Of a stretch of DNA of 47,238 nt, positions 1-47,238 are shown piece after piece. The notes under the pieces are model-generated. The model saw nothing but the letters and a program-made list of their open reading frames with translations. It did no database searches and had not been told where the DNA came from. The position numbers were made by a program, and so were the translations under genes. Source of the DNA: a virus (lineage: Duplodnaviria; Caudoviricetes); the IMG/VR virus record IMGVR_UViG_3300029823_000002, positions 1-47,238 of that record. One strand, written 5' to 3'. How positions within the stretch are numbered: the stretch's first letter is position 1; each line of letters begins with the position of its first letter.

Positions 1-86
1 CATTATACATGTTGTTGACTTGATCGTTTGACCAGAACTGCCAATTAGGATCGAGACGCTGTTGAAGTCCTTCGGTATACTGTTTT
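1..86. repeat. Terminal direct repeat (assembly circularisation overlap), copy 1
   Basis: Bases 1-86 are identical to 47153-47238, and a CDS reads in frame across the junction. Confidence 0.97.
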
Positions 87-328
87 TGCCATTGATTCAA
101 TTGAGGATTTAAGGCGTTTTGCTGAAACCATTGCATGTTCTGTTTCATTTCTGGTGTCATGTGATCTTGATAGGAATAGGTTTCATCTTCTTTTTGTTTT
201 CCCGGTATCAATGCATTAAGTGCTGTTGCCCACAGGCCAACGCCGGGAAGGTACTGCGTCCACTTGGGTAAAAACGTTTGAGGCTCATAACTCTGATTGT
301 TCGTTTGTCCATAACTAGATTTAGCCAT
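1..328 (-). CDS. 5' part of a putative DNA ejection/pilot protein spanning the circular junction (about 247 aa in total)
   Basis: ATG at 328 with GGAGGTG RBS. Frame is open (MAKSSYGQTNNQSYEPQ...) into MYNAWQ of ORF 46737..47162. Gln/Asn-rich and located among tail/ejection genes. Confidence 0.7.
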   Translation of the reverse strand, partial: MAKSSYGQTNNQSYEPQTFLPKWTQYLPGVGLWATALNALIPGKQKEDETYSYQDHMTPEMKQNMQWFQQNALNPQLNQWQKQYTEGLQQRLDPNWQFWSNDQVNNMYN

Positions 329-356
329 TGAATCACCTCCCTAGTATTCAATAAGA

Positions 357-1103
357 TCACCGCCACTTGCCAGCCAGGATCGCGTGATATGCCACTGTGC
401 CGGTTCGATCTACGCCGGATTGGTTATATATTTTGACGGCAATCGTGGTTGCGGTGACTGAGGCCCCGACCTGACTACACGCACCAGCCGGGGTTCTGGT
501 CAGGTTTACCGCCGACATAGGGACTGCCGTAAACGCTACGGGCAGAGCGCGGGCAGGTGTTTCGTGGATAGAGTTGTTCGCAATGGTTATTGAGGCACTG
601 TAAGAGGTAGCGCACTGTTGACGATCCCCGTTCCTGATCCAAGCACCTTGCGCGTTTTCGCCGGACTCATCCCCGCCCTCGCCGCAATTAATGATACGCC
701 ACGACGTTGAGTTGACCCGGTAAATTGAGCCGATAATGCGTTCGGATTTATTGAAATAATAACCTTGTTTGGAGGAATTGTATCCAGACCATTGAAAACA
801 GGGATCGGTTGGACGCTCTGAAATTGTTCCCGTTGCTTCGCGTGTCGCAATATTCCCCAGGTTGTTTATTACAACATATTGCCATTTCGCGATAGGTGAA
901 ACAGTAACTTTAGTTTCCGTGGCTTTTTCCACGCAATGATCGGCACCATTGTTCACATGACATATCCCGCTAGTTACGCGAATATCGTCTGCGTCAGCGT
1001 AGAAAATATTGAGTCCGATTTTGCGGCCAACGAGTAATTTAAGCATTGCGTTTTGTTTTTGTAATTTATATAATTCTTGTCCGTCTTTTGTTTTTACATC
1101 CAA
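357..1103 (-). CDS. Putative tail fibre / receptor-binding protein
   Basis: AAAGGAGG RBS, beta-rich sequence, C-terminal 'ENAQGAWIR..G..Q.C...LPVAFTAVP...AILAGKWR' typical of tail-fibre end domains, tail module position. Confidence 0.65.
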   Translation of the reverse strand: MDVKTKDGQELYKLQKQNAMLKLLVGRKIGLNIFYADADDIRVTSGICHVNNGADHCVEKATETKVTVSPIAKWQYVVINNLGNIATREATGTISERPTDPCFQWSGYNSSKQGYYFNKSERIIGSIYRVNSTSWRIINCGEGGDESGENAQGAWIRNGDRQQCATSYSASITIANNSIHETPARALPVAFTAVPMSAVNLTRTPAGACSQVGASVTATTIAVKIYNQSGVDRTGTVAYHAILAGKWR

Positions 1104-1115
1104 TTAAAAACCTCC

Positions 1116-1144
1116 TTTACAATTAAAGTGGCATATAGTATACT
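1116..1144 (+). promoter_or_regulatory. sigma-A-type promoter for the counter-oriented moron gene
   Basis: TTTACA-N17-TATACT directly upstream of a GGAGGTG RBS. Confidence 0.65.
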
Positions 1145-1166
1145 GTAAATAGTGGAGGTGGATAAA

Positions 1167-1628
1167 ATGAAAAAAGTATTGGTGGTCGGTTTGGCTTTAG
1201 TGTTAACGCTGATTTGTTGCGGAGAGGTTTTGGCTGCTCCGACCATTGACTTTGAAGGCAGCGAGATAAGAATATCCGGAGAATACTTGCCGGAGAGATG
1301 GTGGACTGATACCCCTTTGGTAGATATATGGGAATGGGGCATTGGGGGAACAATCAGGATTAACATAAGGGGCCGGTTTCTGACTTGTTTCGCAAGTGTC
1401 GAAACCAAACTACTCAGCTTTACTAGAATGGGGCATAGTTGCTTGAAATGGCATCCCTTGTTGCAAGATTATTATTGGAAGGCATCGTTGGGCTTGGAAA
1501 TAAACAAATTATCTTTTGAGCTGTATTTCAATCAATATTGCTTGCATACGGTTGATGGGTTCGTATACTTGAATGAAGCCTCAAATCAATACAATGGTTT
1601 TGGCGGCTCGCTAACGCTAAAACTTTAA
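1167..1628 (+). CDS. Secreted beta-strand-rich protein (moron), possible small outer-membrane beta-barrel
   Basis: Signal peptide MKKVLVVGLALVLTLICCGEVLA, alternating hydrophobic strands, C-terminal GFGGSLTLKL, own promoter, opposite strand within the tail operon. Confidence 0.6.
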   Translation: MKKVLVVGLALVLTLICCGEVLAAPTIDFEGSEIRISGEYLPERWWTDTPLVDIWEWGIGGTIRINIRGRFLTCFASVETKLLSFTRMGHSCLKWHPLLQDYYWKASLGLEINKLSFELYFNQYCLHTVDGFVYLNEASNQYNGFGGSLTLKL

Positions 1629-2350
1629 TCGCTGATTTTTTCAAAGGTGATGGCGCACCCGGAGAGTTTGACGATAGGACCAGCCGTGCTTTTTTTTACT
1701 CTTAAATCCAATGCGTCATCACCGTCCACTGGCACGATGTCCGAAATAGAAACAGCACCTCGCGAGCCGGGGAGATACATGAAGGATTCTGTGGTGTGAT
1801 GCGGAGAACCATTTTTAAAAATTTGAACGGTTTGCACATTGCCGCCATCACCGCCTTCATGTGCGGTAAAGCTACCCGTTGCCGTCACCCTATAGTATCC
1901 CGCAGGCGGAATATACTGATAAGTGGCAGTATCAAAGTGGCCGCCAACGTCAAACGTTTCTGTGTCGAAATTAACTATTGTCGCGGTTGTGGTAAGTGTT
2001 TGAGGTGTTGACATTGTTACTCTTGCAATCGGTTTCGCGGCCACTAAATCAGCAATAGACTTGGCTGGTGCGGTAATACAGTCTTCTTTGCCTGTAATTG
2101 CTTTAATCATGTAGCCGATATTGTTTAAGTGGTCTTGAAGCATTCCTGTTTTTGAAGTTGGTGCGGTCATATCGTCCATTAATCTGGTACCGATCTTTAT
2201 GTCGGTAGCTGCGCCATTTACAATCTTAGAAGCAGGAACAGAGTTGACAGCCAATCTTTCTTCTGTTACCCAACCTGCGGCGCATATCTCCTGAAAGTTT
2301 GCGTCTATCTTGGTAACATCGACTTGTTGTTCGGGATAAAGTCTGTTCAT
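1625..2350 (-). CDS. Tail fibre/spike protein with C1q-like C-terminal domain
   Basis: C-terminal 'VNFDTETFDVGGHFD...YIPPAGYYRVTA...IFKNG' C1q/TNF-like pattern, tail module position. Confidence 0.65.
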   Translation of the reverse strand: MNRLYPEQQVDVTKIDANFQEICAAGWVTEERLAVNSVPASKIVNGAATDIKIGTRLMDDMTAPTSKTGMLQDHLNNIGYMIKAITGKEDCITAPAKSIADLVAAKPIARVTMSTPQTLTTTATIVNFDTETFDVGGHFDTATYQYIPPAGYYRVTATGSFTAHEGGDGGNVQTVQIFKNGSPHHTTESFMYLPGSRGAVSISDIVPVDGDDALDLRVKKSTAGPIVKLSGCAITFEKISD

Positions 2351-2354
2351 GTTA

Positions 2355-4220
2355 TCACCTCGGTCTTAACTGAATGCCCTCTGCTGTGAGGGAATTAATA
2401 GACACCTTGGATTTGCCTGTGGTGTTAAGTTTAAACTGAAAGGAATTTCCGTAAAGGGAAGTTCCTTTTTGCATTGGCCCATATTTGAGTGTTGGCCAAA
2501 CGCTTAATTCACCCCATGTGTAATTAGACCATTCTTCCCACGTGACGTTAGGGTTCTCAAACACAAAGTCAGTTTCAGAACTTGCATCACAAACTACATT
2601 TAATCCGATGTCAGAACCTTCGCTTCTTGCTTGCAAGGTGATCCACCTGATCATGTTTTGCCCGTCACGGTATATTTCGGAAGTGGTTGCGGAGGAGAAG
2701 ATGTCAAGGGCGCAAGGAATTGTGCTTTGCCCCGGAAACCAATCGGTCGGCTCATCTCCTAATTCGAGTTGAGCGGCATCAAAGTATGAACCGGCGAACC
2801 CAACCGAAATCGTGATTTGGGTGACAGCGGAGCTGGCGATGAAAGGAACAGAAAACCTTTGCCATGTATTGTTACCCGTGAATTGCTTGCTTTCCGCTCC
2901 GGAAACAACTATGGAAAACGTGCCTTCCGATTTGGCGTAAACACTAAAACAGTAAGTGGAGTTTATGGCTGTGTTTACGGTTGCTATTATGCTACACCTG
3001 TAAATCATCTGGCAACTTGCTCCTTGGTAAGAGCCCGAAGACAGCGAGGCGGTCATACCGGACTTTTCCCATCCATCAGCCACTCCGTCCGCATCAGAGT
3101 CAACATCAAACGTGGACTGATTCTCTGTCAAAAGGTTCTTGATATAGCCATCCTTTGATTCATCGTGCACTCCGGTTTCTTCGTGCCATATGATACCGTC
3201 AATCGAATCACCTGAATAAAGGTTGCGATCATCTTCAAAGGTATAGAACACTGATACGGTTTTGCCTGTATCTTCCGACCACTGTAAAGTTGCAAGATCG
3301 CATACAAATACGCGGTGATTGTCTGATTCTGTCGGAGTAGTCTTGACTGCTAGAAATAGGTTATTGTCATAAACCGCAGCGCAGGCAAGGTTTAATGTGC
3401 CGCCTTTGATCTCATTCCATATCGGTAAAGAGATGTTTTGCAAACCATTCGATAGCTTCATCACGCCATCATTTGACAGGAAGTAAATAGAGTCACCATC
3501 GGTGCATATTGTTTTAGGCGCAATGCATCCAACACCTTCATAAAGTTTTGTCCAGCGATCCTCTTCCGGTACGGTTCCTAAAAGGGAATGGATTTGATGC
3601 TTCTTAAAGACAAATAAGTTACCGCCCATGGAGAACATGCCCGTAATCTCATCGTTGTCGGAGTCGTGCAGGTCATTGTAATCATCGAGTGTATTCCATG
3701 ATTCAAAGTCGTTTATGCCTGACCAATACACTCTTGAACTATGGCCGGTGACATTAGCGGTGAATAAGATTGAACCAACATTTGCTCCATGCAAACAAAG
3801 GTATTTTCCTTTAGGTGGGGTGCCGCCAACATCTGCGGTTGTAGTGCCATCTGTCTTTTTGAAGTCGGTGCCATTCGCCAACAGCACATTGCCCTTCCAT
3901 ACAATCTGAGAGGCATCGGCGTTTGTTATATCGGCAAGGTCGGTAGCTACACCCGAAGTAGTTACCTTCTTCCACTTCGTCCCGTGAGCAACAAATAGAT
4001 AAGGAATAGAGCTGATTGTACTTCCTGTTATTGATCTGACTTTGCCTTCTCCCCAAGTGTCATTTATTCTCCTGCGCCCAGGTCGTGTCGTCAAGGATAA
4101 GCGATTGCCGTCTGAATACGAACGCCAATTCTTTAGTTCAACAAATTCGCCCTCTTTGAGATTGGAAGGATCGTCAGCCACATTCAAGCCACCAAACTTC
4201 TTGATTTCAATTAGCTTCAT
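2355..4220 (-). CDS. Tail tubular/stabilisation protein (P22 gp10 / T7 gp12-like nozzle) with an inserted carbohydrate-binding-like domain
   Basis: N-terminal 'FGGLN..D....L...E.....N', 'RPG', beta-propeller-type segments ('VYWS..ND.ESW', 'GVGCIAP.TI'), follows the adaptor gene. Confidence 0.75.
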   Translation of the reverse strand: MKLIEIKKFGGLNVADDPSNLKEGEFVELKNWRSYSDGNRLSLTTRPGRRRINDTWGEGKVRSITGSTISSIPYLFVAHGTKWKKVTTSGVATDLADITNADASQIVWKGNVLLANGTDFKKTDGTTTADVGGTPPKGKYLCLHGANVGSILFTANVTGHSSRVYWSGINDFESWNTLDDYNDLHDSDNDEITGMFSMGGNLFVFKKHQIHSLLGTVPEEDRWTKLYEGVGCIAPKTICTDGDSIYFLSNDGVMKLSNGLQNISLPIWNEIKGGTLNLACAAVYDNNLFLAVKTTPTESDNHRVFVCDLATLQWSEDTGKTVSVFYTFEDDRNLYSGDSIDGIIWHEETGVHDESKDGYIKNLLTENQSTFDVDSDADGVADGWEKSGMTASLSSGSYQGASCQMIYRCSIIATVNTAINSTYCFSVYAKSEGTFSIVVSGAESKQFTGNNTWQRFSVPFIASSAVTQITISVGFAGSYFDAAQLELGDEPTDWFPGQSTIPCALDIFSSATTSEIYRDGQNMIRWITLQARSEGSDIGLNVVCDASSETDFVFENPNVTWEEWSNYTWGELSVWPTLKYGPMQKGTSLYGNSFQFKLNTTGKSKVSINSLTAEGIQLRPR

Positions 4221-4834
4221 CCGATCACATCCAATATGTCATTTTGGTTGTGCCACATCGCCGCACGACATCTTCTGACAGCTTCATTGAATTCGCGTTC
4301 GTGGAAGTCGGCGGCGGTCATAGTTTCAGTGAGTGCGCCCCTGTCCGATCTCATGATCTGATAAGCGGCGTAATTAGCTAAAGCTTCATGGAATTCTTCC
4401 GGAATTTCCGGCACATCATCATCTGCTGACAATTCGGCAGGTTTCTTGTAATATACAATCTTCAACTCTTTGGCTGAGTCCGGAACAGGATATAGGCATA
4501 TTTGACCGTTGTTAAAATAAAAGCTTGTGGGAGATCCTGAAGTGTGCAAATAGGACTTCAAGTCCCTTGTTTCAAGGTAACTCATAGGATATAAAACATA
4601 CTTATCCCATATCACTTGATGAACATAGGGAGGGTTCAGGGAATCGGCAGGAAGAGAATAAGCGGCTGTACCCGCTACGGTCATTAAAGTAGATACATCG
4701 TGTAAGCAAAGGGTTTCACGAACGAACCTTCGCAATCCCTCATTAATTGTCCGGTTAAGTTTATCGGTTGTGGCTGTGTTGTCATCCCATAAGAAGTCTT
4801 TCTGGGCGCGAATCTTTATATCTTGGAAATTCAT
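4217..4834 (-). CDS. Head-tail adaptor protein (podovirus gp11/gp4-like)
   Basis: 'INEG.R', 'YSLPAD', 'G.P..FY...QI.LYPVPD', 'D.PEIPEEFHEAL..YAAY' motifs typical of adaptor proteins. Confidence 0.75.
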   Translation of the reverse strand: MNFQDIKIRAQKDFLWDDNTATTDKLNRTINEGLRRFVRETLCLHDVSTLMTVAGTAAYSLPADSLNPPYVHQVIWDKYVLYPMSYLETRDLKSYLHTSGSPTSFYFNNGQICLYPVPDSAKELKIVYYKKPAELSADDDVPEIPEEFHEALANYAAYQIMRSDRGALTETMTAADFHEREFNEAVRRCRAAMWHNQNDILDVIG

Positions 4835-5175
4835 GTTATCACCCGCCTTAATTCAGATAAAATGCCATCCTTTAATTCGGCGGTTGATTCCGCTTTGCGC
4901 TTCTGCCTTTCTCTTTCCGTCTTTTCGTCATCGTCATAAATCTTTCTCATGTACTCACTAAACGGAATCCTGTGATTGTCCGATGCTCTAAGGTACTTCA
5001 GCAAGCTATCATCTGGCGTGTTTGGCGTAGAACATACCCATTGTGGAATATGATCTTTAATTTGCCATACCTGAAATTCTTGTGAATCGGTTTCAAAGAA
5101 AAGACTTAGTGTAGGTTCATATTCTTTTAACCTTTGGGGCATATCGTATACATTATCTTCGATAGGAATCAGCAT
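4831..5175 (-). CDS. Hypothetical protein in the virion module
   Basis: GAGGTG RBS, 114 aa ORF, overlaps the start of the adaptor gene. Confidence 0.6.
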   Translation of the reverse strand: MLIPIEDNVYDMPQRLKEYEPTLSLFFETDSQEFQVWQIKDHIPQWVCSTPNTPDDSLLKYLRASDNHRIPFSEYMRKIYDDDEKTERERQKRKAESTAELKDGILSELRRVIT

Positions 5176-5204
5176 ATTATCACCTCAAAAAGGGGAAGGG
5201 AGAA

Positions 5205-5615
5205 TTACTCCCTTCCATCCATAGGAACATATGCAATTCGCATGATTGTTGCAGGCGTTGCGGCGGTTGCGCCATTGGTGATAGCATAAGTTAAGATTGT
5301 GCCATCCGCTAATTCGTCCTTAGTGGCATCAAGCGTCAATGTAGTGGTTTTCCCCGCGTCCGGAAAAGTTACTGTGTTGTTAAAGGTCTTGGTTGCAACC
5401 GTATTGGTGCCACTCTTTACCACCCACACGCTTGTGTTCGCAGCATCAATCCCCGCGTCATCACCATCTGCCATAATTAGGACCTCGGTGATTCTGCATT
5501 TGGGTAGTGGCATTAACCTTGTTGCGGCCTTGTCGTTCCCCGCGGTTAATGCCGCAATGCTTACCTGCAAGTACCTAACCTTTGCTTCATCGGCAATGTT
5601 TTTATTTGTAATCAT
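5205..5615 (-). CDS. Putative capsid decoration/cement protein
   Basis: Directly after the major capsid gene, Ala/Thr-rich beta protein, GGAGG RBS. Confidence 0.55.
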   Translation of the reverse strand: MITNKNIADEAKVRYLQVSIAALTAGNDKAATRLMPLPKCRITEVLIMADGDDAGIDAANTSVWVVKSGTNTVATKTFNNTVTFPDAGKTTTLTLDATKDELADGTILTYAITNGATAATPATIMRIAYVPMDGRE

Positions 5616-5656
5616 TTAAGCACCTCCAAAAGAAAGGAGGGGTTGCCCCCTCCCTA

Positions 5657-6871
5657 TTAAGCTACGGCAGAAGTATCGATGTTGAGAATGGCGAAGTTCT
5701 TGCGCGGTTCATCGCAAATGAACTGCCAACGATAGGTCATGTAGGCATCGTAAGAGGCGGTTCCATCGGTGGAGCGTTCGAGAATAGCACTGTCTTTGAG
5801 TTTCATCCAATGCGGCTCTCCGGTGTGCTTGACTTTGAAGGTCGCTTTGTCAACTCCAAACAAAGTACCATCCGGGCAATAGTGATCTACGTTGAACTCT
5901 TGACCGTCAATGGTGACAGAACCGTACCCGGTCGGCAACGCGCCGCCCGGATTGTTCCAGCGCATATCGGGCAGGAAGATCGCCGCATACGCTCTGCGCA
6001 CTTCCGGAGTAGTGATAAGATGAGTGAACTTACCGCTACGCGCTTTCATGGTGTCGGTCGCTTTCTTGTAGTCGTTGTAGGTTAATGCTTTAGTGGCCTT
6101 GTCATAAATAAGCGGCTTGAACCACTCATTGCCAACGGCGGTGCGGTCAATGCCAAAGACGGTATTGGTCTTACTTCCAACAAGAGACATAAAGCCTTCG
6201 ACCTCGGCATCCTTCTGTCCATCGAGAGTAATGACATCATTTGCGACTGTGGTCGGCAAATCTTCTGCGGTAAAATAGAAGTAGTTGATATCTTCATCAA
6301 TGGCAGAGATTACAACACTACGGGTTCCACCGACGTTATGAATATCAATATCCATACCAATGCGCAGGAACTTGGTAGTATCTACTTTCTGTTTGTGGGT
6401 TGTCCCCGCAACGGTTTCGGCTGCGGCGGCGCATTTGCACAGTTTTCCGGTATGATCACCGTAAACCTGACGGTTGACATGGAACAAAAGGGTTTCTTTG
6501 GTGTCGTTCCACTGAGTTGAAAGATAACTGGCCAAAGATTCCGCGCCCTCGCTTGTAGCTTCCACAAGATCATAATAGACCTTCATCGCGGATACCGAAC
6601 GTTTGGTTTCGAACTCGAACCCGCCGAACGACGGTTGTCCGGAGGTCGGAAGGGGTGAGTTGTACGCGGCAAGGGTTTTATAAGATTCATTCTTCTTGTT
6701 CTTGTTGGTGATACGTCCCTTGCCCATCAAAATGCCCTTACTATCTTTGCCAAAGGTTTTCCATGCCCAAAATTCATTCTCAAAGTATTTCTTAATATCC
6801 GGTTCAAACTGAGTCTTCATCAGACCCTCGATGGCAGTTCCGGTTTGCCAAGACGCTTCATAATTTCCCAT
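5657..6871 (-). CDS. Major capsid protein
   Basis: 404 aa after the scaffold, with 'RQVYGD.TG.L', 'G..SL......FGIDR', 'D.YCPDG..F..D' patterns, followed by a terminator hairpin. Confidence 0.85.
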   Translation of the reverse strand: MGNYEASWQTGTAIEGLMKTQFEPDIKKYFENEFWAWKTFGKDSKGILMGKGRITNKNKKNESYKTLAAYNSPLPTSGQPSFGGFEFETKRSVSAMKVYYDLVEATSEGAESLASYLSTQWNDTKETLLFHVNRQVYGDHTGKLCKCAAAAETVAGTTHKQKVDTTKFLRIGMDIDIHNVGGTRSVVISAIDEDINYFYFTAEDLPTTVANDVITLDGQKDAEVEGFMSLVGSKTNTVFGIDRTAVGNEWFKPLIYDKATKALTYNDYKKATDTMKARSGKFTHLITTPEVRRAYAAIFLPDMRWNNPGGALPTGYGSVTIDGQEFNVDHYCPDGTLFGVDKATFKVKHTGEPHWMKLKDSAILERSTDGTASYDAYMTYRWQFICDEPRKNFAILNIDTSAVA

Positions 6872-6885
6872 GCGGGATCATCTCC

Positions 6886-7590
6886 TTATCCTTTAGTAGC
6901 ATTGAGGTATTCAAGAATTGATTCTTCTGTTACGGGTTTGTCTGCGGGTAGATTAGAGGGGGTTTGACTTGATCCAATCGGCGAAGGTAAAGCGGATCGT
7001 TTAGCGGCTTCGGCATTATACTTTTGGATCGCCAGTTGTTCAAGCGCATCCAAGCCTTTGGTTTCAGCAAGATAAGCACCCCAGCCGCTTTCGATTTCTT
7101 CCGGAGCATAACCGCGTTTGGCCATGTAAGAAGAAACTTTATTCCAATCCTCTTTTTGCGCATCAGGAAACTTGTTGTATAACCGTTGCTGTGCAGCTTG
7201 AACGTTTTGTTTGGACATTTGCACTGCCAACGAATTAGCAAGAGCCAATGCCTGTTTTGCAACGGGATCGCTGTACGGCTGCTGATACTGATCGGTTTCC
7301 ATCTGCTGCCTTTCCGCTTCTTGCAAAGCGGCCACGGCAACCTCGACCGCGTTTGCGCCATACTTCTTAACAAAGTCTTTCATTGGCGCATAGGTCGTGG
7401 TCAAGTTCTCGTAGTCCTTGCCTTTTTGGATCAAAGATGGTAAATCGGGGTGATCATAGGGAATGACTTCTTCTTGTCCGGCATACTTGATTTTGATGCC
7501 TTGGGGTTCCTGCGGGGTTTGCGGAACTTGAGTCTGTTGCTGAGTCGGTTCAACGTTTGGTTCAACATTAGGGGTAATTCCATCGGTCAT
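6886..7590 (-). CDS. Capsid scaffolding protein
   Basis: Between portal and capsid, low-complexity N-terminus, 'KY.GQEE.....L....QKGKDY' motif. Confidence 0.75.
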   Translation of the reverse strand: MTDGITPNVEPNVEPTQQQTQVPQTPQEPQGIKIKYAGQEEVIPYDHPDLPSLIQKGKDYENLTTTYAPMKDFVKKYGANAVEVAVAALQEAERQQMETDQYQQPYSDPVAKQALALANSLAVQMSKQNVQAAQQRLYNKFPDAQKEDWNKVSSYMAKRGYAPEEIESGWGAYLAETKGLDALEQLAIQKYNAEAAKRSALPSPIGSSQTPSNLPADKPVTEESILEYLNATKG

Positions 7591-7668
7591 AAATATCTCT
7601 CCTTCGCCCGTTTTTGGGCATAAAAAATACGCCTTGGTTTGGCGTTCAGTAAAGGCTAATGCCTTTGC

Positions 7669-9654
7669 TTACATTGAGGGTGGAACTTGTTCCGCTTCGA
7701 TAGGAGGTTTTGCCCCCATCATCTTAGGCGGCGGTTCCTGCGGCGGTGGCATACCGGGGCGCGGAGGAATCTGCATAGGCGGTTTCCCCTGCTGTTCAAG
7801 CATTTTGTTTTGTTCGGATATTTGCTGTACTTGCATATGCCACTTAAAGACTTCAAAATAAGGGTCTGGCTCATAGATGCAATGATCCTGATAGTGTTGA
7901 AGGAATATCTGCTGGACTTCTTCAGGCTTACCTTTAAACTCCGCCCTGTCCATGATGTTTCTGTGTTCTCTTTTATGGATCTTGTGTTCCTCGTAGTACT
8001 TAACTTCAACCGGAATCATGTTGTCCATTTGTCTATTTTCTTCTTGTGCTGCGTTCATCACGATATACGCGGAATCGTATGCTTGTTCCGGTTCGATAAT
8101 ATCAAGCTGTTTGGAAAGGATCGTCCTCATGACCGGATCAAATTTGTCGCTGTAGAATCCTATCCCAGCAAGTTCCATGACTTGCTGTCTGACAAGCGCA
8201 GGTGACTTCGCCATCTCAGTACCAGGCTTTACCCTGACATCATAGGAGCGAATATCATTCGCCATAAAATCTCTTACCTGTACTTGATTGTTTCTGCCGA
8301 TTACCTTTATTGCGCGTTTCTCAAGGTAGTTGGCCGCGCAATAATGCAAGATCATTTTCCACACTTCCACCATGCCATAAGCTATATTAGAAGCTGTGGG
8401 AGCAATTTGGGAATCATCTTGTTCCTGAAGCATTTGAATAGCGGCGGCGGCTCGGACTCCTGGAGGGGTCTGCCCCTTGGACACTTCATGTTGTGCAGAA
8501 ATGTCACTCATTGCAACGGATGTCTGCTCAAGAATGAAGGTTTCAGAAGGTGGAGGTTGTGGGAAAGTCGGCACGGTTGGAGGTTTGAATCCGGGTTTAT
8601 ACTCAAGGACTTCGCCCGGTCTACCTGTGATCCGCTTAATATCTATTGTGCCTTCTTCAATCATTAAGGGAGGATAACCTAACCTGCGATTGTTCTCGAT
8701 CATTCTCGATAGGGTTCTGTTATGAACCTTCTGCAAAGGAATGATCTGACCAACGATTGACATGCCCCAAAAGTCACCCGGGATCGTTACGTGTCTGAAA
8801 AACACATATGGTATAAATCCATGCGGATTCTTCTGAGTGCAGGTGGGGTTAACATTGTCATAAACGATTGTATCTCCAGCTTTAACGATATACCTTCCTT
8901 GTGGGTAATCCTTGTAAGGGAGCATCCATAATTCCTTGATCTTCACAAAACCCTTGATGTCGTTTTGGGGTTCAAATGTGTTGAATCCTTCAAGGAGTGA
9001 AACTGTGTTTTCGGGTTTAATCTCAATGCCCCATCGATCAAAGACTTCTGTTGCACTCATCGCCCATTCCCTGCCACACCATTTCATTTCTTCAGGGGTT
9101 AAAGCGGAGGGGTCAGGGCGCATCTGTGGAGTCGGAATTGACATCACTTCAACATCGCCTATTCCCCTGCCATTTAACATCTGACTTGATTCTACATCGG
9201 GAACCCATCCATCTTTGTTGGGATTCCAAAACACTCCTAGAACACCTGTGCCAACGGTTACGAGCCAATCATACATGTGCTTCCGTTGCATAGGTAAAGA
9301 AAGATCATACTCGTAATGTTCAAGAAGTTGGGAACAGGCTTTGGCGGCGTTAATATCTTCTTCATCTTGGGAGGATGCTTTGACTTCAGGAACAGGCTTA
9401 TTCTTTTCAAGTTTAGCTTTCTCGGTACGGTAGATCGGGAAGATTCGGTTGTCTGTTACCATCTCAGTATGTGAAGGGACTGTTCCCCATCTTGTTTGTG
9501 TTCCCGGCTTCAAGTCAAGTATTCTGCCGTCATACCTTACTGCCCACTGTTTGCCCTTGATAAAAGCGCGGTTATCTTCCCATTCGTTGATTCGAGAAGT
9601 TATATCGGCTTCGGAAAACTTTTCTTCAATAAGGGTACTTGCATCTGATTTCAT
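7669..9654 (-). CDS. Portal protein (P22-like)
   Basis: 661 aa, 'G.QW', 'N.I.P', 'PYV.F....PG.FWG.S.V....P.Q...N', Pro-rich C-terminal tail. Confidence 0.88.
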   Translation of the reverse strand: MKSDASTLIEEKFSEADITSRINEWEDNRAFIKGKQWAVRYDGRILDLKPGTQTRWGTVPSHTEMVTDNRIFPIYRTEKAKLEKNKPVPEVKASSQDEEDINAAKACSQLLEHYEYDLSLPMQRKHMYDWLVTVGTGVLGVFWNPNKDGWVPDVESSQMLNGRGIGDVEVMSIPTPQMRPDPSALTPEEMKWCGREWAMSATEVFDRWGIEIKPENTVSLLEGFNTFEPQNDIKGFVKIKELWMLPYKDYPQGRYIVKAGDTIVYDNVNPTCTQKNPHGFIPYVFFRHVTIPGDFWGMSIVGQIIPLQKVHNRTLSRMIENNRRLGYPPLMIEEGTIDIKRITGRPGEVLEYKPGFKPPTVPTFPQPPPSETFILEQTSVAMSDISAQHEVSKGQTPPGVRAAAAIQMLQEQDDSQIAPTASNIAYGMVEVWKMILHYCAANYLEKRAIKVIGRNNQVQVRDFMANDIRSYDVRVKPGTEMAKSPALVRQQVMELAGIGFYSDKFDPVMRTILSKQLDIIEPEQAYDSAYIVMNAAQEENRQMDNMIPVEVKYYEEHKIHKREHRNIMDRAEFKGKPEEVQQIFLQHYQDHCIYEPDPYFEVFKWHMQVQQISEQNKMLEQQGKPPMQIPPRPGMPPPQEPPPKMMGAKPPIEAEQVPPSM

Positions 9655-9682
9655 CCATTCACCTCCTTACGATCTTCTTGTT

Positions 9683-10054
9683 TTACACTACCTCCATAAC
9701 CGAAACGGAAACATCGGCAGTGGCAATTGCATAAATGGGGATCGAAGATGTTGCAGAATCAAAGTTCAGGGTCATAATAACTCCGGGGTCTAGGGGAAAT
9801 CCTGTAGCGGTTGTTACCCCTGATTGCCCGATTGAAATATAAATGGGGCTTGTTTCAGCTTTTAACACTTGAATGATTATCATTTTCCTGTTGGCAAGTC
9901 TTGACGCACCTGCGAATAATTCTGCTGCGGTCGTTGATACGGTCTTTCTACCGACCGCTCCCGCTTTGCTTATCCCATGAGGTTTAACTGTATCCCAAGT
10001 TGAGTCATATGCCGGTATTCGAGCGGCGGGTATTACTCCAAAATCTTTTCCCAT
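9683..10054 (-). CDS. Small virion-associated beta protein
   Basis: ATG at 10054 with AGGAGG RBS, 'RK.IIIQ......IYI....VT..TGFPL.PG' pattern, upstream of the portal. Confidence 0.55.
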   Translation of the reverse strand: MGKDFGVIPAARIPAYDSTWDTVKPHGISKAGAVGRKTVSTTAAELFAGASRLANRKMIIIQVLKAETSPIYISIGQSGVTTATGFPLDPGVIMTLNFDSATSSIPIYAIATADVSVSVMEVV

Positions 10055-10227
10055 CAGCCATCCTCCTTTTCGATAGTAAGATTGTATTTGGGGCAAGTGT
10101 TCCAAGCGTTTAACGCTAATCCAATAATGATACAGCCGTTAATCACTTCACCTGTGAAAAGAAAGTAAAGGCCGATTGCCCCAAGCATTATTGATAAAGC
10201 CATCTCTAAAACAAAGTTAACAATCAT
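10054..10227 (-). CDS. Small two-TM membrane protein (57 aa)
   Basis: Own translation MIVNFVLEMALSIMLGAIGLYFLFTGEVINGCIIIGLALNAWN..., GAGGTG RBS, TGA overlaps the next ATG. Confidence 0.6.
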   Translation of the reverse strand: MIVNFVLEMALSIMLGAIGLYFLFTGEVINGCIIIGLALNAWNTCPKYNLTIEKEDG

Positions 10228-10231
10228 CGTA

Positions 10232-10468
10232 TCACCTCTTGTTTGGAATTAATGGTGTTATTTCGCCCATGCCATCGCAAAGGACAGGTACACGGTTTTC
10301 GATAACCTTTTCTCTTACATCTGCGGTTTTGGTGTAGTCTGTAAAAGTAGGTGCCTGAATCCTGTTGAGCAGGTCTTTGATCAACCTTAGACCGTAAAAC
10401 AGGACAAAGAAAAATGCACCCGCTAATATCAGAATCAGCAGGATGCACAATGAAGCAAGTATTGTCAT
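10232..10468 (-). CDS. Small membrane-anchored protein
   Basis: N-terminal TM helix, GGAGG RBS. Confidence 0.6.
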   Translation of the reverse strand: MTILASLCILLILILAGAFFFVLFYGLRLIKDLLNRIQAPTFTDYTKTADVREKVIENRVPVLCDGMGEITPLIPNKR

Positions 10469-10504
10469 TGAGATTCCTCCAATAAAAAAGGTGAGAAGTT
10501 AATC

Positions 10505-10810
10505 TCACCAAAAGTCATTAAGTGTTTCTTTCGCAGCTTTGTTGATCTTTTCTTTCTCTTTGTCTTCCACTTGTGTTTGTACAAATTGCGTAGTCTGTAC
10601 ATTATGTTGGTATTCGCCGATCATTCTTTCGAGTCTTGCAATCCGTTCCTCATACTCCGCATCCCTTTGCCCTTTACCTCTATCCTTCACCAATCGGCGT
10701 ATCGCTTCAGAGAAGGGGATTCCTTGCCTTTCGGTTTCTTCTAGGAATTCATTCATGTAAGCGTCAGAATCGGAATCCCACACGATGTTCTTTCGAATAT
10801 AATTAGGCAT
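10505..10810 (-). CDS. parR: ParR-like adaptor (ribbon-helix-helix plus coiled coil)
   Basis: N-terminal beta-alpha-alpha pattern ('RKNIVW...FSEAIRRLV'), translationally coupled downstream of the ParM-like gene. Confidence 0.65.
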   Translation of the reverse strand: MPNYIRKNIVWDSDSDAYMNEFLEETERQGIPFSEAIRRLVKDRGKGQRDAEYEERIARLERMIGEYQHNVQTTQFVQTQVEDKEKEKINKAAKETLNDFW

Positions 10811-11819
10811 CTTTCATCTTCGCCATAATCTCCTGTCCGAAGCAATTTGCCCAACGGCTTTGGTGAAGTCCTTGAATGTCATTGGTATAAAAGGCGGGTT
10901 TGAGATACGGAACTAAGACGGAACCTCCACCGCTGACTAAAACATGATTGACTTGTTTTCTGTCAGCTTCAGGGATTAACGCTGAGATTTGGTCAATGAT
11001 CTTGCCAGCGTGTTTTCTCAGAATCTCGGACGCTTCCGGAGCGATTAAATGTGTCATGTCACCGATGCGAATGCTCTTTTTCTCGAAGATGTCTTTCAAT
11101 TCAGCGATGTTGGGTTCGTAGTCGTATGCGTCATTGAGGAAGTTAAGCATTTCAATCTCAGCAACGTGCATTCCTAAGTCCCATGCACCCGAAAATTCTT
11201 CAATGAATCTTAACCCCTTGAAATAAGCAATGTTACAGGTCTGGCTGCCGATGTCAATTACTGCTACGTTATCTTTAGCAAGATCAGGCCGAACTATTTC
11301 AAGCGTATTCGGATCATATACTGCTGAGTACATTGCGCCAACACCTTCGGGCAGGACGCGCACATCTGTAAACTTGAAGCGGATTGTTTTGCCAGTATGC
11401 TTTCCCCTGGTGATCCTTACTTCATATGCGCGTAAAAGGTCTTGCTGGAACTTCACCTTGTTTTTTGAGAAGTCGCGTATGTTGTAATTGACTACTGCTC
11501 GGCCTTCCCAGTCGTTCATGTTGTGTTCAGCGAGAATAAAAGCGGTGCCTGCGGCGAGCTGTACTCTTGTGTGAGGATCGCTTGTTTTATCTCTTACCCT
11601 GACTTGCCGGTTAAAACGATCTTCATTGAGTGCTAATTCACCGATCAGGTATTCGCGCCCGTCATACTTGATCGCGAGGGAATCAATGCCGCCTTCGAGG
11701 TCGGGCATGCGAAACTCTTTGCCGCTTCCAACGGCTGCAGGAAAGGAATAAGTGTTATCGCCAAAAACAAACCTGCATTCACTTCTGCCTGAGTCTGATA
11801 CTATTCGGTTGATTTTCAT
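10803..11819 (-). CDS. parM: ParM/StbA-family actin-like ATPase
   Basis: Actin phosphate motifs 'DSGRSECR', 'VLPEGVGA', 'VIDIGSQTCN', 'VLVSGGGS' and 'WAN..G'. Confidence 0.88.
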   Translation of the reverse strand: MKINRIVSDSGRSECRFVFGDNTYSFPAAVGSGKEFRMPDLEGGIDSLAIKYDGREYLIGELALNEDRFNRQVRVRDKTSDPHTRVQLAAGTAFILAEHNMNDWEGRAVVNYNIRDFSKNKVKFQQDLLRAYEVRITRGKHTGKTIRFKFTDVRVLPEGVGAMYSAVYDPNTLEIVRPDLAKDNVAVIDIGSQTCNIAYFKGLRFIEEFSGAWDLGMHVAEIEMLNFLNDAYDYEPNIAELKDIFEKKSIRIGDMTHLIAPEASEILRKHAGKIIDQISALIPEADRKQVNHVLVSGGGSVLVPYLKPAFYTNDIQGLHQSRWANCFGQEIMAKMKDA

Positions 11820-11978
11820 TCATTCACCTCCATAACACAAAAGTCCATCAAGACAATTGACGGCATTAATGAGCGAATCATAGACTTCTTTTTCTTTACC
11901 GGCTGATAAATAATCTTCAGCATCTTTAAGGAAGTCCTTGGTTGATTTGATTGCTTCTTGTATTTCTTTTCGAGTCAT
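11820..11978 (-). CDS. Small hypothetical protein (52 aa), first gene of the par operon
   Basis: Own translation MTRKEIQEAIKSTKDFLKDAEDYL..., AGGAGG RBS. Confidence 0.6.
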   Translation of the reverse strand: MTRKEIQEAIKSTKDFLKDAEDYLSAGKEKEVYDSLINAVNCLDGLLCYGGE

Positions 11979-12011
11979 GCCTTTTACCTCCTGTTTCACA
12001 ACTTTGTTAAT

Positions 12012-12041
12012 ATTATACTACACTATTTGTCAAATAGTCAA
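12012..12041 (-). promoter_or_regulatory. Promoter of the par operon with the palindromic operator CTATTTGTCAAATAG (12023-12037) in its spacer
   Basis: TTGACT-N18-TATAAT and a perfect 15-bp palindrome. Confidence 0.7.
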
Positions 12042-12084
12042 GGCAAATTTTACTATTAACACGTCTGTAAGTTTCAACATATAC

Positions 12085-12120
12085 TGACGTATAAGTTGAC
12101 GTATTAGTTAACCTATCAAT
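12085..12120. repeat. Three 12-bp tandem repeats (candidate parC/iteron-like site)
   Basis: TGACGTATAAGT TGACGTATTAGT TAACCTATCAAT between the divergent par and ftsK operons. Confidence 0.45.
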
Positions 12121-12280
12121 GGGTTGACTGTGAAGGGGTGAGGACTGAAGTAATGAGATTTTACGCTTCGCCCGTTCAGGGTAGCATCTTCCGTGTCGGC
12201 AGGAATGTAGAAAGTGAGAGAGTGGGTCGGCGTGGGCATAGTTTCCACGAGAGGGAATATGCACCAAGGGAGGGGACAAT

Positions 12281-13501
12281 ATGGCAAAGCGTGTCGAGCC
12301 TATGGAGACTCCAGGGGTAATCGGCATGATAACATTGATCTTTGGGATCATGGCTGAAGTGATGAGTAGGGATCCGTTCTGGAGGTGGTTTTCATACGCC
12401 GCCGTGGGAATGATTGCATATCATTTTGCGCCTGATCCGCGCTGGAAGATAAAGACTTTGTTTAAGTCCTTGAAGCTATACTTCCAAGACGATGATAAGG
12501 ATTGGTTCCCTAGAATATTCGATGAACATGTACTTGAAAACGGTAAGGAGTATGTCATGACACTTCCTCCCGGCATATGCTCTGAGGATTTTAAGAAGAA
12601 CGAGCAAAGATTGTCAGAGGGATTAGGAGCGCACGTTGAAACGCGATACGAGAATGGAACCATCAGAATGAAGATCCTTGAAAACAAGCTCATGAGTAAA
12701 TACGATTATGAAGTCATCGAAACAAAGAATCCGGTTGAGATCCCTATTGGTTATGGCTATGAAGGGTTGCACACCTTAACGTTTAGCGATCAGGTTTCCG
12801 CTCTGCTTGTGGGAGGTTATCCCGGTTCCGGAAAGTCAGTGTTTCTTAGGCAAGCTATTGTTAATCTCATATTGACTAAAAGCCCTAGCGATTTACAGCT
12901 TTACCTTGTTGACTTAAAGAATGGTGTTGAGTTTGAGATGTTTAAAAGGGTTGAACATGTGGCCGGATTCGCCAAGAATGAATCCGAAGCGATGAAGCTG
13001 TTCAAATACCTTGAATATCTCACCGAAGAACGCTACAAGAAGCTGAGTAAAGCTAATGTGGTCAATGTTACTGAATACAACAAAAAGGGTAAAATGGATT
13101 ATCATTTAGTGATCATCGATGAGTATGCCAATCTCAGGGAAAACAAAGAGATCCAAGCAAAGGTTGATAAGCTGTTAAGGGTCTGTCGCGCGGTCGGGAT
13201 TTACTTTATTGTCTGCACCCAAAGACCTTCTGCTGAAACAGTGCCGGGATTGATCAAGGCAAACACTCAATCAGTGTTAGCGTTCGCCGTAAAGAATCAA
13301 GTCAATTCAAGGATCTTGCTGGACAACGATAAAGCGGCTGATATTGAAATACCGGGTCGCGCAATCTATCAGCAAGGGTCTAAAGACAAGGAGGTGCAGG
13401 TAATGTTCTTGCCTGATATTAAGGCGCGAAGACTGATCGCGCCCTATAACCGCAAGCAAATTCCGGAAGCAAAGAATAACAGGGGTGTTGAAAAGTGTTG
13501 A
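12281..13501 (+). CDS. FtsK/SpoIIIE-family DNA translocase ATPase
   Basis: N-terminal TM segments, Walker A GYPGSGKS, 'LVDLKNGVEF', Walker B 'VIIDE', 'CTQRP', 'PGRAI'. Confidence 0.9.
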   Translation: MAKRVEPMETPGVIGMITLIFGIMAEVMSRDPFWRWFSYAAVGMIAYHFAPDPRWKIKTLFKSLKLYFQDDDKDWFPRIFDEHVLENGKEYVMTLPPGICSEDFKKNEQRLSEGLGAHVETRYENGTIRMKILENKLMSKYDYEVIETKNPVEIPIGYGYEGLHTLTFSDQVSALLVGGYPGSGKSVFLRQAIVNLILTKSPSDLQLYLVDLKNGVEFEMFKRVEHVAGFAKNESEAMKLFKYLEYLTEERYKKLSKANVVNVTEYNKKGKMDYHLVIIDEYANLRENKEIQAKVDKLLRVCRAVGIYFIVCTQRPSAETVPGLIKANTQSVLAFAVKNQVNSRILLDNDKAADIEIPGRAIYQQGSKDKEVQVMFLPDIKARRLIAPYNRKQIPEAKNNRGVEKC

Positions 13502-14061
13502 CTAAAAGGGATAAGCAAATTATAAGATTCATTGAAGACTTTGGCGCGATCACCAGAAAACAAGTTGAAGCACTTTTCTTTAGCAACGTTAAATACTCTA
13601 CTTCTCTTGCAAACAAGCGATTGCTTAATATAATCAAGGAACCGTACATAGCGAGAAGTCGGGAACCCTATTCAAATCAATACATATATCACCTTAAAGG
13701 AATCAAGCAGTTAGAACACCGCATATTGCGTTCAGAATTTTATCTAAGGCTAATCACCTTGGGTGGTCAAATTAAAACGTTTGTGAGCGAATACAGGGCT
13801 TCAAATTTACGCGCCGATGCGTTCTGTGTTTACGAAAAGGACGGATTCCGCTATTATTTCTGCTTAGAAGTGCAAACGGAGAACAAATTGGACATAGATA
13901 AGTACATTGGTCTTTACGAATCCGATGATTGGCCATTCAAGGTATTTCCTAGGGTGGTTGCAATCACAGACCGTAAAATTGAGGTTGAAACCGAATTCCT
14001 CTTGTTCGTTGTCGGGAAAAATTTTGAGGGGTGGGACAAGATATTTAAAACATGTCCGTAA
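13495..14061 (+). CDS. Replication-relaxation family protein (wHTH plus PD-(D/E)xK)
   Basis: 'LT.RD..I..FIE.FG..T..Q', 'H.I.R.EFY', 'RADAF', 'LEVQ', 'KY..LY.S..W....FP' motifs, coupled to ftsK. Confidence 0.75.
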   Translation: MLTKRDKQIIRFIEDFGAITRKQVEALFFSNVKYSTSLANKRLLNIIKEPYIARSREPYSNQYIYHLKGIKQLEHRILRSEFYLRLITLGGQIKTFVSEYRASNLRADAFCVYEKDGFRYYFCLEVQTENKLDIDKYIGLYESDDWPFKVFPRVVAITDRKIEVETEFLLFVVGKNFEGWDKIFKTCP

Positions 14062-15508
14062 CCGGATCAAATACCTTTTGCCCTTTGGTTATTTCTTCAT
14101 ACTCCGCTGCCCAAAATGGATGATTGGGGGGCGGGGTTTCTTTTTCAGGTGCCGGTAGTGGAGAGGGGTGAGAAGCAACAATATACCGTAAGCAGTCCAT
14201 TAGGTGGTTATTTACGTCTTTGGGTTTATCGTGAACGTTGCGATCATCGCGCTTGCGCTGCCATTCATACCGTTTAATCTCTGATCTAAAGATCGGGCAG
14301 GTGCCTTCCATGACAAACAGTGATCTTATACCGTCAGCAGATTTCATTCTGGCCTTAACCTTTGTGATGCCTGAATCAATAGAGTTGTCAGCGAGTCCGC
14401 AATGGATTCCTTCACGCGCTAGTTCGGTATGGATTGATGATAGATCTTTGGGGTTTCTTTTTGTTGCCGAAGGGTCAATGAGGTATCTTACATTCTGGAA
14501 ACGAATGTTACGCTCCTTGATCACAGAAGCATGATAGTCAATCGGCTTGTCTTTGATGTAGTATTCATCAAACAGAATTAAGTGTCCGCGCGCAGGTTCA
14601 ACATACGCCCACAATACAGCAAACGGATCTGCAATGCCAGGGTCAATAGCGCAAATGACTCTGCCCCATTCCGGTATGTCTCTGAAGTGAATTACATTGC
14701 CGCCATTGATATTATCAACCCATTCACTATAGACCAGTCCGCTCCTTGAAAGAAAGAATCCGTCTCGCCTTGCAGCTAATTCAGATTCGGAAATGGTTGC
14801 TTCAAGTTCTGCTATTGCGCTCTTAGGTAAGTGAGGGTTGTCGCTCCATGACGCAATGTGAAAATTAACAAGGTATTCAGGCATCTTGTTGCCGTTGTAA
14901 TTGCCTTCCACAAAGATCGCATAGGTGAAGGTTAATCCTTTTAGCGGAGTCATTGTGAACCAGATCCACCCCGCCCTGTCAAGAACCCTCATGCGACATT
15001 CTGTGAATATATCTTCGGGCGGTTCTTCGTCAAAGTGGATCCAGTCAAGTGAAGCACCTTGAAATTTATCTCTGCCCATTTCATATGACATGAAGTTAAT
15101 CTCTGATCCATTGACTAGAATTACTTTGTCTATAGTGTCCTGCACGCCGCGAATGACTTTTTTGATTTCATTCTTTGGCATCCACTTGAAAAATTCTGGT
15201 ACAACAACTTCGCGCAAGGTCTTAGCAGATTCGCCGCATATCCATCCTTTGGTCGGAGCTTGAATGGACATAAATAAATCCCGCACTTCTGCGGGAAGGT
15301 TTTGATAATACTTTTCACCATCTTTGCCTAGTGCAAACCCTATATCTCGGAGGGAACCGCCAACCGTTTTACCTGTTCGGTTTCCTCCGAAGAAGGCTAA
15401 GATTCTGTGTCGATCAGCTAAGAATTCACGCTGTGGGCCAGGGTTTGGTACAAAGTATCTTAGCTTTTCTTCCTTTTGCCTTCGCTGTAGTTCGATTAGT
15501 TCTAACAT
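14045..15508 (-). CDS. terL: Terminase large subunit
   Basis: Walker A GGNRTGKT, Walker B WIHFDEE, 'TMTP', RNase H-like 'AIDPG' and 'NHLMDCLRY'. Confidence 0.93.
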   Translation of the reverse strand: MLELIELQRRQKEEKLRYFVPNPGPQREFLADRHRILAFFGGNRTGKTVGGSLRDIGFALGKDGEKYYQNLPAEVRDLFMSIQAPTKGWICGESAKTLREVVVPEFFKWMPKNEIKKVIRGVQDTIDKVILVNGSEINFMSYEMGRDKFQGASLDWIHFDEEPPEDIFTECRMRVLDRAGWIWFTMTPLKGLTFTYAIFVEGNYNGNKMPEYLVNFHIASWSDNPHLPKSAIAELEATISESELAARRDGFFLSRSGLVYSEWVDNINGGNVIHFRDIPEWGRVICAIDPGIADPFAVLWAYVEPARGHLILFDEYYIKDKPIDYHASVIKERNIRFQNVRYLIDPSATKRNPKDLSSIHTELAREGIHCGLADNSIDSGITKVKARMKSADGIRSLFVMEGTCPIFRSEIKRYEWQRKRDDRNVHDKPKDVNNHLMDCLRYIVASHPSPLPAPEKETPPPNHPFWAAEYEEITKGQKVFDPVTDMF

Positions 15509-15549
15509 GATTATCACCAACAAAAAAGCCGCTTTAAGCGGCTATATGA

Positions 15550-15957
15550 TTATTTGTCGCATAGTTCGGTGCCGTTTGAGTAAACGACCTCATTGATCTT
15601 CGCCTTGATTTTGTTGTAGTCACACCCTTCGCATTCCGCAGGCGGCGCATTGCATTCCCGGGCGCAATAACAAGCAACTAGATCTGAACATTTCACAAGC
15701 ATTCCTTCCGCTTGCATTGCCCTCTTGATCCAATACGGCAGGGCTTCGCGGGATTCGGCGAGGAGTCGAGCATCCGCTTCTGCGTTTTCGTTGTTGTCCT
15801 CATCAATATCCGCGATAAACCCTCCGCAAGTCATTTTGCCGTTGGTGTATTCCACTTTTCCGGCGACAATGCTGAGCGCGTTTGTTTCCTCCGCGCTCCA
15901 CGGCCCCGGTGTCGCCCTCTCACACATCTCCAAATCCGCTTTAGGATTGCGATTCAT
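15550..15957 (-). CDS. Ead/Ea22-like phage protein
   Basis: 'ATPGPW' and 'ADARLLAESREALP.W' motifs. Confidence 0.6.
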   Translation of the reverse strand: MNRNPKADLEMCERATPGPWSAEETNALSIVAGKVEYTNGKMTCGGFIADIDEDNNENAEADARLLAESREALPYWIKRAMQAEGMLVKCSDLVACYCARECNAPPAECEGCDYNKIKAKINEVVYSNGTELCDK

Positions 15958-16004
15958 CCATCTACCTCCCGTTTAACAATGTTAACAATGTTGTGAAAGT
16001 CCTG

Positions 16005-16661
16005 CTATCTGTAGTATACCTTAGATTGTTCCTCAAGCTGCTGCTTTAAGCGTTCGTTCTCCAAAAGTGTCTTCTGGAGTAACGCTTTGAGTGATTGATC
16101 ATCCTTGTTACCGGAAAGATATTTGCCGATCTGCTGCCAATTATGCGAAGATAGGTACCTGTCGGTTGTTGCTAAACTTGCGTGTCTGAGCAAGTCCCTG
16201 ACGACCGGCAATGGTACTCCATTGTCAACGAGGTTTGTTGCAGTTGTTCTGCGTATGTTATGCCATCTTAAGCGATTGTTTAATTTGGCGTGTTTGCGAA
16301 TTGTTTCAATGATAGCTTGCATTGCTCTATTGGTGAGCTGATCGCCGTTTTCAGTGCAAAAGAACCATTCTGAGTCAGGGCGATACTTTGCCCATTTTAG
16401 GATTAGTGGATCGTCTTTAGGGAAGGGAAGTTCGGCGTATTTGTCACCCTTGCCTATGACTGTGAAGTAACCGGCTTTCCAGTTGAAGTCTGTTGCCTTG
16501 ATTGTTCTTAGTTCAGTACGCCTTAAGGCAGTTGTTTCTGCGAATCTGAGCATAGCCTTGTTTCGGCATCTTACCAAAGCATCGGGGAAACGGTCACATG
16601 CTTTATATGCGCGTTCCATTTCATCCTCTGAGATTACCGAACATACTACACGCTGACGCAT
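16005..16661 (-). CDS. Tyrosine recombinase, catalytic domain only (resolvase/invertase-like)
   Basis: 'LRRTEL', 'GKGDK', 'HNIRRT', 'LRHASLATTDRY' give the complete R-K-H-R-H-Y set. 218 aa with no N-terminal arm or core-binding domain. Confidence 0.9.
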   Translation of the reverse strand: MRQRVVCSVISEDEMERAYKACDRFPDALVRCRNKAMLRFAETTALRRTELRTIKATDFNWKAGYFTVIGKGDKYAELPFPKDDPLILKWAKYRPDSEWFFCTENGDQLTNRAMQAIIETIRKHAKLNNRLRWHNIRRTTATNLVDNGVPLPVVRDLLRHASLATTDRYLSSHNWQQIGKYLSGNKDDQSLKALLQKTLLENERLKQQLEEQSKVYYR

Positions 16662-16680
16662 ATAATCACCTCCTAATATG

Positions 16681-16710
16681 ATTATATGCTATTTGGTAAA
16701 TAGTTGTCAA
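16681..16710 (-). promoter_or_regulatory. Recombinase promoter with operator CTATTTGGTAAATAG (16689-16703)
   Basis: TTGACA-N18-TATAAT with the palindrome in the spacer, same architecture as the par promoter. Confidence 0.72.
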
Positions 16711-16862
16711 CAAATATTATTTTGACATTCAGCAATGAAGTCAAGCCTGATCTGTTTTAATGCTTCTACCTCTTTTACTCCCGATTGACGCTTTAATAGG
16801 TCAGCTCCGCACTTGTCACAAAGAAGGTAGCGTGTGCCTTGGTGTGGCAGCCAAATGCTCAT
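16707..16862 (-). CDS. Small CxxC hypothetical protein
   Basis: ATG overlapping the upstream stop, CDKC motif. Confidence 0.45.
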   Translation of the reverse strand: MSIWLPHQGTRYLLCDKCGADLLKRQSGVKEVEALKQIRLDFIAECQNNIC

Positions 16863-17260
16863 TTTACTACCTGAATGTAAGGTTTCAAAGGGGCGCATCT
16901 CGCTTGATTCTTGTTTCCCGCAATGATCGCAGGCTTCGATAAGTTTTCTGCTCTTGGCTTGTCCTCCGCTTCAAGTTTATGTATTAGGTAAGCGAGGTAT
17001 ATAGCTTGCGGGAGAGTTTCTTGGGGATCGGTTAAGGGAATAACCCGCACTTGTTCATTTTCAACTTCGAGCTGAGCCGTTTTATAATGCCTGATGCCGT
17101 TTATTCGTTCCGGGATTATTACGCACTCTATGCCGTCATCACACATCGATGCTAGTATTAACGCTATAGGTGATATCGCGCCGCAGGTTTCTTCCACCCA
17201 GGAATATCTCGCATGAACATTCATCCCATTCCACTTATCGATTATCTCTTGCCTATTCAT
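16859..17260 (-). CDS. Hypothetical protein
   Basis: AGGAGG RBS, 133 aa ORF. Confidence 0.6.
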   Translation of the reverse strand: MNRQEIIDKWNGMNVHARYSWVEETCGAISPIALILASMCDDGIECVIIPERINGIRHYKTAQLEVENEQVRVIPLTDPQETLPQAIYLAYLIHKLEAEDKPRAENLSKPAIIAGNKNQARCAPLKPYIQVVK

Positions 17261-17356
17261 TGTTTACCTCCTATGATATAATACCAATGGGAGCGTTTAT
17301 GCTCCTATCGGTCAAAGGGGGTGTCCTGTAAGGGGATGCCCTCTTTTTAGCGGCAC

Positions 17357-18049
17357 TTAGACGGCTTTTTCCCGATCTGCCTTAAGGTAATCAATAAGTT
17401 GTTCACCGATGAAGTTTGTATAGCATGGGGGGATTGCTTCAGCCAGTTCTTCTCTTGACATCCAATCAATGCCGCCCATCGCAAAACCCCAATAAAGGGT
17501 AATTTGCTTTTGATTCATGCCGCTAACCCCGCCGCTTCCGCAGATTGAAATGAAACCATCATCGCCGACCCCCCATCCCGCAGGGGGTGTTTTTCTTCTT
17601 TGGGGCTTGTTTTCAGGTTCGCGCAAAGGGATATTGCTTTCAAAAAGCCTTTTTCGCTGAGTGTATATGTTGTCAAATTGCGTTCCGCTAAGAGATATGG
17701 GATTAATAAGGGGTGCGCCAACAACGTTTTCAATTATGTAAGGCTTTCCTGTTGCCTTGAGCAATTCCCTTGTCTGAGCAATAAATTCAAGATGATCGCC
17801 GTATTTGCCACCGTTTCTAGCTATAGACAACGCCTTTGCTCTGCTATGTGCTTGGCATGGCGGGGAAGCGTGAATTACATCATATTCAGATAAATCAGCA
17901 GTCTTGAGAAATTCGATTGCGTCTGCCTGGATAAACTTGAATGGATAGTTTGGCTGCGGTTCAATGTCAACTCCGACAACCTCAAAACCTGCTTGATTGT
18001 ATCCGCATCCCGCGCCGCCAGCTTTACAGTATAAATCGAGCAGCTTCAT
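17357..18049 (-). CDS. DNA cytosine-C5 methyltransferase (short phage type)
   Basis: 'LLDLYCKAGGAG', 'GVDI', 'HASPPCQ', 'IENV', 'EAIPP' motifs. Confidence 0.85.
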   Translation of the reverse strand: MKLLDLYCKAGGAGCGYNQAGFEVVGVDIEPQPNYPFKFIQADAIEFLKTADLSEYDVIHASPPCQAHSRAKALSIARNGGKYGDHLEFIAQTRELLKATGKPYIIENVVGAPLINPISLSGTQFDNIYTQRKRLFESNIPLREPENKPQRRKTPPAGWGVGDDGFISICGSGGVSGMNQKQITLYWGFAMGGIDWMSREELAEAIPPCYTNFIGEQLIDYLKADREKAV

Positions 18050-18065
18050 TTCACCACTCCTCAAT

Positions 18066-18109
18066 CGAACATCTGTTCCCATTATACCATAAATGCTATT
18101 TGGTGTAAA
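18066..18109 (-). promoter_or_regulatory. sigma-A promoter with LexA (SOS) box upstream of the C5 methyltransferase
   Basis: TTTACA-N17-TATAAT with extended TG. CGAACATCTGTTCC at 18066-18079 covers the start site. Operator half-site CTATTTG at 18096. Confidence 0.75.
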
Positions 18110-18112
18110 GTG

Positions 18113-18439
18113 TTATATGCATCCTGCTTCTTGAAATGCTTTTAATATTTTCGGGAATTGATTTGCAATCCAATCAACCGCCGCTTCATTGGCCGCCCAG
18201 CTATCATTATGTAATCCGCTTTCAAATAAAAAGGCATGGACTAACTCATGGCGCATTACCCTGTTTATTGATTCGCTTAAATTTTCTACTGCATATCGTG
18301 AATCGGTATCCTTGCAATCATATACGATGCATTTCTTTGTTGAGTTGTCACAGTATCCATCGCAAGAATTGAGCGCGGGGTGCTCTTTTTTGTTTGAGAT
18401 TATAATCTCGTATGGAGTGCCGAGTATGTTAATCTGCAT
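18113..18439 (-). CDS. Conserved phage HExxH metallopeptidase-like protein
   Basis: 'INILGT.Y.I', 'DGYCD', 'RHELVHAFLFESGL', 'NE..VDWIA.QFPK'. Confidence 0.65.
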   Translation of the reverse strand: MQINILGTPYEIIISNKKEHPALNSCDGYCDNSTKKCIVYDCKDTDSRYAVENLSESINRVMRHELVHAFLFESGLHNDSWAANEAAVDWIANQFPKILKAFQEAGCI

Positions 18440-18488
18440 TCCTGCATCCCCTTTTTATTTTGGTAAGGGCATTAATGTCCCTAGCAAA

Positions 18489-19748
18489 TTATGCTCTTTT
18501 GTCAAGTTCGGCAAGAATATCTTCTTCGGTTGGAGGTTCAAGATGAGAAGGCCAGTCATCCCACAATATAGGGAATTCATCAGATCCACTGTTTCTTTCT
18601 CTGTATTCGTTGATTCTTTTGTGAATAATATCACAGTATTCCCGTTCCTTTTCAATTCCCATTGCCCTGAAATTCTCCATCAATCCAGCCAGTAAGGTTG
18701 TCCCGCTCCCGGCAAAAGGATCCAGGACTGTGCCACCTGGTGGCGTGATCAACCGGCATAGATAGCGCATCAGCCTGATCGGCTTGACTGTTGGATGGTT
18801 ATTCCCTGCGCCGCGCTCTTTTCCGGATGCCTTAGCAACATAAAAAAACCGTGACGCGCCGCCGCAATCGCTATATCCCTTGGTTATGCTATCGCCGTAT
18901 CCCCCATAACAATTAAAGTTAGGCCGATTTTTGACGTTGTTGTTATGCCGCAACCGTCCATTACTTTTACTTTCCCCGCTCTGTTCATCCAGCATCGCCG
19001 CCGCTGATTCGTCCAGCAGGATGTTGGCGGGGAATCGCCCTGCGTGATAGCTTTCTTGGCACTCCTTGTAAACTCCGTAAACATTGGGAAACTTAGCGCC
19101 GCCATGCGTCTTGATTGTTTCCGTCCCAATCCTGCATCCCTCCACATTGATCGCTCCGGTTCCCCATTTTAGCACATTGGCGGCCACTGTTTTTTCTGAC
19201 AGCGGCTTTCGCGCAAGACAGATCGGTTCGTTGGCGGGCTTGAGTGCTGTTCCCCAGCCGTCCCATTGCTCGGCCTCAGGAGTGGCGGGAAGTGTGATCG
19301 AGTTCTCGGCCTTGTATTCCCCGCCGCTTTGATTTTCATCATCGCTCATGTATCCTGCCTGGCCGCTTTTCCTGTATTTTCTTGTCCCTATGATCTCCCG
19401 CTCCGCGCCCAGCACCTTATCTATGGCCTTAGACACATTCAGCGACTTGGGAAATCCGCTGCCATAGAGCCATTGCAACTGATCCCGGATCTCCATCCCG
19501 GCATCCTCGATAGCGCAGGCCATCCGGTGATAGGTGCGTGTCCCGCCAAATGCCAGCATATGGCCGCCCGGTTTCAGGACGCGCAAAACCTCCCGCCATA
19601 ATTCAATGCTATAGGCAATTCCGCTTTTGTCCCATGATTTTCCCATAAATCCTAGTTCGTAAGGTGGATCAGTGACAACTGCATCAATGCTGCACTCCGG
19701 CAGTGTTCGCATGACTTCGATACAGTCTCCTTGTAGTAAGTCGATCAT
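18489..19748 (-). CDS. DNA N6-adenine/N4-cytosine methyltransferase (beta class)
   Basis: 'GDC', 'TDPPY', 'RVLKPGG', 'HPTVKP', 'VLDPFAGSGTT'. Confidence 0.92.
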   Translation of the reverse strand: MIDLLQGDCIEVMRTLPECSIDAVVTDPPYELGFMGKSWDKSGIAYSIELWREVLRVLKPGGHMLAFGGTRTYHRMACAIEDAGMEIRDQLQWLYGSGFPKSLNVSKAIDKVLGAEREIIGTRKYRKSGQAGYMSDDENQSGGEYKAENSITLPATPEAEQWDGWGTALKPANEPICLARKPLSEKTVAANVLKWGTGAINVEGCRIGTETIKTHGGAKFPNVYGVYKECQESYHAGRFPANILLDESAAAMLDEQSGESKSNGRLRHNNNVKNRPNFNCYGGYGDSITKGYSDCGGASRFFYVAKASGKERGAGNNHPTVKPIRLMRYLCRLITPPGGTVLDPFAGSGTTLLAGLMENFRAMGIEKEREYCDIIHKRINEYRERNSGSDEFPILWDDWPSHLEPPTEEDILAELDKRA

Positions 19749-19804
19749 GTTACCTCCAATAAAAAACACAGCATAAAGCTGTGCTGTTGGGAATCACTGT
19801 ATTC

Positions 19805-19942
19805 CGGATATTTTAAGGGCGGGTATAGGGGGTGACTATGGTTTCCAGCTATTGGAACTCGGATATTTCGGTGTCGGGTATAGGGGGTGACTAGTAATAT
19901 CATAGATACCGGGGTTCGGAGCCTCTACCCCCCCTACCCCCC
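19805..19942. repeat. Direct repeats and G/C tracts, candidate packaging/terminus region
   Basis: CGGATATTT-N6-CGGGTATAGGGGGTGACTA twice at a 55-bp period, then CTACCCCCCCTACCCCCC, in non-coding DNA at a strand switch. Confidence 0.5.
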
Positions 19943-20622
19943 AGCCGAAAAAGCTTCCTATTATATCCTGGCAGTCAACCAGTAAAACCCTCTCTATCAG
20001 CCCATATCCTAATAGGAAATGAGGCCAATCAGCAGCGAAACACAACCATAGCTGTGGAAAACTAAGCAAACACTTGAAATGAGTGGGCTTATTGACTGTC
20101 TTTAAAACCCCTGCTACAAACTGTTTGAGTGTCATTATTATGTATTGTAAACAAAGACCAGCTAGAAGGCTTAGGTAACTAGTTACATATTATTGATGGA
20201 ATGCAGTAATGACAAGGGTTTGGGGAGGGTGCCGAAAATTGGGCAGGTAAATACTTGACAAGGCCAACCACCCAACACAACCATAATTATTAAACACATC
20301 GTATCTTGCCCAACACAGTGTTGATTTTCTCAACCATTAAGTAATCCTTAATACTCTCCTATCATACGAACTGATTACATCTAATGCACTCAGCTAAATA
20401 TATGATAACGCTCACACTTAAGACAATCAGTAACAGCATTAACACTCCAAAGAAGATCCACCAAATGATCTCTAGTAATGATCTCCCTCTCATGTAATCT
20501 CTCTCCTTCTGACTCTCTATAGATTCTTTCTCTCCTGGCATTCTCTCCAGGTATTTTCCCTTCCATTTAATATGGCAATTCGCAGCGGCGAAATTTACCA
20601 AAAACATTTTATGAAATAGTAG

Positions 20623-20651
20623 TTGACATCTGCAATATGCTGTAGTAATAT
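20623..20651 (+). promoter_or_regulatory. Early promoter 1
   Basis: TTGACA-N17-TAATAT followed by GTAGACGA, which is shared with the promoter at 22873. Confidence 0.75.
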
Positions 20652-20687
20652 GTAGACGAGAGATAAAACTTGTGGGGGGAACGACGA

Positions 20688-20969
20688 ATGACAAAGGCCG
20701 AAAGAATTTTCATGAGAACTCATATAGATTGTGCGCTACACATAAAAGTGTGGGGGTACACTGAGAACGTAGGATTCAATGGAGTAACGGTAGGCGAGCA
20801 TGAATTAATTAGTACAAGAACCGTAAACGCTCTTAGAAAGATTCTGGAGTCAAGAAAGCGCTTACTGGAAACCGATCTGAAATTGAACGTGGTGAGTCCG
20901 GGAAAATACCAAGAGGAAAAGAACGTTTTGAGCATGGTGGAAGTTACGTTAAACAATACCAAATTCTAA
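20688..20969 (+). CDS. Early hypothetical protein
   Basis: First ORF after the promoter, GGGGG RBS. Confidence 0.65.
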   Translation: MTKAERIFMRTHIDCALHIKVWGYTENVGFNGVTVGEHELISTRTVNALRKILESRKRLLETDLKLNVVSPGKYQEEKNVLSMVEVTLNNTKF

Positions 20970-20970
20970 G

Positions 20971-21027
20971 CGCAGAGTGACGGGGAGCAATCCCCGGTAA
21001 TGCGGAGGGCCGGTCACAATCCCGGCC
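20971..21027 (+). ncRNA. Twister ribozyme (circularly permuted, P1 closed by a loop)
   Basis: CGCAGAGUGA-C-GGGGA(GCAA)UCCCC-G-G-UAAUGCG...GGCCGG-UCACAAUC-CCGGCC. P2 is CGCA/UGCG and pseudoknot T1 is GUGA/UCAC. Predicted cleavage U20998^A20999. Confidence 0.85.
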
Positions 21028-21046
21028 AAGAAGGAGGAAATGAAAA

Positions 21047-21409
21047 ATGACAATGGCTGAGAAGTTTATGATCGCTGTTCGGGAATATGTTGAGCGCACC
21101 AACGAAAAATCTTATGACGCTATATGGGAAGATGTTGGCTTTAGAGAAAACGAATGGTTATTCGATGCGAAAACCTTCGATGACGACATCCAACCCAAGG
21201 TTTACTTTACGGACGGAACTGCTATAGTATGGAATGAATACACAGAGCAATTCGAGTATGCTCGCGCTGGAGAGAGCACCCAAACCTTCATGCGGCTAAT
21301 CCATACTTTCCCTCAGTTTGCAGGAAAATTCGTATTTGATAATCCCACCGAAGACGATCTCAAAAAGGCAATGAAGCACATCATGCGGAAAATGATTAAT
21401 CAAAAGTAA
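21047..21409 (+). CDS. Early hypothetical protein (paralogue of 22924..23109)
   Basis: AGGAGG RBS, shares the MTMAE start and 'F.DG...VWN' with 22924..23109. Confidence 0.7.
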   Translation: MTMAEKFMIAVREYVERTNEKSYDAIWEDVGFRENEWLFDAKTFDDDIQPKVYFTDGTAIVWNEYTEQFEYARAGESTQTFMRLIHTFPQFAGKFVFDNPTEDDLKKAMKHIMRKMINQK

Positions 21410-21460
21410 TTTACCCTGTAGTCAGCGCATCTATATGGTGCGCTGGATAAAGGATAAATT
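21408..21460 (+). other. Long imperfect RNA hairpin (RNase III-type processing stem candidate)
   Basis: AATTTACCCT..CAGCGCATC / GGTGCGCTG..AGGATAAATT, no U-tail, fills the whole intergenic spacer. Confidence 0.5.
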
Positions 21461-21470
21461 GGAAGGAGGG

Positions 21471-21584
21471 ATGGCATTGAGGCGCATTATGGAGATCCTT
21501 AACACAGATGTTGATCATTGGATCTGCGGAATCAGTATCGGATTGGCTCTCACATTCATTTTTTTCGCCGCAAGTGCTATTTAA
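21471..21584 (+). CDS. Small membrane peptide (37 aa)
   Basis: AAGGAGG RBS, MALRRIMEILNTDVDHWICGISIGLALTFIFFAASAI. Confidence 0.6.
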   Translation: MALRRIMEILNTDVDHWICGISIGLALTFIFFAASAI

Positions 21585-21612
21585 AGCTAAGTATTATATG
21601 GGAGGTAGTAAA

Positions 21613-22851
21613 ATGAAGCATTACATCTTTAATCTCGAAACCACCAAGATCGAGCTACACTTTGAAAAATCCGAGTATAACGCCTTATCAGAAGCCCAAA
21701 AAGCCGAATTAAAAAGCGCATTTCTTTGGAGCAATTACGGTAAGTGCTGGGTCAGTCGGGCAAAAGAGCCAAACCTTTGGAGAGCAAAGGAAGTCGCTCG
21801 CAAGTTGGGATTCGCTGAGGAACAGCGCGAAGGCGAGAGAATCTCCTTCGCCGAACAGCAGAATCGGCAATCAGCACGCGCCGAATCTCGCGCCGACCGT
21901 TACGATGAGTATGCTTCAAACGCAGAGCGCCGCGCCCAAGTTCTCCAGAAGCCTATTAGCGATATGCGCGGAGACATTGCTTTTTTCACACAGCCGAACA
22001 TTAATAGTAGTTCTGGCCGTGCCTTTGCGAACCGCCGCGAAAGAATGTTTAATCAATATCGCAAGGGTTTCGAGGAATACCGCAAAAGTGACTATTTCAG
22101 ATCTCGCGCCGCAATCGCTCGCGAGACTGCCGATCAAGGCAAGTTTGAAGATGTCGCGTATCTTGATCGCCGCATTAAAGAGGTTCGCACAGAGATCAAA
22201 AAGCGCGAAAAGAACGTTATCCATTACGAGGATCAATTATATCGCATCGAGAACGGCGAAGCGCTCACGCGATACAACGGCGAACCCATAACAGCCGATG
22301 AGATCAATTCCTGGCTTGAACGCGAACTTGAATTAATCGAAGTTGCAATGGATAAAGAGGGTTATTTGCTAAACCGCCTTGATGAGTGCGGCGGGATTAA
22401 ATTTTCTCCGGAAAACATCAAGGTTGGTTACATTGTTGAAATCAAACGACATGATCAAGTCGAAGTGGTCAGCAAAGGCAAAATAAACTTTACCTATAAG
22501 ATCCTGGCTGGCGGCGCGGCTGGTATGGTTTTAACCGCCGCATATGCTGAAATCGTTAAGATTGTCAAAGCCGAAAACGCGAAATCAGAGATTGTCAACC
22601 CATTTGCAACCGGCGACATACTCACACTTAACCGCCCCGCCGATAACAGTATTTATCGGGCGTTTCAGGTTTTGAAATCCACTGAAAAAAGCATCCAGGT
22701 ACAAGAGGTTGAAGTTGTTAATGGCATGCCGCAGCCGGGGAAATTCCGTTCCGGTAGTAAATCCGAGCGCAAGGGCATCGTTAAAAGCAAATTCAGTGAT
22801 TATGTCGGCGCTTATTATGATGATCGGCAAATGCATAAATACATCGCCTAA
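21613..22851 (+). CDS. DUF3560-domain protein
   Basis: 'RAESRADRYDEYASNAERRA...I.F.QP' helical motif followed by SH3-like segments, GGAGG RBS before ATG 21613. Confidence 0.7.
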   Translation: MKHYIFNLETTKIELHFEKSEYNALSEAQKAELKSAFLWSNYGKCWVSRAKEPNLWRAKEVARKLGFAEEQREGERISFAEQQNRQSARAESRADRYDEYASNAERRAQVLQKPISDMRGDIAFFTQPNINSSSGRAFANRRERMFNQYRKGFEEYRKSDYFRSRAAIARETADQGKFEDVAYLDRRIKEVRTEIKKREKNVIHYEDQLYRIENGEALTRYNGEPITADEINSWLERELELIEVAMDKEGYLLNRLDECGGIKFSPENIKVGYIVEIKRHDQVEVVSKGKINFTYKILAGGAAGMVLTAAYAEIVKIVKAENAKSEIVNPFATGDILTLNRPADNSIYRAFQVLKSTEKSIQVQEVEVVNGMPQPGKFRSGSKSERKGIVKSKFSDYVGAYYDDRQMHKYIA

Positions 22852-22868
22852 TTAAAATCCTGTAAATA

Positions 22869-22901
22869 CTATTTGACAAGTAGAATATCATATGATAAGA
22901 T
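22869..22901 (+). promoter_or_regulatory. Early promoter 2 overlapped by operator CTATTTGACAAGTAG
   Basis: TTGACA-N17-TAAGAT-GTAGACGA, with the operator covering the -35 element. Confidence 0.75.
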
Positions 22902-22923
22902 GTAGACGAAAGGAGGGTTGAGC

Positions 22924-23109
22924 ATGACAATGGCTGAGAACTGGTTAACCTTTATACCTGCAACCGAAGAATATATCAAACAGCATAATATCCAATCCGC
23001 AGAAGATCCAATCTTGGCAAAGTATCCGCATACATCGTATGTGACCTTCGCGGACGGATCGCGTGTGGTGTGGAATAAGGATAGTCAAGCGTGGGAGTTA
23101 GTTAGATAA
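22924..23109 (+). CDS. Early hypothetical protein (paralogue of 21047..21409)
   Basis: AAGGAGG RBS, first 17 nt identical to the start of 21047. Confidence 0.65.
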   Translation: MTMAENWLTFIPATEEYIKQHNIQSAEDPILAKYPHTSYVTFADGSRVVWNKDSQAWELVR

Positions 23110-23111
23110 AT

Positions 23112-23165
23112 CGCAGAGGGAGCCACGGAGGGCTTAATGCGGCAGCCGGGTTCCCAATCCCCGGC
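23112..23165 (+). ncRNA. Twister ribozyme (circularly permuted)
   Basis: CGCAGAGGG-AGCC(ACGGAG)GGCU-UAAUGCG...GCCGGG-UUCCCAAUC-CCCGGC. T1 covaries to GGGA/UCCC. Predicted cleavage U23135^A23136. Confidence 0.82.
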
Positions 23166-23194
23166 AAAGGCCGAAATAAGAGGAGGAAAGAGAA

Positions 23195-23776
23195 ATGATT
23201 AAAACCAATGCCGAGGAAATCCGCGCAGAGTTTGCCCCATTGTACTTGCGTTATAGCGGCCAGACCAACCCGCAGCCCGCGCACATCGAGATCGACCCCG
23301 AAGAAAAAACCATTACCGCAGAAGCCAACCCCGAAATCGGTAACGCCGTCCCGATGAACGTCTGGCATGGCCGCGCCCATCGTGTCAACATCAGCCCGTA
23401 CTACACCGGCAAGCAAGTTGCCGAAATCCTTGAAAACGTCGACTTTCAGAACATGGTGCAGCGTGTTTTTGATGGCTATTCTTGCGCCTATGACGGCGGC
23501 AACCACAACGGCCGCCTCACCGACGATGCTAAAGCCGCCCTGGAGGAAATGGAGTGCTTTTTGCAGGAGATGGATCAATACCTGAACGTCTCCGATTCTG
23601 GCGTGTCCGTCTGCGCCCCAGAGGATTGGTTTAGCGAGCTGCCGGATCTCGCCGGGAAAAGCGATGAAGAACTTTCCTTGCTCGCCGATCAGTTCCGCAC
23701 GGAAGCCGAGTCCGACAATGTTTGCATTGATGGCGACATCCTTCGTTTTTTGAAGGACCGTCGGGACGGAATATAA
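23195..23776 (+). CDS. Acidic early hypothetical protein
   Basis: GAGGAGG RBS, 193 aa, GC-rich codon usage. Confidence 0.7.
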   Translation: MIKTNAEEIRAEFAPLYLRYSGQTNPQPAHIEIDPEEKTITAEANPEIGNAVPMNVWHGRAHRVNISPYYTGKQVAEILENVDFQNMVQRVFDGYSCAYDGGNHNGRLTDDAKAALEEMECFLQEMDQYLNVSDSGVSVCAPEDWFSELPDLAGKSDEELSLLADQFRTEAESDNVCIDGDILRFLKDRRDGI

Positions 23777-23853
23777 GGAAGCGCACAAGCGGCCACGGAC
23801 GGCCTTTCCTCTTCCCGAATCTCCGGGGCCGGAGCGCCCCCTGACCAAGGCAA

Positions 23854-23909
23854 AACCCCCAAACCGCCAGTAGCGCAATGCGCCGGACTTGGCCGGGCGG
23901 TGTGAGGGG
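23854..23909 (+). ncRNA. Unrecognised structured RNA motif, copy A
   Basis: AACCCCCAAACCGCC...GGCGGTGTGAGGGG stem enclosing internal hairpins. Confidence 0.5.
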
Positions 23910-23943
23910 AATAAAAAGAAAATGACGTGAGGAGGCGAGAACA

Positions 23944-24483
23944 ATGTTAGCGCATATCGTGCAGGAGTTTGCGGAGCATACTGGCGTTTCGGTGCGCATA
24001 CTCACCGAAGACCGGTATAACGCCGCATACTACGTCATGGATGGCGTTCCCGGGCACGTCATATGCATTAATGAGCGTTTCGCAGATGAGGCGAAGCGTG
24101 TGACGGCTTCGTGCCAGTGGAAGGAGCTGTTGGCCAAAAACACAGAAGTTTTGCGGATGCTCGGGGTAGCCCCCACCCCGAAAAATCTAATCCTGTGTAC
24201 CTTGCTTCACGAGTTGGGTCACAGGGTACATAACGCGCGGATCGGTAATGATGAGTATCTTCGTTGCCACGACGCGCACGCCGCAGCTTGTCAAAAGGCG
24301 CGCCAGGACGCTCTCGCAGGGCGGATCTCGGCGAGTACATATAAGTCCCACTATGGCGGCGGGTTGTTGGAGCGATACGCCAATGCGTTCGCTCGCACCC
24401 ACATCCGAAAAGTAGCCGCAGCGGACTGGGCGGATCTGGCCACGGTCTGCCAAGCGGCGAAATTAGCCGTTGATTGGTGGTAG
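23944..24483 (+). CDS. HExxH zinc metallopeptidase-like protein (ImmA/IrrE-like fold)
   Basis: 'ICIN', 'LLHELGHRVH', 'LERYANAFA'. Confidence 0.65.
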   Translation: MLAHIVQEFAEHTGVSVRILTEDRYNAAYYVMDGVPGHVICINERFADEAKRVTASCQWKELLAKNTEVLRMLGVAPTPKNLILCTLLHELGHRVHNARIGNDEYLRCHDAHAAACQKARQDALAGRISASTYKSHYGGGLLERYANAFARTHIRKVAAADWADLATVCQAAKLAVDWW

Positions 24484-24515
24484 AAGTCAGGAGACGGCTC
24501 TCTTGACTGGGACAG

Positions 24516-24580
24516 AACCCCCAAACCACGAGGCATGGCTGTGACGCTCAGCCCCGACCCAGTGGCGTGGTGTGAGGGGG
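24516..24580 (+). ncRNA. Unrecognised structured RNA motif, copy B
   Basis: AACCCCCAAACCACG...CGTGGTGTGAGGGGG with compensatory changes relative to copy A. Confidence 0.5.
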
Positions 24581-24604
24581 AAAAATGAAATTGGAGGGAC
24601 GAAA

Positions 24605-24790
24605 ATGAGTGGCAAGATAGTAATCGAATTCACGCCCGCAGAATTTGATCTAGTTGTTGCCGCCGCCGATGCGCTCATCACCGAGATGGGGATGCTTGGC
24701 GGCGATTCCCGAGCTGATGAAGCCATCGCGCTTCTGGATCGGCTTGAAAAAATGCAGTACGAAATGATGGAGGAGAAAGCCGATGATTAG
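24605..24790 (+). CDS. Small acidic protein
   Basis: GGAGGG RBS, 61 aa, strongly Asp/Glu-rich. Confidence 0.6.
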   Translation: MSGKIVIEFTPAEFDLVVAAADALITEMGMLGGDSRADEAIALLDRLEKMQYEMMEEKADD

Positions 24791-25118
24791 TTTGATCAAT
24801 CTCACACCCCATGCCATCAATTTGATGGCAGATGGGGAAGCCATCACCATTAAGCCATCTGGCATCATTGCCAGATGCACGACGGCTCGCGAGCAGGTTG
24901 ATTCAGTTGAAATTGATGGGGTTGTATTCCCCGTCAACGAAATCAAATTCGGTGAAGTGCAGGGGCTGCCTGCGCCGAAGCCGGACACCTTCTATGTCGT
25001 TTCGTCCCTGGTCGCTAATGCGGCCAAGTACCGGAAAGATCTTCTGACCGTCGATGAAGCGGTCAGGGATGGCAACGGTAATATTATCGGTGCGCGCGCG
25101 CTAGCTCGCACCAATTAA
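24783..25118 (+). CDS. NLTPH-motif protein, candidate Crn4-like ring nuclease
   Basis: 'INLTPH.I', 'PSG..AR', 'GLP.P....YVVS', 'R.DL', 'VRD..G.IIG' motif set. Confidence 0.5.
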   Translation: MISLINLTPHAINLMADGEAITIKPSGIIARCTTAREQVDSVEIDGVVFPVNEIKFGEVQGLPAPKPDTFYVVSSLVANAAKYRKDLLTVDEAVRDGNGNIIGARALARTN

Positions 25119-25129
25119 GGAGGGACAAC

Positions 25130-25408
25130 ATGCGTTTCTTATGCACAGTGCCTGTTGAGGGTACCGAGAGGCCGGGGATGTCTGCGAATGGCTATCCGGC
25201 AATCTTCTGCGACAAAGCGGAAGTATATGCCTATAGCGATGGCCGTCCGTGTAAAGTCAAAATATTGCAGGATCAGTTCCTGCACTACGACGCGGCTCGT
25301 TATCCCGAGGGGCATTTAGATGTTTGCCCCTATTGCGGAACGCCAAATTATCAGGACGGTGTTTCGCTCCGCAATGGGCATGACTGCTACTATTGTGGGA
25401 GCAACTAA
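25130..25408 (+). CDS. Zinc-ribbon protein
   Basis: CPYC...CYYC, AAGGAGG RBS. Confidence 0.65.
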   Translation: MRFLCTVPVEGTERPGMSANGYPAIFCDKAEVYAYSDGRPCKVKILQDQFLHYDAARYPEGHLDVCPYCGTPNYQDGVSLRNGHDCYYCGSN

Positions 25409-25423
25409 GCCCAAGGATGGGCT

Positions 25424-25474
25424 TTCTCCCCTTGTTAAGCCCTCCCTACATGAGAGGGTTTAAGAAAGGGAGAA
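25424..25474 (+). other. Long hairpin sequestering the RBS of the next gene
   Basis: TTCTCCC..TTAAGCCCTC / GAGGGTTTAA..GGGAGAA. Confidence 0.5.
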
Positions 25475-25478
25475 TAAA

Positions 25479-25652
25479 ATGAGGCGCGTTATCTATCCTT
25501 GCGTTTTTGATCTGGCAATGGTTAGCGTATACGATGTCGACCGAATCAACGCATACGGCGAAATGTACTGCGTGGCCGAAGGGATCCCGCCAGAAGAGGT
25601 TGATCAACGTTGGGATGAGTACGTCCAGCGCAGAACGCTTGACAGTGAATAA
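25479..25652 (+). CDS. Small hypothetical protein (57 aa)
   Basis: Own translation MRRVIYPCVFDLAMVSVYDVDRINAYGEMYCVAEG..., GGGAG RBS. Confidence 0.55.
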   Translation: MRRVIYPCVFDLAMVSVYDVDRINAYGEMYCVAEGIPPEEVDQRWDEYVQRRTLDSE

Positions 25653-25667
25653 TAGATGGTATATACT
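25639..25667 (+). promoter_or_regulatory. sigma-A promoter pointing antisense into the putative terS
   Basis: TTGACA-N17-TATACT. Confidence 0.6.
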
Positions 25668-25700
25668 ATCTGTGAGGGGTGATTTTCGGGAAAGGAGGGA

Positions 25701-26144
25701 TTAGGATGATTCCCCCGCCAATTCTTTCAGCTTAGTTAATAATTCCAGCGTTTTCTTGGCGAATTTCTTATCTTTCTTGTAAAGTTCAAACTTATCTGTT
25801 CCCGCCCAAATAGCTCTAAGGATTAAGGAGGTGTCATCAATTTCTGACAAGTTTTCGCTTTCGTCCTTTTTATCGAGAAGCCCACCAATACCGGCTAACA
25901 GCTTCTGAGACTGTGCGTTGCCATTTACCGCTGCGCTATGGATGGCGTTGAGTAGTTCAGCTTTTTTAGCTAAAGATAAGCTATGATTTTTTAACTGCTT
26001 GTCCGCATGTTCCGCGTATTCCGTGGATTTGCGGATTGTCCTCAGCCTTGAGTCACTTATTTCCAGCTTATCAGCAATCTTAGACAAGGATGTTCCGGAA
26101 AGCTCCAGGTCAACGATCTTTGGTATTAAATCAGTGTTTTCCAT
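25701..26144 (-). CDS. Putative terminase small subunit (HTH)
   Basis: N-terminal HTH 'SLSKIADKLEISDSRLRTIR' and 'LNAI..AA.NGN.Q..KL...IGG' pattern seen in Bacillota-phage small terminases. Confidence 0.55.
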   Translation of the reverse strand: MENTDLIPKIVDLELSGTSLSKIADKLEISDSRLRTIRKSTEYAEHADKQLKNHSLSLAKKAELLNAIHSAAVNGNAQSQKLLAGIGGLLDKKDESENLSEIDDTSLILRAIWAGTDKFELYKKDKKFAKKTLELLTKLKELAGESS

Positions 26145-26173
26145 GTAATCACATCCAGAGGGGGGTATTTAAA

Positions 26174-26332
26174 TTGCCAAAGACAACAACAATACGGATA
26201 ACTGCAAGGATGCACAAGGCGATGAAGGATCATTTAGAAAGGAGTTGCTGCCAGGGATACGGCGCAATGAAAGGATTCTTGGAAAAGGCTATTGAAAATC
26301 AGATAGCAAGAGAAGCCCCCCACAGGCAGTGA
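26174..26332 (+). CDS. Small ribbon-helix-helix-like protein
   Basis: GAGGGGG RBS before TTG, 'KTTTIRIT..MH..MK.H...FLEKAIENQ', followed by a terminator hairpin. Confidence 0.5.
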   Translation: MPKTTTIRITARMHKAMKDHLERSCCQGYGAMKGFLEKAIENQIAREAPHRQ

Positions 26333-26344
26333 GGGGCTTTTGCT

Positions 26345-26617
26345 TTACTCTACAACAATCCAATCTTCGGCAAGCATGTCTGTCTGCGAAGCCAGCCACG
26401 GCACGCGGCTTTTGGGCGCATCGGGGTTGGTCGTTTGCAGTCCTGTAGTGTCGATAAAGATGTACGGGGAGGTCATCTTGCTGTGTTCGTCCGGCCGCTG
26501 CAGTTCAACAAATATGCCCTTGCCGTTCCATCCCGAACGTGCGACCTTACAACCATTCTTCAGTCTTTGTAATGCTTCGGAAAAATCGAGATATGGATTC
26601 AGTGAACTACACACCAC
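26345..26617 (-). CDS. tad2: DUF2829 / Tad2-like anti-defence sponge protein, native start codon disrupted by an IS remnant
   Basis: 'DFSEAL..LK.G.KVAR.GWNGKG.F', 'PYI.I', 'VPWLASQTDMLAEDW' signature. Confidence 0.8.
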   Translation of the reverse strand: MVCSSLNPYLDFSEALQRLKNGCKVARSGWNGKGIFVELQRPDEHSKMTSPYIFIDTTGLQTTNPDAPKSRVPWLASQTDMLAEDWIVVE

Positions 26618-26740
26618 CTACGCTACGCTTAGAGGTGGGTGCTTCCTGCTCAAGTATACTTATGTACACAGTATCAACAGGCTATCCCCGTAGTTCCTAC
26701 GGTTGTTTATATTTATTTTACGCCGCTAATCCTAATATTC
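26582..26740 (-). ncRNA. TnpB omegaRNA scaffold plus predicted guide UGAAUCCAUAUCUCGAUUUU (5' boundary approximate)
   Basis: ACCGTAGGAACTACGGGGATAGCCTG...CAGGAAGCACCCACCTCT...AGGTGG..TAGTTCAC, typical of IS605 right ends. Confidence 0.7.
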
Positions 26741-26935
26741 TTATTCCTTCATCTCTTATATTCTTAGCGGCATTGTAATCTCTGTCAATTATTGCCCCAC
26801 AGCAAGAACATACCCATTCTCTTTCTGATAATTGTAGTTCGGAATATATATGACCACATTTATTACAAGTTTTAGAAGAAGGAAACCATTTATCAATTCT
26901 AATTAATTGACCGCCTTTATCTTCTAACTTATATT
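26602..26935 (-). mobile_element. IS200/IS605-family remnant: 3' end of tnpB plus right end/omegaRNA
   Basis: AT-rich insert ending ...GTAGTTCAC, preceded by TTTAA. Removing it restores the TAATG stop/start overlap. Confidence 0.88.
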
Positions 26936-26939
26936 TTAA
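26718..26939 (-). pseudogene. tnpB: tnpB C-terminal fragment (zinc ribbon plus RuvC III)
   Basis: LKYKLEDKGGQLIRIDKWFPSSKTCNKCG...REWVCSCCGAIIDRDYNAAKNIRDEG. No start codon and no N-terminal part. Confidence 0.9.
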
Positions 26940-27250
26940 ATCGCCCTCATTTCATTATTTTCTACCGGATCATATGTCTGCTCGAATATGTCCGGTTTGC
27001 AGGGGTAGAATTCGCCTTTTACGCCTTTGATGATCCAGTCTCCCGGAGAAGCGGTCATGTCGCCCTCCAACGTTGAAATCACTAAGCGCATCACGGGCGG
27101 CGCGACCCCTGCCTGATAAGCGGTATCAATAATGTCGCGGTGAAGTTTATGCCCGACAAAAGCATCAATTTCATCGGCATTGAATCCGTTGTATTGAATC
27201 GCCGCAACTTCGACCGGCCTTTTACGATAAAGCATTGTTGGGAACCTCAT
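26936..27250 (-). CDS. Conserved phage protein ('EGDM.ASPGDWIIKG..GEFYPCKPDIF' family)
   Basis: Widely seen phage motif set, function unknown. Confidence 0.75.
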   Translation of the reverse strand: MRFPTMLYRKRPVEVAAIQYNGFNADEIDAFVGHKLHRDIIDTAYQAGVAPPVMRLVISTLEGDMTASPGDWIIKGVKGEFYPCKPDIFEQTYDPVENNEMRAI

Positions 27251-27605
27251 TCTTGATCTTGCTCTCAGGAATAAAGCTGTATTTCTCCGGCCATAATGTT
27301 ACAGCGGCCTTGTGGATCTCATCAAGGGTAAGGTAATTGTTTGCGCGGCAACGCTCAAAAAGGTCATCTTTCCTTGAGTGCAGTCTGGCGGGATTGAATA
27401 ACAATTTGTCGGAATTAAACCACGCCGGGTCTTTCTCGGCGTAAATTTCGATGTTTTGTTTCAAAAGATATTCAAACACCTTGTCGATTTTAGGGTTACA
27501 TGGTTTTGGGGCCTGTTCCTCCAGCAATATCTTCATGCAAATGTTAAGCCCTCTTTTTGCTTCTAAGATGATTTGATCAAGTTCTTTTCTCTGCCTTCTG
27601 TTCAT
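27222..27605 (-). CDS. Hypothetical protein
   Basis: AGGAGG RBS, operon context. Confidence 0.6.
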   Translation of the reverse strand: MNRRQRKELDQIILEAKRGLNICMKILLEEQAPKPCNPKIDKVFEYLLKQNIEIYAEKDPAWFNSDKLLFNPARLHSRKDDLFERCRANNYLTLDEIHKAAVTLWPEKYSFIPESKIKNEVPNNALS

Positions 27606-27607
27606 CC

Positions 27608-27943
27608 TTATTCCTCCTGCTTTTTGCTCAGAAATTTAATGTCCTCCGCAACAACTTCCCACGCTTTCCTGCGCTGCCCTTCAGTTGTTTCATAATTGCG
27701 CGTCTGTAGCCGCCCTGACACCAAAACCTTAGATCCTTTAGCCAAATATTGGCTGCACAACTCAGCAAGTTTCTTCCACGTAACACAATCAATAAAATCC
27801 GCTTCATATTCTCCTGCAGAATTCTTGAATGACCGATTAACTGCAATGCCGAATGTTGCAACTGATTCCCCGCTTGGAGTGTATCTCATTTCAACATCGC
27901 GGGTGAGGTTGCCGGTAAGGTTTACCATGTTTAGGTCTTTCAT
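27608..27943 (-). CDS. ssb: Single-stranded DNA-binding protein (no acidic tail)
   Basis: 'N.V.L.GNLTRD.E.RYTPSG..VA.F.IAVNR...ADFI.CV.W.K.AE...YL.KGS.V.V.GRLQTR.Y'. Confidence 0.95.
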   Translation of the reverse strand: MKDLNMVNLTGNLTRDVEMRYTPSGESVATFGIAVNRSFKNSAGEYEADFIDCVTWKKLAELCSQYLAKGSKVLVSGRLQTRNYETTEGQRRKAWEVVAEDIKFLSKKQEE

Positions 27944-27955
27944 TTTGTTATCTCC

Positions 27956-28174
27956 TTACATTAAGCTTTTAAGTACGCTCTGAATACCGCTTCGCCTGTC
28001 TTTGAGCAACTTCAGGCGCATTTTGGAAACCTCATATTCCGCTTTTGCCCATTGATATTCCTGATTCTTTTTTTCAAGGTCAGGGCGCAGGGTTTCCATT
28101 TCCCGATCAATGGCTAGAAGTTCTTGCTGTAACGCAACCGGATCTCTTTCGTTTCTCTGTTCATCTGTCAACAA
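27956..28174 (-). CDS. Coiled-coil hypothetical protein
   Basis: AGGAGG RBS before TTG, heptad pattern. Confidence 0.6.
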   Translation of the reverse strand: MLTDEQRNERDPVALQQELLAIDREMETLRPDLEKKNQEYQWAKAEYEVSKMRLKLLKDRRSGIQSVLKSLM

Positions 28175-28186
28175 GGTTTATTCCTC

Positions 28187-28648
28187 CTACGGCACATCGG
28201 GTCTGCGCCCGATTGCTTCTTTTACCGTTTCAATGATCTGCTCATAAGAAAAGCCGTCAAGCTCTGCTCGGCGGCGGTATAACTGTTCTTTCGTTATTTC
28301 ATTATGTTGTGCTTCATAGTGACATCCCCACGCAGCGCGAGGGCCGCATAGTTCAATCCTGTTTTCCGGTATATCGCCTTTTTTACCTGCGCTTCCTATG
28401 GTGGTAATGTGGTGTACCGATAGTTCGGTTTCTTTAAAGGTTTGTCCGCACCATTGACAATTTCTGTATGCGTTTTTGTCTTTGCGAACATGTGTTCGAT
28501 TGTTTCCTTTGGACTTGGAGCCACCATTTGGCTTGTACGCGGTTTTTTTAGGGTCGGTAAGGTGATTGGCTGTTGATTTTAATTTGCCCTTGTGGGGCTT
28601 GGGAATGGCGCAGGTGAAGTTTTTGTATTCATCGTAGTTAATGCCCAT
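28187..28648 (-). CDS. HNH endonuclease-like protein (start uncertain)
   Basis: 'CQWCG', 'VHHI', 'N.I.LC....CH...H'. Confidence 0.7.
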   Translation of the reverse strand: MGINYDEYKNFTCAIPKPHKGKLKSTANHLTDPKKTAYKPNGGSKSKGNNRTHVRKDKNAYRNCQWCGQTFKETELSVHHITTIGSAGKKGDIPENRIELCGPRAAWGCHYEAQHNEITKEQLYRRRAELDGFSYEQIIETVKEAIGRRPDVP

Positions 28649-28906
28649 GGAAATGCCACTTCCGGATTGCAAAACAACCACATCGCATCTGACTATATCC
28701 CCTGTAATGATCAATTCCGAATCCAACCCATGTGGGGAAACGCAAAACAACGTCAATTCCCTTTAGTTGATTGATTAACTTCATCTTCCATCACCACACA
28801 CCTTTTCGAGCATATTTTTACACTCTTGCAACAACAACAGTAATTGCTACATTCCTCTTCACGACACGTAACATGTTCATTGCCAGGTATATTGCATTTC
28901 AAGGGA

Positions 28907-29173
28907 TTACCTCCCTATGTCAATTTCAAGCCAGAAGCATAGAAAATAGATTCCCAGCCAGCTTATTCCTTCTGTATAGTAATCTTTTTGAATCTTAAGC
29001 AAATATATTTCCCTTGTGTCGATGCCGACTGCCCAATTCTTACCTGAGAAAAGCGTTTTTAGTTTTCCTTTGCGAAACCTTATCATTTTTTCACCTACCA
29101 CGTAATAATAAGTCCGAAGCAAAAGAAGCAAAATACAAAATCTCTCCTTGTCCACGAAACGCCAATCAGCCAT
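28907..29173 (-). CDS. Hypothetical protein (start uncertain)
   Basis: ORF in operon orientation. Confidence 0.35.
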   Translation of the reverse strand: MADWRFVDKERFCILLLLLRTYYYVVGEKMIRFRKGKLKTLFSGKNWAVGIDTREIYLLKIQKDYYTEGISWLGIYFLCFWLEIDIGR

Positions 29174-29236
29174 GTGTTAAGTCCAATGGAAATTTCATAA
29201 CGGCGTTTCTCTGTTCTCCAGCACTTATACATAGCG

Positions 29237-29566
29237 TCATCTCCTTGTTTCTAAATCAATCATTTCCGGTAGAACTTCCTCGAAGTGCATAACTGCGAAA
29301 ACATTGAAAGCACATTGAGCAAGATGATCTTCGTCCTTATGACCCGCAAGGTATTGATTGAGGTGTCTTAATGCCGAATCAAGGCAGCGACTTGCAGGGA
29401 TGCCCTTTTCCCAGTTACGGTCAGCGTATTTCTTTGCGCCTTTCTCATACACCAAGGCCAATCTTTTGAGTGCAAAAGGTGGTATAAGGTCAAACCGCCC
29501 TTTGCCATCCCTGCGGTCGCGCACCGCTCCACTCTCGAAGTTCTCTCTTTCGCCTGAGTCTTTCAT
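29237..29566 (-). CDS. dATP/dGTP diphosphohydrolase-domain (DUF5664) protein
   Basis: 'F.SGAVRD...GKGRFDLIP', 'GA.KY..RNWEKG', 'DS..RHL', 'EDHLA....N'. Confidence 0.85.
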   Translation of the reverse strand: MKDSGERENFESGAVRDRRDGKGRFDLIPPFALKRLALVYEKGAKKYADRNWEKGIPASRCLDSALRHLNQYLAGHKDEDHLAQCAFNVFAVMHFEEVLPEMIDLETRR

Positions 29567-29924
29567 GTCGTAATTCAACAGTATCGCCCTCCATTAAGTC
29601 TAATACTTCATCCCAAGTCCATTTACCGAAATTCTTATCATCAATGTAATAATCGGCTCCGATTTTACGTGAATCGTTATTGTATTCTTGAATAAGTCCA
29701 GGTGGGTTCTCGTTAAAATAATCAAATGGTACATCGTGATTGCAAAGGTAATCTATTGCGTTCTGTTTGTCCTTGCCCTCTCGACAGCTCCAGATGATAA
29801 TGATATGTCCTGCATCATGCAGTAATTGGATCGCTTCTTGCGCTTCTGGAATAAGTTCCGCTTCGTGAATGTTTGGCCATCCGTTTTTCGCTATTGTCCC
29901 ATCAAAGTCAATCGCAAATATCAT
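29490..29924 (-). CDS. HAD-superfamily hydrolase
   Basis: 'IFAIDFDGTI', 'IWSCR', 'NEN', 'RK..ADYYIDDKN'. Confidence 0.85.
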   Translation of the reverse strand: MIFAIDFDGTIAKNGWPNIHEAELIPEAQEAIQLLHDAGHIIIIWSCREGKDKQNAIDYLCNHDVPFDYFNENPPGLIQEYNNDSRKIGADYYIDDKNFGKWTWDEVLDLMEGDTVELRHERLRRKRELREWSGARPQGWQRAV

Positions 29925-30667
29925 AACAATACCTCCGCGCTTTTGTAGCGGCCATTGAGATAAATTGGTGAGGCACCCCTTGAACTCGGAGGAAATGATC
30001 CTCGCTGCGCATATCCTCCATAAGACAGCCAATGAGCGGCAGACACATGTAATTGCTCAACTTCTCGAACTATGTTGTTTTGAGGATCAGGCATAAAAAA
30101 ATTGCGCTTAAATGCGCTTTTCAGATGATCGTGTCCATGTAAGTAAATGTCGGCATAAACAATGGTGTTAACGTTATTGACTCTCCCTCGATAGCCCTCG
30201 CCATGAAAGGCATACACCGTATAGCAAACTCTTTTTCCATGCGAATCTTTGCCAAGCGGAATCTTTAGTATGCCGCCGTTTTCCATATACGGAATGTCTA
30301 ATGTCTTGCAAACAAAAGCAATGGGGCTTAACCCATCACCCTTCTTCGCTAATCTTCGTTCGTGATTGCCATCATCAGCCATCGCCATAATCCAAGGTTT
30401 TAACTCTTTACACTCTTCGATCAGCCATTCTTCGCTCTGTCCTACGGTTCGCGTCTGCTCACCTGGGTTTGTTTTACTACCCGACACAGCGTAATTCAGC
30501 CAATCGCCAATTCCAATTAAGCAGGGATGATCAATCCCTTTAATCTTCTGTTTAAACTTTTTCCACAAGGACTCATCGAAAAGCATGTCTTCACTGTGTA
30601 GATCCGAAACTCCGTATATTTCTGCTTTATCTAAGTTGCCCAAATATGGTATCTCGATCATTTCCAA
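29921..30667 (-). CDS. Calcineurin-like metallophosphoesterase
   Basis: 'SDLH', 'GD', 'GNHE', 'FHG', 'GHDH' motifs. Confidence 0.85.
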   Translation of the reverse strand: MEMIEIPYLGNLDKAEIYGVSDLHSEDMLFDESLWKKFKQKIKGIDHPCLIGIGDWLNYAVSGSKTNPGEQTRTVGQSEEWLIEECKELKPWIMAMADDGNHERRLAKKGDGLSPIAFVCKTLDIPYMENGGILKIPLGKDSHGKRVCYTVYAFHGEGYRGRVNNVNTIVYADIYLHGHDHLKSAFKRNFFMPDPQNNIVREVEQLHVSAAHWLSYGGYAQRGSFPPSSRGASPIYLNGRYKSAEVLL

Positions 30668-30674
30668 GACGCGA

Positions 30675-30827
30675 TCACCCTTTCGAGCAAACCGGATTGA
30701 CACAGCCGCGGCATTCAGCGCAGCAATGATTCGGATTCTGGCATCCTTTTGCTTTGCGTAATATTTTAAATCCTTCTCTGGTGCAAATAACTTTATCGTC
30801 TATTTCACGTTGATTGAAACAATTCAT
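30675..30827 (-). CDS. Small Cys-rich protein (50 aa)
   Basis: Own translation MNCFNQREIDDKVICTREG...CQNPNHCCAECRGCVNPVCSKG, GAGGTG RBS. Confidence 0.55.
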   Translation of the reverse strand: MNCFNQREIDDKVICTREGFKILRKAKGCQNPNHCCAECRGCVNPVCSKG

Positions 30828-31068
30828 GTTTTCACCTCATATGCTTAAAAATAATTTTATTAAGTCAAAAGAATAAAAGGCGGGGATATCTGCTCGGCTA
30901 TCGGGCGATAGTGTCATGGCAGAATTTTAGTGGGGAACCCGCCTTTATCCGCTAATCCCTCGTTGTGAGGGATTCAAGCGCAAACGAAAAGAACCGCCGA
31001 AGCGGTTCTGCATGAAAAGAACTTCTTACGCATTCTTTTCATGATACAATTATACTATATGATATATA

Positions 31069-31563
31069 CTATTTGTTATCAAGTTTACTAACATAAGTGC
31101 CGAATACCGGTATTATTTTCTCTTTTAACCATCTCGCCGCCGTCATAGCTGAGCAAGGGATCATATCACACGCATAGTTAAAATTCTTATTGCTGAAATA
31201 CCTTAACTCAACGAATTTTCGGCAATCCTCATCAAGCTCTTGCATACCTTGTTCAACTGGATCTAAATACTTTTGCTTGAATTCTGCCATTTCTATAGCT
31301 AATTGCGCTGTTGGATCTGAGGTTGAATTGGATTGAACGCACACGAGTTTTAATGGGGCGGTTGTCGATGGGTACTTCATTTTATATTCCTTGACATTGA
31401 GAGGATAATCTCTTAGAAGCTGTTCTACTTTTCTGCGAAGTGTTGTATGGAATTCAAACGCTTTTTCCGTGGCATAAAGTTTCATGACGTAAACATCTTG
31501 GGTTGGTGTTGGGCTTACCGATCCCTGGATATAGGTTTTACCGTCTATGGTGATTAACGCCAT
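31069..31563 (-). CDS. ArpU/RinA-family late transcription activator
   Basis: 'S.SDPT...AI', 'L.E..R..VELRYF' and C-terminal HTH, followed by a -10-only promoter. Confidence 0.7.
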   Translation of the reverse strand: MALITIDGKTYIQGSVSPTPTQDVYVMKLYATEKAFEFHTTLRRKVEQLLRDYPLNVKEYKMKYPSTTAPLKLVCVQSNSTSDPTAQLAIEMAEFKQKYLDPVEQGMQELDEDCRKFVELRYFSNKNFNYACDMIPCSAMTAARWLKEKIIPVFGTYVSKLDNK

Positions 31564-31574
31564 TGAATCACCCC

Positions 31575-31991
31575 TTATAGAGTGCTGTCAAGAATTATTT
31601 TTTCGTTCTTTGTTACATAAATTGAATGCCCGTAATATCCATTATGATCGTTGTAAACAGCTAACTGAAAAGTGCCTTTGCTTGTTACAAAATCTACAAA
31701 CTGAATTCCCGCGAATCGCGAAAGTTCGTTCCCTATTTCCAATGCTTTTTTGTTTAGTGCTGTGTCCGTAAGATTAACCTCAAGAAGGTTGGTGCCAACA
31801 AAGTAAGTCAAGTCATCATCACTTCCAAAATAACCATAATCCTCACAGCACTGCTGCCTACTTCCGATTAATACTTGGAATGTGTTTTCTTCCGTTTCGA
31901 CTTTGTACCCCTCGCATTCTGCGCGGTAAGGTGAAAGCTTCACGCCATATACTTCTTCAATGCCTTTAATCTTGCCCAGCAATTGAATCAC
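31575..31991 (-). CDS. Hypothetical phage protein
   Basis: 'QQCCE..GY' and 'YN.HNGYYGH' motifs. Confidence 0.65.
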   Translation of the reverse strand: MIQLLGKIKGIEEVYGVKLSPYRAECEGYKVETEENTFQVLIGSRQQCCEDYGYFGSDDDLTYFVGTNLLEVNLTDTALNKKALEIGNELSRFAGIQFVDFVTSKGTFQLAVYNDHNGYYGHSIYVTKNEKIILDSTL

Positions 31992-32146
31992 CCCAATATT
32001 ATTGCTAATTCCCTGTCGGTTTTCCGTCTGGCTGCTCGCCTTAAATCGCGTTTCCGTCTGTGATACGCCTTACAATAAGCGATGTGACATTCTCTGCAAT
32101 ACCAATGATTTTGGTTGTGTTCTTTCCCGCACTTAGAGCAAATCAT
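31988..32146 (-). CDS. Small zinc-finger protein (52 aa)
   Basis: Own translation MICSKCGKEHNQNHWYCRECH..., GGAGG RBS. Confidence 0.6.
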   Translation of the reverse strand: MICSKCGKEHNQNHWYCRECHIAYCKAYHRRKRDLRRAARRKTDRELAIILG

Positions 32147-32147
32147 T

Positions 32148-32468
32148 TTAACCCTCCATGCCGCTGATTTTATCTTTAGCTTCGATGACCTTTACCCACA
32201 ATTCATTGATTCGGTCAAAAGCGAATTGCTTTGCTTTTTCGAATTCATCCGGATAAAAATAGCGGCTCGGCGTGTCGCTTTCGCTTATCGCGGTAAAGGC
32301 AGTGTTGCCGTTTTCGTCTTTTTGTGTTTCAATCGTTACTATCCATCCGTAAGGCTTAAGGGAAACCTCTTTGACTATGTATCTTGGGAAATATCCGCAG
32401 AAGTTTTCCAGACCATAAGGTACTTTGATTACTTCATCGCCGATTGTTAGTTCCTTTATGTTGATCAT
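32148..32468 (-). CDS. Hypothetical protein
   Basis: AGGAGG RBS. Confidence 0.6.
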   Translation of the reverse strand: MINIKELTIGDEVIKVPYGLENFCGYFPRYIVKEVSLKPYGWIVTIETQKDENGNTAFTAISESDTPSRYFYPDEFEKAKQFAFDRINELWVKVIEAKDKISGMEG

Positions 32469-32478
32469 TCTAATCCTC

Positions 32479-33042
32479 CTATATCACTTTGATTAGCGGC
32501 TTTCTCAGATCACTCCATACGAGCCATCCATAAGCGGATGAATCTGTCCTTCCTCTGCCGATGAATGACGGGCGTTTGCTCAGCACATAAAGCTGTGTCA
32601 ATGGGTGCTTGTCCCAAAATGGTTTTCTTATCTTTGTTTCCAGGAATCCCAAGCGCAGCAACATAGCAATCTCAGTGAACCCGCCTGTGTTTTCGAGCGC
32701 ATGAGTGATGATTTCTTCCGCTTGGTTAAAGGGTGGGTTTGAAATGATGAGATCGTATCCGTCTGGATCGAATTTAGTAAAATCTTCGATGTAAACTGCG
32801 TTTGTCAATTTGCGAAGGTCACTCTCGAATCGGGGTTGTATCTCACAGGCTTCGACAATGACGTTCGAGCAATAATCTTGAATGGCTTTAATAATTGCTC
32901 CGTCACCAGCACAGCATTCCAACACGCCCAAAAGCGATTCGGGATTAAGAATAAATTCTTTCAAGAACGGATCAACGGCGCTTCTCGGTGTGGGATAAAA
33001 ATCATATTCTTCTCTTATAGAGCCTCTGTTTGTTGCTGACAC
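32479..33042 (-). CDS. Small DNA N6-adenine methyltransferase-like protein
   Basis: 'DFYPTP', 'LE.CAGDGAI', 'IISNPPF', 'LLRL.FLE', 'RPSF'. Confidence 0.8.
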   Translation of the reverse strand: MSATNRGSIREEYDFYPTPRSAVDPFLKEFILNPESLLGVLECCAGDGAIIKAIQDYCSNVIVEACEIQPRFESDLRKLTNAVYIEDFTKFDPDGYDLIISNPPFNQAEEIITHALENTGGFTEIAMLLRLGFLETKIRKPFWDKHPLTQLYVLSKRPSFIGRGRTDSSAYGWLVWSDLRKPLIKVI

Positions 33043-33338
33043 TCTCCCACCATCCTTATCCAATCTTCCGCCCTCATTGTGATAAGCCACTTTTGGTTGT
33101 TTTTTCTATGTGCCACTACCGGTATTTTGTCTTTACCATCTTCGATTGACTGCTTCATTGCGTCTTCGATGTTAAGTTTCTCTACTCGCTTTACTTCAAA
33201 GTGATAAGGTAATGATGATACAACATCTTCACCTTCAAGTCCGTTAAATTGTTGTCCTCGCCTTGCTTCAATGCCGTTTTCGCGGAGGAAGGCAGCAAAT
33301 TCCCTTTCGCCGCGCTTCCCCTTCTCCCGCGAATTCAT
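33015..33338 (-). CDS. Holliday junction resolvase (PD-(D/E)xK, Hjc-like)
   Basis: 'NSREKGKRGERE', 'ARRGQQ', 'DVV', 'EVKR.EKLN'. Confidence 0.8.
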   Translation of the reverse strand: MNSREKGKRGEREFAAFLRENGIEARRGQQFNGLEGEDVVSSLPYHFEVKRVEKLNIEDAMKQSIEDGKDKIPVVAHRKNNQKWLITMRAEDWIRMVGECQQQTEAL

Positions 33339-33442
33339 GTTAGCCCTCGGATAATGAAACATCCGATGAGTAATGTTAAAGTGAGTGGAAGTAAGATTAA
33401 TATAAACCCGATTATAGCTGAGAAGGTACTAAGATATAGCAT
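33335..33442 (-). CDS. Small membrane peptide (35 aa)
   Basis: AAGGAGG RBS, hydrophobic, ATGA overlap with the next gene. Confidence 0.5.
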   Translation of the reverse strand: MLYLSTFSAIIGFILILLPLTLTLLIGCFIIRGLT

Positions 33443-33456
33443 AAAAGGATACCTCC

Positions 33457-33705
33457 TTAGTCCTCTAAAACTTTGTCGATTAATTCCACCATAGCTTTCA
33501 GTACAGGCTTTGATACGGCGCGTGTGAATGGCGTTTCCGGATTACACACATCTCGTATTCTGCGAAGTGCATCCCGCGCTTCAATGGCTTTCTGAGTAAT
33601 GAACCTCACATCATCGTGAGTTACGGTATCCCAAAATCCTTCCGGGCTGTCCCACCGAACGGTTTTTTCTGCTATCTCCTTCAACCTCTCGTCTGTGTTA
33701 GCCAT
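33457..33705 (-). CDS. Hypothetical protein
   Basis: GGAGG RBS. Confidence 0.6.
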   Translation of the reverse strand: MANTDERLKEIAEKTVRWDSPEGFWDTVTHDDVRFITQKAIEARDALRRIRDVCNPETPFTRAVSKPVLKAMVELIDKVLED

Positions 33706-34780
33706 TTTGTACCTCCGGGAATTCGTTATGTTCTACGCCGTCAAGCAGGCGGCCGGCACCGTTCTTACCAATTCGATGGACTACGGTGTTCCCGAAAAGA
33801 ACGCTATCGCTTTGCTCGTAAATACCCTTTCGGTCGGGATACCATTCTCCCCACTGTTTAAAAAAGAACGGCACTCCCGCGTCTTGGCACTGGTCTCTTA
33901 GGCTCCTTGCCCAATCCGGATGCATCGGACGTGCGCAGGGGCCGCTTTCGCCGCCGCAGATAACCCAGTCAAGCATAGGCGGATCGGGAACGAATTCTTC
34001 TACCGGTACTGGAATAGGACAATATCGGCACGAGCCATCACATCTCGGATCGTGATCCATTCCTATAAGCGTTTCAATGTGCCAAGGCGAAAGCCATTCG
34101 GATAAATCCACTTCCCCAAGCATCGGCTCCACGCTCACGAACCTAACCGCCGCAGGTGTCTGCAAAAGCAGAGGTATGCGCTCATCGGCGGTCTGTTGGT
34201 TCTCGGCTGTTACACCAAGCCAGACGTTGCTTAGGGGAAAAAGCTGTTCGGGATAACCCCAAGGCTTATATGCACTGCCACTACTATTTCTCCCGTCTTT
34301 ATCCCACATATGGCACACCTGAGAATAAACGGCTTCGCTAAACAACACATCCGGGTTGTCTGTGAAAATCCATCCGTCACCCGCTTTTGCCCATCTCTGA
34401 ATCAGTTCGCTCGGTGAAGTTGAAAAATAATCTGCCATCCTTTCCGGTCTCTTGGTGAGAATTTGGAACACATGATCCGGTCTGTTTTTAAACACCGTGC
34501 AAGATACTATCACCGCAAAAACTCTGTCAATGAAATCAAACGGCACGTCCGGATGGAACAGATCACTCATGCTGTTTACAAACACTCTGCGCGGTTTACG
34601 CCAATGCAGGGGTTCTTCGAGCTTATGCTCATGACATCTGACTTCTGTGAAGGGTCTATTGCCCCAAAACCGCTTTGCATTTTGCTCGGCATAGCAGTTC
34701 CGGCAACCTTCTGACACTTTGGTGCAGCCTGTGACGGGCCCCCATGTGTAATCAGCCCATTCGATTTTTGTTCTGCTCAA
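33698..34780 (-). CDS. DUF5131 (phage Gp37/Gp68) radical-SAM-like protein
   Basis: 'IEW.D.TW.PVTGCTKVS.GC.NCYA', 'FVNSMSDLFH', 'LTKRP', 'VS.EP', 'WVICGGESG', 'FFKQWG'. Confidence 0.92.
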   Translation of the reverse strand: MSRTKIEWADYTWGPVTGCTKVSEGCRNCYAEQNAKRFWGNRPFTEVRCHEHKLEEPLHWRKPRRVFVNSMSDLFHPDVPFDFIDRVFAVIVSCTVFKNRPDHVFQILTKRPERMADYFSTSPSELIQRWAKAGDGWIFTDNPDVLFSEAVYSQVCHMWDKDGRNSSGSAYKPWGYPEQLFPLSNVWLGVTAENQQTADERIPLLLQTPAAVRFVSVEPMLGEVDLSEWLSPWHIETLIGMDHDPRCDGSCRYCPIPVPVEEFVPDPPMLDWVICGGESGPCARPMHPDWARSLRDQCQDAGVPFFFKQWGEWYPDRKGIYEQSDSVLFGNTVVHRIGKNGAGRLLDGVEHNEFPEVQNG

Positions 34781-35307
34781 CTCAGTCCCTCCCTTACGCA
34801 ACTCCACTTAATTCCCAAAGCGGCACGTCGTATTGCCGTGTGCGACACACCGTATTTTCTTCCTAACTCTCTAAGCGGTTTTTTCCCATGTAGGACTCTT
34901 ATTTCTATAACTTCCTTCTCGGTAAGCTTGTGCGTGCCTGATTTTTCGCCTTCTGCTATGCCTCCGTTGATTCTTTTATCGTTAACGTTCTCAAGTCTCG
35001 TGCCCCACTCAAGGTTGCAAATGTCGTTATTCTTAGGGCAATCGTCAAGATGCCTACACTCTTCACCTTTTCTAGGCAACCTCTTCCAGGATGACAATAC
35101 AGCCCTATGGATTCGAACTTTATGTTGAATTCCGCCAACATACATATAAACATACAAATATCCGTCTTTTGATTCTATTGGCTTCATAATCCTAGGCTTG
35201 CTTTGCTTTAAAGAAAGAATTTTGCCGTCCTCGGAAGCATAATATCCAGGGTAATCAGGAACCGGATTCCACACCTTGTCAGCCCATTCGATGGTCGTCT
35301 TAGCCAT
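34777..35307 (-). CDS. NUMOD4-HNH homing endonuclease fused to the DUF5131 N-terminal peptide
   Basis: MAKTTIEWADKVWNPV, then NUMOD4 'PDYPGYYAS..G.I.S', HNH 'HR.V...CRHLD....NN...NL.WGT..EN', C-terminal HTH. Confidence 0.85.
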   Translation of the reverse strand: MAKTTIEWADKVWNPVPDYPGYYASEDGKILSLKQSKPRIMKPIESKDGYLYVYMYVGGIQHKVRIHRAVLSSWKRLPRKGEECRHLDDCPKNNDICNLEWGTRLENVNDKRINGGIAEGEKSGTHKLTEKEVIEIRVLHGKKPLRELGRKYGVSHTAIRRAALGIKWSCVREGLS

Positions 35308-35309
35308 CC

Positions 35310-35600
35310 TTACCCCTCCATCTCTTTCAGGACTTCCTCAGCCTTCTGTTGAGCGGCTTCGAGAGTGGGGATGTCAACCCATTCAAATAGGTTTTTCCAG
35401 TCCTCCTTGTTCTCCCAAACATGCAAATCATAGTTTCCCGAATTCGTTACCGTTATAAGAAACGCTATATCGTTGTGCGCGGCACGCCAAACCTGCACTT
35501 CCCACTTCAACATCCCCGTCGCTTCGGTTTCGCCTTGCTGTTCTTCGGCTATCATTTGCGCCATCAACATGCCAGCGAATAGCCTTGTGCTCAGGCTCAT
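35310..35600 (-). CDS. Hypothetical protein
   Basis: AAGGAG RBS. Confidence 0.6.
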   Translation of the reverse strand: MSLSTRLFAGMLMAQMIAEEQQGETEATGMLKWEVQVWRAAHNDIAFLITVTNSGNYDLHVWENKEDWKNLFEWVDIPTLEAAQQKAEEVLKEMEG

Positions 35601-35601
35601 G

Positions 35602-35844
35602 TTACCGCTCCTTTCTACTCACAAACCGCGAAGGGTAAAAATCGCATTCCGAATCAGCTTTTACCCCGAATATGGATTTGCAGCGGGTAAAATGACCGCA
35701 TTCTACGCACCTTTTGCCTACCTGCTCTGGTTTGGTTCCCTCGGTCGCTCCACAAAAGCAACCGCTAACGGGATTGTCCGGATGTGATGCAGAGCAACTG
35801 CGCTCTTTGGCGCGAATACAATCTGCGCATTTCACAAATGGCAT
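35602..35844 (-). CDS. Cys-rich zinc-binding protein
   Basis: Multiple CxxC motifs, AAGGAG RBS. Confidence 0.6.
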   Translation of the reverse strand: MPFVKCADCIRAKERSCSASHPDNPVSGCFCGATEGTKPEQVGKRCVECGHFTRCKSIFGVKADSECDFYPSRFVSRKER

Positions 35845-35858
35845 GTTACCGCTCCTTT

Positions 35859-37094
35859 CTACATCTCCGCGAATCTCCCAAAATGTTTATCGAACCTCAT
35901 CTTAATGTCATCCCCAGCTATTCCATGTCTGTTTTTAGCTACTTTGATATGGGATTCTTCATTGCTATCCTCATAGATGAACATAATCTGATCTGCATCT
36001 TGTTCAATGTCGCCAGATTCTTTTAAATCAGCTAAGTTTGGAACCTTGTCTTCGCGCCTTTCAACATCCCTGTTTAACTGGCATAAGGCCAATACTGGAA
36101 CATTGATTGATCTTGCCAGGTCTTTTAGTTCTCTGCTGATGTATCCCACTTCTTCAATGCGTTTCATCTTCTGACGCGTTTTTAATCTTTGAAGATAATC
36201 AACTACTACAAGTCCAATGCCCTTTTCGTGCTTTAACTGTTTGGCGCGATTGACAACAAATTCAACACTCATCCCGCCTTTATCGTCTATGAAGATTGGT
36301 AGATTAGCGATATTAGCGGATTTTCCAACGAGTGCATTCCATTCTTCTTCTTTCCAAGTTGCCATACTTGCTTGTTGTAGGTTTACTCTTGCTTCAGCGT
36401 GTAACAGTTTTGTTCCCAGTTCCTCTCTTGACTGTTCTGCGCTGGCAAAATATACCGGAACCTTCTCTGCACATTTACGCGCTATGTTTAATGCTAATGT
36501 TGTTTTACCTTTGCCGGGACGCGCCGCTAAAACAATCATTCTCCCAGGCGCAAGTCCCGACAATACATAATCAATCCTTCTATATCCGGTTGGTACACCT
36601 AAGACTTGTCCCTTGTTGTGTAGTCTTGTGTCAAATTGATCAAATACTTCCATGACTACTTCAAACATTGTTTTAGTGTCTGTGTTCGTTCTATTGATGC
36701 ATGATCCGACTTCATTAAAGAGCGATGTTACACTTTCGAGTGTCCATTCATTTTCTTCGATGTCTTTTAGGAAGTGCGAAGCGGCAAGGTAAGCCTTTCG
36801 CGCTGCGGTTAATTCTTTTAGCCTTGCCACTTCGTTTTCGCGCTTCTCAACGGTTGTTGGTACGTGTGCGTTATAAACCTTGATAATCTCACTCGCTGGC
36901 ATGATGTTTCGCATCTTGTCGATCAGTAATGTTAAAGTTAAGTCTTCTCCCCACAACACTTCGGCCAGTTCTTTGTAGATTAAAAAGTCATCAGGGGTAA
37001 GCGATCTTTGTATTATTGGCTTTGTGTTGTCGTGTTCGTCAATGAGTGCCGAAAGGATGGACGCTTCCAATTCTCTGTTTTGCGGGATTGACAC
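35859..37094 (-). CDS. dnaB: Replicative DNA helicase, DnaB family
   Basis: 'GVPTGY..ID', Walker A AARPGKGKT, 'VVDYLQ', 'ISR.LK.LA', 'QLNR', 'DLKESG.IEQDAD', 'KNRHG'. Confidence 0.95.
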   Translation of the reverse strand: MSIPQNRELEASILSALIDEHDNTKPIIQRSLTPDDFLIYKELAEVLWGEDLTLTLLIDKMRNIMPASEIIKVYNAHVPTTVEKRENEVARLKELTAARKAYLAASHFLKDIEENEWTLESVTSLFNEVGSCINRTNTDTKTMFEVVMEVFDQFDTRLHNKGQVLGVPTGYRRIDYVLSGLAPGRMIVLAARPGKGKTTLALNIARKCAEKVPVYFASAEQSREELGTKLLHAEARVNLQQASMATWKEEEWNALVGKSANIANLPIFIDDKGGMSVEFVVNRAKQLKHEKGIGLVVVDYLQRLKTRQKMKRIEEVGYISRELKDLARSINVPVLALCQLNRDVERREDKVPNLADLKESGDIEQDADQIMFIYEDSNEESHIKVAKNRHGIAGDDIKMRFDKHFGRFAEM

Positions 37095-37414
37095 TCTGCA
37101 ATCACCTTCTCTATCTGCGATTGCTTCTGCGACTGAGCCTTTTCTTTTTCCTGCCGTACTCTGTAATCGTTAATGAAGCATTCTCTGAACCAGTACAGGA
37201 AATATCCATAACCATGATTGGCGTTAAGTTCGTAGAATCGGTTGATCCCCGCTTCGATTTCATCTTTGGTTGCTTTGCTTAAAAGCTGGTTGAGGTTTCG
37301 CATAAATATCACATCGTCATTGATAATACCGGGATAAGGTTTGTCATAGAAGTTTTGATACATCTGTTTGAAGAGTTCTTTGAGAAGATAAGCCGGTTTC
37401 TTTTCTCGCGGCAA
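37013..37414 (-). CDS. Putative replication initiator/helicase-loader-associated protein
   Basis: Position immediately upstream of dnaB, helical, no diagnostic motif. Confidence 0.4.
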   Translation of the reverse strand: MPREKKPAYLLKELFKQMYQNFYDKPYPGIINDDVIFMRNLNQLLSKATKDEIEAGINRFYELNANHGYGYFLYWFRECFINDYRVRQEKEKAQSQKQSQIEKVIAECQSRKTENWKRPSFRHSLTNTTTQSQ

Positions 37415-38284
37415 TTACTTCACCTGCTTCTGACATTCTTTGCAGTACACGTTGCCAAGATATTTTTCAGGATGTGATTGACACCACTTGATCACTTCGG
37501 GAGGAACTTCTTTGCCGCATTTAGCGCACTTCGATTCATCAGCGTTAAGTCTGTCAATGTCGAGGTCGTCAAGTGAAAGGATTTCTTTTTTTGGCGGCTC
37601 ATCTTTGCTCGGTTCCGCGCCCTTTTCAAGCCAATCAAGCAATTCGCGCCCATGCGCTTCTGTGATTTTCTCGTACCGCTCATCCCACAACCCTGTACGG
37701 TCTTTGCTTGCGCTCGCAATGTGATTCTTTTGCTGCACGTCAAGGCAAAGCGTAAATTCGTAGTCAATGCCATCTCTCTGCTGAGGTGCTAAGCCAGCCT
37801 TTTCGATTTCCTTTTTACCGTTCTTCTCTGTCTGTAAATATTCTGTTTTGCTTCTCAGTGTGACAATGACATGGACGGGACTTTGAAGGATTGTTTCGAT
37901 CAATTTGTTGTGTCTCGGATTTACCTTTGACCAGTTCGCCCATGAATTGCCAGGCATTGAATCGTGAGTCTCCAATATGCCGCCTTCGCCAATCCATTCA
38001 TGAGTTAAGCTGTCAATGATGATAACGTCGTATTTTTCATTCTCAGCTTCTTTGATCATCCCTATGTATCTTTCGGGAGTGAACGGAGCCTTCAATACCT
38101 GAGTGTCAAACTCTGCGATGTGGGAGTAAAGGGAAAGGCTTTCATTCTCAGTGTCAATAGCGGCGATTCTACCACCCAACCCTTTAGCAATCAGCAACGC
38201 CGCCATGCTCTTTCCGGAACCAGATGGGCCGGTAATTGCAATTCGAGCTTTTGCTCTTTTCCTTTCCGCTCTTTGAAATGCCAT
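37415..38284 (-). CDS. Sak4-like AAA ATPase (single-strand annealing recombinase)
   Basis: 'F.RAERK.AK.RIAI.GPSGSGKS', 'IDTE', 'IIDSLTHEW.G.GG', 'YEF', C-terminal zinc finger. Confidence 0.85.
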   Translation of the reverse strand: MAFQRAERKRAKARIAITGPSGSGKSMAALLIAKGLGGRIAAIDTENESLSLYSHIAEFDTQVLKAPFTPERYIGMIKEAENEKYDVIIIDSLTHEWIGEGGILETHDSMPGNSWANWSKVNPRHNKLIETILQSPVHVIVTLRSKTEYLQTEKNGKKEIEKAGLAPQQRDGIDYEFTLCLDVQQKNHIASASKDRTGLWDERYEKITEAHGRELLDWLEKGAEPSKDEPPKKEILSLDDLDIDRLNADESKCAKCGKEVPPEVIKWCQSHPEKYLGNVYCKECQKQVK

Positions 38285-38494
38285 TTACATACCTCCATAC
38301 TTGAGTTTGTATTCTTCTTCAATCTGCCTTCTGATCAGTACCCTCCGCGCTCTTTCGCGCTCAGAGGCAATGCACTTGACTGCTTGATCTAAGTTGTTGA
38401 AATAAGTGTTAAGTTGATTGTCATCCATTTCTCCGATGTTATCATCTGTGCGGATTGTTTCGCCTTCGAGTGTTATGATGGAGATTACGTTCAT
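38285..38494 (-). CDS. Hypothetical protein
   Basis: GGAAGG RBS, operon context. Confidence 0.6.
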   Translation of the reverse strand: MNVISIITLEGETIRTDDNIGEMDDNQLNTYFNNLDQAVKCIASERERARRVLIRRQIEEEYKLKYGGM

Positions 38495-38507
38495 TTTTTG
38501 TACCTTC

Positions 38508-38702
38508 CTAATATTGCTTTACAAGTGACTTACATTCCGTGCATACGCCTTCCGCAGAAGGATGACCGCAATATGGACATACGTTTTCGGGAATCTCTCG
38601 ATTCATACACGCGCCTTCAACTAATTCCAACACACCATCAAACTCGCAGAACCCTTTGCTGTTATGTACGCACCCTTCAAGATCACATTGCAGATCTGGC
38701 AT
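38508..38702 (-). CDS. Small Cys-rich zinc-binding protein
   Basis: C....C.HN..G.C plus CPYC/CTEC. Confidence 0.6.
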   Translation of the reverse strand: MPDLQCDLEGCVHNSKGFCEFDGVLELVEGACMNREIPENVCPYCGHPSAEGVCTECKSLVKQY

Positions 38703-38704
38703 TT

Positions 38705-38944
38705 TTATTTCCCCCTCATATAACTGATTTTGGCAATTGTTTTTCGCGTTCTTCTGTTCCGTAAGTCTGGCGTGGATTCAATGAAAATGTCATTCTTTAG
38801 CTCGACCGCTTTTCTCTTACGATAATCGTTATACTCTCTGCGCCTTTTAGCGCGATTGTTCGGTTCAACAGGCTTGTCCCTAGAAACAAACCAGCGCGCT
38901 AAAGACTGAAGCATTGAAATAAGGAGTTTTATGATTTTGAACAT
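38705..38944 (-). CDS. Basic hypothetical protein
   Basis: AAGGAG RBS before ATG 38944. Confidence 0.5.
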   Translation of the reverse strand: MFKIIKLLISMLQSLARWFVSRDKPVEPNNRAKRRREYNDYRKRKAVELKNDIFIESTPDLRNRRTRKTIAKISYMRGK

Positions 38945-39290
38945 ATCTTCTCTCCTTCCAAACTTCAATTTCGTTGTGACAATCACGACATACCGTAATG
39001 CCGTTGGAGACTTTGCAACGCAAATGGGGATAAAGTGAAATTGACTTGATGTGGTGAACCGTGAAATTTTCTCTTGAACCGCAGATTTTACAGGTGAAGT
39101 TGTCTCTGATTAGTACCTGGTAGCAGAATCTTTTCCGTTGGCTAATATTGAGCAAACCTTGTCGATACATAGCCATTCTTTCTCGGATCTCTGTTTCGCG
39201 GAGTTTTGCTTGTGACCGCTTGCTGGACTTAATCTCTCGCTGCAATCTTATGATGCCGTCCATGCGCCCTCTGTGTAATGGGCGTGGCAT
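38880..39290 (-). CDS. HNH endonuclease
   Basis: 'VL.RDNFTC.ICG', 'VHHI', 'NGIT.C..CH', AAGGAGG RBS before ATG 39290. Confidence 0.85.
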   Translation of the reverse strand: MPRPLHRGRMDGIIRLQREIKSSKRSQAKLRETEIRERMAMYRQGLLNISQRKRFCYQVLIRDNFTCKICGSRENFTVHHIKSISLYPHLRCKVSNGITVCRDCHNEIEVWKERRYVQNHKTPYFNASVFSALVCF

Positions 39291-39326
39291 TGAAAATACC
39301 TCCTTTATGATGAAGTTAAAATTAAA

Positions 39327-39449
39327 TCCACAGCAGGCAGGATTCGAACCTACTCGTTGGATACATCGCTTCTCCAACAGGCTTGCGATGCGGCCAAGGG
39401 GATTCCCTCGCCTCTGCCCCGCGTGTTCCCACCACGCCGCCGCTGTGGA
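39327..39449 (-). ncRNA. tRNA-like RNA lacking a canonical anticodon arm
   Basis: Acceptor-like stem UCCACAGCGG/CUGCUGUGGA, D-like arm GCGUG-GUGGGAA-CACGC, T arm GUAGG-UUCGAAU-CCUGC. Confidence 0.7.
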
Positions 39450-39457
39450 AAGGTTAA

Positions 39458-39772
39458 TCAGTCCTCATGGATCTTGCATTCGCGCAGGTCGTAAATCGGA
39501 ACTAAAACTTGGGTAATTTCCGGACTTCCATAAGCCTTGAGGTTCTCCGTCTTCAATTTGCCCGGCCCCCATTCCAAGATGTTTTGAATGCAATTCATCT
39601 GCTCAATCGCGGCTTCTTTGGTTTTGTACTCTGCCAAAACCACATAGTCATCGGCTTCGTCTGTTACGCGGATGAAATCCCCGACTAAGCGATATCCTTC
39701 CTTGCGCCACATTGCCCAGAGGTTTCGAACCTCTCCCAAAAACGTCCCATCCTCACTCCTAACAACAATCAT
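39458..39772 (-). CDS. Hypothetical protein, first gene of the replication operon
   Basis: AAGGAGG RBS. Confidence 0.65.
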   Translation of the reverse strand: MIVVRSEDGTFLGEVRNLWAMWRKEGYRLVGDFIRVTDEADDYVVLAEYKTKEAAIEQMNCIQNILEWGPGKLKTENLKAYGSPEITQVLVPIYDLRECKIHED

Positions 39773-39882
39773 CCAATCCCCTCCTTAAAAATAAATACAC
39801 GGATGCCATTTCATTCGTGCAATTTAATACTCCCTGACAACTATTTGGTATAAACTATTTCCTATACGCATATACTAACACG

Positions 39883-39896
39883 GGAACATATGTTCG
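39883..39896 (-). promoter_or_regulatory. LexA (SOS) box upstream of the replication operon
   Basis: CGAACATATGTTCC matches the Bacillota consensus CGAACRNRYGTTYC and is flanked by operator-like CTATTTG sites at 39841 and 39905. Confidence 0.8.
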
Positions 39897-40042
39897 GCAA
39901 ATCGCTATTTGTGGCATAGTGTTCTGTGTATGGTATTTAACGCCCATTATCTCCGTTTTTCTCACTCTTTCAATGTATTGGAAGTAGTTGATGCTAAATA
40001 TGGTTTGTGATATACTTTAATGCGAGAAAGGAGGTGCTGAGT

Positions 40043-40309
40043 ATGAGGATAGCGAAAGACAGGGAGTTTCAAATAGAAGGATTGGAGGATTTAGCAAAAA
40101 CGCTATCCGAGCTTAGAGAGGAAAAGGGCTACAGAGAAAAACGCAAAATTTCGCAAATGACTGCCAGCATGGAAATGAATCTGCATCCTGGGTATATGTC
40201 GTGTTTGGAAACCCTTTCAAACACTAATCCTACGCTAGATAAGCTCATCCGTATTGCGAAGTATTATGAAATTCCTCTAAGTCGGATGCTGGGAAGGGCG
40301 GGATTATAA
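40043..40309 (+). CDS. XRE-family HTH regulator (putative repressor, no peptidase domain)
   Basis: 'L.ELR...SQ.......LH.GYMS.LE....NPTLD.LI.IA.YYEI.L', divergent from the replication operon, followed by a terminator. Confidence 0.8.
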   Translation: MRIAKDREFQIEGLEDLAKTLSELREEKGYREKRKISQMTASMEMNLHPGYMSCLETLSNTNPTLDKLIRIAKYYEIPLSRMLGRAGL

Positions 40310-40337
40310 TTCCTGTCCTTTTTCCTAAAATTAATAC

Positions 40338-40397
40338 TTGACAACTGTTATTTTATATGGTATAATATGATTAAATTCTATATCGAACATGTGTTCG
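40338..40397 (+). promoter_or_regulatory. Consensus sigma-A promoter with downstream LexA box
   Basis: TTGACA-N17-TATAAT with extended TG, and CGAACATGTGTTCG at 40384-40397. Confidence 0.85.
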
Positions 40398-40865
40398 CTG
40401 TTTTGAGGATTAGCGCACCTCCCCGGCTTTTATCGGTCTGGGCTTAACTCGTTAGATGAGTATTTATAGTAGTCTGTTTCAGCGAAAGGAGCAGACGAGG
40501 GTGGAGGAGGCGGTTCGGGAGTAAGGCAAACTGTATCTTACAGTCGTACTGACAGATCCTTTGTAACTCGCTAAACGCTCGTTACAGTATAATCAATTCA
40601 TTGAGTGTACAATGTTACTCTTTATTGTGTTGCGTCATTCAGTTATTTCTTCTATTAGGAATAAGCAACACAGAAGCTTCGTGGGTTTGAGATTAAAAAC
40701 GTTCAGTAGTAGTAACCCCGTAGTCATGGAAAGTGTCTGAATGTACCTGTGGATTAGCATGTAGACGTGTTGTGGAAGAAATGTGGATTGGGTTTCCAAG
40801 TAATGGAGAGATGAAATGATGGTGTTTGGGGTCGTTCTGACACTAGATAGACTTACACAAAAAGA

Positions 40866-40890
40866 AAAGCCCCGCTTAATACGGGGCTTT
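40866..40890. terminator. Bidirectional intrinsic terminator
   Basis: AAAGCCCCG-CTTAATA-CGGGGCTTT with A/T tracts on both sides. Confidence 0.75.
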
Positions 40891-41046
40891 CGCTGCTTTA
40901 ATATCTATTCGTATTACATTGGCACCACAAGAGTAAACAATAGCTTTTTTGCCTGGTAAGTCTAGAACAAGATCGCTTCTGCATGAGATTCTTTTTTCGA
41001 TCTCCCAGACAGCTTGGCGCACTTTGCGCCAGTCGTTTTCGGTCAT
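40876..41046 (-). CDS. Small hypothetical protein
   Basis: GGAGGG RBS before MTENDWRKVR..., ends in the terminator. Confidence 0.5.
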   Translation of the reverse strand: MTENDWRKVRQAVWEIEKRISCRSDLVLDLPGKKAIVYSCGANVIRIDIKAAKAPY

Positions 41047-41109
41047 TGGATTCCCCTCCCGACCGGACATTTGCTTGTATATTCGACATCGGGGAATCAA
41101 TTTCCTTCT

Positions 41110-41265
41110 TTATTTTACAATCAATTTCAGTAAACCTTTAAAGCCAACCAAGTCACCAAGAACAAACATTGCTATCGTCCAAATGAGGAATAGTAATATT
41201 TTCACTGCAACTTGGGACAGCCAAACAACAAATTTAGCATAGAGCAATTTAAGTTTTGCTATCAT
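41110..41265 (-). CDS. Small membrane protein (51 aa), lysis-module accessory/holin-like
   Basis: Own translation MIAKLKLLYAKFVVWLSQVAVKILLFLIWTIAMFVLGDLVG..., AAGGAGG RBS. Confidence 0.6.
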   Translation of the reverse strand: MIAKLKLLYAKFVVWLSQVAVKILLFLIWTIAMFVLGDLVGFKGLLKLIVK

Positions 41266-41281
41266 AATGATTCCTCCTTAT

Positions 41282-41604
41282 TTAAGGTGTAGTAAAGATA
41301 ACCGCATCAGTATGGGTGAGTGATGTTAGGGTATAACCTAATATCGATCCGCTAACAGTAAATGATATGGAATCACCCTCTGCCCATGTTCCAGTAAGGA
41401 CAATGGGAATGCCGCCCGTTCCGTTTGATATGGTTGTGGTTGTTGCTTCATCGGCAATCGTGGCCACGCCAGCAATAGAAGTTGCAGTAATTGAAACATT
41501 TACTGTGCCATTAAACCATCGTCTGCGTGCAGGGAATTGATAGCTTCTTGTATTGCTTTCCCCCCGCGTTCAACCTGTGATACGTGAACAATGTTGTTAC
41601 CCAT
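41282..41604 (-). pseudogene. Frameshifted beta-rich (Ig-like/decoration) gene
   Basis: ATG 41604 frame (MGNNIVHVSQVERGGKAIQEAINSLH...) stops after 34 aa, while a different frame carries WFNGTVNVSITATSIAG...FTTP. Confidence 0.5.
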
Positions 41605-41608
41605 AAAA

Positions 41609-42046
41609 TCACTCCTTAATACGAAATTCAACCGACTTCCTTAACTTGTCCATTGGGAACAATTTACCGGGGCAAGTCTTGACGGCATATTTACTGTGAG
41701 GGACAATATTTGATGCGGGAATTCCATGCCGTCTGCAAAGATCGGCACACAACATTGTCAAAAGAAAAAGGGCTTCCTTGTCGGGACGCCCTGTGTCAAA
41801 ATTGCCGATCATGCATATACCGATAGACTTAAAGTTCATGCCTTCCTGCTTGGTATGCGCTCCGGCCTGATCTTCTGCTCGGCCAGTTATGATCGCCCAT
41901 CGATCATTGACTCTCTCGATACCGTAATGATAACCGACATCTAAATATCCCAACTTATGTTTGTGATAATTTGTAATGGCGTTCCAGTCTACGGTTTGGC
42001 CGTCTGCGGTCGCTGAATGATGAATTACAATATATTCTGGTTTCAA
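41609..42046 (-). CDS. Endolysin, N-acetylmuramoyl-L-alanine amidase (Amidase_2), catalytic domain only
   Basis: 'IVIHHSAT', 'GYHY.I', 'GAH', 'SIGIC..GNF', 'H......CPG'. Confidence 0.92.
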   Translation of the reverse strand: MKPEYIVIHHSATADGQTVDWNAITNYHKHKLGYLDVGYHYGIERVNDRWAIITGRAEDQAGAHTKQEGMNFKSIGICMIGNFDTGRPDKEALFLLTMLCADLCRRHGIPASNIVPHSKYAVKTCPGKLFPMDKLRKSVEFRIKE

Positions 42047-42415
42047 TTAATCACCCCTTTCGAGCTTTGCTTCGATATTGGAGAAACGCTGATCAAACTC
42101 ACTTTTTATGCCCTTGACGGCGAGAGATACTTCATTAATGGCAGGGACTATTTCTCTTAACTGCTCCATTAGGGCGGCTTCTCTTTTGTCGCTTTGCTCA
42201 ATCAGTAAGGCTTCTCGCTTCTCGCTCTGTTCCATTATCATTAATTCTCGCTTGTCGCTTTTCTTTAAGGTGTAGCGAATCAATAACGCGCTCCCTATGA
42301 TCAAGAACAGAAAAAACACCATCATTATGACAAGCCATGCCATGTTCGGGTAGTTCATGGTCGTTTGAAGCACACTGTCAAGGACTTGGTTTCCGTCTAT
42401 TGGCTGCATGGGCAA
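42047..42415 (-). CDS. Holin-like protein (single TM plus coiled coil)
   Basis: TM helix, repeated 'S.KRE..L.EQ', directly upstream of the endolysin. Confidence 0.65.
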   Translation of the reverse strand: MPMQPIDGNQVLDSVLQTTMNYPNMAWLVIMMVFFLFLIIGSALLIRYTLKKSDKRELMIMEQSEKREALLIEQSDKREAALMEQLREIVPAINEVSLAVKGIKSEFDQRFSNIEAKLERGD

Positions 42416-42438
42416 CAGCTCCTATCGGTCAAATAGGT

Positions 42439-45324
42439 TTACGATCTCATCTTTTGAGACAATTCTTTTTGCTTTTGCTTAAGTTGTTCGGTTAATTGTT
42501 TGGCGCGGTTCTCGTAACTCATGGCTGCGGCCACTTGCCCTCTGCTTCTCAAGCGGGATGCTTCGCGCCGGTTATAATTGATCTCCGATTTAATGTTTGA
42601 GATTTCTCTTTCACTTCGCGCAATTAACGCACTCTTGCCCTTCTGAACATCATACTTATATTGCTTTAATCCTGTTAAGTACGTTTCGGCACGGTCTTGT
42701 CCGGGGGCATCCACCTTATGCGGACGCTCTGCCTTAAAGTTCATTCCTTGCCCTTTAAGCATGGAATTTAATGCTCCAAAGATATTGCCCGGATTAGTGC
42801 GGTCGAGTTCAGACAAGGGTCGCAATTGCCTTAAAGCGTGAGCGGCTTTATTGCGCATATCAAGACCTAACATATTTGTTTGCGCTCCTGGTGTTCGCTC
42901 AATATCCTCGCCAAAGGCAAAGTTTTTGTTTGTTGCTAGCTCCAGGGGAAGTTTGGCCGGAGTCAGCATTGACCCCAAAAGCTGACCTATGTTAGCAAGC
43001 TCCAAAGGTTGAACAGCAGGTAAATAACTTCTGAGAGGTAAATGAGCCGGTTCGCCATCAGCAGTTCTGATCGGGACACCCATGTTCTCCTGAATCCAAT
43101 CAGAAGCAAATGCCTGATTAGGGGCATTGGGATCTTTGATAGCATTAACCGCTTTAGGTATTGTCGCAAATTTACCGGGGTTCTTAGCTAAGGATTCGAG
43201 CTGCAAGGGAATGTTTTTGCGCGGGAACGTGTAGAATGGGAACATTCTTTTCATTACTTGCTTTTCAAAGTCAGTCAGATCACCATAATCGAAAAGGTAT
43301 TTGTTAACGGCTGCGGCTGCATCTTCTGAAACATGCCCCTTTTTAATTTTGTCAAGGAAGTTTGCTAATCTGGCATTATCTTCGATTGAGCTTCCAACCT
43401 TACGCCCCGCCCGAATCGCCGCATTGTTCTTCGATAATGGATTTAAGGATTGTTTGAGAGAAGGAGTGGTTAACCCTTCTTCTATGCTCTTACCAACATC
43501 AACATTAAAAAAGCCGGTGTCAAGTGCGCCGGTCTTTTTTGCTTGTTCCATAGCGTCCCTTAAAGTTAATTTCTGTCCGGTGTCAGTTACAATCTCTTTG
43601 TCAAGCCATTTACTTAACCCTAATTTGTCTCCAAGCTTTGAGCTGCCAACCTGTGCTTTAAGCGAATCAACATAATTACCTATGCCAACATCATTCAAAT
43701 AGTTTTGCCATACGTTGCCGACAAGGTTTCTCGAATGGTATGAAGGAAATAAAGGTAGTGTTTGTGCTTTCCACCATGATAAACCTTGATCATACGCATC
43801 AAGTACCGGTTTAACCGCTTTGGATAATTCGGAAGGAGCGGCTTTGACAATCTCTTTCTCAATCTCTCGCGCAACTTCTTCCGGAAACAGTTTGCCGTCC
43901 AGCTTTTTGAGGTATGGATCGGTTTTGCGAAGTCCCTTCGGAGTAAAGAAAGATTGCTGTTTAATTGCCCTATACCCTTCAGGCAATTCTTCGGCTGCCT
44001 CTTTGCCGAATCGCTTAGTCAATTCATCCAAGTACTTAGCATTAGCAACCGCTTTTTCGGAATATGCTCTGCGCATCGAAGTTGATAAAGCGGGGTTTTC
44101 GATGAAGTCGAATCCCGCGTCAACCGCTTCTCTTGAAGTGATATTTCTTAGCTTTCTCGCTTTCATGCTCGGATGCTTTAAGCTATATGCTCTTGGAGCA
44201 GAACCGACAAGCGTCTTGTCGGGTTTGTTTTTGAAATAACGCGGGATATACTCCATGAATTCACTTGATAGTTCAGGAGTATCAATACCGACTTTTCTTT
44301 CTGCTTCAAGCGTTTCACGCAACATGCGGCTTATATCATTAACCACATTCTGCACTTCTTGCGGTTGCTTCACAAGTTTATCAACATTGTGAACATATGC
44401 CCGTGGACTCAATGAAGCAGAAGTTATGCTGGGTTTGCTGTGTAAAGGCTTAATGTTGGAAGGCAATCTTTGTCCGGATTTAATAAAAGAAGTGTTAGGC
44501 ATTTCTACTAAGTCCCGAATTCGCTTTTCATCTACACCCAATTTACCTAAGTCTTGTATGCGTTTACTTAAATCCAATCCTTCTTCTTGCACTTTGCCTA
44601 ACTGATAACGCAAAGGATTATCTCTTACTGCTTTGCGTATCGATTGCATTTCTTTTCCGGCTTCGGTCAAAGGTTTAGTGGAGAACATTCGATGTACTGC
44701 GCCGCCCAAAGGTGTTTGAGCGATCTTTCCCCACGCCTTTCCGGGAGCAGACATGATCGCCGCTTCCGCTTTGGCAGGTAATACCGGTAGTCTTTTACCG
44801 GCAATCTGTACCAATGCGCGATCACCCATGCGGACTTGATCGACAATATCATCTGCCAGATCAAGTGGCTTACCCGCTTTACGCAGGGTGTTCACAAACT
44901 TACCAACTTTACTCACATCGTCAACCTTGGAACCGGCTTTCGCTGCGGTTGTTGCAATGCCCTTTAGTTTACCAGCTTTGGTTAACCCGCCGAACGAAAC
45001 AAGATTAAGAGGATCCAAGATAAGGTTTCCAAGGAATCCTCCAACCTTTGCCCCTGCGCCCTTAACTCCGAATTCATCTTCAAGGATTTTAGTATAGTCG
45101 CCCTTTTCTTCTCCGGTGACTCCACCTTTTAACCCTTGCCATAGCGAGGAAAGGAATTCTTCAGGCTTACCCTTGTATTCGTTTTGCGCTAAGTCAATAA
45201 ACCTTTTGGCGGTATTAGCAGAAACATATTGCCCACGCGAAAGAAGATCAAATACTGTTTGTAACAGATTTTGCTTTTCTTTGGGGGCAGGAGGTGCAAT
45301 GGGTTTATATCGTAAAGCCATCAA
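42439..45324 (-). CDS. Large internal virion / DNA ejection protein
   Basis: 961 aa, last of three ejection-type genes, 'LDPLN', 'WK...L....YH.RN..GN', 'FDY..LT.FE...MKR..PFYTF.RKN.P'. Confidence 0.7.
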   Translation of the reverse strand: MMALRYKPIAPPAPKEKQNLLQTVFDLLSRGQYVSANTAKRFIDLAQNEYKGKPEEFLSSLWQGLKGGVTGEEKGDYTKILEDEFGVKGAGAKVGGFLGNLILDPLNLVSFGGLTKAGKLKGIATTAAKAGSKVDDVSKVGKFVNTLRKAGKPLDLADDIVDQVRMGDRALVQIAGKRLPVLPAKAEAAIMSAPGKAWGKIAQTPLGGAVHRMFSTKPLTEAGKEMQSIRKAVRDNPLRYQLGKVQEEGLDLSKRIQDLGKLGVDEKRIRDLVEMPNTSFIKSGQRLPSNIKPLHSKPSITSASLSPRAYVHNVDKLVKQPQEVQNVVNDISRMLRETLEAERKVGIDTPELSSEFMEYIPRYFKNKPDKTLVGSAPRAYSLKHPSMKARKLRNITSREAVDAGFDFIENPALSTSMRRAYSEKAVANAKYLDELTKRFGKEAAEELPEGYRAIKQQSFFTPKGLRKTDPYLKKLDGKLFPEEVAREIEKEIVKAAPSELSKAVKPVLDAYDQGLSWWKAQTLPLFPSYHSRNLVGNVWQNYLNDVGIGNYVDSLKAQVGSSKLGDKLGLSKWLDKEIVTDTGQKLTLRDAMEQAKKTGALDTGFFNVDVGKSIEEGLTTPSLKQSLNPLSKNNAAIRAGRKVGSSIEDNARLANFLDKIKKGHVSEDAAAAVNKYLFDYGDLTDFEKQVMKRMFPFYTFPRKNIPLQLESLAKNPGKFATIPKAVNAIKDPNAPNQAFASDWIQENMGVPIRTADGEPAHLPLRSYLPAVQPLELANIGQLLGSMLTPAKLPLELATNKNFAFGEDIERTPGAQTNMLGLDMRNKAAHALRQLRPLSELDRTNPGNIFGALNSMLKGQGMNFKAERPHKVDAPGQDRAETYLTGLKQYKYDVQKGKSALIARSEREISNIKSEINYNRREASRLRSRGQVAAAMSYENRAKQLTEQLKQKQKELSQKMRS

Positions 45325-45333
45325 GACACCTCC

Positions 45334-46725
45334 TTAATGCCAAGACGGGAAGACTTCATTGAACGCCTGTCGCGCCCTTTGTTGTCCAGCAAGTGTTTGG
45401 AGTTCCTTGAGTACAATTTGAACGACACCCCCGCTTACGTTTCTCATCGAGGACTTAGAAGATTGCAGTGCCGCCAACGCCATTTCCGCATTGCCGCCTG
45501 TTTGCTGAAGTAAATTCTGCAGTAATGCTTTGGCGTTTACTTTGTCCTGCGAGTTTTGACGGGCAATTGCGCCTTGATCCCCTGCGGCTTGTTTGGTTTC
45601 CTCAGCGAACTTAGGATATTTCCACGCCATGTAGTCATTGTAATACTTTTGGGGATCAGCAACACCTAGTGTCGGAGCGGCGGCGAAGAATACTCCGGGA
45701 TCGTATTCAATGAGGTATTCAAGGAAGTTTGTGGGGAAATTCTCGTATCCAGCAACAGGATTGCCGTAATCGTCAACCGCTTTGTTACGGTCATACTCGT
45801 ATTGTTTATTCAAGAGAGTAAGAGTGTCCTTATCAATAGTTCCCCATCCCCCGCCAAACACATTGAAGTCTCCGGATGACTTGGCTTGCGGATTGCGTAA
45901 ATTCCATATCTGCGCTTCGGTTAATTCATTCCCTAATCTTGTTGCTTCTGTTTCAAGTCCTGGAGCTGCTATCATGGCACCCATTCTATTTTTGTTGTAA
46001 TCAGTGCCAGCCAGAGAATCATATAAACTCTTATCCAAGCTGAACATAGATTCATTCTTTTTCGCTTCTGCGGTATCAGCCGCCAACTGCGCAGCATAGT
46101 GCCTTGCGGTTGCTTCTGGAATTCCCGCGCCGATAAGAGCATTGGTAATCAAGCTTTGATACTGCTTTTGTTCAAGGTCGAGTTCTTGTCCTCTTAAATC
46201 ATTCTGTTGTGTCTTCATTTTGTAATCGCTTGTAAGTTGAATAGGAGCATTAGGACTTAACCCAACCTCTGAACCCCTACCCAGCGAAGCGGCGGATTCG
46301 GCAGTATTGGCGCGGTTGCCCCACAAATCACTTGTAAAACCGCTTATTTGAGAATCGATCATGGGATTAAAATAATCCGGTTGCCTGTATCTATCGTACA
46401 GTTGTGTGTTGAATCGGTTTTCGGCTATGCCGGAATCATAATCACTCAAAGTAAAGTCTTTATATCCCTGCAATAAAGAAGGGTCTGATTTTGTTTGCGC
46501 CCATGCGACATCGGTTAATCCAATGGGTTTGTCAATCGTTGTCCATTTATCTGCCGCCCTGCCCTCCTGTGCTTCGGCACGTTTGTTAGCGGCTTCCTGC
46601 ATTGCCTTTTGAAACTGTTGCATTTCCCAATCGTTGGCAAGCTGAAGACCACTTTTGATGGCGGGGCCAATCTTCTTTCCGAACGTTCCCCAAAAGCTAT
46701 TAGTATTTGCCTTTTTTACAGCCAT
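45334..46725 (-). CDS. Internal virion / DNA ejection protein
   Basis: 463 aa, Ala/Gln-rich helical, between the other ejection genes. Confidence 0.6.
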   Translation of the reverse strand: MAVKKANTNSFWGTFGKKIGPAIKSGLQLANDWEMQQFQKAMQEAANKRAEAQEGRAADKWTTIDKPIGLTDVAWAQTKSDPSLLQGYKDFTLSDYDSGIAENRFNTQLYDRYRQPDYFNPMIDSQISGFTSDLWGNRANTAESAASLGRGSEVGLSPNAPIQLTSDYKMKTQQNDLRGQELDLEQKQYQSLITNALIGAGIPEATARHYAAQLAADTAEAKKNESMFSLDKSLYDSLAGTDYNKNRMGAMIAAPGLETEATRLGNELTEAQIWNLRNPQAKSSGDFNVFGGGWGTIDKDTLTLLNKQYEYDRNKAVDDYGNPVAGYENFPTNFLEYLIEYDPGVFFAAAPTLGVADPQKYYNDYMAWKYPKFAEETKQAAGDQGAIARQNSQDKVNAKALLQNLLQQTGGNAEMALAALQSSKSSMRNVSGGVVQIVLKELQTLAGQQRARQAFNEVFPSWH

Positions 46726-46736
46726 TGTTTCACCTC

Positions 46737-47238
46737 CTATGCTCCTATCAATTTAATTATAATCGGGACTATTTCTGCGAGGTTAGCAAAGAAATCTCCG
46801 GTGGCATTACCCTCCTGCGCTTCGAGCATCCTTTCATTTAATTGCGCTACCCAATCCTGATCTGCTATGTGCTGTTGCATACCGTAGAGATCGGACATTT
46901 TATTCCAGGGATCATGCGCTTGTCCGAACCCGCCAAGCCCCGATAAAGCATATTGCCTTGCAGATTCAGTAGCCTTTTGATTCTCCCATGCTAGTTCAGC
47001 CATTTTGTTAGACTGTGCTTGCTCCCAGTTCTGCATTTCCTCAACATTCCTGCGGTTAGCTTCGCCTGAATTCATGAGTCCTTGTCTTTGATTGTACCGA
47101 TCAATATCGGTCATCGTGTTGTCGTGTGACTTTTGCGCTTGATTCTGCCAAGCATTATACATGTTGTTGACTTGATCGTTTGACCAGAACTGCCAATTAG
47201 GATCGAGACGCTGTTGAAGTCCTTCGGTATACTGTTTT
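46737..47238 (-). CDS. 3' part of the junction-spanning ejection/pilot protein (continues from 1..328)
   Basis: In frame with 1..328 through the terminal repeat. Confidence 0.7.
   Translation of the reverse strand, partial: KQYTEGLQQRLDPNWQFWSNDQVNNMYNAWQNQAQKSHDNTMTDIDRYNQRQGLMNSGEANRRNVEEMQNWEQAQSNKMAELAWENQKATESARQYALSGLGGFGQAHDPWNKMSDLYGMQQHIADQDWVAQLNERMLEAQEGNATGDFFANLAEIVPIIIKLIGA
47153..47238. repeat. Terminal direct repeat, copy 2
   Basis: Identical to 1-86. Confidence 0.97.

Follow-up and report, generated by a model that had tools for sequence, protein, structure and literature searches.

Early mRNA of phage T7 is processed by RNase III, which acts on double-stranded RNA roughly two helical turns long. 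The processing of polycistronic mRNA has also been suggested in print for ribozymes of the Twister-P5 family (RF02684), which cluster with other ribozymes near phage genes, and the same two papers state that what ribozymes do for bacteria and phages is largely unknown (PMC6765202, PMC10085705). The island described here lies in a phage sequence of 47,238 nt (the whole stretch analysed, hereafter the window) and shows the same family and the same clustering. Its ribozyme-in-spacer layout is not new, as Twister-P5 commonly occupies the slot between stop codon and RBS (see below) and processing has already been proposed. What is new is that two of its RNAs, motifs A and B, form one pseudoknotted family without an Rfam match. 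We consider it reasonably probable that this is a swappable island of accessory genes, whose mRNA is cut by ribozyme and RNase III into units that each hold one to three genes, with motif A/B in the same processing role.

Positions 20688-25652 on the plus strand hold 11 RBS-led ORFs and constitute the largest plus-strand block of the 47-kb window, as a first-pass annotation had stated. The ORFs are separated by 10 junctions, seven of which are spacers longer than 60 nt; RNA structure was found in six of these seven, in agreement with the earlier statement that nearly every longer spacer is so occupied, and the seventh is the site of promoter P2 rather than of an RNA structure. The remaining three junctions (28 nt, an overlap and 11 nt) were without an RNA element, and the predicted units are therefore of one to three genes and not strictly single genes. 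Two sigma-A-like promoters, P1 (20623-20659, +, TTGACA-17-TAATAT) and P2 (22873-22909, +, TTGACA-17-TAAGAT with an extended -10), each match 10 of 12 consensus positions and their regions form a 49-nt repeat of 73% identity; the window has exactly two copies of GTAGACGA, one downstream of each -10 box. The two promoters had been annotated as a matched pair, which the repeat and the shared GTAGACGA uphold, but promoter-like sites in the region occur at chance frequency (nine observed, 8.9 expected) and a third sigma-A-like site at the island end (25639-25667, +, 11/12 match) had been missed. Host polymerase likely starts at both promoters and so probably makes two transcripts of the island. The earlier view of a transcript divided gene by gene could thus apply to the six spacers with elements but not to the three bare junctions, and probably not to a single transcript. 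Contigs from RNA runs give partial coverage of the island, at 28, 17 and 18 of 30 bins; they carry neither strand nor ends and so were not counted as expression.

The first Twister-P5 copy (20971-21025, +), annotated from the outset as a twister, scored 61.5 bits (cut-off 37.6) in the Rfam covariance check and is the sole above-cut-off Rfam match in the window. Its motif is intact: P1, P2, P4 and the pseudoknots T1 and T2 are all paired, the UAA and GAG core elements are present, and it lies in the slot between stop codon and RBS. The second copy (23112-23163, +) is a recognisable Twister-P5 with core and T1 intact, as had been proposed, but it is degenerate, at 35.3 bits (E 1.2e-4) under the gathering cut-off of 37.6, with a mismatch that leaves one of two T2 pairs, as found in 4 of the 107 P5 sequences that were parsed, and an additional U in L4 that is the only case among the 107. 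Published work places the twister cleavage site at U-A (PMC6154101), which predicts a cut at U20998/A20999 in the first copy and, if it is active, at U23135/A23136 in the second. The intact copy would cut the island mRNA and the degenerate copy possibly so. Among 107 distinct P5 sequences, 52 are preceded by a stop codon and followed by an RBS-led start, compared with 10 of 790 random positions; two viral contigs each carry six P5 copies on a single strand, spaced 410-592 nt apart, and in 14 of 107 sequences an in-frame ORF stop falls inside the P5 5' arm. A stop triplet in the 5' arm of 64 of 115 P5 sequences was not used as evidence, since it overlaps conserved T1 bases.

A cut at the twister U-A would leave an upstream mRNA that ends right after a hairpin and a downstream mRNA that begins about 12 nt before one. 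The earlier annotation had envisaged protected ends, a suggestion weakened by the degradation of downstream cleavage fragments by RNase J1 reported for B. subtilis in PMC4838370. The host is presumed to be a member of the Bacillota, in which cutting could instead destabilise the RNA. It is conceivable, if rather unlikely, that cutting acts as a decay timer, exposing the downstream fragment to RNase J1 and confining toxic or costly early products to a short burst; the B. subtilis result, the presumed host and the lowering of expression by glmS ribozyme cleavage are all in keeping with this. On the other hand, the P5 layout puts a hairpin near both new ends, and the RNase J1 data considered here concern monophosphate ends, whereas twister leaves a 5'-OH.

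The long hairpins annotated at 21408 and 25424 both fold far better than shuffled sequences. The first (21408-21458, +; z -4.5) has about 20 bp with internal loops and resembles an RNase III substrate by size. The second belongs to a pair (25409-25474, +; z -5.9) comprising a 5-bp hairpin, for which one compensatory variant was seen, and the long hairpin itself. The long hairpins have 18-20 bp with internal loops and would likely be cut by RNase III; neither was listed by a terminator scan of the plus strand. The hairpin at 25424 pairs the RBS of the next gene within its 3' arm, an arrangement that suits a different explanation, in which twister 1 alone cuts, and motif A/B and the hairpins do not cleave but act in cis to set how the following gene is translated or how stable it is as mRNA, perhaps by binding a protein or blocking an exonuclease. 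This explanation is possible but, on the evidence from motif A/B given below, doubtful.

RNA motifs between genes had been placed at 23854 (A) and 24516 (B). Both are real, but they start 12 nt earlier, at 23842 and 24504, because an arm of a pseudoknot lies upstream, and their membership of a single pseudoknotted family had been missed. Motif A (23842-23909, +) comprises a pseudoknot (23845-49/23888-92) and the nested stems P1 (23856-59/23906-09), P2 (23864-68/23896-900) and P4 (23884-86/23893-95), and lies just 3' of a hairpin, P0 (23825-23840, +). Motif B (24504-24579, +) is a second copy, with a pseudoknot (24507-11/24558-62) that is compensatory relative to A; the family gave two matches in the window and none in 100 shuffles. 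The fold is a 5-bp pseudoknot with three nested stems, in the order hairpin, UGA, pseudoknot arm, RCA, P1, CAAA, P2, variable arm, P4 with a 6-nt loop, and UGUG. Eleven distinct cores were collected across nine lineages, from eight unrelated records beside the window. Compensatory change was seen in 11 of 17 pairs and in every helix, with 99% of cells paired, counts that are inflated by the retention of homologues on pairing; the pseudoknot was 100% paired and compensatory in three of five pairs, and pairing was 94% on an unfitted MAFFT alignment. When the 5' arm was left out of the search pattern, 40 matches resulted; the pseudoknot arm was in register in all seven with perfect inner stems and in none of the other 33. 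Two held-out copies were recovered by the model, and the G-U pairs favour RNA of the plus strand. Motif A/B is a conserved structured RNA.

Successive pattern searches gave true matches at 4 of 5, 3 of 19, 5 of 65 (two new) and 7 of 40 (two new) loci; in the first of these L132 was dropped and L133 was the window's own sequence. Other pattern matches were rejected for missing pairing and scored at most 20.4 bits (100 loci), and L254 (25.7 bits) was excluded as borderline. A strict pattern matched no viral contigs, and a second pattern matched two sequences, both unpaired and attributed to chance. The model matched none of 116 viral records that carry Twister-P5 and none of the 149 genomes scored from a sample of one unrelated phylum; blastn with the motif gave chance matches alone and a third copy was absent from the window. 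Rfam 15 covariance models gave no match over motif A/B at E<=10 in the window, E<=5 at five loci or E<=1 at seven loci. No hammerhead, twister or pistol core was detected in motif A/B. A hammerhead, including its non-circular permutations, was rejected, the CUGAnGA, GAAA and cleavage-site blocks being absent; the motif has CAAA, and the segment following UGAC varies and pairs. The folds of pistol, twister-sister, hatchet, hairpin and HDV ribozymes and the k-turn were also judged against it and none was adopted. No account of motif A/B was found in the literature searched, and short motif strings were absent from the text supplements of PMC10690425; the motif may already figure as an anonymous candidate in the supplements of Weinberg 2015, Weinberg 2017 or Eckert 2023.

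An RBS-led start follows within about 45 nt in 10 of the 11 motif copies, and a stop codon lies at most 102 nt upstream in eight. Nearby same-strand spacers hold ribozyme matches in four of nine lineages, three of these matches being below their own cut-offs, and no nearby ribozyme match was found in the other five. In L131, the hairpin preceding motif A opens with the 5' arm of a Twister-P5. Motif A/B sits where twister, hammerhead and HDV-like matches also sit, which argues against non-cleaving cis elements, as do the genes downstream, which are unrelated from lineage to lineage, unlike those of a ligand-sensing leader, and L142, which has no gene directly 3' of the motif. Consistent with cis elements are the leader-like position in L138, L202 and L251, where a long non-coding stretch precedes the motif and no stop lies close upstream, and the lack of a known catalytic core, given that most assayed candidates do not cleave (10 of 10 non-hammerhead motifs assayed by Eckert et al. 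2023 did not). For the processing reading, the two motif copies would likely share the role of the other elements. An undescribed class of self-cleaving ribozyme is a tentative candidate identity; self-cleavage would be the less expected form of that role, which might otherwise be that of an end-protecting or nuclease-guiding fold. It is highly improbable that the RNAs are functionless passengers carried with mobile gene fragments, as the degeneracy of twister 2 and a twister-like remnant at 23779-23808 might suggest: no pair has been lost in twister 1 or in either motif copy, and the differences between A and B are compensatory.

The cargo consists largely of small proteins, nine of the 11 ORFs having no assigned family with a function or DUF name. 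All lie on the plus strand. The first three encode 93 aa (20688-20969, no family), 120 aa (21047-21409, a weak paralogue of the 61-aa ORF at 22924) and 37 aa with a hydrophobic C-terminus (21471-21584). A 412-aa protein (21613-22851), annotated as DUF3560 and confirmed as such, has 56% identity to an Oscillibacter plasmid protein; its relatives in L001-L003 had no ribozyme. It is followed by the 61-aa ORF (22924-23109) and a 193-aa ORF (23195-23776), which has PF26929 in relatives and one uncharacterised phage protein as its only fold match, with no PDB fold match and no viral locus found. The 179-aa product of 23944-24483 does carry the HExxH motif (HELGH) noted earlier, but the label of peptidase depends on that motif, as no family or PDB/structure match and one near-identical relative were found. 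An acidic 61-aa ORF (24605-24790; 15 D+E, 5 K+R) overlaps the gene previously called NLTPH (24783-25118), and ORFs of 92 aa with a Cys-rich C-terminus (25130-25408) and of 57 aa (25479-25652) complete the series. The NLTPH product is a homologue of the Crn4b-type ring nucleases, matching 9r7b (E 2.9e-11, residues 1-109) and PADLOC Unk_01 (E 1.3e-25). It retains T8, H10 and R95, the equivalents of the conserved T13, H15 and R112, so that the catalytic His and Arg are intact. It likely destroys CRISPR alarm signals. The gene sits within a three-gene unit. The anti-defence cassette array of the first-pass annotation thus has one gene of anti-defence type, and a defence link extends to one of the 11 ORFs only.

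A sister element has two blocks in common with the island, with the flanking genes swapped, and three of the four breakpoints fall within RNA-bearing spacers. The earlier idea that the RNA elements are swap points is borne out to that extent, the fourth breakpoint having no element, and the evidence is weakened because the breakpoints of a whole-gene swap are bound to lie in spacers. In L131 the acidic ORF is replaced by a gene for ART-PolyVal. The loose ends of X2 (23834 and 25430) and its joint (24583-24785) match L131, so that the two are not independent. One variant contig is without the 21408 hairpin and another without twister 2 together with its gene; both elements are therefore dispensable. 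Island blastn gave no phage match and one weak plasmid match. That swaps end in these spacers might indicate that the elements serve mainly at the DNA level, as attC- or PeSL-like sites at which cassettes recombine and are shuffled, with RNA folding secondary. A tyrosine-recombinase gene is present at 16005-16661 (PF00589 its sole match), the DUF1874 motif has been put forward as a possible attC-like site, and the PeSLs of T4-type phages are described as mediating shuffling. We think this very unlikely, since the elements are unrelated folds, one of them belonging to a catalytic RNA family, each of the seven other viral records has a single copy of motif A/B, which therefore has no partner of its own kind to pair with there, the G-U pairs of the motif point to plus-strand RNA, and one breakpoint lacks an element. 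Under the processing reading, gene swapping would likely profit, as a side effect, from short homology supplied by the repeated spacer modules.

We infer that the transcripts are processed in vivo, that the units have uncoupled lifetimes, that the island is expressed early and, possibly, that it serves an anti-defence purpose as a whole. It is a speculative extension that, for phages, the motif A/B class is one of several exchangeable tools, alongside twister, hammerhead and HDV-like ribozymes, for cutting early anti-defence operons into units that can be swapped. The role of such ribozymes is made testable here, as one short operon combines an intact twister, a naturally degenerate one, RNase III-like hairpins and an assayable Crn4b. 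Motif A/B is a rare pseudoknotted RNA with covariation support, in a slot that earlier yielded pistol, hatchet and twister-sister; if it does not cleave, it would still be a new conserved RNA fold needing a function.

With known self-cleaving ribozymes, motif A/B appears to share the slot, a length of 60-80 nt, a multi-stem junction, a pseudoknot and invariant loop residues; it differs in that its pseudoknot links the 5' arm to a loop nested within two stems. The DUF1874 RNA motif is, by its description in PMC5737381, likewise multistem, with a conserved internal loop and consecutive spacers (RNA-ORF-RNA); there is no Rfam match over motif A/B. Early mRNA of SP82, processed by RNase III (as cited in PMC4838370), likewise has long imperfect intergenic hairpins in an operon of host-polymerase type, whereas only two of the six island elements fit such processing. 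The PeSL cassettes of T4-type phages, as outlined in PMC2839356, are also repeated regulatory modules at swap edges in variable regions of small unknown genes; they are promoter-terminator units of one sequence family, while the island has mixed RNA folds and hairpins not listed as terminators. Phage copies of Crn4b have already been reported (PDB 9r7b; PMC12830947), and the homologue shares a full-length match, the short Crn4b-type hairpin and the conserved Thr, His and Arg; in contrast to Crn4b systems no CRISPR locus is present here, and the homologue is known from its sequence. This island differs from the phage ribozyme clusters in that its twisters take turns with long hairpins and with a pseudoknotted RNA that is uncatalogued, and in having Crn4b among its cargo.

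The 47,238 nt phage genome, classed as having direct terminal repeats, encodes portal, large terminase, capsid, DnaB, methyltransferases, a tyrosine recombinase and a Tad2-like protein, and almost all genes are on the minus strand. The exception is the island (11 ORFs, plus strand), which is divergent from the methylase-terminase genes and preceded by an 830-nt non-coding gap. This gap (19770-20600) contains a 34-nt repeat and had the deepest contigs in all three RNA runs, at ~90% identity, contig depth being no rank of expression. The Tad2-like (Thoeris anti-defence) gene (26345-26617, minus strand, E 6.8e-23) lies outside the island and ends at a hairpin resembling a two-way terminator. Genes for an actin-like partition protein (10803-11819, minus strand), FtsK/SpoIIIE and a weak Replic_Relax match (12281-14061, plus strand) are plasmid-like traits, the latter two forming a plus-strand insertion between portal and terminase. 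Runs covering at least half of the stretch were labelled fermentation metagenome or metagenome, and the DUF3560 protein of the island (412 aa, 21613-22851) is 56% identical to an Oscillibacter plasmid protein, which points to a member of the Bacillota as host.

The first-pass annotation described gene-by-gene punctuation, with nearly every longer spacer filled by an RNA structure. Spacers exceeded 60 nt at seven of the ten junctions; six held an RNA structure, but the seventh held promoter P2, and the other three junctions carried no element, so that most, rather than all, genes are punctuated and predicted units contain up to three genes. Promoter-like matches overall were at chance level; the two matched sigma-A promoters, P1 (20623) and P2 (22873), nevertheless stood, being a 49-nt repeat of each other and each carrying one copy of GTAGACGA, a word that occurs nowhere else in the window. 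The stretch 25639-25740 (plus strand) opens with a third sigma-A-like site (11/12), which is followed by an RBS and an ORF of only 10 codons and faces a convergent 147-aa gene; variant contigs diverge immediately after this site, and the region may represent a cassette slot that has lost its gene or a promoter for antisense transcription. The ORFs at 21047 and 22924 share their first 17 bases and weak protein similarity, which suggests that a promoter-gene-twister unit was duplicated long ago. Both long hairpins (21408-21458 and within 25409-25474) were borne out, with folding z of -4.5 and -5.9; neither is in the terminator listing of the window, and the second base-pairs with the RBS of the next gene.

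The Twister-P5 ribozyme at 20971 passed the Rfam cut-off with both pseudoknots intact, as annotated. The second twister (23112) remains a P5-type match, but under the cut-off, with a T2 mismatch (found in 4 of 107 parsed P5 sequences) and an extra U seen in no other of these 107. A twister-like remnant (23779-23808, plus strand) upstream of motif A is 76% identical over 25 nt to the 5' half of this copy. Pattern scanning of the viral collection (29 of 64 parts) gave 124 Twister-P5 loci. The slot between a stop codon and an RBS-led start was occupied by 52 of the 107 distinct parsed sequences, compared with 10 of 790 random positions; the layout is general and not peculiar to the window. At 14 of the 107 (loci L004-L127), the upstream stop codon lies within the ribozyme 5' arm, and the upstream proteins therefore end in ...AE. 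By a loose pattern, 17 of the 124 loci, some from the same contig, had at least two copies, and none had copies on both strands. Among 18 loci scanned with Rfam, one (L059) paired P5 with pistol and two carried six P5 copies apiece on one strand at 410-592 nt spacing. These two arrays (L011, 2681-5405, plus strand; L034, 2104-4613, minus strand) have one or two small genes between copies, appear to share genes and are cleaner test cases than the window.

The value of the island lies in motif A (23842-23909) and motif B (24504-24579). Both are real spacer structures, but they are two copies of one family rather than separate motifs, and the family (motif A/B) has no match in Rfam 15. Pattern scans yielded true matches at 4/5, 3/19, 5/65 and 7/40, giving 11 distinct cores in nine lineages (the window with its sister element L131, L134/135, L138, L142, L151, L202, L215, L240 and L251). 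A hairpin generally comes first; it is followed by UGA, a 5-nt arm, RCA, stem P1, CAAA, stem P2, a variable arm, a 3-bp stem capped by a 6-nt loop, P2', UGUG-N and P1'. Pairing between the 5-nt arm and the 6-nt loop forms a pseudoknot. In a 12-row alignment, fitted to the nested stems and not to the pseudoknot, 99% of cells were paired (94% unfitted) with two-sided change at 11/17 pairs, and the pseudoknot was fully paired, with compensatory change at 3/5 pairs. Because matches had been kept for pairing, a separate test used the last pattern (40 matches), in which the 5' arm was unspecified. All seven matches with perfect inner stems, five known from earlier scans and two new, had GA and a complementary arm in register, whereas neither feature occurred in any of the other 33 (Fisher p 5e-8). 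A nine-copy model recovered the held-out L151 (57 bits) and L251 (33 bits), while 100 rejected loci scored at most 20.4 bits. The motif is rare; it occurred in none of 116 twister-bearing viral records and as a single copy in each of the other seven viral records with it.

An RBS-led start lay within ~45 nt downstream of 10 of the 11 copies (L215 judged from sequence), a stop codon at most 102 nt upstream of eight, and a strong sigma-A-like site upstream at four of nine homologue loci. Same-strand ribozyme matches nearby comprised a hammerhead II above cut-off (L151), two slightly below cut-off (L202) and HDV-like and P5-like matches both under it (L215); five lineages had none. In L131 the hairpin 5' of motif A begins with the Twister-P5 5' arm, including the upstream stop codon, which suggests that these elements can exchange parts. 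Additional GC-rich structured spacers adjoin the motif in L240 (oriented 571-664, 1048-1118) and L151 (oriented 2161-2249), with no ribozyme match in Rfam. The hammerhead blocks that Eckert et al. define are absent from motif A/B, and this assignment was rejected. A new self-cleaving class is possible but less likely than not, given the ten non-cleaving candidates of Eckert et al. The literature searched showed no description of the motif, which may already be listed, unnamed, in the supplementary archives of PMC10690425 or in the supplements of Weinberg 2015, Weinberg 2017 or Eckert 2023.

L131 shares two blocks with the window, 23834-24599 (97%) and 24785-25433 (96%); the genes on either side of the blocks and between them are different. 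The proposal that swaps are bounded by RNA elements held for three of the four block ends, which fall in RNA-bearing spacers, but not for the fourth, the Crn4 start; whole-gene swaps must break in spacers anyway, so these breakpoints do not demonstrate that the elements drive recombination. The sister island (L131 1-2900) lies behind a 12/12 promoter and ends at a tRNA-like 3' fragment that reads as resembling a prophage attachment site; ARAGORN found no tRNA. Run X2 added loose ends at 20972, 23165 and 23853, and another at 25426, where the small hairpin carries a compensatory change. In run X10 the 193-aa gene follows P2 directly, and one form lacks the 21408 hairpin. These variant contigs may derive from other phages.

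The cargo is mostly small or unknown proteins, as described, except that the NLTPH protein (24783-25118) is a full-length Crn4b match, with T8, H10 and R95 aligned to positions shown to be necessary in Crn4b (PMC12830947). Phage Crn4b copies have been reported as likely anti-CRISPRs (PMC12830947). Anti-defence cargo thus rests on this one island gene and an ART-PolyVal gene in L131. DUF3560 clusters were ~60% viral where recorded, and literature titles and records gave no function. In an unrelated phage (L001 3185-4557), a sigma-A-like promoter precedes a DUF3560 gene of 84% identity; this gene is divergent from the terminase genes of that phage and lacks an upstream ribozyme. The 193-aa protein has a fold like one uncharacterised phage protein. 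Nothing beyond the motif supports the putative peptidase label of the HExxH ORF (179 aa, 23944-24483); zincin peptidases are common among early conflict proteins (PMC5512222), and a zincin conflict protein is a possible lead only.

We infer early timing from promoter type and position only. Host polymerase would probably initiate at P1 and P2. Cleavage by twister 1 is predicted at U20998/A20999, U-A being the twister cleavage site (PMC6154101), and would leave both new ends close to a hairpin; the second twister is perhaps slow or dead. The long hairpins are of RNase III size and candidate substrates, and motif A/B would probably add two unit boundaries, giving predicted units of 93 aa, 120 aa, 37 aa with DUF3560, 61 aa, 193 aa, HExxH, acidic with Crn4 and 92 aa, and 57 aa. 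Cutting may either stabilise or destabilise the mRNA, given that fragments downstream of a cut are removed by RNase J1 in B. subtilis (PMC4838370).

PeSLs and DUF1874 arrays are precedents for swapping modules like those of the island (PMC2839356; PMC5737381, respectively). Its hairpins are similar in size to those of SP82 early mRNA, which is processed by RNase III (cited in PMC4838370). Reviews describe bacterial ribozymes as clustered with one another and close to phage genes, with polycistronic mRNA processing suggested as their role and the biological reason called unknown (PMC6765202, PMC10085705). The island genuinely exemplifies a layout whose outline was already known. In T7, early mRNA is cut by RNase III into monocistronic units.

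Follow-up and report, generated by a model that had tools for sequence, protein, structure and literature searches.

An operon of short genes in a tailed phage carries copies of an RNA motif in two of its intergenic gaps, and sequences of the twister-P5 type lie in the same kind of gap. The question raised by this locus is whether the motif is itself a self-cleaving ribozyme or an RNA of some other kind. The natural self-cleaving ribozymes known so far fall into no more than about nine or ten structural classes (PMC10085705). If the motif does cleave itself, a further class would represent a new RNA route to self-cleavage catalysis. The natural swaps between motif and twister described below make it testable why phages place ribozymes between genes.

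The window (the whole stretch of DNA analyzed, 47,238 nucleotides) is an entire virus record with a terminal repeat of 86 bases, assigned to a tailed phage by terminase, portal, and capsid matches. Sequencing runs that contain at least half of it are labeled as fermentation metagenome or metagenome, and the host is probably a member of the Bacillota, as suggested by strong ribosome sites and closest DnaB matches at 33%. Short plus-strand genes, mostly unassigned in function, occupy ∼20600-25650 behind two promoter-like sites of the sigma-70 type (Table 1); this is presumably the early region. Elsewhere, the window encodes an FtsK-like ATPase on the opposite strand inside the packaging region (12281-13501, plus strand), a partition protein (10803-11819, minus), and a short tyrosine recombinase (16005-16661, minus), which together possibly mark a plasmid-like temperate phage, as well as a Tad2-like Thoeris anti-defense protein (26345-26617, minus; PF11195, E 7e-23) and an HAD phosphatase with a weak PNKP-phosphatase match (29490-30032, minus). 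Enzymes of the HAD/PNKP-phosphatase type can heal cyclic-phosphate RNA ends.

Two copies of a pseudoknotted motif

A preliminary description of the locus had reported two copies with identical outer arms, a covarying inner stem, and unrelated interiors. The arms are identical: A 12-mer recurs exactly at 23854 and 24516 and an 11-mer at 23899 and 24569, with no further site without mismatches elsewhere in the window, and the inner stems (CGCC/GGCG versus CACG/CGTG), upstream hairpins, A-rich linkers, and ribosome sites are present at both copies as described. The interiors, however, are not unrelated, as each terminates in a 3-bp hairpin whose 6-base loop can pair, through its last five bases, with a strand 5' of the start first noted (copy 1: CCAAG with CTTGG; copy 2: CTGGG with CCCAG). 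Thus, the element is a pseudoknot and begins at the UGA of 23842 and 24504. The supposedly conserved bulged A is a purine position (A in 12 and G in four of 16 copies). The two pairs flanking the reported A.G mismatch do appear in single-sequence folds; covariation is silent on whether the bulged purine is enclosed, because the enclosing C-G and A-U pairs are invariant. A descriptor of pairing only, without sequence terms, recovered both copies and one featureless chance match from both strands of the 47 kb. Contigs from the RNA runs of X11 and X14 cover the motif copies, and that of X14 covers the second twister too; these libraries may include DNA, and the contigs show no ends.

Other hairpins of the window are distinct from the motif. 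A terminator-like hairpin at 26310-26345 ends in GTGAGGGG with a bulged A, an echo of the end of the motif's P2, and is no motif copy by the covariance model. Small hairpins with ANGGA-type loops follow stop codons at 23123-23137 and 23791-23804; they resemble CsrA sites and may be plain stable hairpins.

Table 1. Positions of the motif copies, their parts, and neighboring features in the window
Feature	Position	Strand	Basis or remark
Second promoter-like site, sigma-70 type	20623-20651		Similar to the site at 22873..22901
Twister-P5 ribozyme	20971..21025	+	RF02684, 61.5 bits, above cut-off 37.6; same strand and kind of gap as motif
Promoter-like site, sigma-70 type, head of operon	22873..22901	+	Consensus scan and repeat D4; putative function
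Second twister-P5-like ribozyme	23112..23163	+	RF02684, 35.3 bits, E 1.3e-4, just under cut-off 37.6; gap directly before that of copy 1
Gene 5' of copy 1, 193 aa	23195..23776	+	Unassigned; no PHROG/Pfam match; 4 homologues
Upstream hairpin P0 of copy 1	23825..23840	+	5 bp, 1 base from UGA
Motif copy 1	23842..23909	+	Sequence, descriptor, pair counts
Copy 1, 5' edge	UGA 23842-44; P1 23845-49; linker 23850-55		P1, pseudoknot strand
Copy 1, outer stem	P2 23856-59/23906-09		Loop CAA 23860-62 opposite GUGA 23902-05
Copy 1, inner stem and optional hairpin	P3 23863-68/23896-901; P4 23873-83		P4 optional
Copy 1, end hairpin	P5 23884-86/23893-95; P1' 23888-92		Loop A 23887
Gene between copies, 179 aa	23944..24483	+	Unassigned; no PHROG/Pfam match
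Upstream hairpin P0 of copy 2	24490..24503	+	5 bp, directly abuts UGA
Motif copy 2	24504..24579	+	Sequence, descriptor, pair counts
Copy 2, 5' edge	UGA 24504-06; P1 24507-11; linker 24512-17		
Copy 2, stems	P2 24518-21/24576-79; P3 24525-30/24566-71; P4 24537-53		
Copy 2, end hairpin	P5 24554-56/24563-65; P1' 24558-62		One G.U in P5; loop A 24557
Short gene 3' of copy 2	24606..24790	+	Different gene in one relative (L159); joint 24583 to 24785, just behind motif

Homologues and covariation

Both homologues and covarying helices were found: Sixteen distinct full-length copies occur in eight unrelated sequence groups, namely, the group of the window's phage, four groups of metagenome contigs, one 48.6-kb phage (G004), and two genomes of the class Anaerolineae (G216 and G263). 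A metagenome scan over 36 of 64 parts, with a pattern that left out P1, the variable part of P3, and P5, returned 119 loci. These and 41 genome loci together held 162 matches. All 12 unsearched pairs were present in 10 of them, and none of the others had more than 10 of 12; the complete matches belong to close relatives of the window phage (L158/L159 and L244) and to the L206/L258, L225, L184, and L165 groups. Two half-motif scans of IMG/VR gave one genuine record among 33 loci, the G004 phage, which has a long insert, and a covariance model applied to 151 genomes of the class of G006 (Anaerolineae) found 10 copies in G216 and one in G263. At E below 1e-5, no protein is common to the G004 phage and the window; L225 has only an SSB in common with the window, and the G216 and G263 stretches have nothing in common with the other groups at E below 1e-6. 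The G263 copy is part of a replication module that resembles that of a prophage (ERCC4, RecT, primase). In G216, short genes form repeated islands amid host genes, and the copies are found there, up to four in one short operon; no phage structural genes were seen in the G216 stretches examined.

Four patterns run against IMG/VR gave chance matches only (the last two scans covered 25 and 23 of 64 parts), and named phages and plasmids gave no genuine match. None of the 41 loci returned from all GTDB representatives by one 19-letter pattern was genuine; this pattern required CCC/GGG and therefore did not pick up the copies of G216 and G263. Among genome samples, the motif was present in two of 151 genomes of the class of G006 and in G216 alone among 151 of its phylum, and absent from 151 of the class of G005, from 401 of the latter's phylum (exact pattern), and from two small further sets (0/5 and 0/3); the large genome searches scored 32 candidates per genome. 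Neither the motif nor an Rfam match occurs in ten loci that encode relatives of the 193-aa protein, and the motif is absent from 80 loci chosen by a twister-like pattern, many of which are chance matches.

The alignment of these copies (A4: 21 matches, 17 distinct rows, 16 full length, two of which differ in the flank alone) was fitted to the nested helices and not to the pseudoknot. Of its 301 pair cells, 98.3% are paired, and changes on both sides occur in 12 of 18 pairs (three of five in the pseudoknot, three of four in P2, four of six in P3, and two of three in P5), counts that related copies inflate, most of all inside G216. None of 500 shuffles matched these values, and slid structures pair 35-48%. 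An unfitted MAFFT alignment of eight copies is paired in 144 of 144 cells, and single-sequence folds give the same nested helices with the 5' strand mostly free. On the coding strand, non-Watson-Crick cells comprise eight G.U and four A.C.

Fifteen positions are invariant in base in all 16 copies, and two unpaired positions are purines throughout. Invariant in 16 of 16 are GAC at the 5' edge, the G and CA of G-RCAR, CCAAAC, GAC and a G in the loop of P5, GUGUG, and the G that follows the purine; several of these letters were part of search patterns or models, so that conservation is overstated to some degree. Insertions are almost confined to the junction between P3 and P5 (8-47 bases), where a hairpin (P4) is optional, and the spacing from knot to P2 is constant in A4. 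Most copies measure 61-76 bases, and the element as a family spans ∼60-100 bases. Imperfections include an A.C mismatch in the pseudoknot of two G216 copies, a 2-bp P5 in one G216 copy, a change of the U of UGA to A in the G263 copy, and an apparently shorter linker in a low-depth X12 contig. By rough geometry, a straight helix would need a span of ∼59 A, and the linker offers ∼45 A if P1 and P2 coexist, so the fold is probably bent and compact. The motif is a real, well-supported new structured RNA family with four covarying helices, an invariant core, and an intergenic position. Separately, a shortened copy at L157:537-596 (minus strand), with its 3' part identical to L225, has no P0, UGA, or pseudoknot strand, apparently through deletion between short similar sequences.

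Gene context and possible functions

All copies are intergenic, on the coding strand, and 5' of a ribosome site. In a count of 15 copies, from which a near-duplicate and a cut row were excluded, the upstream hairpin P0 has at least 5 bp in 14 and at least 6 bp in 12 (control windows: 38% and 18%) and ends 0-3 bases before the UGA in 14; a ribosome-site-like string, by a loose pattern, lies 4-32 bases downstream and outside the helices in all 15. No gene family is common to the motif's neighbors, and hence no dedicated partner protein is seen. A Ro60/TROVE-vWA gene (L206:235-1500) ends ∼80 bases before the motif and was not seen in other groups; a link to Y RNA was dropped, as such a gene precedes the motif in L206/L258 only. 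Directly upstream of the G004 motif, a non-coding multi-stem region (L446:2280-2420, z -1.9, no Rfam match) is possibly another structured RNA. A sequence like a tRNA 3' half (L159:2835-2880), in which ARAGORN calls no tRNA, is flanked by the phage module on one side and by a host-like FG-GAP gene on the other, is absent from the window, and suggests an attachment site.

The motif had also been said to occupy the same slot as the twisters, and both strand and type of gap do agree; of the two twisters, one passes the Rfam cut-off, and the other falls just below it (Table 1). A twister or HDV-like ribozyme occupies a neighboring gap in three of the eight groups. Besides the window, these are L184, with an HDV-like ribozyme in the preceding gap (34.8 bits) behind the same hairpin as the one before the L184 motif, and L165, with a twister-P5-like ribozyme in the preceding gap (26.5 bits); both score under the Rfam cut-off, with consensus features present. 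An Rfam search of 19 control viral loci (68.6 kb, not limited to early operons) gave zero matches. In the other five groups (L206, L225, G004, G216, and G263), no catalogued ribozyme was found near the motif, the last two having been searched with two families only.

Ribozyme-like sequences also appear in or next to the motif's own slot. A contig of a relative from the X12 run departs from the window at 23809 and continues as the 5' part of twister-P5 (30 letters visible), and gene swaps among relatives break at motif edges (23834, 23915, and 24583). In G216, one gene is preceded by the motif on one contig, and on two other contigs the corresponding gap has a hammerhead-like fragment. This fragment (L475:845-883 and L476:29-67; the motif precedes the same gene in L473) has an 8-bp stem, CUGACGA, and a loop pairing with a downstream strand, and lacks GAAA; it gave no Hammerhead_II match and is a candidate decayed hammerhead or another orphan RNA, not a validated ribozyme. 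In L159 (511-533), the first 14 bases of the first twister are fused to the hairpin that precedes motif copy 1, behind an ORF resembling an ART-PolyVal ADP-ribosyltransferase.

We tentatively favor the reading that the motif is a new structural class of self-cleaving ribozyme, active without protein, as a good possibility that falls short of probable. The pseudoknot, the invariant core, and the exchange of slots with twister lend it support, and it is drawn by analogy because unrelated ribozyme classes share such slots, a logic of shared context that yielded pistol, hatchet, and twister-sister (PMC10085705). The same source lists 50-80 bases, a pseudoknot, and conserved positions as ribozyme-like traits, and most motif copies fall inside that range. 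As tentatively conceived, the class would have a single 5-bp pseudoknot and a core unlike those of twister, hammerhead, HDV, pistol, hatchet, twister-sister, and hairpin; it would belong to phages and mobile elements of anaerobe-rich habitats, be interchangeable with twister and HDV-like ribozymes, and divide operon messages into pieces about the size of a gene. As the RNA is being transcribed, its 5' strand would pair with the loop of P5, and the linker, being short, would force a sharply bent, compact fold that brings together the invariant GAC, G-RCAR, CAAAC, GAC, and GUGUG. Hairpin P0 would then close off the upstream RNA piece, and the motif fold would head the downstream one before a free ribosome site, so that a long message would become gene-sized, separately stabilized pieces, the same role as proposed for the neighboring twisters. 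Processing of polycistronic phage messages has been suggested as the role of phage ribozymes (PMC6765202). [quoted passage not shown] For the motif, where the RNA would be cut, by what chemistry, and how P0 and the fold would protect the pieces are predictions of this model.

Several observations count against self-cleavage. In five of eight groups, no catalogued ribozyme was found nearby, both ribozyme matches outside the window are below cut-off, none of the known catalytic cores is conserved, and the 80 loci chosen by a twister-like pattern, many of them chance matches, lack the motif. The base rate is a further one: Motifs chosen by similar logic failed to cleave, ten of ten in PMC10085705 and three in PMC5737381. 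The shortened L157 copy, the imperfect G216 copies, the U to A change in G263, and the X12 linker were likewise counted against it.

The same context evidence fits a protein-dependent element for processing or stability, which we consider unlikely but worth keeping in view. Here, a host endonuclease would cut at or near the 5' edge, P0 would block 3' exonucleases, and the knotted fold, into which the pseudoknot locks the 5' strand, would stall a 5'-to-3' exonuclease (RNase J) before the ribosome site; in Bacillus subtilis, how abundant a cleavage product is depends on a hairpin downstream, in an RNase J1-dependent manner (PMC11780869). However, P0 and UGA are 0-3 bases apart, which gives an endonuclease little single-stranded RNA to act on, so many invariant bases are not obviously needed if the motif is just a barrier, and it ranges over Anaerolineae-class genomes and a phage whose host is probably in the Bacillota.

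Rather more doubtful is that the RNA stays uncut and is bound by RNA polymerase, the ribosome, or some host protein, in antitermination or in enhancement or repression of translation. The ever-present ribosome site shortly downstream, the presence of up to four copies in one short G216 operon, and the invariant bases as a possible binding surface would suit such a role. Yet neighboring proteins have no common family, the ribosome site lies outside the motif helices, copies are spread through operons and not promoter-adjacent, and a common role in cutting would account better for the swaps with twister sequence.

That the motif is a cleavage stem for RNase III or Mini-III, an option raised in the preliminary description, has become improbable. 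Such stems resemble the motif in their intergenic helix, bulged purine, and phage early operon; P2 together with P3 makes an irregular helix rich in GC, and ACC/GGU of P3 resembles the WSSW tetramer of Mini-III sites (a fit in six of the first eight copies), which lies in long double-stranded RNA (PMC5141509). However, P2 and P3 amount to 10 bp with an internal loop versus stems of 13-25 bp (PMC5141509), B. subtilis sites are >90% paired around the cut (PMC11780869), and P5 is joined across an insertion of at least 8 bases. The tetramer is not conserved (G or C at its fourth position in seven of 17 rows), the helix is short and interrupted, and the covarying pseudoknot is unneeded for such a site and, by the rough geometry above, incompatible with a straight helix.

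A signal at the DNA level, such as a recombination or cassette site folding as single-stranded DNA in the manner of integron attC, is very improbable indeed: The breaks at motif edges and the tandem arrays of short genes in G216 would fit it, but crossovers at the motif are explained by shared sequence alone, every copy is on the coding strand, where G.U cells outnumber A.C, and AAC lies opposite GTG in 16 of 16 copies and not, as in attC, paired with GTT. Both the RNase III/Mini-III and the DNA-level readings fail their tested features.

The motif is a strong, cheaply testable candidate for a new self-cleaving ribozyme class, and the two twisters of the same operon provide an internal positive control for a cleavage test. 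If it cleaves, the motif would also offer a small modular tool, as inserts of 8 to 47 bases are accommodated at one junction. If it does not, the RNA fold remains new and well supported, and it may serve the role of the ribozymes in these slots by another route.

Comparison with known RNA families

The preliminary description had recognized no known family, and Rfam 15, in which hatchet is included, bears this out: Neither copy had a match at the gathering threshold or at E up to 10, a search of 20000-27000 at E up to 10 placed no family on the motif copies, and homologues gave none at E up to 1. Published main texts and the supplements searched did not show the motif strings together, and a literature search by topic at the level of titles and abstracts found no description of the motif. 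Its function is likely of a kind already known, and its fold is without match in the catalogues searched. Among core strings looked for in the first eight copies, no catalytic core of a known ribozyme is conserved.

Twister-P5 (RF02684) is the closest in setting, with the same operon, strand, and kind of gap, a similar size, a pseudoknotted fold, and a following A-rich linker and ribosome site; twister sequence occupies the slot of copy 1 in relatives. The motif differs in having one pseudoknot rather than two, no UAA cleavage loop before P2, another helix order, and no Rfam score. Twisters of the P1, P3, and P5 types have a UAA cleavage loop, with P2 and the T1 strand behind it, and two pseudoknots; in the motif, a UAA..GC string occurs in one of eight copies, and GAGGG, present in eight of eight, is a P2 strand that covaries across 16 copies. 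HDV-like ribozymes (RF02682 and RF01787), which have P3/L3 with P1.1 and a nested double pseudoknot, share a 3-bp hairpin abutting the next helix strand, and RCAR resembles the HDV J4/2 strand, whereas the motif has no L3 or P1.1 on the coding strand (two loose matches to an L3-like string in eight) and another helix order. An HDV on the opposite strand, suggested by antisense string matches in eight of eight, was rejected on inspection, as no P3 encloses them. The hairpin ribozyme has cores in loop A and loop B; loop B strings occur in one of eight copies each and GUC in three, and a reverse-joined version was dropped by inspection. A kink-turn in the internal loop was also rejected, since its register breaks a covarying outer P2 pair.

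Pistol is likewise phage-associated and has a hairpin with a 6-base loop that forms a pseudoknot, of 6 bp and followed by G40-C41-R42, P3, and a G-U site (PMC6154101). The knot of the motif, by contrast, measures 5 bp and has its partner strand upstream; the motif also lacks a G-U site that would lie, in pistol order, between P3 and P2, has another helix order, and gave no Rfam match, and the base after its knot strand, where G40 would be expected, is A in 11 and G in five of 16 copies. Twister-sister has no pseudoknot and a twister-like P4 loop (PMC6154101), whereas the motif has a covarying pseudoknot, and twister-sister core strings occur in one of eight copies. Hatchet, with stems P1-P4 and conserved bulges (PMC6154101), differs in topology and gave no Rfam match. 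The defining CUGAnGA block of hammerhead (PMC10085705) occurs in none of eight copies on either strand, including non-circular permutations, and the internal loop has CAAA in place of the required GAAA in 16 of 16.

The present status of the motif is best described by comparison with the RAGATH-type orphan motifs, structured RNAs in the gene contexts of self-cleaving ribozymes, though no Rfam family matches it; the comparison covers those RAGATH motifs that are in Rfam. Such orphan motifs are reportedly, from work of Weinberg in 2015, structured RNAs drawn from just these contexts. Judged by analogy, the motif, while belonging to no tested ribozyme family, likely works as the adjoining twisters do.

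What the first reader, a model, noticed from the sequence alone, without database searches (positions are those of the whole stretch)
26582..26940. Orphan TnpB omegaRNA inserted exactly in the tad2 start codon, with a guide aimed at the empty allele
Seen: deleting 26602-26935 gives ...GCGATTTAA|TGAATCCATATCTC, which restores a TAATG stop/start overlap and MNPYLDFSEAL. The insert keeps only the last 73 tnpB codons plus the right end (..GTAGTTCAC). The left end is gone, and the break lies at a TTAA microhomology with the target motif. Known: IS200/IS605 elements insert 3' of a short AT-rich motif that doubles as the TnpB TAM, and the guide is the DNA flanking the right end. Inference: this guide-only module could program a host TnpB in trans to cut sister phages carrying TTTAA-TGAATCC... 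(uninterrupted tad2), while this genome is immune because its TAM and target are separated.
Basis: partly seen in the sequence, partly recalled or inferred. Interest (0 to 1): 0.75.

Follow-up and report, generated by a model that had tools for sequence, protein, structure and literature searches.

The report
Truncated TnpB guide splits phage tad2
A 334-base leftover of a jumping gene, holding its guide-RNA part but no nuclease, sits inside the start codon of a phage anti-defence gene; sister phages without it and with a shorter version live in the same communities, so it is most likely a broken, immobile relic that would cut uninterrupted sisters only if the host supplies the matching nuclease, which is untested.

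Summary
Observation confirmed to the base. 26602-26935 is the right-hand part of an IS605-type element: tnpB 3' end, intact omegaRNA scaffold, right end TCAC. It lies behind TTTAA inside the tad2 start codon. The predicted empty allele is in 7 of 7 public runs laid (5 studies). An intact parental TnpB exists (5 of 8 cluster members identical over the remnant), and TTTAA precedes the left end in 18 of 18 related elements. New: a second, shorter right-end-only allele (2 runs, one study) keeps the empty site's next three bases, the footprint expected of an empty-by-filled recombinant such as aborted homing (about 2% by chance). Against a working weapon: the empty allele coexists at similar depth, stands alone in 3 of 7 runs, shows no escape mutation, the parent element is not visible in two runs holding filled alleles, expression is unshown, and the host is unknown. 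Best reading: an immobile truncation relic that likely lowers tad2 translation, with possible incidental trans-homing. Gene-less omegaRNA remnants are known, and this scan noted several on other DNA; the allele series is what is unusual.

The parts
26602..26935 (-). Inserted right-hand part of an IS605-type element (334 nt), no left end, no tnpA
   Evidence: exact skip of 334 nt in 7 of 7 runs; no left end or tnpA in the genome
26936..26940 (-). TTTAA target motif / predicted TAM; its TAA is the stop of the upstream ORF and its last A is the A of the original tad2 ATG
   Evidence: sequence; TTTAA 11-15 nt before the left-end hairpin in 18 of 18 related elements
26718..26939 (-). Last 73 codons of tnpB (residues 302-374 of parental P0001: zinc ribbon and RuvC-III), no start codon
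   Evidence: PF07282 E 9e-21; 100% identity to P0001
26602..26704 (-). omegaRNA scaffold core (103 nt): nexus hairpin 26702-26688 whose loop pairs with the 3' end (pseudoknot), second stem-loop, right-end hairpin
   Evidence: alignment A2 and pair counts: 94.6% of cells paired, 14 of 26 pairs with change on both sides; fold z -3.3
26611..26642 (-). Subterminal right-end hairpin; its 3' arm holds a Shine-Dalgarno-like stretch
26602..26605 (-). Terminal TCAC, right-end cleavage site; its C now stands in place of the A of the tad2 ATG (CTG)
   Evidence: TCAC ends 12 of 15 rows of alignment A2; boundary fixed by the empty allele
26582..26601 (-). Predicted guide (first 20 nt outside the right end, = start of tad2); matches the empty allele directly behind TTTAA; no TTTAA-flanked match in this genome
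   Evidence: guide position inferred from known TnpB systems
26345..26601 (-). tad2 (Thoeris anti-defence 2-like sponge), frame intact, start codon split
   Evidence: PF11195 E 7e-23; Tad2/AcrIIA7 structures E 7e-14 to 7e-9
26936..27250 (-). Upstream 104-aa phage gene of unknown function (phrog_419), translationally coupled to tad2 in the empty allele
   Evidence: no match to solved structures by profile or fold
26782..26783 (-). Left break of the shorter sister allele (skips 26783-26935, one extra T): motif, then TGA, then insert from 26780
   Evidence: joint in X4 (8.96x) and X6 (2.7x)
26306..26323 (-). Terminator-like hairpin after tad2; none found on this strand between the upstream ORF and tad2
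   Evidence: consensus match only

Best explanation
This is the right-hand remnant of an IS605-type element behind TTTAA in the tad2 start codon of a phage; it most likely arose by a normal TnpA insertion followed by loss of the left part through short-homology recombination, leaving an immobile piece that likely lowers tad2 translation and would guide cutting of empty sister phages only where the host supplies the cognate TnpB. Steps: (1) inferred: a host element of the P0001 family inserted 3' of TTTAA. (2) shown: two left-truncated alleles exist, 334 nt and about 180 nt, with the same right junction. (3) inferred: the long one joined the target's TTAA to an internal TTAA of tnpB; the short one joined the left arm of an EMPTY allele (motif plus TGA) to a filled allele at a shared GA, as expected when repair of a broken empty allele copies in from the right and exits early (aborted homing), or from annealing by the phage's Sak4-like recombinase. 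(4) inferred: without a left end TnpA cannot excise it, so it is locked in. (5) inferred: it is transcribed as part of the operon, and TnpB could trim and load it in trans, but any drive is weak or rare. The scaffold is intact because the event is recent, not because selection is shown.
For: Empty allele exact in 7 of 7 runs. Remnant identical to 5 of 8 members of an intact parental cluster, so it is young. TTTAA precedes the left end in 18 of 18 relatives. Nested breakpoints with 4- and 2-base overlaps; contig lengths 394 and 239 nt fit the junction models exactly. The short junction reproduces the empty site's TGA in 18 of 924 random breakpoint-plus-one-base cases, 2%. A random left break in a 1.75-kb element spares the 103-nt core 94% of the time, so keeping the scaffold needs no selection. 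Empty alleles persist at similar depth (X2 6 vs 7.2; X4 8.7 vs 9.0; X6 5.5 vs 2.7 plus 3.8) with no changed letter listed in motif or target. Gene-less scaffolds are common: 4 of 18 viral loci with this core lack tnpB; 6 of 98 cellular loci were flagged as left-truncated (only partly checked). Sister phages drop tad2 altogether (skips of 619 and 888 nt), so its loss is tolerated. Sak4-like gene at 37415-38284.
Against: Filled alleles reach about half of the local depth in runs of 2014 and 2025, more than one expects of a costly relic, although strain abundance alone could give this. The short junction points to an empty allele broken just right of the motif, which is what active homing would leave. 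The extra T could instead come from the parent's left end: 1 of 18 relatives starts with TGA, 15 with C. No full-length element was seen at this site, so step 1 is inferred. Contig depth is not allele frequency.
Confidence: 0.6

Rival explanations
1. Working nuclease-free homing cassette: the phage keeps the omegaRNA because it recruits a host TnpB to cut co-infecting or superinfecting empty sisters, which are destroyed or converted; shorter versions arise and spread by the same route.
For: Intact scaffold and correct motif-guide geometry; intact parental nuclease; short allele looks like an empty-by-filled recombinant; filled alleles at high local depth 11 years apart; precedent for trans use of gene-less omegaRNAs and for TnpB drive and anti-self defence in plasmids.
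Against: Empty allele in 7 of 7 runs and without any filled allele in X7, X10, X12; no escape change listed in motif or target; the filled contigs of X2 and X4 run unbranched through the insert, so no parental copy is visible in those runs (filters and graph cleaning limit this); RNA run X12 holds only the empty allele; host not identified.
Confidence: 0.25
2. The piece is kept because it turns tad2 down or rewires it: it breaks the translational coupling and leaves a CTG start whose Shine-Dalgarno-like stretch is buried in the right-end hairpin.
For: Insertion splits the ATG; tad2 frame intact; CTG with a -7.1 kcal/mol anti-SD match against -6.1 for the native start, in-frame GTGs weak; sister lineages delete tad2.
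Against: TAA stops in TAATG overlaps supply TTAA motifs by themselves, so the position needs no selection; a clean deletion achieves the same and exists; the promoter-like site in the insert is at chance level (2 found, 2.0 expected) and is lost in the short allele.
Confidence: 0.1
3. TnpA itself made the long truncation by treating the internal TTAA of tnpB as a target and joining the left flank to it (adjacent deletion), rather than general microhomology recombination.
For: The long break falls exactly 3' of TTAA, where TnpA cuts (rule recalled, not from a call); an unexplained third junction in X4 joins the same flank to a different tnpB at the same codons.
Against: TTAA is frequent in such elements (15 in 1733 nt, 7 in 1407 nt); the short allele does not break at TTAA; the closest relatives have CTTAA there, not TTTAA.
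Confidence: 0.04
4. Assembly chimera between the phage and a multi-copy host element.
For: Metagenomic contig; multi-copy elements cause misjoins.
Against: A 394-nt contig spanning both junctions with 0 differences at 7.2x in X2; the same right junction in X4, another study, with a different left break.
Confidence: 0.01

Closest known systems
IS605-family TnpB/omegaRNA homing (Karvelis 2021, PMC8612924; Meers 2023, 10.1101/2023.03.14.532601; passages read)
   Same: Insertion 3' of an AT-rich pentamer that doubles as TAM; scaffold ends at the right end; guide is the right flank; the empty joint is the target; the filled site is immune.
   Different: No tnpA, no full tnpB, no left end; lies in a phage; competing allele is a sister phage, not a sister chromosome.
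PATEs and standalone omegaRNAs (Meers 2023 discussion; Altae-Tran 2023, PMC10691335; decay series in PMC7290912; passages read)
   Same: Gene-less derivative that keeps an omegaRNA and needs TnpB in trans.
   Different: PATEs keep both ends and can be mobilised; this keeps only the right end plus a tnpB stub, was seen at one site only, and has nested left breaks.
TnpB gene drive and anti-self defence in plasmids (Mears et al., 10.1101/2025.02.20.638934; abstract and one results section read)
   Same: A filled replicon cuts or converts otherwise identical empty replicons in the same cell.
   Different: There the element encodes its own TnpB and the replicon is a plasmid; the words phage, in trans and truncat do not occur in its main text.
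Virus-borne mini-CRISPR arrays (Medvedeva 2019, PMC6858448; abstract read)
   Same: Virus carries only a guide, borrows a host nuclease, and aims at a close relative.
   Different: Repeat-spacer units with a leader, acquired spacers and Cas effectors; here the guide is a by-product of insertion and can hit only the uninterrupted allele.

Membership tests
IS605-type element (IS200/IS605, TnpB-bearing), as source | TnpB C-terminal domain upstream of the right end | tested here: met
   PF07282; identical to P0001 residues 302-374
IS605-type element (IS200/IS605, TnpB-bearing), as source | Subterminal right-end hairpin and terminal tetranucleotide, no target duplication | tested here: met
   exact 334-nt skip with 0 shared letters
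IS605-type element (IS200/IS605, TnpB-bearing), as source | Insertion 3' of the family's pentamer | tested here: met
   TTTAA at 26940-26936; 18 of 18 related left ends; the parent's own left end not seen
IS605-type element (IS200/IS605, TnpB-bearing), as source | Left-end hairpin and tnpA or full tnpB in the element | tested here: not met
   none in the insert or the genome: it is a remnant, not a whole element
PATE | No intact protein gene | tested here: met
   only a startless 73-codon stub
PATE | Both left and right ends kept | tested here: not met
   left end absent
PATE | Copies at several sites (mobilised in trans) | tested here: inconclusive
   no record covers 80% of it in phage or plasmid collections; one site only in the runs laid; metagenomes not scanned with the insert itself
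TnpB omegaRNA | Three stem-loops with a nexus pseudoknot to the scaffold 3' end (PMC10690162) | tested here: met
   94.6% paired against 79.9% shuffled and 31-51% slid; structure drawn by me from the same alignment and the search pattern fixed the first hairpin, so partly circular; all 26 pairs form in the window's row
TnpB omegaRNA | Expressed and processed RNA | tested here: inconclusive
   only RNA run laid (X12, contigs) holds the empty allele
TnpB omegaRNA | Loaded by TnpB and guides TAM-dependent cutting | not testable with these tools
   needs an interference or cleavage assay
Guide-only viral weapon using a host nuclease (mini-array-like) | Target present in a co-occurring close relative and absent from self | tested here: met
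Guide-only viral weapon using a host nuclease (mini-array-like) | Compatible nuclease in the host | tested here: inconclusive
   intact parent exists in public metagenomes but host unknown and parent not visible in X2 or X4
Guide-only viral weapon using a host nuclease (mini-array-like) | Sign of pressure on the target (escape changes, exclusion) | tested here: not met
   no other letter listed in motif or target in 4 runs; empty allele coexists in every run holding a filled one
Tad2-like sponge (PF11195) | Profile match above the curated cut-off | tested here: met
   81.4 bits against 25; ligand not tested, and the family binds varied signals (abstract)

The most novel reading that the evidence does not exclude
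A phage carries a nuclease-free, non-excisable TnpB homing cassette that borrows the host's TnpB to cut uninterrupted sister phages, and the cassette shrinks and spreads by aborted homing, caught here as a natural series of empty, short and long alleles in one population: a transposon-derived counterpart of viral mini-CRISPR arrays, paid for with the phage's tad2 anti-defence gene.
Probability: 0.25. Interest if true: 0.72.

Novelty: new variant of a known kind. Interest (0 to 1): 0.42.

Why it matters
The role of gene-less omegaRNAs is stated as unknown in the literature read. Most such remnants cannot be tested because the empty allele or the parent nuclease is missing. Here the empty sister, two truncated alleles and an intact parental TnpB are all in hand, so a plasmid assay can ask directly whether a right-end-only remnant drives. 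The short allele also suggests a route by which one-ended remnants form (aborted homing between phage genomes). If nothing is cut, it is an ordinary young insertion scar in a dispensable anti-defence gene.

Tried and rejected
Rfam: no family on the insert. Phage and plasmid collections: only 60-80% relatives or short right-end matches, none covering 80%. Viral collection: no sister phage by left flank (1 chance hit), right flank (0) or empty junction (37 hits, none with tad2 or the upstream gene); protein scans gave distant relatives only. Metagenome scan with the left flank: 17 hits, 16 chance, 1 (L262) identical over 4578 nt and possibly the same data, not counted. Parent DNA not retrieved: best species-genome hits 71-74%, best viral hits 76%. 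Host not found: terminase, ParM and integrase searches; 112 genomes of one class and 285 scored of 301 of one family gave no match above 92% and no prophage or spacer (only 2 candidates scored per genome, so weak). Idea that the upstream gene is a second known sponge: no support from sequence, profile or fold search; no paper held the Atlas label with phage. Idea that the short break sits at the scaffold edge: rejected, it is 78 nt upstream of the core. Internal promoter: chance level. First DNA alignment A1 had one row in the wrong orientation and was replaced by A2. Missing cover of the insert in X7, X10, X12 shows no filled allele was seen, not that none exists. Reverse-transcribed omegaRNA as origin: considered, no support (no RT among the 50 ORFs scanned; precise TnpA-type right end explains it).

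Full report
Setting. The window is a complete circular phage genome (86-nt terminal repeat) with SU10-like portal and adaptor, terminase, a tyrosine integrase, an actin-like partition gene, DnaB, SSB and a Sak4-like annealing protein; it is probably temperate. Runs that hold it are mostly fermentation metagenomes. The host was not identified.

The observation. On the minus strand the 104-aa gene 26936-27250 ends in TTTAA. Then come 334 nt at 36% GC, then tad2 without the A of its ATG. The insert holds the last 73 tnpB codons (PF07282) and ends in TCAC. The downstream gene is Tad2-like (PF11195; solved Tad2 and AcrIIA7 structures). The genome has no tnpA, other tnpB or left end, and no TTTAA-flanked copy of the guide.

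The empty allele exists. I laid 7 of the 20 runs listed. All 7 (5 studies; one study may be the window's source) contain a contig that skips exactly 26602-26935 with no added letter. In X2 the filled allele is one 394-nt contig with no difference at 7.2x beside the empty one at 6x. X3 has low cover over the insert, X6 a piece 26753-26924 at 3.8x without the junction. X7, X10 and the RNA run X12 show only the empty allele. The viral and metagenome collections gave no further sister.

A second truncated allele. X4 (8.96x, empty 8.7x) and X6 (2.7x, empty 5.5x), one study of 2025, hold a joint 26782->26936 with one extra base. On the gene's strand it reads TTTAA, TGA, then the insert from 26780. 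TGA is the start of the empty site's right flank. A random break plus one random base gives this in 18 of 924 cases. The simplest single event is a join between the left arm of an empty genome and a filled genome at a shared GA. TnpB cuts 15-21 bp from the TAM (PMC8612924, passages), so a cut empty allele trimmed by 12 or more bases and repaired from a filled sister, with early exit, would leave this. Recombination without TnpB would too. A parent left end that starts with T is a third way; 15 of 18 relatives start with C, 2 with A, 1 with TGA.

Parent and motif. The remnant is identical to the end of P0001, a 374-aa TnpB in a cluster of 8; all 8 keep the three RuvC motifs and 5 are identical over the 73 residues. 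Seven lie on contigs of 1.4-2.2 kb, as multi-copy elements do. Their DNA could not be fetched. In related elements (L002, L296 and L001 at 71-77% identity to P0001) a search for the left-end hairpin that did not ask for TTTAA found 18 left ends, sorted by eye from spurious hits, all with TTTAA 11-15 nt upstream (tallied, where 18 of 20 matched and L010/L012 were seen directly). Several are close kin. In two pairs of copies from different sites the likeness begins at TTTAA. That this motif is also the nuclease's TAM follows from other IS605 systems and is not tested here. L296, L002 and L280 read TTC TTA AAA at the long break, which fits a 4-base overlap.

The RNA. The 103-nt core 26704-26602 aligns with 14 relatives. 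A structure of nexus hairpin, pseudoknot to the 3' end, second stem-loop and right-end hairpin, the layout described in PMC10690162 (passages), has 94.6% of cells paired and 14 of 26 pairs with change on both sides, above 500 of 500 shuffles and all slid controls. I drew the structure from this alignment, so the test is partly circular. All 26 pairs form in the window's row, as expected for a young copy. Both truncated alleles keep the core, but a random left break would do so 94% of the time. No terminator-like site lies on this strand before tad2's end, so read-through should cover scaffold and guide; TnpB trims 5' ends itself (PMC10278001, passages). No run showed the RNA.

Effect on tad2. 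The coupling overlap is broken. The start becomes CTG; an anti-SD match of -7.1 kcal/mol (native -6.1) lies in the arm of the right-end hairpin, and two in-frame GTGs have weak matches. Lower translation is likely but untested. Sister lineages lack tad2, or tad2 and the upstream gene (skips of 619 and 888 nt).

Results against an active weapon. The empty allele is in every run and at similar depth wherever a filled one occurs. One search lists no changed letter in motif or target. The filled contigs of X2 and X4 run unbranched, so no parental copy is visible there; instead a related element sharing 35 nt of the core is very deep (630-850x per contig, up to 1570x summed), and whether its TnpB accepts this scaffold is unknown. 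Contig depth is a poor measure, different host cells may carry different alleles, and filters drop records, so none of this excludes occasional homing.

How common. Of 18 viral loci with this core, 14 carry tnpB and 4 do not: two PATE-like, one lacking the right hairpin, one with no left end found. Of 98 cellular loci, 80 were full, 7 at contig edges, 5 without hit and 6 flagged left-truncated, partly checked. The scan's earlier notes list 12 findings of orphan scaffolds on other DNA, 8 shown, mostly read as relics; I did not test them.

Comparison. It works, if at all, like IS605 homing and like the plasmid drive of Mears et al. (abstract and one section); a review names co-infecting phages as a theoretical target (PMC13565253, passages). 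It fails the PATE test (no left end). It resembles viral mini-arrays in logic only (abstract). Five searches showed no paper on a right-end-only omegaRNA in a phage with its empty sister; the library lacks most subscription papers, Greek-letter spellings may be missed, and I read no supplements, where such cases may be listed. The TnpA guide-pairing rule and Sak4's tolerance of short homology are recalled, not from a call.

Verdict. Real, young, one-ended IS605 remnant; best read as a locked-in truncation product (0.6), with a fair chance of working as a borrowed-nuclease homing cassette (0.25). The co-occurring allele series and the available parent make it unusually testable. Interest 0.42.

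Noticed in passing
run X4, contig over window 26923-26965 (record 16): A 58-nt contig at 6.1x joins the same left flank and TTTAA to a different tnpB at the same codons (one base shorter); no matching right-end junction into tad2 was seen. The motif occurs in 6 fetched TnpB proteins. Unexplained: third capture, recombinant with a host element, or misjoin.
   Followed up: partly
window 20971-21025 +: Twister-P5 ribozyme (RF02684, 61.5 bits) ending just before the ribosome-binding site of ORF 21047-21409.
   Followed up: no
window 26936-27250 -: Very common small phage gene (about 990 viral stretches; phrog_419) with a confident model (pLDDT 86.7) and no Foldseek match in the PDB; lies near tad2 in 4 of 160 viral loci. 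Candidate anti-defence gene of unknown fold.
   Followed up: partly
window 26341-26961 and 26349-27238: Sister phages lack tad2 (skip 619) or tad2 plus the upstream gene (skip 888): a plug-in accessory slot before a terminator.
   Followed up: no
window 10803-14061: Actin-like partition gene, FtsK-like ATPase and Replic_Relax gene beside the terminase: a plasmid-like module in a phage that also has an integrase.
   Followed up: no
L260:2449-2594 (= L294): Complete PATE-like mini-element (TTTAA, left hairpin, scaffold core, right end) right after a major capsid-like gene of another phage.
   Followed up: partly
L289 around 2070-2260 of the reversed locus; L293:2201-2288: L289 keeps left end and scaffold but has lost the right hairpin; L293 keeps scaffold and right end with no left end found: further gene-less forms in large phages.
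   Followed up: no
runs X2, X4, X6, X12 over window 26670-26704: A related element sharing 35 nt of the scaffold core is extremely deep in the DNA runs (630-850x per contig) and present in the RNA run.
   Followed up: no
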